Of a stretch of DNA of 24,000 nucleotides, positions 1 to 24,000 are shown piece after piece. The stretch spans positions 1 through 24,000 of the forward strand of contig NZ_ATUO01000047.1 of the NCBI RefSeq assembly GCF_000420245.1. The letters are read 5' to 3'. Position 1 is the first letter of the stretch. The number at the start of each line of letters is the position of its first letter. This DNA comes from Psychromonas hadalis ATCC BAA-638. GTDB lineage: Bacteria > Pseudomonadota > Gammaproteobacteria > Enterobacterales > Psychromonadaceae. Both the position numbers and the translations under genes were made by a program. The notes under the pieces are model-generated. The model saw nothing but the letters and a program-made list of their open reading frames with translations, was not told the origin of the DNA and did not search any database.

Positions 1-75
1 ACCAATCTACGTCGTTATAAAATTTCGACTTAGAATGACTAGGCTTCAATTTTATGCCTAGTATATCGGCACAAT

Positions 76-120
76 TTGCCTTGCTGACTTTGCATCTTGA
101 AGTATCATGGGTATACACTG
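76..120 (+). promoter_or_regulatory. Family-A intergenic motif, copy 1. It is sigma70-promoter-like (TTGCAT 90-95, 16-nt spacer, TATACA 112-117) and lies upstream of the DsbA-like gene.
   Basis: Sequence ttgccttgctgactttgcatcttgaagtatcatgggtatacactg. A closely related core recurs at 2307-2343 (-), 4815-4857 (-) and 8326-8366 (+). This copy is co-oriented with ATG 186 and 66 nt upstream of it. Confidence 0.35.
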
Positions 121-185
121 TTTCTCTGCACCGCATCGTGACTGACAAAGCACCTTGAAATAATAGAGCGATAAAGGAAAAGTAG

Positions 186-833
186 ATGAGTAAGGCCATT
201 TTATATTATGTATATGATCCGATGTGCAGTTGGTGTTGGGGTTATCAAGTGACTTGGGATAAGTTACACGTTTTATTAAATCAACAATTCGCTACTCAAC
301 TGCACGTTCAATATGTAGTGGGGGGATTAGCACCAGACTCAGATGTAACCATGACAGAAGAGATGCAACGGTTTTTACAGGAAACTTGGTCGTCTATTCA
401 TGCGCAATTAGGTACACCTTTTAACGTTGATTTTTGGACAAACTGCCAACCTAAACGCTCCACCTATCCTGCCTGTCGTGCGATACTCGTCGCACGTCAA
501 CAGGGGCTGGAAAAACAGATGCTTCAAGCGATTCAACAGGGCTATTATTTGCAAGCTAAAAATCCATCGGAACTGGCTACTTTAACCGAGTTCGCCACGC
601 AAATAGGGCTAGAGGCTGATACTTTTCAAAGCAGCATAAAAAGTGAATTGATTGAGAAGCAACTGCAACATGAAATCAGTATGGCTAGACAGTTACCCAT
701 TCAAGGTTTTCCATCCTTAGTCTTACACATAAATGGGCAAGACCATGCGCTTGAGTTGGATTACCTGCAGGCTGAAACCTCACTACAACAGATACAGTCC
801 ATAATCAACGCTGAAAAAATGCACTTAATATAA
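186..833 (+). CDS. DsbA-family thioredoxin-fold protein (putative thiol:disulfide oxidoreductase)
   Basis: 215-aa ORF. The N-terminus YDPMCSWCWG carries a CxxC redox motif (CSWC) at the position expected for the DsbA/FrnE fold. SD-like aagga at 174-178 lies 7 nt before the ATG. Confidence 0.8.
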   Translation: MSKAILYYVYDPMCSWCWGYQVTWDKLHVLLNQQFATQLHVQYVVGGLAPDSDVTMTEEMQRFLQETWSSIHAQLGTPFNVDFWTNCQPKRSTYPACRAILVARQQGLEKQMLQAIQQGYYLQAKNPSELATLTEFATQIGLEADTFQSSIKSELIEKQLQHEISMARQLPIQGFPSLVLHINGQDHALELDYLQAETSLQQIQSIINAEKMHLI

Positions 834-1300
834 ACATCGCTAAGGTCATTTAATGAGGCTGTGTGCTATCACTGGGCTTGTTTCCTACGCTACACGCTGA
901 CAAAAAGCACAAATAAAACGCTTACAACGTCAAAACCGTTGATAAAGCAAACTCTGCCCGTATTACGCATCAAAAGCTACGCTTTGTTTCGCACCGATTT
1001 TCACGCTATTTATGAGCAACTTTGTAAGCTAGGCGTTTATGTACGCTCACCGATGAACATAATGCATGACGTTTTGGTATTGCAGATAACGCACCGTTAA
1101 AATGATTAGAGCAATTATGTAACACGACCACCTTTCTACAAATAGTGAGATCATGAGGTAACATGGGTATATACGCCTCTTTTAATGCGTCAGATTGATA
1201 AGTTATTTATCGTATTGTCCATAAATGTGACCCATGTAATTTACTTTAGAAGACCTAATCAGCAGAATCACATTTACCCCTTAATCAACAGCAGAGAAAA

Positions 1301-2161
1301 ATGATGAGCAATGAATATATACCCGCTAACGTTTGGGTTGATGATAGTAATAGCGATAATAAGTGGGCTAATATCAATCGTCCTGTTTCTGGGGCGACCC
1401 ACCAAAAAAAACGACCTGTTGGTCAGCACCCACTGCAACTTTACTCATTAGGCACACCAAACGGACAGAAAGTAACGATTCTTTTAGAAGAGTTATTAGC
1501 GTTGGGGATTCAAGAAGCAGAATATGATGCTTACCTCATTAATATTGGCGAGGGAGAGCAGTTTTCTTCTGGATTTGTGGAGGTCAATCCCAACTCAAAA
1601 ATACCCGCCTTAGTGGATAAATCGGCTGATGATGAAGTGAACGTATTTGAATCCGCTTCAATCCTGGTTTATTTAGCAGAGAAATTCGGCCAGTTTTTAG
1701 CTAAAGAGGGCGCAGCCCGCACGCAAACGTTTAACTGGCTATTTTGGGCGCAAGGTTCAGCCCCCTTTTTAGGCGGTGGATTTGGTCATTTTTACGCTTA
1801 TGCCGATGAAAAACAACAATACCCGATCAACCGTTTTGCCATGGAAGTTAAACGTCAGTTAGATGTATTAGACAAGCAACTGGCTAAAAACCGCTATGTG
1901 GCGGGTGGAGAGTACAGTATTGCTGATATGGCTATTTGGCCGTGGTACGGAAATTTAGTATTAGGCAATTTATATGATGCCGCAGAGTTCTTACAAGTAG
2001 AAACCTACCGTCACGTTGTTCGTTGGGCGAAAATGCTTGCACAAAGAGAAGCGCTGCAACGTGGACGTATCATAAATTGTTCGTGGGGTGAAGAGTGGGA
2101 GCAAGTCCCTGAACGTCACAGCGCTGCAGATATTGATCAAGTGATAAAATTAGGTCGCTAA
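1301..2161 (+). CDS. yghU: Nu-class glutathione S-transferase, YghU-like
   Basis: 286-aa ORF. Long stretches match my recollection of E. coli YghU (NINRPVSG.TH...PVG.HPLQLYSLGTPNGQKVTI.LEELLALG, FSSGFVEVNPNSKIPAL, IADMAIWPW). Length is also as expected (about 288 aa). Confidence 0.9.
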   Translation: MMSNEYIPANVWVDDSNSDNKWANINRPVSGATHQKKRPVGQHPLQLYSLGTPNGQKVTILLEELLALGIQEAEYDAYLINIGEGEQFSSGFVEVNPNSKIPALVDKSADDEVNVFESASILVYLAEKFGQFLAKEGAARTQTFNWLFWAQGSAPFLGGGFGHFYAYADEKQQYPINRFAMEVKRQLDVLDKQLAKNRYVAGGEYSIADMAIWPWYGNLVLGNLYDAAEFLQVETYRHVVRWAKMLAQREALQRGRIINCSWGEEWEQVPERHSAADIDQVIKLGR

Positions 2162-2306
2162 TATTTTCAAGGTGGTTAAGTTTCATTCGCTCAAATAGCC
2201 GTTTAAAAAACATAAAGTAGGCATGTGCTTTCTGTTTTTTTCTGAACAAGCATGCACGGCATCGCGCTATCTTTTTATCTTTAACTTATTGGTTTTTATA
2301 TCAACG

Positions 2307-2343
2307 ATACCCATGATACTTCGAGATGCAAGTTGCCTTGCCC
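2307..2343 (-). repeat. Family-A intergenic motif, copy 2 (inverted, no co-oriented gene downstream)
   Basis: The reverse complement gggcaaggcaacttgcatctcgaagtatcatgggtat matches the core tgcatcttgaagtatcatgggtat of copy 1 with one mismatch. Confidence 0.6.
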
Positions 2344-2408
2344 TATGGGGCTCAAGCTCGAAAATCAACCCTGCGTTGCAACAATCGGAAAGGGAATAAC
2401 TATTACCT

Positions 2409-2664
2409 CACGGCAAGCGCATTATAAATATTAGCGAATACATTGATTGGTGAGTTTTTACACGTAAAAACCAATTAACCACGAAGGCACGAAGAAAAAA
2501 GAAGTTTAAGGTCACACTCTATTTTTTATTAAGCCTTTCTTGGTGTTCTCTGTGCAACGCAGTGGCTTCGTGGTTATGTTTTTTCAATCAAGTTTGTATG
2601 ACTAGAATATCAGCGCTCATTTAATGCTCTAAATATGTTCAAAAAGCGTAATGCGCTTGCCGTG
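2409..2664. repeat. 256-bp nested palindromic (MITE/REP-like) element
   Basis: Perfect 16-bp inverted repeat cacggcaagcgcatta (2409-2424) / taatgcgcttgccgtg (2649-2664). Inner inverted repeat aaccacgaag (2477-2486) / cttcgtggtt (2566-2575), extendable to 15 bp with 1 mismatch. Extra palindrome gtttttacacgtaaaaac at about 2453-2470. Confidence 0.65.
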
Positions 2665-2733
2665 CATTGACGGCCTCTTTTGTACAAAAAACCTCAATTT
2701 GAATAGGGTGCTGATTCGTTACGTTTTTGTTTA

Positions 2734-2783
2734 ATACCAATCCGGCTAAGTAACTGATCGTTTTTACTGGTTTAAGTCGGGTA
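2734..2783 (+). repeat. Family-B (ATACCAATC-terminus) repeat, short copy B1
   Basis: ataccaatccggctaagtaactgatcgtttttactggttta matches the reverse complement of 12779-12819 with a single mismatch. It shares its terminus and layout with 13570-13791. Confidence 0.7.
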
Positions 2784-2846
2784 TTATGTTGCCATTAATG
2801 AAATGAATGGAAGGTATGGATCTCCTGCCTTTTTTGATGAGGTAAA

Positions 2847-3419
2847 ATGAAAATAGAAGACAGTGGCATGCCTGAAGAATTATATTGGAACAGCTTATTC
2901 AATATTAAAAGTATTATTGATTGGTTGGACATCCCGGAGAAATCCACAATCGTTGAAGTTGGGTTTGGTTACGGAACTTTTACGGTGCCTATTGCCGCCC
3001 TCAGCCCAAAAAATACGCTTGTTGCATTCGATATAGAGCCCGATATGGTTGAAATTGCTAGGCGCAATCTCTCTAATGCAGGCCTCTCTAATGTTGAATG
3101 TATTTTACGTGACGTTCTAGCCGAAGGAACTGCTCTTGAATCGGAAAGTGTTGATGTTGTTTTACTTTTCAATATCCTTCATTTCAATGAAAGAAATCTT
3201 CTGCTTCAAGAGACATCTCGCATTCTCAAGAAAGGCGGAATCGTTGCAATTATTCACTGGAGAAAAGATATCCCTACTCCACGAGGGCCTGCTATCGAGC
3301 TTCGACCAGACATTGCTCAAATCATGAGCGCATCGGAAGGGTTAGAATTGGCTTTTCATGGTAATAGCAAGGCGCTAAAGCCATATCATTGGGGGATCCA
3401 ACTAGTGAAAATGCCTTAA
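2847..3419 (+). CDS. Class I SAM-dependent methyltransferase (small-molecule type)
   Basis: 190-aa ORF. Motif I VEVGFGYGTFTVP, acidic post-I FDIEPDM, VVLLFNILHF, LKKGGIVAII. SD gaggt at 2838-2842. Confidence 0.8.
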   Translation: MKIEDSGMPEELYWNSLFNIKSIIDWLDIPEKSTIVEVGFGYGTFTVPIAALSPKNTLVAFDIEPDMVEIARRNLSNAGLSNVECILRDVLAEGTALESESVDVVLLFNILHFNERNLLLQETSRILKKGGIVAIIHWRKDIPTPRGPAIELRPDIAQIMSASEGLELAFHGNSKALKPYHWGIQLVKMP

Positions 3420-3511
3420 ATAAAAAAATTGCAATCCTAAAATGTTTTCTCAAGCAGTTCGGAAACATTACAGCATAGAAAATCAGTTACGCAGGGTAGT
3501 TGATGTTAGTT

Positions 3512-4777
3512 TTAAATCGCCTCATCATCAAAATAAAAGTTAATACGGTCACATGGATTCAAATAGTCTTTGGCCTCTTGTGGTAGTTTTTCCACTGAAA
3601 CAACTCTTTCTATTTTTAACTCATTTTCATTTATCTTTATGATCGGCGCTTCTTTCTTAGGAATAGCGGGATCATAAATAAGCACATTGGGTTGCATTAT
3701 TTGGTTTTCAGTGACGCTGATGACCAAAGCAATCCGATTGTCTGAAAGTTGTACAACAGATCCGGGCGGATAGATGCCTAGTTTTTTAATTAATATGCCC
3801 AATATATTCTTATTGAGTTGCTTACTTTTGTTTTTATAGAGGTAAGAGAGAGCATAATTTGGGCTACGCGCTGGGTGCTTATCTGTTGGATTGCACATAT
3901 TGTCAAATTCATTGGCAATGGTGACAATTTGCGTTAATAAATTGATTTTTTTAGCGCTTAATTTATTTGGATAACCACTGCCATCGAGATATTCATGATG
4001 CTGGCTAATAATTTCGCGTACTGGCTCAGGGAAATCGACAATGCTTTTTACTCTATCAACCCCATATTGCACATGCATTTTATAAAAATTATTTTCCGCA
4101 GTGGTTATTTCAGGTTTGTTGTTGAGAATATTGTCGGGAACTTTAGTTTTGCCAATATCATGAAATAGAGCGCCTAAACCGAGGTAATTTAACTCTTCCT
4201 TAGAAAGCTTTAATGCGTTGCCTAAAATCATCGCTAAAATTGCCACATGGAAAGCATGACTGTGATACTGGCCTCCTGTTTTACCGCTTTTTCCATGCTC
4301 CATTAAATGCAACACGCTATTGTTGCCACTCATTAATTTACTGCTAATATCTCCTATCAGAAGCTGGGCTTCTGCTAATGCTTCTGCTGTTTGATTTCCC
4401 ATTTTTAAATTAATGGCTCGAACAGATGCTAGGGATTGATCAAAATCTTTTTGACATTTTCGTAAATTACGTAGGTATGATTTATTCTCTTGAACACGCT
4501 GCTCTTTTTCTTTCCATAATGCTTCGAGATAAGCATCGGCTTCACTACTGTCTTGTTTTTCTGGCGTCGCTTCAATCGTTGCGGCGGGGGGAGTGACATC
4601 ACTTTTATCTGGATAATAGATAACATACTTCAAACCTAATGAGCGCAACACCTTGATCTGATCCTGATTTTTAATTTTAAAATTGCCAAAAACAAATGGG
4701 TGATTTACCCATGAGCAAGGAAGCTGAATATATAAACCGGGGGTAAGTCTATCCAGTGGCAGTTTTATTTTATTCAT
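3512..4777 (-). CDS. HD-GYP domain c-di-GMP phosphodiesterase with an N-terminal DUF3391-like region
   Basis: 421-aa ORF. HD motif (ALFHDIGK), HHEYLDGSGYP signature, SD aagag upstream. Confidence 0.88.
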   Translation of the reverse strand: MNKIKLPLDRLTPGLYIQLPCSWVNHPFVFGNFKIKNQDQIKVLRSLGLKYVIYYPDKSDVTPPAATIEATPEKQDSSEADAYLEALWKEKEQRVQENKSYLRNLRKCQKDFDQSLASVRAINLKMGNQTAEALAEAQLLIGDISSKLMSGNNSVLHLMEHGKSGKTGGQYHSHAFHVAILAMILGNALKLSKEELNYLGLGALFHDIGKTKVPDNILNNKPEITTAENNFYKMHVQYGVDRVKSIVDFPEPVREIISQHHEYLDGSGYPNKLSAKKINLLTQIVTIANEFDNMCNPTDKHPARSPNYALSYLYKNKSKQLNKNILGILIKKLGIYPPGSVVQLSDNRIALVISVTENQIMQPNVLIYDPAIPKKEAPIIKINENELKIERVVSVEKLPQEAKDYLNPCDRINFYFDDEAI

Positions 4778-4814
4778 CTCTTATTACCAATTAAGTTGCT
4801 TATTCATCAATAGA

Positions 4815-4857
4815 TTTATACTCAACCTACTTCAAGATACAGGAATCAGCAAGTCAA
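4815..4857 (-). promoter_or_regulatory. Family-A intergenic motif, copy 3. Promoter-like, co-oriented with the HD-GYP gene and roughly 40-80 nt upstream of it.
   Basis: The reverse complement ttgacttgctgattcctgtatcttgaagtaggttgagtataaa aligns with copy 1 (ttgccttgctgactttgcatcttgaagtatcatgggtataca). The -10-like TATAAA is the reverse complement of 4815-4820; the -35-aligned CTGTAT is the reverse complement of 4837-4842. Confidence 0.35.
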
Positions 4858-5152
4858 TAAATGAAGCGATTCTGAGTCGTTACCGATAACGGTGGAACGC
4901 GCCATATTAGTGTTTGAAAAGCATATTGTCATTAACTAGAAACGATTATTTTAACGTACTTTAAAATATGTAAATTAAGATGCGATGCGTACTGAGATGA
5001 AAAAGGCGACTTATTTAGAGGTTAATGCTGATCATTTAAGGAGATTTTAAGAAAATTTGAACGGTCTTACAGATAGATCACACCCCTCAATCATATAGTT
5101 ATGAAAACCTTACTTTTCAACCATTTAACAGATAGTTTATGTTGTAAAAATA

Positions 5153-5584
5153 GTAACTACTCAGCACCTATCTCACACTTTTGATGGCTTATAGAGGATC
5201 AAAAAAGATCGACTTGCTTGATCCTTTTTAGCCGTTACTCTAAATACTTTCCTCCTACAGGCGTAACCCGCAGAATGAAAGTAAATGGTATCGATATTGA
5301 AAGTAATGTTGAACGCTTACAAAACTATGAAGATGATGTGCTCAGGTTTATGGTTGATAGGGAGGTTCCTTTTACCAATAATCAAGGAGAAAATGACTTG
5401 AGGATGGCAAAAGTTCAGCAAAAGATATCCGGTTGCTTTAGAAGTGAATATGGTGCCGAAATGTTTTTTGGCCTCAGAAGCTACCTATCTAGTTGTAAAA
5501 AGCAGGGAGTTAGTGCATCTACAGCTTTAGCGTTATTGCTAAAGGGTATGCTAGCAAATATTTTTACCTCTGCTGAGTAGTTAC
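5153..5584 (+). mobile_element. Internally deleted IS66-family element (432 bp, non-autonomous)
   Basis: Perfect 14-bp terminal inverted repeats gtaactactcagca (5153-5166) / tgctgagtagttac (5571-5584), beginning GTAA as in IS66-family ends. They enclose only the C-terminal part of a transposase. No target-site duplication is evident. Confidence 0.75.
5218..5580 (+). pseudogene. IS66-family transposase, C-terminal fragment only
   Basis: The ORF-track peptide contains VPFTNNQGENDLRM, KISGCFRS and GLRSYLSSCKKQG. I recognise these as the conserved C-terminus of single-ORF IS66-family transposases. The N-terminal 75 percent or more is missing, and the track start is a non-ATG codon. Confidence 0.7.
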
Positions 5585-5720
5585 ATTTCATCTTCAATTC
5601 ATTTTTATGAAACCCAATATTTACTTATGTGTTTTGATAAATTCGATTTTATTATTAAAACATCGCATTGCCAGTAAACTTGTTATTTTCTCATTAATAT
5701 TGCCAGCCACCAGCATAAAT

Positions 5721-6728
5721 TTACTTGGTACAAATATCATGATTTTGGGGAGTGCAATACGTTAGTGGCGTATAAAGGATTTTTTTATAATGTTGTTTTT
5801 TGACAATTTTAAGAAGTGTAAGTATTGCCTGTCTTCCCATTTCATAAGGACTTTGACCAATATTTACATGGGCAAGATTATCACTTAACATACTTAATTG
5901 GTTTTCTGATGCATCCGATATAATAAGTACGGTCTCATTTCGATTAAGTTTATCTTTAAACGGTTCAATCATCTTGCGGTAGTCGCTTTCATTATTTTGT
6001 GGCCAACCTCCAACAGCAACAAAGGCATCAACTTTATTCGGCTGTGTTTTCAAAACGGACTCTAGCTGTTTTACAGATCGGAGGATATCATCATAATTGA
6101 GTAACGGGAGACGGACTTCAGTCCAACCTAAATCGTTTACCAGCATTTTACCCGGTGATATTTTATATGTTTTTCCTGATAGAGCTGAACGCAAACCCAT
6201 TATTCTTAAGTTTAAATTAGGTGAATCTGGTCGCCCAGTTTGAATCAGCAGTTTTCCTCCCTGAGGTTTTAATTTTTTTAGCTGCTCACCAAACGCCCTA
6301 CCAAGTTCAAAATTGTCTGTTCCTATGTAAGCCAAACGCAAGTTTCCATATTGCTTTAGGGTAGCAGCATCAAAGTCGGAGTCATAAGTGACAATAGGAA
6401 TGCCCGCCTTTCTCGCTTTTTGCAGGCTACTTCTGGCTAATAAACCAGACTCTGTCACGGCGATAGCAATGCCATCAACCCCTTCATTGATCAGCTGCTC
6501 TATAATTTTGTCCTGCTTTCTAACATCTCCCTCCTCAGGGCCACGGTATATGCACTCGACACCTTCAATTTCTGCAGCCGCCGCTATACAGCCGTCACCG
6601 CTTTTATCAAAAAAAACACTATAGTATTTTGGAACGACAGCAAATTTCAGATTTTTTGCGCTAGCAGGAAATACGCTAAATATTAAAAACGCTATGGTTA
6701 GCTTTAACAGATTATCTTTCATATACAT
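5721..6728 (-). CDS. Periplasmic sugar-binding protein (PBP type I, RbsB/LsrB-like), orphan
   Basis: 335-aa ORF. Signal peptide with ASA cleavage motif (LIFSVFPASA-KN). Alternating beta-alpha pattern (KFAVVPK, VDGIAIAV, IPIVTYDSD, AYIGTDN) typical of the Peripla_BP family. No permease or ATPase gene is adjacent. Confidence 0.78.
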   Translation of the reverse strand: MYMKDNLLKLTIAFLIFSVFPASAKNLKFAVVPKYYSVFFDKSGDGCIAAAAEIEGVECIYRGPEEGDVRKQDKIIEQLINEGVDGIAIAVTESGLLARSSLQKARKAGIPIVTYDSDFDAATLKQYGNLRLAYIGTDNFELGRAFGEQLKKLKPQGGKLLIQTGRPDSPNLNLRIMGLRSALSGKTYKISPGKMLVNDLGWTEVRLPLLNYDDILRSVKQLESVLKTQPNKVDAFVAVGGWPQNNESDYRKMIEPFKDKLNRNETVLIISDASENQLSMLSDNLAHVNIGQSPYEMGRQAILTLLKIVKKQHYKKILYTPLTYCTPQNHDICTK

Positions 6729-7014
6729 TTATCACAAACCTCGAATTCTTGCGCTTAGTTAGATAACAACACGTTAAAACATCTTTGCTTACGACTGCCG
6801 TTTTTTACAGCGTTAATTTAACTCTTCATCGAAGAGTATCAAAGGGAAGTAATCAATGTATTGTAAGCCTCACACTTTAGGCTGAAAATGGTAAGCATGT
6901 TTATTAGGGAAGTATAGATGTACTGGGTTTTGAGCTTACCCTTTCTGAAAAAATCGATCCTGAACATGAGTTGTGGTTAGCCTAACGCTAAACACGGAAA
7001 ATGTTCATTAAAGC

Positions 7015-7053
7015 AAAATCCATCAGTTGTTACTGATGGATTTTGTTATTTTT
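7015..7053 (+). terminator. Rho-independent terminator-like hairpin (possibly bidirectional) with no annotated gene upstream
   Basis: Perfect 12-bp stem aaaatccatcag (7015-7026) / ctgatggatttt (7033-7044), 6-nt loop, then gttattttt. Confidence 0.55.
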
Positions 7054-7367
7054 AATGCCTGTGTATATTGGGTTTTGATTACTTAGTCTTTACGCTGTTA
7101 TCGTCTCAAACCTTCACATTGCTATTAACTTTAGCGAGCCACTTACCTAAGTTGAAAGCGTTGTGCGTCTTCACGACATCGAGTATATTTTTCAATAAAT
7201 TCAGTTTTAGATAGGTGCTCATCCCCAAAAAAGAAACCACTACTGGTCGCAATTTCCTGATAATGCTGTTCAATCAAATCCAATACTAAATCAGCCTTTT
7301 TAAGCGTATCAGCGTTACAAGATTGCCCGTTGTCGAGCTATGACCCCTTAACCAAAATTAAAAAAGA

Positions 7368-7397
7368 TTGCTCAATCCACTACCTTTTTTCTATAAT
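7368..7397 (+). promoter_or_regulatory. Putative sigma70 promoter of the HAD-IIA gene
   Basis: -35-like TTGCTC (7368-7373), 18-nt spacer, consensus -10 TATAAT (7392-7397). It lies about 50 nt upstream of GTG 7448, and SD agga at 7435-7438 sits in between. Confidence 0.45.
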
Positions 7398-7447
7398 AGT
7401 GAATTTAGCGACTTACCTTATCGCCGAACAGAACAGGAATTCTTGCA

Positions 7448-8272
7448 GTGAAAATGATTAATGGCCTTACAGATATAATCGATAGCTTTGATACTTTTAT
7501 TTTGGATCAATGGGGAGTATTACACAACGGTGGAGAAGCATTTCCGCAAGCGATCCAAGCATTAACGTTTTTAAAAGAACATAACAAGAAAGTAGTTATT
7601 CTTTCTAACAGTGGTAATACCGGTAAGTTTTCTTATAGACGGTTACAAGACTCAGGTATCAGCCGTGATTTATATTTTGACGTATTAACATCGGGTGATC
7701 ACATGCGTCACAACTTCAACTCAGGAAAATTTAAAACGTTAGGTAATAAAGCTTTGTTTTTCTCATGGGATGAAGATACTAGCGCGCTTGATGATTGCGG
7801 ATTAATTGAGTCTAAGATTGAAGATGCCTCATTTATTCTCTGTTGTGGCGTTGAACGAGGTGGTCTTAGCTACTATATAGACGATTTAAAATTAGCTTAT
7901 CAACGCAACCTTCAATTAGTGGTCAGCAATCCAGACCTTGTGGCCATGACGCCAGACGGCGCATTAAAAACCTGCCCAGGAACGATTGCAAAATTTTATC
8001 AAGAGATGGGCGGAATAGTTCACTGGCACGGAAAACCGCAGAACGATATTTATGAGATGTGCAATAAATTGGTTGGGGGATGGAACAATGCAATTGCCGT
8101 CGGTGATAGCTTAGAACACGATATAGCGGGTGCCAATACTGCCTCTATATCCAGTTTGTTTATTACTAGTGGCATTCACTCGGCGGAAATTAGTGATCAA
8201 AAAAGTATTGTCAATTTAAGCAACGCATTTTCTGTCCAACCCAGCCACTGTGCTGACTGGTTTAAAGTCTGA
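7448..8272 (+). CDS. HAD-superfamily hydrolase, subfamily IIA
   Basis: 274-aa ORF. Motif I-like ILDQWGVLHNG, VILSNSG, and motif IV VGDSLEHDIAGAN. A GTG start at 7448 fits the SD spacing better than ATG 7454. Confidence 0.8.
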   Translation: MKMINGLTDIIDSFDTFILDQWGVLHNGGEAFPQAIQALTFLKEHNKKVVILSNSGNTGKFSYRRLQDSGISRDLYFDVLTSGDHMRHNFNSGKFKTLGNKALFFSWDEDTSALDDCGLIESKIEDASFILCCGVERGGLSYYIDDLKLAYQRNLQLVVSNPDLVAMTPDGALKTCPGTIAKFYQEMGGIVHWHGKPQNDIYEMCNKLVGGWNNAIAVGDSLEHDIAGANTASISSLFITSGIHSAEISDQKSIVNLSNAFSVQPSHCADWFKV

Positions 8273-8325
8273 TTTTAGCTTATTGCGAGGCAACGTGATT
8301 TAGATATACCCGTTACCAATCAAAA

Positions 8326-8366
8326 TGCTGAATTTTGCATCTTGAATGATAACGGGTATAAGTGTG
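8326..8366 (+). promoter_or_regulatory. Family-A intergenic motif, copy 4. Promoter-like (TTGCAT 8335-8340, 16-nt spacer, TATAAG 8357-8362), upstream of the LysR gene.
   Basis: tgctgaattttgcatcttgaatgataacgggtataagtgtg aligns with copy 1. It overlaps an 11-bp inverted repeat tatacccgtta (8305-8315) / taacgggtata (8350-8360). Confidence 0.35.
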
Positions 8367-8518
8367 GGCAGTCATAGAAAAACACAAGAAAACCATAAAC
8401 TGGTGCACTTAGATAATTCGGGTTAATGGCACTCATACTGCTGGTTACATTTCACCTTTTGAAATTAGCTATAAGTTAATCAAATAACTAATGATAGCGT
8501 TAGTTTTTCAAGCATAAA

Positions 8519-9496
8519 ATGTTTTATAATAAGCGCCTATTTTATCAAAGCATATTTCTGGCCGTTATGGATCTTATTCAGCTTTCTCGTATTAACTTTA
8601 AACACCTGACGGTTTTGCATGTGATGCTTTCCACACACAGCGTTACCCGCAGTGCCGATATATTGTGTATGGGTCCGTCGAGTGTCAGTAAAACACTTTC
8701 ACAATTACGTGTTTTATTAAACGATGAACTATTTTATCGTGATGGCACTCAGCTTATTCCTACCCCCTATGCACTTAAAGTCGGACCAACACTACATCTC
8801 ATCATCAATAATATGAACGGCTTGCTCAATCAAACTGGCTTTGAGCCCCAACAGTTCTCTGGACGATTTTGCTTAGCGATGCGCGAAAGTACCTTTGAGA
8901 TTTTTGCGCCTGCTATCAGTGACATACTCACGCAGCTAGCGCCTGATGCTCAGGTGGAAATTCATTCTAAGGAACAGTTAGGTTTTGATGCGTTATTGAG
9001 TGGACAAGTTGATGTGATTGTTTTGCCCCATGATAAAAGTCAGCCACCGAGCAATGAAAAGCAACTGGTTTGGGAAACTGTGATAGAAGATGAAATGATC
9101 TGCGTAATGCGCGCGGACCATCCGTTAGCAGAGAAAATATTAACTATCGAGCAATATCTGGCCTATAAGCACATTGGTATTTTCGACAAAGAACTCAAAC
9201 AACCCTATTTTGAACAGTTGCTAAAGCAGCAACATCGAGGCAGAGAGATGGTTATTTCTGTCGCAGATTTTGGCAGTGCTGCCACTATTTGCATGCAATC
9301 TGAGTTTTTGTTCACTTGCTCTAAAAAATGGTTTGATGTGGCTAAACAAGCACAGGGCTTGATCGCAAAACCCTTACCTTTTGATTATGGGCAGGTCGCC
9401 TACAGCATGGTGTATAACAAGCTCGCGCTAAACGAACAGGCATTAAGCTGGTTATTTAGTCATATAAAAAAGGCGTTGAATAATACCAATCTCTAA
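8519..9496 (+). CDS. LysR-family transcriptional regulator (LeuO/NodD-like subgroup)
   Basis: N-terminal HTH region (SVTRSADILCMGPSSVSKTLSQLRVLLNDELFYRDG..PTPYA) followed by a periplasmic-binding-fold effector domain. The biological start is more likely ATG 8567 (MDLIQLSRINFKHL...) than the track start at 8519. Confidence 0.85.
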   Translation: MFYNKRLFYQSIFLAVMDLIQLSRINFKHLTVLHVMLSTHSVTRSADILCMGPSSVSKTLSQLRVLLNDELFYRDGTQLIPTPYALKVGPTLHLIINNMNGLLNQTGFEPQQFSGRFCLAMRESTFEIFAPAISDILTQLAPDAQVEIHSKEQLGFDALLSGQVDVIVLPHDKSQPPSNEKQLVWETVIEDEMICVMRADHPLAEKILTIEQYLAYKHIGIFDKELKQPYFEQLLKQQHRGREMVISVADFGSAATICMQSEFLFTCSKKWFDVAKQAQGLIAKPLPFDYGQVAYSMVYNKLALNEQALSWLFSHIKKALNNTNL

Positions 9497-9585
9497 CTGT
9501 TTTATCGGTTGGTAGGCTAATGTACCTGCAATACAGTACCTTACCTTACAAAATTCTATTAAAAAGTAACTTATAAATATCAGGC

Positions 9586-10473
9586 TTAAGTGTAAACCGA
9601 TGGTAGCAGGACTTCTCTGCCTAAACGCGCTACCAATTTTTTACTGAACATTAACATTTGTTGCTCGCTGCATTTATCCCAGGTTAAACCCTCACCGATA
9701 ACGCCGTGATGCTGAAAGGCATTAAGGCGGATAATCACCTGTTGTGGCAGTGTGTTCAAATACTCACAAAGCGCATCTATTTCGCTTAGTAAATCAGTTT
9801 TGCCGGGAATATAGAGAAGCCGAACTTCATACAGTTTATTGTGTGCTGCTAATTGATTAATAGTCTGCATAACACGGTGGTTGCCTCGGCCTACCAACCA
9901 TAAATGGGTGGCATTTTGCCATGCTTTTAAATCGATCATGGTGCCATCAATATAGGGCAATAGCTTGTTCCAACCTTGCTCAGATAAACTGCCGTTACTA
10001 TCAACATAGCAACTAAGATGAGAAAGTGCAGCATTAGCTTTAACCGCTTTAAATAATTCCACCAGAAAGGCCAACTGCAGTGTTGATTCGCCACCAGATA
10101 CGGTAATACCATTTAAAAAATGGCGATGTTGTGTGAGCAGTTCCAGCAACTGCCTGACCGAATAGCTGCTGGTTTTGGGGGTAGACTTGCTTGGACAGAT
10201 ATCAATGCACTTATCACAGCCACTGCAAAGTGCTTGTCGCCATTTTACTTTATTGTTCTCAACTGTCAGTGCGCCAGTTGGACAGGAAGCAACACAGTCC
10301 GCGCAATGATCACAATGGTTGATGGTATGCGGGTTATGGCAGCTAATACAATCGAAGTTACAGCCCTGTAGAAAAATCACAAGGCGGTTACCCGGACCGT
10401 CGACACAGGAAAAAGTCAGAATTTTACTGATGATTCCCTTTTTATCAAAATTAATGGTGTCGGATTGAAGCAT
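9586..10473 (-). CDS. yjjW: Glycyl-radical enzyme activase (radical SAM), YjjW family
   Basis: 295-aa ORF. CX3CX2C radical-SAM motif CNFDCISC (C38/C42/C45). Two ferredoxin-like Cys clusters (CDHCADCVASCP, CSGCDKCIDICP). Starts 9 nt downstream of the yjjI stop. Confidence 0.85.
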   Translation of the reverse strand: MLQSDTINFDKKGIISKILTFSCVDGPGNRLVIFLQGCNFDCISCHNPHTINHCDHCADCVASCPTGALTVENNKVKWRQALCSGCDKCIDICPSKSTPKTSSYSVRQLLELLTQHRHFLNGITVSGGESTLQLAFLVELFKAVKANAALSHLSCYVDSNGSLSEQGWNKLLPYIDGTMIDLKAWQNATHLWLVGRGNHRVMQTINQLAAHNKLYEVRLLYIPGKTDLLSEIDALCEYLNTLPQQVIIRLNAFQHHGVIGEGLTWDKCSEQQMLMFSKKLVARLGREVLLPSVYT

Positions 10474-10482
10474 CAGTTACTT

Positions 10483-12009
10483 TTATTCAACATAGCTTGG
10501 TGATGTTTCTAATGCGGCTACACGTGGTTTGCGCTTAAGAATAGCTGTATTTTTGGCCGCCTCAGCACCTAAAAAGGTAGTATTAGTCCGTGAGCCTTGG
10601 GCATCGAATTTGGCAATATCGGAGAGCTTAACCATATACCCCGTCACACGTACTAAATCGTTTGAAGCAACGTTTGCGGTAAACTCGCGATAACCCGATT
10701 TAAGTGCACCTTTAGCAAGATTAAACATAGCTAAAGGGTTAGCTTTCACAGTTTCGTCAATGGTTAAAATATCGCTGATCCCAGAGGTATAATATTGATG
10801 GTGAGCCACGGTTGCTTGCACATAAGCCACCGGATCTGGCTCTGACCCATAAGGTATACGCACACCCGGTGTCACATCTTTATCTAAACTGATGCCGCCT
10901 TGAGCATGCAATAACGCTTTACCGTGGTAACCATACTTCACATCCGTCGTCGCAACGATCTCGGAAAGTAGTTTAGAAATAGTATGTCCGAGCTGATTGG
11001 CAATATCATCATGACCATAACGCGCCTTGTTATCTTCTTTTTCCATCAGAATATTGACCGCCTCAGCCATACCGTAAATGCCAAACATCGGTGCGAATCT
11101 GTTTTCGGCAATAAGTCCCTCGGTGTTTAAGAAACTGTTAAAAAAGTTAGATTTCTCATGCAGAAATGCACTGCGCACATCAATTAAGTCAAACATAATG
11201 CGGCAGTATTCAGGCAATACAGTGTCGATAAAATCGGCTTTATGCTGTGCTTTTTTAGCCACCTCTTTTAAGTTGAGGCGTACCAGTGTATTTGATCCCC
11301 CGCCTAAAGGCAGGGAGTTGTAACAACTGACAATACCAAAGCCACTGTTATCATAAGCCTTTGCGTGTAGTGGGTAATTGGCAATATGTGGTTTGCTGCA
11401 AACACAAATATTGTTTGTCGCCTGACGCAGTAAATCATCGGGAGTGACTTTTTCATCGTACATAAAGGTTAAATTAGGCGCGATCTGTTTTAATTCAGCA
11501 TCAACAGCCAAGATAGTACGGCAAATAATATTATCTGTTGGACCAATGTTTACATGCATAAACGCATCGGGCAGGGTGCGATCTAGCATTATCCAAAACA
11601 GCTTTATTTTTTGGTAAATCTGTTGCTCACTAAGATCACCAATGTAAGGCATCAGCACCGTATCAAGCTGACCAAGATAAACAGGAATAGAAGTAACAGA
11701 AGGAACATGATGATACAAAATAGTCAGTAAGTTTAACGCTTCATCAAAGTTGTTTGCCGCATCTAATTCAAGGTATTCAGAGCCTTGCGCTAAAAATTTG
11801 CCATAATCAGGCAGTACATAGCGCGGTTTGAACGGCGCATGGCCCTCAAACATATCACAGATAATGCCAGCATCGATCGCTTGTTGCGTTTTAGTTTCAA
11901 TATCCAGATAAGGAAGGCTTGCTTCGGCCTCTAAGGCTAAATATTGCGACTTTTGTTTTGCTGATAAATTCTTATCTGTGATTATGCTGTACAAGCGCGC
12001 TTGCGTCAT
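10483..12009 (-). CDS. yjjI: YjjI-family glycine radical enzyme (DUF3029), substrate unknown
   Basis: 508-aa ORF. C-terminal glycyl-radical fingerprint RVTGY (aa 454-458; the G457 codon is the reverse complement of 10639-10641). Paired with a dedicated activase, as in E. coli yjjI-yjjW. SD agggga upstream. Confidence 0.85.
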   Translation of the reverse strand: MTQARLYSIITDKNLSAKQKSQYLALEAEASLPYLDIETKTQQAIDAGIICDMFEGHAPFKPRYVLPDYGKFLAQGSEYLELDAANNFDEALNLLTILYHHVPSVTSIPVYLGQLDTVLMPYIGDLSEQQIYQKIKLFWIMLDRTLPDAFMHVNIGPTDNIICRTILAVDAELKQIAPNLTFMYDEKVTPDDLLRQATNNICVCSKPHIANYPLHAKAYDNSGFGIVSCYNSLPLGGGSNTLVRLNLKEVAKKAQHKADFIDTVLPEYCRIMFDLIDVRSAFLHEKSNFFNSFLNTEGLIAENRFAPMFGIYGMAEAVNILMEKEDNKARYGHDDIANQLGHTISKLLSEIVATTDVKYGYHGKALLHAQGGISLDKDVTPGVRIPYGSEPDPVAYVQATVAHHQYYTSGISDILTIDETVKANPLAMFNLAKGALKSGYREFTANVASNDLVRVTGYMVKLSDIAKFDAQGSRTNTTFLGAEAAKNTAILKRKPRVAALETSPSYVE

Positions 12010-12370
12010 AATGAATCCCCTGTTATTTGTGTGTGTTTATTCTAAGTGAACCAAGAAATTTCTGTTAGTGAAATGAATGGAAAGACTTATTTCTATTTTG
12101 GAAATGTTAAGGGCTAATACAATGAGTGTTAAAGATGAGGACTAGGATTTGTACAAGTTGTTGTGGTTAGTCTGAAAGAGTCCACTGCACAATTTAAGGC
12201 ATACGATACAGGAGGCTAATTCGCGACACCCTAAGATTCTAAATGGAAGTTATTGATTTTGTTGATATCAATATATGTCCCCGATTTATAATTAAATTTC
12301 AGTTTGTTATCACTGGTTAAATATTAACCGCTTCAAGTGTAATAGACTGTAATGTAGCGCGGTAATATAA

Positions 12371-12957
12371 GAAAGGTGCAGTAGATGGCTAGCCTCAATT
12401 AAGCTACATGGTTTACCGATACACCTTAATCAGAGTGAGTGGTCTTTTGTTGAAAATGAACAAGCATTTCAAGTGAGTGTGGCAGGAAATATAAAAGCCA
12501 ATGCATTAAATATTTTGATAAAAGCTGCGCTTAATGGCCATGGTATCGTACGTGTGCCCTACGGTCTTGCAAATCAATTGATTCAATCTTAACACCTACA
12601 TGCTCATTTAAACTGATACCATTGCGCTTAATATAATGATCAGGTTTTACGTAGGGTAAATTGCTAAGGTCAAGGCGCATGATTGAGTAATAAGCAAAAC
12701 GGTCATTGCGTACTGTTTGACGAAGTCAAATAGAGCAGCGGGCTATTACGATTGAATGCAACGCTGGTATTAGTAATTTAAACCAGTAAAAACGATCAGT
12801 TACTTAGGCGGATTGGTATGATTATACCCGTTGGCGATATTTTCTCTGGGCAGTTTATCTTTCGCGTAGTTATCAATCCCCCAAAGTACGTGCTTTTATT
12901 GATTTTTTAGTGCAAGAGTTTAAACAGGATATCTACCTAATATCACTTGAATCTTAA
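12371..12957 (+). pseudogene. Decayed LysR-family regulator, divergent from yjjI. Only effector-domain fragments remain, interrupted by a family-B repeat.
   Basis: Fragment 1 (12404-12589) reads LHGLPIHLNQSEWSFVENEQAFQVSVAGNIKANALNILIKAALNGHGIVRVPYGLANQLIQS and then stops. Fragment 2 (12820-12954, different frame) reads DYTRWRYFLWAVYLSRSYQSPKVRAFIDFLVQEFKQ..., the typical LysR C-terminus. No intact HTH lies upstream. Confidence 0.65.
12614..12819 (-). repeat. Family-B MITE-like element, copy B2, inserted in the LysR pseudogene
   Basis: Terminal inverted repeats ataccattgcgc (12614-12625) and gcggattggtat (12808-12819) match 10 of 12 when complemented. The 41-bp end 12779-12819 is nearly identical to B1. 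The coding sequence of the LysR C-terminus resumes exactly at 12820. Confidence 0.6.
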
Positions 12958-13244
12958 GCTCAAATGTACAGTTCTGAGTGCAGTAATTGATTCATTCTCA
13001 CTTTTATTACCATCAAATTGACACTAAAAAGTGTTGCTGGGGGGACTCTACTACTTTAACCATAATCCATCATTTATTAACGGAAGTGTAAATTAGTGTA
13101 AAGGTTGTCGTAGAACTTTGAAATAATCCAATAGGCGCACTAAGCTCTTTGAAAATGGATATTTTAAGGGAGCAATACTGTTAATAAACAGGTAAATGGA
13201 TGTATTACAGAGGGAAAACATTCAACACCAATTTGGAATAAACC

Positions 13245-13520
13245 ATGAAACTAGCCAATATATTACAAAATAAACCTAACCAACACGATACCTTAAGCAT
13301 AATTGAAGCAATCGAAAGTGATTTTAGCGAGACCGATAAAGTATTAATTAAAGCCGATTGGGTGATGCAAGATACCGTCGCGAAGTTACAAGCAAAAAAA
13401 TTATCAGAAGAAGATCGCCACATATTAATCAGCCAACTTAATGCAGCTATTACTTCAGTACAAATTCAGTTATATAATGGTAATAAAAGCGCACAAAATG
13501 ACGATAAAATCGTCGCGTAA
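13245..13520 (+). CDS. Hypothetical small protein (91 aa, predicted helical)
   Basis: Clean ORF in an otherwise non-coding stretch. No recognisable motif and a weak SD. Confidence 0.35.
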   Translation: MKLANILQNKPNQHDTLSIIEAIESDFSETDKVLIKADWVMQDTVAKLQAKKLSEEDRHILISQLNAAITSVQIQLYNGNKSAQNDDKIVA

Positions 13521-13569
13521 TGTAGCAAAACCAATCTTCACTAATCAGCAAAAGGAACTTGCTTGATTT

Positions 13570-13791
13570 ATACCAATCAGGATAAATAGCTGATCAATCT
13601 TACTGGTTAAAATAAACTACTTCATCGTTGAATATTTCGTAAAGGGAGCAACCCTTAAAGAATTAAAGTCTGTAATTTATTCTTCCGTTAGAGGATTAAC
13701 GCAGTTAATCTCTCGAAAGGGGAAATATTCGCCTTGAATTACCTTGTTTTTCCTGCGTAATATTAGATCACATACTTAACCCGATTGGTAT
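13570..13791 (+). repeat. Family-B MITE-like element, full-length copy B3 (222 bp)
   Basis: Terminal inverted repeats ataccaatcagg (13570-13581) / cccgattggtat (13780-13791) match 11 of 12. Positions 13636-13721 are about 85 percent identical by eye to the reverse complement of 18299-18384. Confidence 0.75.
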
Positions 13792-13913
13792 AACCTCTCA
13801 TATCCCTCTGTACTATTTCTGCTTAACGCTAATGATGTGATCTAACCTGCTGTTTCAAAATGCCTATTTTGTAGTATGAGTATTAGGTAATTAAATCAAA
13901 AGAGACAAAAACT

Positions 13914-14174
13914 ATGTCAGCTAAAAAGCATAAACGTAAAGCAGTGAAACATGTGGGTCAAGCCTACAAAAAAGTATCTACGCCTTCTTTGTTGCATCGT
14001 TACCCTAGACTAGGGTTAGTACTCAGTTTTGTGCTGCTGGTGGTCGGTATTTTGCTGTTAACTATCGGTTATGTTAGCAATGCAAGAGTTGGTTTAGCAA
14101 TGATTTCACTGTTCTTTGGCCTTGTCTTGGGTGTTTTTTCTAATGCAGCTTTACCCCAACAGCGTTCGCATTAG
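13914..14174 (+). CDS. Small membrane protein (86 aa): Lys-rich N-terminus plus two predicted TM helices
   Basis: MSAKKHKRKAVKH... followed by hydrophobic segments LGLVLSFVLLVVGILLLTIGYV and GLAMISLFFGLVLGVF. No family recognised. Confidence 0.5.
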   Translation: MSAKKHKRKAVKHVGQAYKKVSTPSLLHRYPRLGLVLSFVLLVVGILLLTIGYVSNARVGLAMISLFFGLVLGVFSNAALPQQRSH

Positions 14175-14270
14175 CAAATAATGGTTTCTGGGTATTAATC
14201 ATCAAAATGGCAATGTTGCTAATTGGAAAATTACAGCGTTGCTTTAATACTCTCTTTTATAATACTAATT

Positions 14271-14740
14271 GGGTGTAGTTCACCTCCCAGTGGTTAGTGG
14301 GTTAGTTGCCATTGAATGCAGAAAAATAGAATTTTTACCAATGATATGAACACGATTATTGAGACAAGCAGAGATCAAAGCGTACACACAACTCCCTTTC
14401 TATTTTATTGCTAAGTCATGCTTGCTTAGCAAGGTTCGACAGCGAATTATGCGTAGCATAATATCATACGCAGGTCGAAACTAAGCTCAACCAACACAGA
14501 GACGTGCTGTTTGAGCTGGTGCGTTATAAGCAATCAGGACGTGCAAGATAAAAAAATGGTAGGGCAGTCTTTCTTTTGGTTCCTTTTTCTTTGGCTGTTC
14601 AAAGAAAATGAACTCGCCAAAGGCGAAACACCCACTACAAAATAGATGACGCCCCCGTTAAGATACTTATATCCATTCTTTAATGGATATGTTTTTTATT
14701 GATTTAAATTATTTTTACTCGACTCAAAAGAACTACACCC
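14271..14740. repeat. 470-bp inverted-repeat-bounded, highly structured intergenic element
   Basis: Perfect 11-bp inverted repeat gggtgtagttc (14271-14281) / gaactacaccc (14730-14740), with aatt-containing flanks. Internal hairpins include ttgctaag/cttagcaa (14408-14415 / 14425-14432) and nested ttcgac/gtcgaa with tgcgta/tacgca (14435-14479). Confidence 0.5.
14669..14697 (+). terminator. Terminator-like hairpin plus T-tract, about 135 nt upstream of the lysine-catabolic operon
   Basis: 9-bp perfect stem atatccatt (14669-14677) / aatggatat (14682-14690), loop cttt, then g-tttttt (14692-14697). The stem is AT-rich, so stability is modest. Confidence 0.45.
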
Positions 14741-14832
14741 ATATTAATTGGAGCCTGTTTTAACGGGTAGTGGAAAAAGTTGGCTGTGCTGTCTATATTT
14801 TAACTAAGGAAAACTCAAAATAAGGAGGAAAC

Positions 14833-15648
14833 ATGATTTCTCTAACGCAGTTTTTTAATCAACTTTGGTTACAATATACACAGATTTGCCCACAAGCAGT
14901 TAGCATTCATCAACTCTTTGAAAAAGCAGGAGAGCCAATGGTTAATGACCATTTAGCCTTTCGTACTTTTGCTGACTCAGAGATAGCCATTGATAATCTA
15001 CAAGAAGAACTGTTCACATTAGGTTATTCACCTCTCGATAACTATCATTTCAAAAATAAAAAACTTAATGCACGTTGTTATATTCATCAAAGTAGCCCCA
15101 CTAAAATATTCATTAGTGAATTATTGTGGTTACAGTTATCGGATCAAACCCAAGAGATTATTCAGCCAATAATCACCCAAATTAGCGAACATATAAGCAC
15201 ATACAAAAACGTTAACTTGAATGCCGGACGTTTATGGCAGTTACCTGACTATGCAGATTATCAGCGCTTATTAAAAGAGTCAGAATACGCTGCATGGTTA
15301 TCGGTTTGGGGATTAAGAGCTAACCATTTTACTTTATTTATTAACTATTTAAAGCAATACCCAAACCTGCAGTTGGTGGTCGATTTATTAGTAGAGCAGG
15401 GATATAAGCTCAATAATGCGGGTGGGATAATTAAAGGCACTGAGCAGGATAAACTAATTCAAGCATCCACATTGGCTGATAAAGTCGAGGTGATATTTGC
15501 TGATGCAGGGGCGCAAAAAATTAGTAGTTGTTATTATGAGTTTGCACAGCGATTTGAACAGGATAATGGTCAGCTATTTCAGGGCTTTGTAGCAAGTAGC
15601 GCCGATAAAATTTTTGAGTCAACTAATCAAGGATTTGCTAATGATTAA
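14833..15648 (+). CDS. Short-form DUF1338 protein (HglS/YdcJ-like putative 2-oxoadipate dioxygenase/decarboxylase)
   Basis: 271-aa ORF. Candidate DUF1338 metal-ligand motifs are NDHLAFRT (H40), ANHFT (H165) and YYEFAQR (E236). Strong SD aaggagg before ATG 14833. Confidence 0.75.
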   Translation: MISLTQFFNQLWLQYTQICPQAVSIHQLFEKAGEPMVNDHLAFRTFADSEIAIDNLQEELFTLGYSPLDNYHFKNKKLNARCYIHQSSPTKIFISELLWLQLSDQTQEIIQPIITQISEHISTYKNVNLNAGRLWQLPDYADYQRLLKESEYAAWLSVWGLRANHFTLFINYLKQYPNLQLVVDLLVEQGYKLNNAGGIIKGTEQDKLIQASTLADKVEVIFADAGAQKISSCYYEFAQRFEQDNGQLFQGFVASSADKIFESTNQGFAND

Positions 15649-16723
15649 ACGTGTATTGGTATTAGGTCTTGGGCGCATTGGTAGCCAAATCGCTTGTTTG
15701 TTAAATACCAACAAAAATTATCATGTCATTGGTGCAGATATTGATGAAAAATCAGTGCAAAAATACGCGCGATTTTTTAGCACAATGCGCCTTACTAACG
15801 ATGATTATTCAACGTTGTTTAGCGACATTGATGTGGTTTTTTCTGCATTGAGTTTTAATGAGAACCCTAAAGTCGCATTAGCTGCATTAAATGCAGGTGC
15901 GAGTTATTTTGATCTCACTGAAGATGTGCGTTGTACTGAACAGATTAAACAGATCGCAAAGCGCGCTAAAACAGGCCAGTTTTTTATGCCTCAATGTGGC
16001 TTAGCCCCTGGTTTTATTGGCATTTTGGCGTATAGCTTTCGTCACCATTTTGAAAAGTTGGATAGTTTAAAACTACGTGTTGGTGCCTTACCACAATTCC
16101 CCTCTAATCAGATGATGTATAACTTAACCTGGAGTACAGCAGGGTTAGTGAATGAATACGCGAACCCCTGTGAAGCGATCAAAGACTACCAACGCACATT
16201 TATTGAGCCTTTAGAAGGGCGTGAAGTATTAACCATATCAGGCGTTAAATATGAAGCCTTTAATACCTCGGGAGGTGTGGCCAACCTATGTATTAGCTTA
16301 CAAAAACAAGTGCGTGAGCTTACCTATAAAACCATACGTTATCCCGGACACTGTCAATTAATGCGTTTTCTGTTTCGAGATTTACGCTTAGGAGAAGAGG
16401 GCACTAGGCGCAACATGCTGATGAATATATTAGACAGTGCAGTGGCAACAACAGAACAAGATATTGTATTAATTTCAGTGGTTGCAACAGGTTACAATGC
16501 CGATAAGTTACAACAAATAAGCCGTACCTTTTTAATTCCACACAGCAGCCAACAAAGTGCCATTCAGATAGCCACCGCTAATGCAGCTGTCACCACGTTA
16601 GATTGCGTATTACAAGACAAAATGCTCCACACAGGTTTTGTAGAGCAAGAGATATTAGATATTGATACATTTTTAAAAAATCAATTTGCTAAACCCTATC
16701 GTGATGCCGAACTCAGCCGTTAA
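15641..16723 (+). CDS. Saccharopine dehydrogenase family oxidoreductase (NAD(P)-binding)
   Basis: Start refined to ATG 15641, so the protein begins MIKRVLVLGLGRIGS (an N-terminal GxGxxG Rossmann motif). This ATG overlaps the upstream stop as ATGATTAA. The track start 15614 would add 9 residues ahead of the fold. Confidence 0.8.
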   Translation: MIKRVLVLGLGRIGSQIACLLNTNKNYHVIGADIDEKSVQKYARFFSTMRLTNDDYSTLFSDIDVVFSALSFNENPKVALAALNAGASYFDLTEDVRCTEQIKQIAKRAKTGQFFMPQCGLAPGFIGILAYSFRHHFEKLDSLKLRVGALPQFPSNQMMYNLTWSTAGLVNEYANPCEAIKDYQRTFIEPLEGREVLTISGVKYEAFNTSGGVANLCISLQKQVRELTYKTIRYPGHCQLMRFLFRDLRLGEEGTRRNMLMNILDSAVATTEQDIVLISVVATGYNADKLQQISRTFLIPHSSQQSAIQIATANAAVTTLDCVLQDKMLHTGFVEQEILDIDTFLKNQFAKPYRDAELSR

Positions 16724-16748
16724 TTTGTTTAATAAAAAAGGTGTGATT

Positions 16749-18287
16749 ATGTTAGATATCAATATTCAAGCCGTTTTACAGAATTTATATAATAAACAGC
16801 AGCATTATGGCAGTGTCTATATTGGCCAACAAACGTTATATAGCAAACAAAATATTGATGTTATATGTCCAATTGATGGCAAGAAAATAGCCTCCATTGG
16901 TCTCTCAACGGCGGTGCAAATTGAGCAAGTAGTGGCTGAGTCGCAATCTGCATTTAAACAGTGGGAAGTCGTTCCTGCGCCACAGCGAGGGGAACTGATC
17001 AGGCAATTTTCAGTGCTGGTGCGCAACCATAAAACAGACCTCGCCAAGATGATTAGTTTAGAGGCAGGCAAACCCATCCAAGAAAGCCTTGGTGAAGTGC
17101 AAGAATTAATTGATGTGTGTGATTTTGCCGTGGGTTTATCACGCCAGTTATATGGGTTAACCATTGCAACTGAACGTCCAAACCATCGTATGATGGAACA
17201 ATGGCACCCACTTGGTCCGATTGTTGTGATCAGCGCTTTTAACTTCCCGATGGCAGTATGGGGTTGGAATGTTGCACTCGCCTTAGTGTGTGGTAACAGT
17301 GTTATTTGGAAACCTTCATGCCAATGTCCGTTATCAGCACTGGCTTGTCAGCAATTATTAGTACAAGCACTGACCGCATTAAACTATAACCCTGCGATAT
17401 CCAGTATCGTGTTTGCGCAGCAACAGGGGGTAGAGCAGTTGGTTGATAATAAAAAAATCAAACTGGTATCGGCTACTGGGTCGTGCCAAATGGGTCGTGC
17501 AATAGGCATACGAGTGGCTGCAAGAATGGGGCGGACCTTGTTGGAACTTGGTGGCAATAACGCATTGATTGTTTGTCCTAGTGCTAATTTATCATTAGCG
17601 ATTCGGGCTATTACCTTTTCTGCGTTAGGTACGAGTGGGCAACGCTGTACAAGTTTACGCCGATTATTTATTCATCAGAGTTTGCATGCAAATATTATCG
17701 AGCAATTAAAAACCGTTTACCAAACAGTAAAAATTGGCGACCCCTTCAACCCAGAAAACCTAATGGGGCCGTTAGTTAATCAAGTTGCCGTGGACACAAT
17801 GTTAACGAGTATAGAGCAAGCTATTGCAGAGGGGGGAAAAGTGATTTGTGGCGGTGAAATAATAACTAAAGCCGATAGTGGCTTTTATATAAGACCTGCT
17901 ATTGTACAGATTTCAAGTGATGCAAGCATTGTACAACAAGAAACCTTCGCACCCCTATTATACGTGCATAGCTTTGACTTATTAGAAGAGGCGATCAGCG
18001 CACAAAACAGTGTTTCTCAGGGGTTATCCTCTGCAATTTTTACAGAAAACCTGCAAGAATCTGAGCTATTCCTGAGCTGTATAGGCTCTGATTGTGGTAT
18101 CGCAAATGTCAATATTGGTACCTCTGGCGCAGAGATAGGTGGGGCTTTCGGTGGTGAAAAGGACACCGGTGGCGGACGTGAAAGTGGCAGTGATGCATGG
18201 AAAAACTACATGCGCCGAGTCACTAATACCATTAATTATGGCAATGACTTACCACTTGCACAGGGCATTAGTTTTGACATGCCATAA
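16749..18287 (+). CDS. ALDH7-type aldehyde dehydrogenase (alpha-aminoadipate semialdehyde / piperideine-6-carboxylate dehydrogenase-like)
   Basis: Start refined to ATG 16749 (SD aaggtg 16738-16743, 5-nt spacer), giving 512 aa. EAGKPIQESLGEVQELIDVCDFAVGLSRQLYG matches the antiquitin/ALDH7 signature I recall. Catalytic ELGGNNA and GQRCTS are present. Confidence 0.85.
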   Translation: MLDINIQAVLQNLYNKQQHYGSVYIGQQTLYSKQNIDVICPIDGKKIASIGLSTAVQIEQVVAESQSAFKQWEVVPAPQRGELIRQFSVLVRNHKTDLAKMISLEAGKPIQESLGEVQELIDVCDFAVGLSRQLYGLTIATERPNHRMMEQWHPLGPIVVISAFNFPMAVWGWNVALALVCGNSVIWKPSCQCPLSALACQQLLVQALTALNYNPAISSIVFAQQQGVEQLVDNKKIKLVSATGSCQMGRAIGIRVAARMGRTLLELGGNNALIVCPSANLSLAIRAITFSALGTSGQRCTSLRRLFIHQSLHANIIEQLKTVYQTVKIGDPFNPENLMGPLVNQVAVDTMLTSIEQAIAEGGKVICGGEIITKADSGFYIRPAIVQISSDASIVQQETFAPLLYVHSFDLLEEAISAQNSVSQGLSSAIFTENLQESELFLSCIGSDCGIANVNIGTSGAEIGGAFGGEKDTGGGRESGSDAWKNYMRRVTNTINYGNDLPLAQGISFDMP

Positions 18288-18296
18288 GAGAGATTT

Positions 18297-18450
18297 GGCC
18301 CTTTCATAGATTAATTACGTTAATCCTCTAGCGGTAGAATTAAATTAAAGATTTTAATTCTTTAATTGTTGTTCCCTTTACGAAACTTATAACGAAGAAG
18401 TAAGTTATTTTAACCCGTAAAATAGACCCGCTATTTATTCCGATTGCTAT
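18297..18450 (-). repeat. Family-B MITE-like element, copy B4 (about 154 bp, truncated), inverted relative to B3
   Basis: The reverse complement begins atagcaatcggaataaatagc... (compare B3 ataccaatcaggataaatagc...) and continues ...ttcgtaaagggaacaacaattaaagaattaaaatc...agaggattaacgtaattaatc. It abuts the ALDH stop codon by about 10 nt and lacks the last 70 bp or so of B3. Confidence 0.7.
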
Positions 18451-18703
18451 TAATAGTTACCCATGAATGTCGTCAAAGGTAATCGATAATAAATCTGATA
18501 TCTACTTATTATAACAATCTAATTATTTTGTGAATAATCTCGTCATCTTTTTTTGTTGTAAATCATCATTTCCTCTAAAATTAGAGCATTAGCAAATAAA
18601 ACCAACCACAAAGTGCTACTGTTAATCTCATCATTTTTATGTCTTTATATAGTCTAGAAACATAAAATAATGACACATAACGATTAGAGGCGCAAAGGTA
18701 ACC

Positions 18704-20494
18704 ATGTCAGCCAATTTCTATAATAAAAATGCCGATCAACTCGCCGAGATGTACCTATCAAAAACATTTGAGCAGATTCATCAGCCTTGGCTTGAATACT
18801 TAATACCTGTGTTAAATAAACCCAATGCGCGAATTTTAGATTTAGGTGCGGGCTCAGGGCGAGATAGCAAATATTTAGCAGAGCAAGGCACGGCTAACAA
18901 TATTCATGTTACCGCAGTAGAGCCCGCACAAATGTTGGCTAATCTAGGCAAAAAACACACCCAAGGCCTAAACGTAACTTGGCTACAAGACACACTTCCT
19001 GATTTAACGACCGTGACCAAACAAGAGGTCAGTTATGACTTGATACTACTCAGCGCCGTGTGGATGCATATCCCCGACTCGCAACGTCAACGCTCATTAC
19101 GCAAATTGGCCAATCTACTCAAACCCGGTGGCAAACTGGTTATCTCACTACGCCATGGCCCAAGTGGTGATGAATTCAGTAATGTGCCACGCCGCATGTT
19201 TGCTGTGTGTAGTGATCAACTTATTCAGATGGGTAAAACATTTGGGCTATCAGTTTTATTAGAAACAGAGCTAAATGCAGATGTTCTCGGCAGGACAGAA
19301 ATAACATGGCAAACCGTGGTGTTGCAACTGCCAGATGATGGCAGTGGTGCATTCCCCTTTATCCGCCATGTTGCACTTAACGATGGTAAATCAGCAACCC
19401 ATAAATTGGCTTTAATGCGTGTTTTATTACGTATCGCAGATGGTCATCCCGGTGCGGTTATTCGCCGAGAAGATAATCGTGTGATATTGCCTGTTGGGCT
19501 GGTGGCTTTATACTGGGCACATCAATACAAAGACTTAATTGACAAACATCAGCTGTTTCAAAGCCCCAATAAAAACATCAATATGGGATTTATGAAAGCG
19601 AACGGTTGGCATCAATTAACTCAGCTACAAGCCTCTGATTATCGTATAGGAAACTTGTTTAGTGGTGATAATGCAAAAGCGATGTTTAAGATGCTTTCAG
19701 CCAGTGTCAGTAATATTAAAAACATGCCCTGTAAATTTATCACCTACCCGAACAGTGAAAAGAGCGTGTTTGAAGTGCACAGTAAAACCGTTCGCGCTAA
19801 AGACAGTTTATTTTTAGATCTCACTAGCTTAAATGCCTGGGGTGAGTTTTCAATACCGGAGCATTTATGGATTGCTTTTAGTCGCTACGCTTGTTGGATT
19901 GAACCAGTGTTAATTTCTGAATGGGTGAAAACCATGGCCGGTTATCAGGGTAACAAACAATACCAAGCACCCGAACAACAGCATAAATTATACACTGCGT
20001 TAAATTGGTTAGAAGCCAAACGCAGTACCACTGAGGTACGCAATCGTTTTGATAATTTACAAAAAGTAAAAGGTAATCAGCATAACTGCGTGTGGACAGA
20101 TAAAAGCTTAAAACAACAATACGCGATAGATCACTGCATGCCCTTTGCGCGTTGGCCTAATAATGACCTATGGAATTTATTACCCAGTGATGTGACGGTG
20201 AATGGTCAAAAAAGTGATCACTTGCCAACAGAATTAAAAATGAAAAATGCCAAACAGCGTATTACCGATTGGTGGTCAGATGCATGGCTGAATGAGGCCA
20301 ATGAAAGCTGCCTTGATATAAAGAAGGAGAGCCTTCAGCCCAAGGTAAGCAGCCACAGTCAACGTTTCTTTGCGGAGGCGAATATTGCCTTGCCCGGTTT
20401 AGATTCAAGTAACCATTCTGTTGATGATTTGTTTGAAGCGCTGCTATTACAAAGAGGGCGTTTGAAAGAGATGCAACAGTTGAGGGAATGGTGA
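18704..20494 (+). CDS. Three-part protein: N-terminal class I SAM methyltransferase, unrecognised middle region of about 250 aa, C-terminal HNH nuclease
   Basis: 596 aa. MTase motif I ILDLGAGSGRD (aa 44-54), VTAVEP, YDLILLSAVWMHIP, LKPGGKLVISL. HNH signature at aa 462-506: CVWTDKSLKQQYAIDHCMPFARWPNNDLWNLLPSDVTVNGQKSDH (nt 20087-20221). SD aaagg lies 5 nt before the ATG. Confidence 0.75.
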   Translation: MSANFYNKNADQLAEMYLSKTFEQIHQPWLEYLIPVLNKPNARILDLGAGSGRDSKYLAEQGTANNIHVTAVEPAQMLANLGKKHTQGLNVTWLQDTLPDLTTVTKQEVSYDLILLSAVWMHIPDSQRQRSLRKLANLLKPGGKLVISLRHGPSGDEFSNVPRRMFAVCSDQLIQMGKTFGLSVLLETELNADVLGRTEITWQTVVLQLPDDGSGAFPFIRHVALNDGKSATHKLALMRVLLRIADGHPGAVIRREDNRVILPVGLVALYWAHQYKDLIDKHQLFQSPNKNINMGFMKANGWHQLTQLQASDYRIGNLFSGDNAKAMFKMLSASVSNIKNMPCKFITYPNSEKSVFEVHSKTVRAKDSLFLDLTSLNAWGEFSIPEHLWIAFSRYACWIEPVLISEWVKTMAGYQGNKQYQAPEQQHKLYTALNWLEAKRSTTEVRNRFDNLQKVKGNQHNCVWTDKSLKQQYAIDHCMPFARWPNNDLWNLLPSDVTVNGQKSDHLPTELKMKNAKQRITDWWSDAWLNEANESCLDIKKESLQPKVSSHSQRFFAEANIALPGLDSSNHSVDDLFEALLLQRGRLKEMQQLREW

Positions 20495-20666
20495 AGAACA
20501 AGTGTAATAATGTGTAATCGTAAGTTGATGGGGTTTTCTGTAATATATTTCGGTTAACTTTATGATTTTAAAAGATGTAAGGTATAGATGTCCTTTTTTT
20601 CCTATTTTAAAACCTTTCTATTAGTGTTTTCGGTGACGTTTATAATTTTAATGGAATTAAACAATT

Positions 20667-21695
20667 ATGAGTAAATATTTTAATTCAGACTCAATAATAA
20701 CAGAGCATATTTCAGAGGCTCAGTTGAAAGCTTACTTTGTAGGGTTTGATTTTGGCGTTTTTCGTTATGAAGCTTTAACTAATAAGATAATGGAAGCGAT
20801 TGTTGATTTTGCTTTTGGTTGCCATGAAGGGATATTAAGTACGTATAAATTAGCCGAGTTGAGAGACGCTGCCCAGTTAATATATAAAATTGAAGAATAT
20901 GATCCTAATAATAAAAATCACCTCAAAAAAGGGAACATACCTTATAAAAATGCCGAAGAATTTAAAGAGTCAAGGTATTACAACCGGGGGGAGTTTGGGG
21001 AGCTTATTTTACACCTTATTCTTAGAGATTTTATGGAGACGACTCCTTTACTATCAAAAATATTTATGAAAGATTCTACTGGAATTACAGTAAAAGGCTT
21101 AGATGCCGTTCATATTGGTCGCGATCTCTCCGACCCAACAAAGAAGTCATTGTATTTAGGCGAATCCAAATTACATAGAACAGGAGAAACTGGTGTCAAA
21201 GAGCTTTTAAAGGATGTCAAAGAGCATTTTAACCGTAATTTTTTAAAAGGAGAGTTTCTCTTAATCGGAAATAAAAAAAACAATTTTTTGCCAATAGATG
21301 AATACAAAGATAAAAATACTATTGATGACTATAAAGAGTTTATAAAGGAAAAAAATTACTGGTATAACAAGTTAAAAGCGGTTCAAAAAGGAGAAGAAAA
21401 ATTACAGGATATTTTTTCTTCTGTGACAATACCAATGATTTGCACTTATACATCCGCTCTCTTTGAAACACATACAGACGAAAGTACAGATGAATTTAAA
21501 AGTGAATTCAAAAAAGAGATCGAATCTTTACAGAAAAAATTTCAAGACGGTGTTGAGTTAATTAAACAAAATGCTACGGTAGGTGAGCCAATTGCAACAG
21601 ACTTAAATATCATTTTAATGTTGTTTCCAATTCCGGATAAAAAAATTCTAGTGAAAAAATTACACGAAAAATTATCTCATCAGCAAAGGGCTTAA
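20667..21695 (+). CDS. hamA: HamA-like (DUF1837-type) PD-(D/E)xK nuclease effector of a Hachiman-type defence system
   Basis: 342 aa. GEFGELILHL (E109/E112), GLDAVHI (D146) and LGESKLH (E166-x-K168) give a D...ExK nuclease arrangement. It lies immediately upstream of an SF2 helicase (1-nt gap). Low-GC, K/N/I/F-rich composition. Confidence 0.7.
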   Translation: MSKYFNSDSIITEHISEAQLKAYFVGFDFGVFRYEALTNKIMEAIVDFAFGCHEGILSTYKLAELRDAAQLIYKIEEYDPNNKNHLKKGNIPYKNAEEFKESRYYNRGEFGELILHLILRDFMETTPLLSKIFMKDSTGITVKGLDAVHIGRDLSDPTKKSLYLGESKLHRTGETGVKELLKDVKEHFNRNFLKGEFLLIGNKKNNFLPIDEYKDKNTIDDYKEFIKEKNYWYNKLKAVQKGEEKLQDIFSSVTIPMICTYTSALFETHTDESTDEFKSEFKKEIESLQKKFQDGVELIKQNATVGEPIATDLNIILMLFPIPDKKILVKKLHEKLSHQQRA

Positions 21696-21696
21696 A

Positions 21697-23958
21697 ATGG
21701 ATTTTGACAAGATAATAGAAAGACTTTTAAAAGACGAAGCACTTTCTTTTAATGAAAGCTTTTTAATTGCAAGTACTTGCTCTATCTATTTGGACGATAA
21801 AAATTCTGAAAATGATGGACGTCGTATTATCATAAATATACTAGAGCAATTAAAAAAAATACCTTTAGAGACTTATGAAATATGGACTGATTTGATTGAA
21901 ATTGCAGGATTTTATCCATATTTAGAAAAAGAAAAGAAGCATTTAAAGCTAACTAGTATTCCAGCAAGAGTTAGAAAGGCATATCATATTTCTAACAATT
22001 TAGAAGGAATGTATTTTCAAGAAGAACAAAAATATCTTTTAGATTTATTGAGTAAAGACAAAAATGTAGTTGTAAGTGCACCAACTAGTTTTGGAAAGAG
22101 TTTGTTGATTGAAGAGATTGTCGCTTCTAAAAAATACAAAAATATAGTCATTATTCAACCAACCCTTGCATTATTGGATGAAACTCGACGTAAATTACTT
22201 AAATATAAAGATAGTTATAAAATCATTGTCCGCACATCGCAAGAGCCGTCTCCAGACAAAGGCAATCTGTTTTTATTAACAGCAGAAAGAGTGTATGAGT
22301 ACCTTGAATTTCCACATATCGACTTCTTAATTATCGATGAGTTTTATAAGTTAAGTGGAAAACGAAAAGATCCACGTGCAGATGTGTTGAATAGCTCGTT
22401 TTATAAACTTTACAATAAATTTAAATGTAGATTTTATCTCCTTGGTCCTAACATTGACGGAATCTCAGATGGTTTTGAAAAGCAATACAATGCAATTTTT
22501 TTTAAAACTGATTATAGCCTTGTTGATTGTGTCGTTAAGGACATTTTTAATTCCAAAGGAATCCCTTATATAGGTAAGGCCAAAAGAGAAAAATTATTTG
22601 AATTGTTAATAAGTAAACTCGACGAGCAAACAATTATTTTCTGCGCATCACCAGATGGTGCATTAAAATTGTCTATTGAGTTCATGTTGTTTTTAGAACA
22701 TAAAAATATGAAATTCAATGAGGTAGATGTTCCGCTTACTGAGTGGCTTTATGAAAATATTTCTAAAGAATGGGGGTATATTCCATTATTGAAGAATGGA
22801 ATAGGCGTTCATGTGGGGTCATTACCAAAACATATAACGTCATCAGTAATCGATTACTTTAATTCTGGTAAATTAAAGTTTTTATTTTGTACAACAACAA
22901 TTATTGAAGGTGTCAACACGAGTGCAAAAAATATGGTTTTTTTTGATAATAAAAAAGGAAAAAACATAAAAATTGATTACTTTGATTATGCAAATATAAA
23001 GGGTCGTTCTGGAAGGTTAATGATTCATTATACAGGCAATATGTATAATTTTAATCTAGTTCCCGAGAAAACAAATCTTGTCATAGATATCCCATTTTTT
23101 GATCAGAAATCAATTACAGCAGAAGTGCTAATTAATCTTAAAAAAGAAGATGTTATAGACAAAGAAACCGACACCTATAAATTTCTCGAATCATTGTCAA
23201 TACAAGAGCGCGAATTATATGCAAAGAACTCGATGCCGATTCATGGGCAGAAAGCCCTCTTTGATTATTTAAAAGAAAATTATATTGAAAATTCAAGCTT
23301 ATTTAATTGGACTTCATTACCTACCTACGAACAGTTAAATTTTGTTTTAGATAAGTCTTGGGAGTTTTTAAAGGCAGATGAGGAAAGGCTAGATCCCATT
23401 CTCTCAGCAAATCAATTATGTAGAAGTACGAACAATTTTGTAAGGAATCAAAAAACATTAAAAGGGATAATATTAGCAAACATTAGTGAGCATAAAGTAA
23501 ATAGAGGTGAAATTCAAAAGCATCTTAAAGATGGAAATTATGAAATTTCTAAATGGTTACGGGGCAAGCCAAAATCATATGGATGTATGAGTGATAATGA
23601 ATTAATTCACCTTTCTATCAATGATGCTCTTAAATTAAAAAAGAATGTTTTTGAATATAAATTACCCAAATGGTTGAAAACGTTTAATTCAATACAAGAA
23701 GCTGTTTGCAAGCATTTTGGAGATAAAGCTGGAAATTATCTTCATTACGCGAATATTATAGAAAATGACTTTATGCAAGAAAATTTAGCAATACTAGCTG
23801 AGTTTGGAATACCAAGTAGTGCAATTAGTAAATTGCAAAAGTATATACCAGACAATATGAATGAAGATGAGATATTAGGTTTTATTAGCTCTAGAGGTCT
23901 ATTGAATAAAGCAAATCTTATTAACTATGAAAAAGTAAAAGTAGAGGAGAATCTTTAG
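21697..23958 (+). CDS. hamB: HamB-like superfamily-2 helicase of a Hachiman-type defence system
   Basis: 753 aa. Walker A SAPTSFGKS (K134), motif Ia IIQPTLAL, Walker B/DExx LIIDEFY (D214-E215), motif V TTTIIEGVNT, motif VI NIKGRSGR. About 280 aa of C-terminal extension. The ATG lies 1 nt after the hamA stop. Confidence 0.75.
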   Translation: MDFDKIIERLLKDEALSFNESFLIASTCSIYLDDKNSENDGRRIIINILEQLKKIPLETYEIWTDLIEIAGFYPYLEKEKKHLKLTSIPARVRKAYHISNNLEGMYFQEEQKYLLDLLSKDKNVVVSAPTSFGKSLLIEEIVASKKYKNIVIIQPTLALLDETRRKLLKYKDSYKIIVRTSQEPSPDKGNLFLLTAERVYEYLEFPHIDFLIIDEFYKLSGKRKDPRADVLNSSFYKLYNKFKCRFYLLGPNIDGISDGFEKQYNAIFFKTDYSLVDCVVKDIFNSKGIPYIGKAKREKLFELLISKLDEQTIIFCASPDGALKLSIEFMLFLEHKNMKFNEVDVPLTEWLYENISKEWGYIPLLKNGIGVHVGSLPKHITSSVIDYFNSGKLKFLFCTTTIIEGVNTSAKNMVFFDNKKGKNIKIDYFDYANIKGRSGRLMIHYTGNMYNFNLVPEKTNLVIDIPFFDQKSITAEVLINLKKEDVIDKETDTYKFLESLSIQERELYAKNSMPIHGQKALFDYLKENYIENSSLFNWTSLPTYEQLNFVLDKSWEFLKADEERLDPILSANQLCRSTNNFVRNQKTLKGIILANISEHKVNRGEIQKHLKDGNYEISKWLRGKPKSYGCMSDNELIHLSINDALKLKKNVFEYKLPKWLKTFNSIQEAVCKHFGDKAGNYLHYANIIENDFMQENLAILAEFGIPSSAISKLQKYIPDNMNEDEILGFISSRGLLNKANLINYEKVKVEENL

Positions 23959-24000
23959 TTTTCTAACCCCACATTGAAACAACTTAAATTAAGGATAAAT

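What the first reader, a model, noticed from the sequence alone, without database searches (positions are those of the whole stretch)
18704..20494. Methyltransferase / unknown domain / HNH nuclease fusion next to Hachiman: candidate undescribed single-gene defence or modification system
The 596-aa ORF has three parts.

(1) aa 1-210 form a class I SAM-MTase fold (ILDLGAGSGRD, VTAVEP, YDLILLSAVWMHIP, LKPGGKLVISL). I find no (D/N/S)PP(Y/F/W) tetrapeptide and no PC...ENV motifs. It therefore does not look like a canonical N6A, N4C or 5mC DNA methyltransferase and resembles small-molecule or RNA-type enzymes.

(2) aa ~215-460 (beginning FPFIRHVALNDGKSATHKLALMRVLLRIADG) match nothing I recognise.

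(3) aa 462-506 carry a clear beta-beta-alpha-Me/HNH signature (C-x13-DH-x8-NN-x3-N-x8-N-x5-H).

A methyl donor enzyme and a nuclease on one polypeptide follows the logic of self-marking plus cleavage, as in Type IIG enzymes, but here with a non-standard MTase. The gene sits on the same strand as a Hachiman pair and 172 nt upstream of it, which is the usual guilt-by-association signal for defence function. Its composition looks host-like while the Hachiman genes are lower in GC, so it is probably an independent unit.
Basis: partly seen in the sequence, partly recalled or inferred. Interest (0 to 1): 0.8.

Follow-up and report, generated by a model that had tools for sequence, protein, structure and literature searches.

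The report
Uncharacterised methyltransferase-HNH nuclease in defence islands
The 596-aa gene is real and belongs to a large, unnamed bacterial protein family that joins a SAM-binding methyltransferase domain, a confidently modelled domain with no known structural relative, and a Cas9-type HNH nuclease; it sits among anti-phage genes in many phyla, so it is a good but untested candidate immune nuclease, probably not a restriction-modification-style self-marking enzyme.

Summary
The ORF (18704-20494, +) and its three parts are confirmed. The window is from Psychromonas hadalis. The protein belongs to a widespread family that carries only generic names (>2,600 clusters at 90% identity, >1,000 at 50%, several phyla). 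The HNH catalytic residues are invariant. The methyltransferase domain is of the small-molecule/RNA type and its SAM-binding motifs are invariant in most members. The ~250-aa middle module models confidently (pLDDT 87) but matches nothing in PDB or BFVD.

The Type IIG-like "self-marking plus cleavage" idea is disfavoured. The methyltransferase domain has decayed or is absent in several lineages whose HNH stays intact, and the reverse is never seen.

Best reading: a self-contained immune DNA nuclease, with middle+HNH as its core and the SAM-binding domain as an accessory regulator or modifier. The function is untested. Interest 0.62.

The parts
18704..20494 (+). Whole ORF, 596 aa: methyltransferase / unknown module / HNH protein
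   Evidence: ORF list. 100% match to P0001 from Psychromonas hadalis. DNA homology to 8 related loci is confined to exactly this interval.
18704..19327 (+). aa 1-208: class I SAM-dependent methyltransferase domain of small-molecule/RNA type
   Evidence: Pfam Methyltransf_25/23/12/11/31 above their cut-offs. Motif I LDxGAGxGRD, motif II E73 and motif III D96, plus SAVWMH and R128/R130/R133/K134/R150, are invariant in 47-50 fused members. Foldseek neighbours are FPP-MTase, METTL6, UbiG, RdmB and ArsM; no DNA methyltransferase appears in the top 50.
19328..20083 (+). aa 209-460: conserved alpha/beta module of unknown fold; starts with invariant LPDDGTG and a basic helix (K229, T232, K234, R239, R243) followed by a beta-hairpin
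   Evidence: No Pfam, NCBIfam or PADLOC hit. The AF2 model of aa 205-596 has pLDDT 87.1 and pTM 0.89. No match in PDB or BFVD at E<=1e-3, and no PDB sequence-profile hit. Mean identity is 77% among orthologues and 50% across phyla.
20084..20233 (+). aa 461-510: Cas9-type (HNH_4) beta-beta-alpha-Me nuclease motif
   Evidence: Pfam HNH_4 24.8 bits against a cut-off of 22. The profile aligns to the Cas9 HNH domain with DH, N and N..K in register. D476, H477, N491, N500 and K503 are invariant in 54 of 54 diverse members.
20234..20491 (+). aa 511-596: C-terminal helices (W523-W524; RFFAEANIALPGL...QRxRLKEMQQLREW), interrupted by a hypervariable linker at aa 530-552 (20291-20359)
   Evidence: Per-region identity: linker 11-14%, C-terminal segment 85% among orthologues. 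The AF2 model packs these helices into one unit with the middle module (pTM 0.89).
20495..20666 (.). Junction: the start of the variable cargo slot, immediately after the stop codon
   Evidence: Orthologues all end ...CAGTTGAGAGAATGG + stop and diverge by cargo type straight after it. No terminator-like site was found here. GC is 26%.
20667..23958 (+). Hachiman pair hamA (20667-21695) and hamB (21697-23958): independent, recently acquired cargo occupying the slot
   Evidence: Pfam HamA 2.3e-35; PADLOC HamA 7e-90 and HamB 8e-223. GC is 30-32% against 42% for the target. A different, highly diverged Hachiman occupies the same slot in L024.
18288..18703 (.). 416-nt AT-rich upstream intergenic region (29% GC), presumably holding the gene's own promoter; the housekeeping lysine-catabolism-type genes end here
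   Evidence: Sequence read. Only weak promoter-like matches, at the frequency seen in shuffled sequence. No homology to the upstream regions of other loci. Upstream genes are HGLS, saccharopine dehydrogenase and aldehyde dehydrogenase.

Best explanation
The gene encodes a self-contained nuclease of a large, uncharacterised family that lives in defence islands and on mobile elements. It most likely acts as a stand-alone anti-phage or anti-plasmid DNA nuclease.

The constant core is the ~390-aa C-terminal unit. This is a new alpha/beta module with a basic helix-plus-hairpin that probably binds nucleic acid, and it carries a Cas9-type HNH active site that cuts DNA. The N-terminal class I methyltransferase domain binds SAM and is an accessory part. 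It either gates the nuclease according to SAM or a methyl-acceptor ligand, or methylates something other than DNA in the canonical way. It is not an obligatory self-protecting DNA methylase.

In P. hadalis the gene is a long-resident, host-adapted gene. The low-GC Hachiman pair is separate cargo dropped into the exchangeable slot that begins at the gene's stop codon.

Shown: architecture, conservation, family distribution, genomic contexts, cargo exchange, and independence from Hachiman. Inferred: nuclease activity on DNA, the immune role, and the regulatory role of the SAM domain.
For: Architecture and conservation:
- The three parts are confirmed.
- The HNH residues DH/N/N/K are invariant in 54 of 54 members from several phyla.
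- The SAM-binding motifs are invariant in 47-50 fused members.
- The only poorly conserved region is the linker at aa 530-552.

Family size:
- 1,075 clusters at 50% identity.
- 2,621 clusters at 90% identity.
- 182 reference species.
- Only generic names in the source databases.

No partner gene and no shared flanks, even within the genus.

Context in 80 orthologue loci:
- The +1 gene is of defence or regulator type in at least 25 of 77 loci, against 7 of 72 for the -1 gene.

Context of distant members (35-40% identity):
- 2 nt after hsdR of a type I R-M system.
- Beside Kiwa and an IS110 element.
- After an Ssp-like cluster, with TIR-NB-ARC and an integrase nearby.
- Next to small PLD or SNase nucleases.
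- McrBC on a plasmid.
- dGTPase and NERD.
- After ArdC on a conjugative element.
- DISARM-like and Mza cassettes.

Mobility: present on 21 plasmid records, absent from the phage collection, and one partial hit in IMG/VR.

The nuclease is the core. Five cluster representatives have a decayed motif I, and several members lack the domain altogether, yet all keep DH...N...N. The only 'HNH-less' full-length members are frameshifted.

Cargo is exchanged independently of the gene. GC is 42.4% against 30-32% for Hachiman.
Against: - There is no experimental evidence of any kind.
- PADLOC v2 has no model for the protein. Only the SAM-binding core resembles mad2.
- The protein is unusually well conserved for a defence gene (63-83% across genera), its GC is host-like, and its divergence tracks taxonomy. 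All of this would also fit a housekeeping enzyme that merely borders a hotspot.
- Two distant members sit alone among metabolic operons.
- About half of the 80 loci had no defence gene among the few clusters I could annotate.
- The nucleic-acid-binding role of the middle module rests only on charge pattern and secondary structure.
- Foldseek was weak even for the true HNH homology (E ~0.2). A known fold could therefore have been missed, and the more sensitive libraries were unavailable.
Confidence: 0.5

Rival explanations
1. Bystander reading. The protein is a conserved cellular enzyme, for example an RNA- or small-molecule methyltransferase with an attached nuclease for some housekeeping nucleic-acid transaction. 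It merely forms one conserved border of a recombination hotspot. Defence cassettes accumulate beside it because conserved flanks favour homologous exchange, not because it takes part in defence.
For: - GC is host-like.
- Identity tracks taxonomy across 182 species.
- Very strong purifying selection acts on all domains.
- The gene co-diverges with a second conserved flank gene, and a variable slot lies between them, including four 'empty' slots.
- Core genes (aldehyde dehydrogenase, photolyase, NadA) lie directly upstream in some loci.
- Two distant members sit among metabolic operons.
Against: - No synteny is kept on either side, even within Psychromonas. This is unusual for a core gene.
- The defence and mobile-element association recurs in unrelated phyla and on plasmids, where the Alteromonadales hotspot cannot explain it.
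- The other 'flank' gene is itself a type IV restriction enzyme.
- The methyltransferase domain decays in some lineages while the nuclease is retained. That is odd for an enzyme whose main job is methylation.
Confidence: 0.2
2. The protein is a Type IIG-like single-chain restriction-modification enzyme. The methyltransferase domain marks host DNA with an unusual methyl mark, the middle module reads DNA, and the HNH cuts unmarked incoming DNA.
For: - Methyltransferase and nuclease lie on one polypeptide.
- The SAM-binding residues are invariant in the main clade.
- The best PADLOC hit of the methyltransferase core is mad2 (1.3e-19). mad2 is the predicted DNA N6-adenine methyltransferase of MADS (bioRxiv 10.1101/2023.03.30.534895).
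Against: - There is no (D/N/S)PP(Y/F/W) motif and no PCQ/ENV pair.
- The post-beta4 motif SAVWMH is the small-molecule type, and no DNA methyltransferase appears among the top 50 structural neighbours.
- No target-recognition domain was detected.
- The methyltransferase has decayed (P0145, P0157, P0175, P0240, P0262) or is absent (P0123, P0151, P0170, P0370, and plasmid homologues) while the HNH stays intact. No linked methylase was seen in the standalone loci I examined.
- The putative recognition module is nearly invariant across genera. R-M specificity modules diversify.
Confidence: 0.12
3. Island-maintenance or cassette-exchange factor. The HNH acts like a homing or addiction nuclease. It either stabilises the island or plasmid that carries it, or cuts at the slot to stimulate replacement of the downstream cassette.
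For: - Cargo of four unrelated types starts exactly at the stop codon, overlapping it by 7-10 nt in five loci.
- Cassettes are exchanged between genera while the gene itself is not.
- Standalone relatives sit on plasmids near rep/par genes with a small upstream gene, an arrangement that looks like a toxin-antitoxin pair.
- One orthologue is cargo of a conjugative element.
Against: - No repeated target site or flanking repeats were found.
- The 3' end of the gene shows no elevated identity in pairs that share cargo.
- Distant members lack the slot pattern.
- The small upstream genes are unrelated to one another.
- Homologous recombination between conserved flanks is enough to explain the exchange.
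Confidence: 0.08

Closest known systems
Type IIG / IIL single-chain restriction-modification enzymes (e.g. MmeI, BpuSI)
   Same: A SAM-dependent methyltransferase domain and a nuclease lie on one polypeptide. SAM may be needed for, or may regulate, cleavage.
   Different: Those enzymes carry an N6-adenine DNA methyltransferase with NPPY-type motif IV, a target-recognition domain and a PD-(D/E)XK nuclease. This protein has a small-molecule/RNA-type methyltransferase, an HNH nuclease, an unknown middle module, and lineages in which the methyltransferase is dispensable.
Type IV / modification-dependent HNH restriction enzymes (ScoMcrA, VcaM4I EVE-HNH, wH-HNH fusions, GmrSD ParB-HNH)
   Same: A single protein joins a sensor domain to an HNH-type nuclease. 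These enzymes are well conserved and live in defence islands (PMC6765204, PMC7897488, PMC11037411, known).
   Different: No SRA, EVE/PUA, YTH, DpnI-type wH or ParB reader was detected by Pfam or Foldseek. None of those enzymes carries a fused SAM methyltransferase domain.
Cas9 HNH domain (Pfam HNH_4)
   Same: The same HNH subfamily, with catalytic D-H, N and N..K aligned. It is the best structural match for this part.
   Different: Only the ~50-aa nuclease motif is shared. There is no RuvC domain, REC lobe or guide-RNA apparatus.
Mad2 of the MADS system
   Same: Best PADLOC hit, 1.3e-19, over the SAM-binding core at aa 26-156. Mad2 is the predicted methylase of a methylation-based defence system.
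   Different: Only positions 276-403 of the 492-position mad2 profile align. The other seven mad genes are absent from the window, and the architecture is different.
Defence hotspots flanked by conserved genes (core defence hotspots, integration hotspots such as the one holding MADS)
   Same: There is a variable slot with interchangeable defence cassettes between conserved flanks, with both empty and occupied states. The MADS preprint describes such a hotspot.
   Different: Both conserved flanks here are themselves nuclease genes. One is the target. The other is a PLD-helicase-DUF3427 type IV enzyme.

Membership tests
Class I SAM-dependent methyltransferase fold | Rossmann-like fold with motif I (E/D-x-G-x-G-x-G), an acidic residue at the end of beta2, and motif III | tested here: met
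   Five Pfam methyltransferase families score above their cut-offs. LDLGAGSGRD, E73 and D96 are invariant. There are 688 PDB matches at E<=1e-3, all methyltransferases among the top 50.
DNA methyltransferases of R-M systems (N6A/N4C/5mC) | Catalytic motif IV (D/N/S)PP(Y/F/W), or PCQ together with ENV | tested here: not met
   A regex search finds none. The only 'PCK' lies in the middle module and has no ENV partner. The motif-IV position reads SAVWMH.
DNA methyltransferases of R-M systems (N6A/N4C/5mC) | Closest structural relatives are DNA methyltransferases, and a target-recognition domain is present | tested here: not met
   The top 50 Foldseek PDB neighbours are small-molecule or RNA methyltransferases. 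The only PADLOC MTase_II hit is at E=0.025.
Type IIG single-chain R-M | The methyltransferase is obligatorily coupled to an active nuclease for self-protection | tested here: not met
   Five cluster representatives have a decayed motif I and several members lack the domain, yet all keep an intact HNH. No intact member has lost the HNH.
HNH / beta-beta-alpha-Me nucleases, HNH_4 (Cas9-type) | Profile match above threshold, with conserved catalytic D-H, N and N | tested here: met
   HNH_4 scores 24.8 bits against a cut-off of 22 and 23-41 bits in relatives. D476, H477, N491, N500 and K503 are invariant in 54 of 54. The profile aligns with the Cas9 HNH domain.
HNH / beta-beta-alpha-Me nucleases, HNH_4 (Cas9-type) | Metal-dependent nuclease activity | not testable with these tools
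   Needs biochemistry.
Type IV modification-dependent restriction enzymes | A recognised modified-base reader domain (SRA, EVE/PUA, YTH, DUF3427, DpnI-type wH) fused to the nuclease | tested here: inconclusive
GmrSD-like ParB-HNH enzymes | N-terminal ParB/DUF262 NTPase fold | tested here: not met
   No ParBc or DUF262 hit in Pfam. No ParB or Srx structure appears among the PDB matches.
Hachiman | Is HamA (DUF1837) or HamB (helicase), or is consistently linked to them | tested here: not met
   The target matches no Ham model. Hachiman is the next gene in only 2 of 77 loci. GC is discordant.
MADS | Full-length match to a mad protein, with the other mad genes present | tested here: not met
   Only profile positions 276-403 of 492 of mad2 align. 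The window contains no other mad genes.
Any catalogued defence system (PADLOC-DB v2.0) | Full-length match to a model of a known or candidate system | tested here: not met
   Apart from the methyltransferase core, the only hits are weak local ones to Cas9 and PDC-M01B over the HNH (E 0.005-0.02). Newer catalogues could not be searched.

The most novel reading that the evidence does not exclude
The family is a new kind of single-polypeptide immune nuclease. A small-molecule-type SAM-binding methyltransferase domain, not a DNA methylase, controls a Cas9-type HNH through a previously unseen ~250-aa fold. One possible mechanism is that the domain reports the cell's SAM/SAH state, which would make it a guard against phage SAM-degrading anti-restriction enzymes. 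Another is that it methylates a non-DNA ligand. Either way, the nuclease would fire only during infection.

A corollary is that, together with a convergent type IV enzyme, the protein frames a conserved 'socket' into which marine gammaproteobacteria plug interchangeable defence cassettes.
Probability: 0.18. Interest if true: 0.85.

Novelty: new variant of a known kind. Interest (0 to 1): 0.62.

Why it matters
If the protein is an immune nuclease, it adds a very widespread family to the defence repertoire: more than 1,000 clusters at 50% identity, spread over many phyla and plasmids. Current catalogues do not flag it, and genome annotation labels it simply 'methyltransferase'. Its domain logic differs from R-M enzymes, because the methyltransferase fold is not a DNA methylase and can be lost. 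Its central module has a confidently predicted fold with no solved relative. The gene is also a practical landmark: in Alteromonadales, the DNA just after its stop codon is a rich and easily mined source of known and unknown defence cassettes.

Tried and rejected
- **ParB/DUF262 idea for the 'DDGTG...R' start.** Rejected: no Pfam or structural support.
- **Recombination breakpoint inside the gene's 3' end.** Suggested by a BLAST block that starts 134 nt before the stop codon. Rejected: identity in the tail, including at third codon positions, is not elevated in the pair that shares cargo.
- **Mobile single-gene cassette with flanking repeats.** None found.
- **Conserved small partner gene upstream of the standalone relatives.** The small proteins are unrelated across phyla.
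- **Link to the window's other small methyltransferase (2847-3419).** Only generic similarity, 25% identity.
- **tRNA, tmRNA or Rfam element as an integration site.** None in the window.
- **Promoter or terminator between the target and hamA.** Nothing above the level seen in shuffled sequence.
- **Literature.** No paper describing this architecture was found.
- **Per-protein PADLOC counts for all neighbours.** I used aggregated scans and cluster-level annotation instead, so the counts are lower bounds.
Full report
**Observation.** It is 100% identical to a Psychromonas hadalis protein that NCBI names only 'class I SAM-dependent methyltransferase'. Every quoted motif is present, including C-x13-DH-x8-NN-x3-N-x8-N-x5-H at aa 462-506. 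There is no [DNS]PP[YFW] and no ENV. Pfam finds generic class I methyltransferase families at aa 44-150 and HNH_4 at aa 469-508 (24.8 bits, cut-off 22). It finds nothing for aa ~210-460, and NCBIfam and PADLOC add nothing specific. The downstream genes are a complete Hachiman pair (HamA 7e-90, HamB 8e-223), 172 nt away. One correction: H506 is R in most orthologues. The conserved HNH core is D476-H477, N491, N500, K503, the Cas9-type pattern.

**The family.** Full-length relatives at 63-83% identity occur across Psychromonas, Colwellia, Moritella, Thalassomonas, Paraglaciecola, Pseudoalteromonas and Shewanella. A scan of reference genomes found 182 species, and identity falls with taxonomic distance. 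An exhaustive search with only aa 205-596 found 1,075 clusters at 50% identity, 638 of them at E<=1e-10. A profile search found 2,621 clusters at 90% identity, from Beta-, Gamma- and Deltaproteobacteria, Chloroflexi and Acidobacteriota, all with generic names. Members at 37-45% identity keep methyltransferase + middle + HNH_4. The family is on 21 plasmid or chromid records, on no phage record, and on one partial viral contig among 2.9 million.

**Conservation.** Across 54 diverse sequences, D476, H477, N491, N500 and K503 are invariant. So are D212, G213, G215, R221, K229, T232, K234, R239 and R243 at the start of the middle module. Only the linker at aa 530-552 is free to vary, at 11-14% identity. 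In the 47-50 members that carry the N-terminal domain, motif I (LDxGAGxGRD), E73, D96, SAVWMH and a basic cluster (R128, R130, R133, K134, R150) are invariant.

**Structure.** With a shallow alignment, the full-length model was mediocre (pLDDT 68.9). With a diverse alignment, aa 205-596 modelled as one compact unit (pLDDT 87.1, pTM 0.89). Foldseek against PDB and BFVD gave no match at E<=1e-3. The only recognisable element was the Cas9 or phage HNH, at E ~0.2. A sequence profile against PDB chains likewise found only the Cas9 HNH (best E 0.0024). The module opens with a long basic helix followed by a beta-hairpin. That arrangement is compatible with a winged-helix-like nucleic-acid-binding element, but this is inference. 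The methyltransferase domain's 50 best structural neighbours are small-molecule or RNA enzymes (FPP-MTase, METTL6, UbiG, RdmB/DnrK, ArsM, cap N7-MTase), and none is a DNA methyltransferase. More sensitive fold libraries were unavailable.

**Is it linked to Hachiman?** No.
- GC is 42.4% (GC3 39.9) for the target and 43.2% for the neighbouring aldehyde dehydrogenase, against 31.8% and 29.8% (GC3 27.7 and 23.9) for hamA and hamB.
- DNA homology between the window and eight related loci begins and ends at the ORF boundaries, at 69-77% identity, with neither flank shared.
- Only one other locus, L024, has Hachiman in the same position, and it is a highly diverged variant at 36% and 24% identity.

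**Neighbourhoods of 80 orthologue loci.** I called ORFs and clustered all flanking proteins. Both flanks are variable, but blocks recur downstream:
- A PLD-ResIII-DUF3427 protein (PADLOC type IV REase, 1e-221), in 16 loci.
- NERD nucleases, in 13 and 5 loci.
- WYL regulators, in 8 loci.
- A DrmA-containing four-gene block.
- A TIR+SLOG five-gene block.
- UvrD+Zn-ribbon helicase, HipA, dGTPase-like HD protein, and Dcm.

Counting only the 18 clusters I could annotate, which gives a lower bound, the +1 gene is of defence or regulator type in 25 of 77 loci against 7 of 72 for the -1 gene. In 37 of 80 loci there is at least one defence-type gene within ±6 genes. Three further loci read with precomputed Pfam labels all fit the pattern: one follows ArdC at the end of a conjugative T4SS block, one precedes a NERD-helicase/DrmA-like/MZB cassette, and one precedes Mza. 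In some loci the -1 gene is plainly core: photolyase, NadA, or aldehyde dehydrogenase as in this window.

**A cassette slot at the stop codon.** All orthologues end ...CAG TTG AGA GAA TGG + stop, and the sequences diverge by cargo type immediately afterwards. In five loci, carrying four unrelated cargo types, the first cargo gene overlaps the stop by 7-10 nt. Overall, 54 of 77 downstream genes are co-directional, with a median gap of 120 nt.

Cargo and gene have separate histories. L002 (Psychromonas) and L022 (Psychrosphaera) share 67% identity in the gene but 79-96% in the TIR-SLOG cassette. L001 and L003 share 80% in the gene but only ~30% in four of the five Mza genes.

A BLAST block that seemed to start inside the gene's 3' end proved to be ordinary coding conservation. 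Tail identity in that pair is 66.7% overall and 37.5% at third codon positions, which is below the average for all pairs.

In 15 loci the PLD-helicase-DUF3427 gene lies downstream of the target and convergent to it, with 0-5 cargo genes between them. Four of these are 'empty' slots of 17-46 nt. That gene co-diverges with the target: 72-96% against 67-90%. The window ends 42 nt after hamB, so the far side of the slot in P. hadalis cannot be seen.

**Distant members.** Seven relatives at 35-40% identity were located.

| Locus | Context |
|---|---|
| L081 | small PLD nuclease 27 nt upstream, plus a Prim-Pol element |
| L082 | SNase 25 nt upstream |
| L083 | Ssp-like phosphorothioation cluster upstream; TIR-NB-ARC, a toxin-antitoxin pair, a transposase and an integrase nearby |
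| L085 | starts 2 nt after hsdR of a type I R-M system |
| L087 | IS110 upstream and Kiwa downstream |
| L084, L086 | alone among metabolic operons |

Plasmid copies lie near McrBC and VapBC and near dGTPase and NERD. More distant standalone relatives (22-26% identity; Nostoc, Tolypothrix, Deinococcus, Hymenobacter plasmids) lack any methyltransferase. Each follows a small 79-94-aa gene, but these small proteins are unrelated across phyla. No partner gene is therefore conserved. The unit is the single gene, and its company is defence genes and mobile elements in independent lineages.

Five cluster representatives (P0145, P0157, P0175, P0240, P0262) keep the methyltransferase fold but have lost the glycine loop of motif I and the H of VWMH, yet keep DH...N...N. 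P0123, P0151, P0170 and P0370 lack the domain entirely. Conversely, every apparently HNH-less full-length member either has a variant spelling of the motif or a frameshifted, garbled C-terminus. The nuclease unit is thus the invariant core, and the methyltransferase is accessory.

**Interpretation.** The evidence favours a self-contained nuclease that takes part in conflicts with mobile DNA, at about 0.5 confidence. I infer that the middle module positions or activates the HNH on nucleic acid. I also infer that the SAM-binding domain, strongly conserved in the main clade, regulates or complements this rather than marking self DNA.

- The methyltransferase is not a DNA type.
- It can decay while the nuclease persists.
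- The would-be specificity module is nearly invariant across genera.

The main rival, at about 0.2, is that the protein is a conserved cellular enzyme that merely flanks a hotspot. Host-like GC, taxonomy-tracking divergence and two solitary loci support that view. The absence of synteny within the genus, and the repeated defence and mobile-element company in unrelated phyla, argue against it. A role in island maintenance or cassette exchange is possible but has no direct support.

**Novelty and value.** Pfam, NCBIfam, PADLOC v2 and the literature I could search contain no description of this family. It is best classed as a new variant of a known kind: a sensor-nuclease defence enzyme with an unprecedented domain combination and an unassigned fold. 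If the SAM domain proves to be a metabolic sensor or to act on a non-DNA substrate, the mechanism would be new. All functional claims await the experiments listed above.

Noticed in passing
L030:11908-15170, L031, L033, L044 (empty slots); L010, L011, L015, L018, L019, L022, L036, L037, L040, L056, L071 (occupied): A conserved PLD-ResIII-DUF3427 gene (PADLOC type IV REase, 1e-221) lies convergent to the methyltransferase-HNH gene. It co-diverges with that gene, and the two together frame a slot holding 0-5 interchangeable cargo genes.
   Followed up: yes
L002:9796-15016 and L022:2449-7667: A five-gene cassette that starts with a TIR+SLOG protein is 79-96% identical between Psychromonas arctica and a Psychrosphaera MAG, although the adjacent target gene is only 67% identical. 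PADLOC gives only a weak PDC-S66 hit, so this may be an undescribed defence cassette.
   Followed up: partly
L009:11848-14471 and L079:11860-14471: A Moritella block of four small genes (clusters 13, 24, 25, 63) sits directly downstream of the target. The two members scanned against PADLOC gave no hit, and the one also scanned against Pfam gave none either.
   Followed up: partly
L020:5782-15400, L027, L032; L096:9887-17778: A recurrent cassette combines a NERD-helicase (which matches a DRT-associated PADLOC model), a DrmA-like helicase and, in L096, an MZB-domain protein, plus two unannotated genes. It looks like a DISARM-like variant with no methylase in view.
   Followed up: partly
L088:6268-8125, L091:4726-6146, L092:4726-6140, L093:4603-6122: Distant standalone middle+HNH relatives on plasmids from four phyla are each preceded, 17-70 nt upstream, by a small 79-94-aa gene. 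The small proteins are unrelated across phyla, and the Hymenobacter one is an HTH_17 protein. This may be a regulator or antitoxin-like arrangement.
   Followed up: partly
L081:9432-9974 and L082:9257-9976: In two distant members a small nuclease gene lies 25-27 nt upstream and co-directional: PLDc_2 (180 aa) in L081 and SNase (239 aa) in L082. They may form two-gene operons.
   Followed up: partly
L085:2956-11695: In Rheinheimera the family member starts 2 nt after the stop of hsdR in a complete type I R-M operon (hsdM, hsdS, hsdR).
   Followed up: no
L095:1-10774: In Parashewanella the gene lies at the end of a conjugative T4SS block, directly after an ArdC-type anti-restriction gene. A CTD10-domain gene follows and overlaps its stop codon.
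   Followed up: no
L083:4186-9702: An Ssp-like phosphorothioation cluster (cysteine desulfurase, DUF4007, a 1063-aa protein, and a short 116-aa PAPS-reductase fragment) lies immediately upstream of a family member. TIR-NB-ARC-WD40, TacA-acetyltransferase, a transposase and an integrase are nearby.
   Followed up: no
L087:8765-14775: A family member with a shortened N-terminus (501 aa, no methyltransferase hit) sits next to an IS110 transposase and upstream of KwaA/KwaB. The IS element may have truncated it.
   Followed up: no
L012 and L034: MAG contigs labelled Marinifilaceae (Bacteroidota) and Poseidoniales archaeon carry Colwellia-like copies at 64% and 62% identity. These are most likely binning errors rather than cross-domain transfer.
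   Followed up: no
window 5218-5580: A 120-aa ORF matches only the C-terminal end of an IS66-family transposase. It is a transposase fragment sitting in otherwise housekeeping DNA.
   Followed up: no
window 2847-3419: A standalone 190-aa class I methyltransferase. It is only generically related to the target's methyltransferase domain (25% identity over 110 aa).
   Followed up: yes
window 12010-14830: An ORF-poor stretch of lower GC (34-37%) between the YjjI/YjjW pair and the HGLS / saccharopine dehydrogenase / aldehyde dehydrogenase genes. It holds only two small ORFs (13245-13520, and 13914-14174, which looks like a membrane protein). No tRNA or Rfam element was found.
   Followed up: partly
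one of the -1 neighbours in alignment A5 (locus not identified): One gene immediately upstream of an orthologue matches PADLOC mad3 of MADS (8.6e-32), while the target's methyltransferase core best matches mad2.
   Followed up: no

Follow-up and report, generated by a model that had tools for sequence, protein, structure and literature searches.

Type II Hachiman systems are defined by a DUF3223 gene located upstream or downstream of the hamAB pair, and one example of this type lowered plaquing when cloned in E. coli (Payne et al., 2021, PMC8565338). In the tested type II operon of Sphingopyxis witflariensis DSM 14551, the gene order is hamC-hamA-hamB (PMC13064477). The mechanism of HamAB has been characterised in published work (PMC12278908, PMC11914072). 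ECOR31 HamAB (type I-A, PDB 8VX9/8VXA/8VXY; Tuck et al., 2024) is a two-gene system that combines a single-domain catalytic HamA with a Ski2-like HamB carrying a DEGH Walker B motif and winged-helix and OB-like C-terminal domains (PMC12278908). AbpAB of E. coli K-12 (type I-B, PDB 8ZUE), which has no HamC, includes the 531-aa AbpA, a fusion of an N-terminal Cap4 nuclease with a DUF1837 domain in which the catalytic residues are missing (PMC12278908, PMC11914072).

The window analysed here comprises 24,000 nt of the Psychromonas hadalis genome and corresponds to positions 1-24000 of its contig, so that genes beyond the window end share its numbering. Its last part carries what is, with high confidence, a horizontally acquired anti-phage operon of Hachiman type II with the gene order hamA-hamB-hamC. 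The hamA gene (20667..21695, + strand) codes for a 342-aa DUF1837 PD-(D/E)xK nuclease, the predicted effector, and hamB (21697..23958, + strand) codes for a 753-aa SF2 Ski2/Hel308-like helicase, the predicted sensor. These are exactly the two open reading frames, 1 nt apart, that the first-pass annotation had described as a two-gene Hachiman module. The Hachiman pair stands but the two-gene architecture does not, since hamC (24001..24645, + strand), encoding a 214-aa DUF3223/'DCL family' protein, starts directly outside the window. The annotation is hereby corrected from two genes to three, the missing component having been hidden by the window edge 42 nt after the hamB stop codon. With hamC located after hamB, the locus has the three-gene architecture of type II, i.e. 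DUF1837 HamA, SF2 HamB and DUF3223 HamC in one cluster; this assignment follows the published definition (Payne et al., 2021) rather than PADLOC system-calling output.

The identities of the HamA nuclease and the HamB helicase proposed in the first-pass annotation were borne out by profile, sequence and structure comparisons. HamA residues 37-321 matched positions 3-229 of the 230-position Pfam profile PF08878 (DUF1837), scoring 122.9 bits (cut-off 25) with an E-value of 2.3e-35. In PADLOC, 21 HamA models recognized this protein, the best of them, PDLC00150 (7e-90), over its full length (residues 3-341). Neither Pfam nor PADLOC searches found Cap4 or any Pfam domain other than HamA, and NCBIfam had no model for this protein. 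The catalytic residues D146 (nt 21102-21104), E166 (nt 21162-21164) and K168 (nt 21168-21170) are where they had been reported. Together with G108, F110, E112 and H116 of the preceding GEFGELILHL stretch (residues 108-117), they are invariant among 38 HamA homologues that show 46-85% identity. Searches of PDB chains by sequence, using phmmer or the profile of these 38 sequences, returned nothing for HamA and its link to solved structures was therefore drawn from fold comparison. The only significant PDB matches of the AF2 model (pLDDT 88) in Foldseek were solved HamA chains, 8zue_A (9e-8), 8vx9_A (2e-4) and 8vxy_A (1e-3), the top three hits with a probability of 1.00 each. AbpA is the best fold match and ECOR31 HamA a weaker one (TM 0.46/0.57); E138/K140 of the latter are equivalent to E166/K168. 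The description of HamA as a predicted nuclease of the DUF1837 family, with a PD-(D/E)xK fold and an intact D...ExK site, is fully supported by its sequence and structural model.

HamB matched the PADLOC models PDLC00201 (HamB2; 8e-223, residues 4-751) and PDLC00180 (HamB1; 1.9e-214, nearly full length), and its phmmer match to the E. coli AbpB chain 8zue_B had an E-value of 6.9e-79. The protein contains the Pfam DEAD and Helicase_C domains, and motifs I, II, V and VI of the helicase are intact, again with the sequences originally quoted: Walker A APTSFGKS starts at residue 128 (K134, nt 22096-22098), the Walker B sequence IDEFY at residue 213 (D-E-F-Y, residues 214-217, nt 22336-22347), motif V is TTTIIEGVNT (399-408) and motif VI is GRSGR (436-440). 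Two features that had been singled out as unusual proved to be ordinary. The DEFY variant of Walker B is no peculiarity of this helicase, as it is common to AbpB (8ZUE_B), three close relatives and a Geomonas protein in the motif alignment; AbpB and HamB have identical APTS.GKS and IDEFYKL motifs. Judging from these alignments, DEFY is a signature of an AbpB-like HamB clade, to which the helicase described here belongs. The C-terminal region of ~280 aa, which together with the N-terminal ~105 aa makes up the HamB-specific parts of the protein, is indeed present but falls within the PADLOC HamB profiles and aligns partly to AbpB. An assignment of HamB to another family of defence helicases was rejected: after 20 HamB models, the only other PADLOC matches were weak and partial (PDC-M23B, 1.7e-15; DpdF, 0.0024), and the matches listed included none to models of GajB, Zorya or DISARM. 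The two profile-based outcomes named in the first-pass annotation as refuting it did not occur.

The weak similarity of HamB to Hel308, Pol-theta helicase and Ski2/Mtr4 helicases could also point to a helicase-nuclease pair with a housekeeping or mobile-element function in DNA repair or recombination, e.g. a Hel308-like repair module outside of defence. This is very improbable, given that the only NCBIfam matches, to archaeal Hel308-type helicase models (4e-07 and 1.5e-05), are far below the NCBIfam cut-offs and compare with 8e-223 for the HamB model. The base composition and position of the locus argue against a repair module as well. The GC content of hamABC is ~0.30-0.33 throughout, compared with ~0.41 in the flank, the locus has a methyltransferase-HNH gene on one side and a RADAR locus, with an rdrA gene split by an IS66 element, on the other, and a search of 24 other genomes from this genus retrieved no close HamB. 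Because of this absence, hamABC is regarded as part of a horizontally acquired island.

The three genes of this Hachiman locus are co-oriented, hamA and hamB being separated by 1 nt and hamB and hamC by 42 nt. At the hamA-hamB junction, which reads GCT TAA A ATG, a Shine-Dalgarno-like run AAGGG precedes the hamB start codon, and the 42-nt hamB-hamC spacer (23959..24000, + strand), consisting of the final bases of the window, carries the hamC ribosome-binding site TAAGGA. Upstream of hamA there is an AT-rich intergenic region of 172 nt (20495..20666, + strand), where the GC content drops from ~0.41 to ~0.30. The operon promoter presumably lies within this region; a scan for consensus promoters found no site there at its threshold. 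On the + strand from hamA to rdrA, the sole terminator-like site, a hairpin followed by a T-run, is at 24699-24715, 3' of hamC, and the same scan detected no such site between hamA, hamB and hamC.

HamC matched Pfam PF11523 (DUF3223; 1.2e-17) and the PADLOC model PDLC00202 (HamC2; 5.6e-73), so that the best matches of both HamB and HamC are PADLOC type II models. Its N-terminal domain resembles PDB 2k0m (1.7e-15). The C-terminal domain of ~110 aa, which contains the conserved residues C111, C134, H150 and H200, had no significant Foldseek match in the PDB using the AF2 model (pLDDT 90), the next best hit after 2k0m having an E-value of 0.7, and the fold search against BFVD retrieved just three uncharacterised phage proteins. 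A reading of the EYRHTxPxF motif of HamC as an HNH/His-Me finger was rejected as unsupported, the match to an HNH nickase (E-value 4.9) not being significant.

The adjacency of hamC could be fortuitous if, within a defence island, a two-gene type I Hachiman system merely adjoined a DCL/DUF3223 gene that is independent and self-sufficient. The best-matching HamA model is labelled HamA1, the hamB-hamC gap is a 42-nt spacer and not a coupled overlap, and the nearest HamAB relatives on long contigs (HamA 58-67% identical) are two-gene modules without the DUF3223 gene. Still, we consider a chance neighbourhood unlikely. Among the HamB models, PDLC00201 of type II scored best, the common strand and GC content of hamABC and the location of the terminator-like site after, not before, hamC would fit a single transcription unit, and it is exactly this kind of adjacency that defines type II (Payne et al., 2021, PMC8565338). 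Moreover, the linkage is conserved: the HamC homologues nearest to this one, two proteins of 79% and 73% identity on independent metagenome contigs, are each encoded behind a hamB 3' end, which is 85% or 73% identical to the one described here. The order hamA-hamB-DCL also recurs on three alphaproteobacterial plasmids, from Bartonella, Agrobacterium and Rhizobium, where the genes belong to a different HamAB clade (HamA2 PDLC00196 and an 865-aa HamB2, PDLC00200, with a DEAH Walker B motif, as opposed to the short AbpB-like DEFY helicase found here) and the HamC is just 30-33% identical to the one in P. hadalis.

Accepting the type II operon, its mode of action should, by analogy, follow those of ECOR31 HamAB, whose HamB is distant, and of AbpAB, which has a Cap4 fusion as its effector. 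HamA and HamB would form a 1:1 complex, as in the E. coli HamAB and AbpAB complexes, in which HamB would restrain the nuclease for as long as the complex is scanning intact DNA. Once a phage causes DNA ends or damage, DNA would be loaded into the helicase, leading to ATP hydrolysis and a conformational change that would activate HamA and result in indiscriminate degradation of phage and host DNA, that is, in abortive infection. As HamA has no Cap4 fusion and its DUF1837 active site is intact, the DUF1837 domain itself should be the effector. The best-supported model for this scheme is ECOR31 HamAB, in which sensing of DNA ends or damage is followed by nuclease activation; for the ATPase of AbpAB, however, dsDNA and not ssDNA ends was reported as the stimulus (PMC11914072), which makes the trigger for the AbpB-like clade uncertain. 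HamC, probably co-transcribed, would act as an accessory protein, speculatively in a modulatory, nucleic-acid-binding or second-effector role.

In its details, the locus differs from each of the described systems. It has the gene content of the Sphingopyxis operon in another order, with hamC last instead of first. For both HamA and HamB, the nearest relative with a solved structure is E. coli AbpAB, but the 342-aa HamA consists of DUF1837 only and, unlike AbpA, retains the invariant D146/E166/K168. With no Cap4 domain and with the catalytic residues present, the system is not a member of type I-B, despite its AbpB-like HamB. The combination of a single-domain catalytic HamA with a Ski2-like HamB is shared with ECOR31 HamAB, although HamB of ECOR31 is too divergent to show among the phmmer matches. 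By pairing an AbpB-like DEFY helicase with a single-domain, catalytically intact HamA, the locus forms a bridge between the groups published as type I-A and type I-B, which is consistent with the Cap4 fusion of AbpA being derived. Otherwise, the locus adds one more ordinary member to the known three-gene type II of Hachiman and carries little discovery weight: the system, including type II, has been published and is catalogued in PADLOC, and the HamAB mechanism has been characterised.

The only lead of some discovery value is provided by the HamC-like DCL proteins that are encoded behind other ATPases and in other variable regions. Of the nine genomic HamC homologues closest to the one described here, seven had no hamAB in their available flanks, which in three of these seven loci extend little or not at all on one side. 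On two plasmids, the HamC homologue is located directly behind a PDC-S06 or LmuB-like AAA ATPase, a further observation that would fit a self-sufficient gene. Other neighbours of close HamC homologues include a Type IIG RM system with AbiGi, a RES toxin, DUF4238, a transposase and housekeeping genes, or there are none. As a tentative interpretation, which we hold to be possible and not probable, HamC could be a portable accessory that serves several unrelated DNA-tracking defence NTPases, namely at least three HamAB clades, PDC-S06 or LmuB-like AAA ATPases and perhaps others, as a common sensor, regulator or second effector, and that was recently captured here by a Hachiman lineage which is AbpB-like and otherwise has two genes. 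If so, the homology that links HamC to the DeCL domain in the largest subunits of plant Pol IV/V would hint at a common nucleic-acid-related activity. The compact and clean hamABC operon of P. hadalis would lend itself to probing what HamC does through a simple deletion.

The two adjacent genes belong to an anti-phage Hachiman system, as the first-pass annotation had proposed, and the locus represents the known three-gene type II variant. ORF listing and translation recovered hamA (20667–21695, + strand, 342 aa) and hamB (21697–23958, + strand, 753 aa), both with ATG starts, along with all the motifs and residues previously assigned to them: in HamA, GEFGELILHL from residue 108 and the residues D146, E166 and K168; in HamB, APTSFGKS (128–135, including K134), IDEFY (213–217), TTTIIEGVNT (from 399) and GRSGR (from 436). 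The genes are indeed separated by a single nucleotide (...GCT TAA A ATG...), and an AAGGG run lies 5' of the hamB ATG, a layout compatible with translational coupling.

The identification of the 342-aa protein as HamA was borne out by its matches to the Pfam family HamA/DUF1837 (PF08878) over nearly the whole profile (2.3e-35, 122.9 bits with a cut-off of 25) and to 21 HamA models in PADLOC, the best of which (PDLC00150, 7e-90) aligned end to end. A word-index search retrieved 388 homologues at E ≤ 1e-5; all 120 of those listed carry PF08878. An alignment of 38 homologues (46–85% identity) shows no variation at D146, E166 or K168, nor at G108, F110, E112 or H116 of the GEFGE motif. Neither the single HamA sequence nor a profile found a match among PDB sequences. 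When its AlphaFold2 model (pLDDT 87.9, pTM 0.89) was compared with solved structures, as had been suggested, the three solved HamA chains were the top three PDB fold matches, each with a Foldseek probability of 1.00 (8zue_A, 9.3e-8; 8vx9_A, 2.1e-4; 8vxy_A, 1.2e-3), followed by a fourth match with E = 1.

HamB matched the Pfam domains DEAD, Helicase_C and ResIII, the AbpB/HamB chain of Escherichia coli K-12 (PDB 8zue_B, 6.9e-79) and the PADLOC models PDLC00201 'HamB2' (8e-223, residues 4–751) and PDLC00180 'HamB1' (1.9e-214), such that HamB models span the entire protein. The possibility that it belongs to a different family of defence helicases found little in its favour, the only other PADLOC matches being to PDC-M23B (best 1.7e-15) and DpdF (0.0024). 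Because these are weak and partial whereas the HamA and HamB profile matches are strong, the sequences offer nothing against the Hachiman assignment. The second-best PDB sequence match of HamB (residues 118–472, E 7e-16) was the 853-aa chain 9wh1_B, whose deposited name is 'DNA polymerase theta (Helicase domain only)'; it scores far above the entries named only 'DNA polymerase theta' (E about 1e-4) and has an APTS-like Walker A motif, SGPTSLGKS, and the Walker B motif VDEAHKLS.

Two features of HamB had been singled out as unusual; both exist, and both are normal for its clade. The DEFY form of Walker B is shared with the solved AbpB, which has IDEFYKL in the aligned segment, with three close relatives and with a Geomonas HamB that is 30% identical, whereas the HamBs of other clades in the alignment (L011 and those from plasmids of Bartonella, Agrobacterium and Rhizobium) have DEAH, and HamB of E. 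coli ECOR31 has a reported DEGH (PMC12278908). DEFY thus marks the clade of AbpB-like HamBs and is not an anomaly of this hamB. Likewise, the C-terminal ∼ 280 aa fall within the PADLOC HamB profiles, which reach residue 751, and residues 634–726 align weakly with AbpB 602–697; the alignments mark this as a conserved HamB-specific region. In ECOR31 HamB, the nucleic-acid cleft is formed by helical and accessory C-terminal domains, and the AbpB type is described as having no WH or OB domains (PMC12278908, PMC11914072).

The ECOR31 proteins (type I-A) form a 1:1 nuclease-helicase complex (Tuck et al., PMC12278908), in which HamA is held in check by HamB on intact dsDNA; ssDNA ends or damage elicit ATP hydrolysis and release active HamA, which degrades phage and host DNA, and defence is lost with HamA E138A/K140A or HamB D431A (PMC12278908). 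The same logic has been described for AbpAB and one type I-A system (E150A/K152A), and the DUF1837 catalytic residues are reported to be missing from HamAs that have additional N-terminal domains (Cui et al., PMC11914072). In the locus studied here, an AbpB-like helicase is paired with a single-domain catalytic HamA, and by analogy DUF1837 would be the expected effector; the trigger in the AbpB-like clade may be either ssDNA ends or dsDNA.

The module had been described as consisting of two genes, but a third follows just past the window, which ends at position 24000 of the 25,480-bp contig: hamC (24001–24645, + strand, 214 aa), whose ATG lies one base beyond that edge, preceded by TAAGGA. HamC matched DUF3223 (PF11523, 1.2e-17), PADLOC HamC2 (PDLC00202, 5.6e-73, nearly full length), the NMR structure 2K0M of Rhodospirillum rubrum HamC (1.7e-15 in a sequence search) and the DeCL domain of the largest subunits of plant Pol IV/V (3e-7). 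Under the definition of Payne et al. (2021; PMC8565338), in which hamAB accompanied by a DUF3223 gene upstream or downstream constitutes Hachiman type II, the locus is of type II. That study assigned 3.8% of Hachiman systems to this form, and one example cloned into E. coli lowered plaquing and kept cultures from collapsing.

Several lines of evidence favour hamC being part of the hamAB unit. Both hamB and hamC are on the + strand, with 42 nt between them, all three genes have a GC content of about 0.30–0.33 (about 0.41 upstream), and no terminator-like sites were found between them, the only one on the + strand (24699–24715) coming directly after hamC. A search of 5.8 billion proteins placed two HamC homologues closest, at 79% and 73% identity; they come from independent metagenome contigs, on each of which the 3' end of a hamB lies right in front of the hamC homologue and is 85% or 73% identical to the hamB described here. 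Plasmids of Bartonella, Agrobacterium pusense and Rhizobium leguminosarum also have hamA-hamB-DCL annotated in this order, and the proteins there match PADLOC type II models.

Other findings speak against an obligate tie. The closest HamAB relatives on long contigs (HamA 58–67%, HamB 48–64% identical) consist of two genes only, and no DUF3223 lies within 3–6 kb of them. In species-representative genomes, only two of the nine HamC homologues closest to this one lie beside hamAB, in the order hamC-hamA-hamB and with HamABs of different clades, and three of the other seven have little or no flanking sequence on one side; neighbours at these seven include a Type IIG RM with AbiGi, a RES-domain protein, DUF4238, a transposase and housekeeping genes. 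We read HamC as an accessory gained and retained by this Hachiman sub-lineage, from a family that is modular overall; its role and apparent modularity are the sole discovery-grade lead here. Also at odds with an obligate tie, on two plasmids (CP115967.1, 2189–5196; NZ_CP082163.1, 1940–5142) a HamC-like DCL gene directly follows, stop abutting start, an AAA ATPase of 746–827 aa that matches PADLOC candidate system PDC-S06 (6e-271) or LmuB-like models, which suggests that DCL/HamC is an accessory common to several defence NTPases beyond Hachiman. A Gallionellaceae MAG carries two copies of a cluster (L008, 3600–8672; L009, 3586–10124) comprising a Type IIG restriction-methyltransferase of about 1190 aa, AbiGi and a HamC-like DCL protein (49–50% identical to HamC here); AbiGi is intact in L008 and apparently split in L009, where a HEPN/RES-domain protein follows.

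The HamC model, built on a 64-sequence alignment (pLDDT 90), superposes with 2K0M over residues 1–100 (E = 1.6e-6, TM 0.78 on target). The modelled C-terminal domain comprises a long helix (103–128), a strand that terminates with the conserved EYRH150, and two further helices (155–165 and 190–203); it had no significant match in a PDB fold search. Its invariant or near-invariant residues are C111, C134, H150, P153, D180, Q182, Y183 and H200, and a metal site is conceivable. At E ≤ 1e-3, an exhaustive representative search yielded 1,848 clusters, and full-length two-domain proteins of 210–245 aa account for many of these. The whole fold is common to three uncharacterized phage proteins in BFVD, including A0A3G1L3Q9 of Synechococcus phage S-CBWM1 (Foldseek E 1.5e-9) and H6WFX8 of Cyanophage S-TIM5 (3.7e-7), and a HamC-like sequence is present in Sinorhizobium phage AP-16-3 (OP484857.1, 55475–55990; tblastn 9e-10); the DCL module therefore circulates in phage genomes too.

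Near position 20500 the GC content falls from about 0.41 to about 0.30. Because no close HamB was found in any of 24 other genomes of the genus (0/24, with two distant matches of about 30% identity), the operon is a recent horizontal acquisition. Immediately upstream of hamA, a 596-aa protein (18704–20494, + strand) that combines an N-terminal SAM methyltransferase domain with an HNH_4 nuclease domain had only a weak PADLOC match, to mad2 (1.3e-19). Directly downstream of hamC is a RADAR locus identified by PADLOC RdrA (24744–25391, continued on contig C161 at 3690–7638). Its rdrA, covering profile positions 5–195, is cut at 25360 by an IS66-family end (GTAAGCG..., GTAAGCGTCAGGG...); on C161, the other IS end (...GACGCTTAC) is followed by the rest of rdrA (193–896) and by rdrB. 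Since the IS splits rdrA and an identical 8-bp target-site duplication, GATTATTT, occurs at both junctions, the RADAR system has probably lost its function, and the IS links the two contigs. A 120-aa ORF at 5218–5580 (+ strand) matches only the C-terminal end of IS66 transposase (PF03050 positions 229–283) and is either an IS66 remnant or a partial copy of the IS family that splits rdrA.
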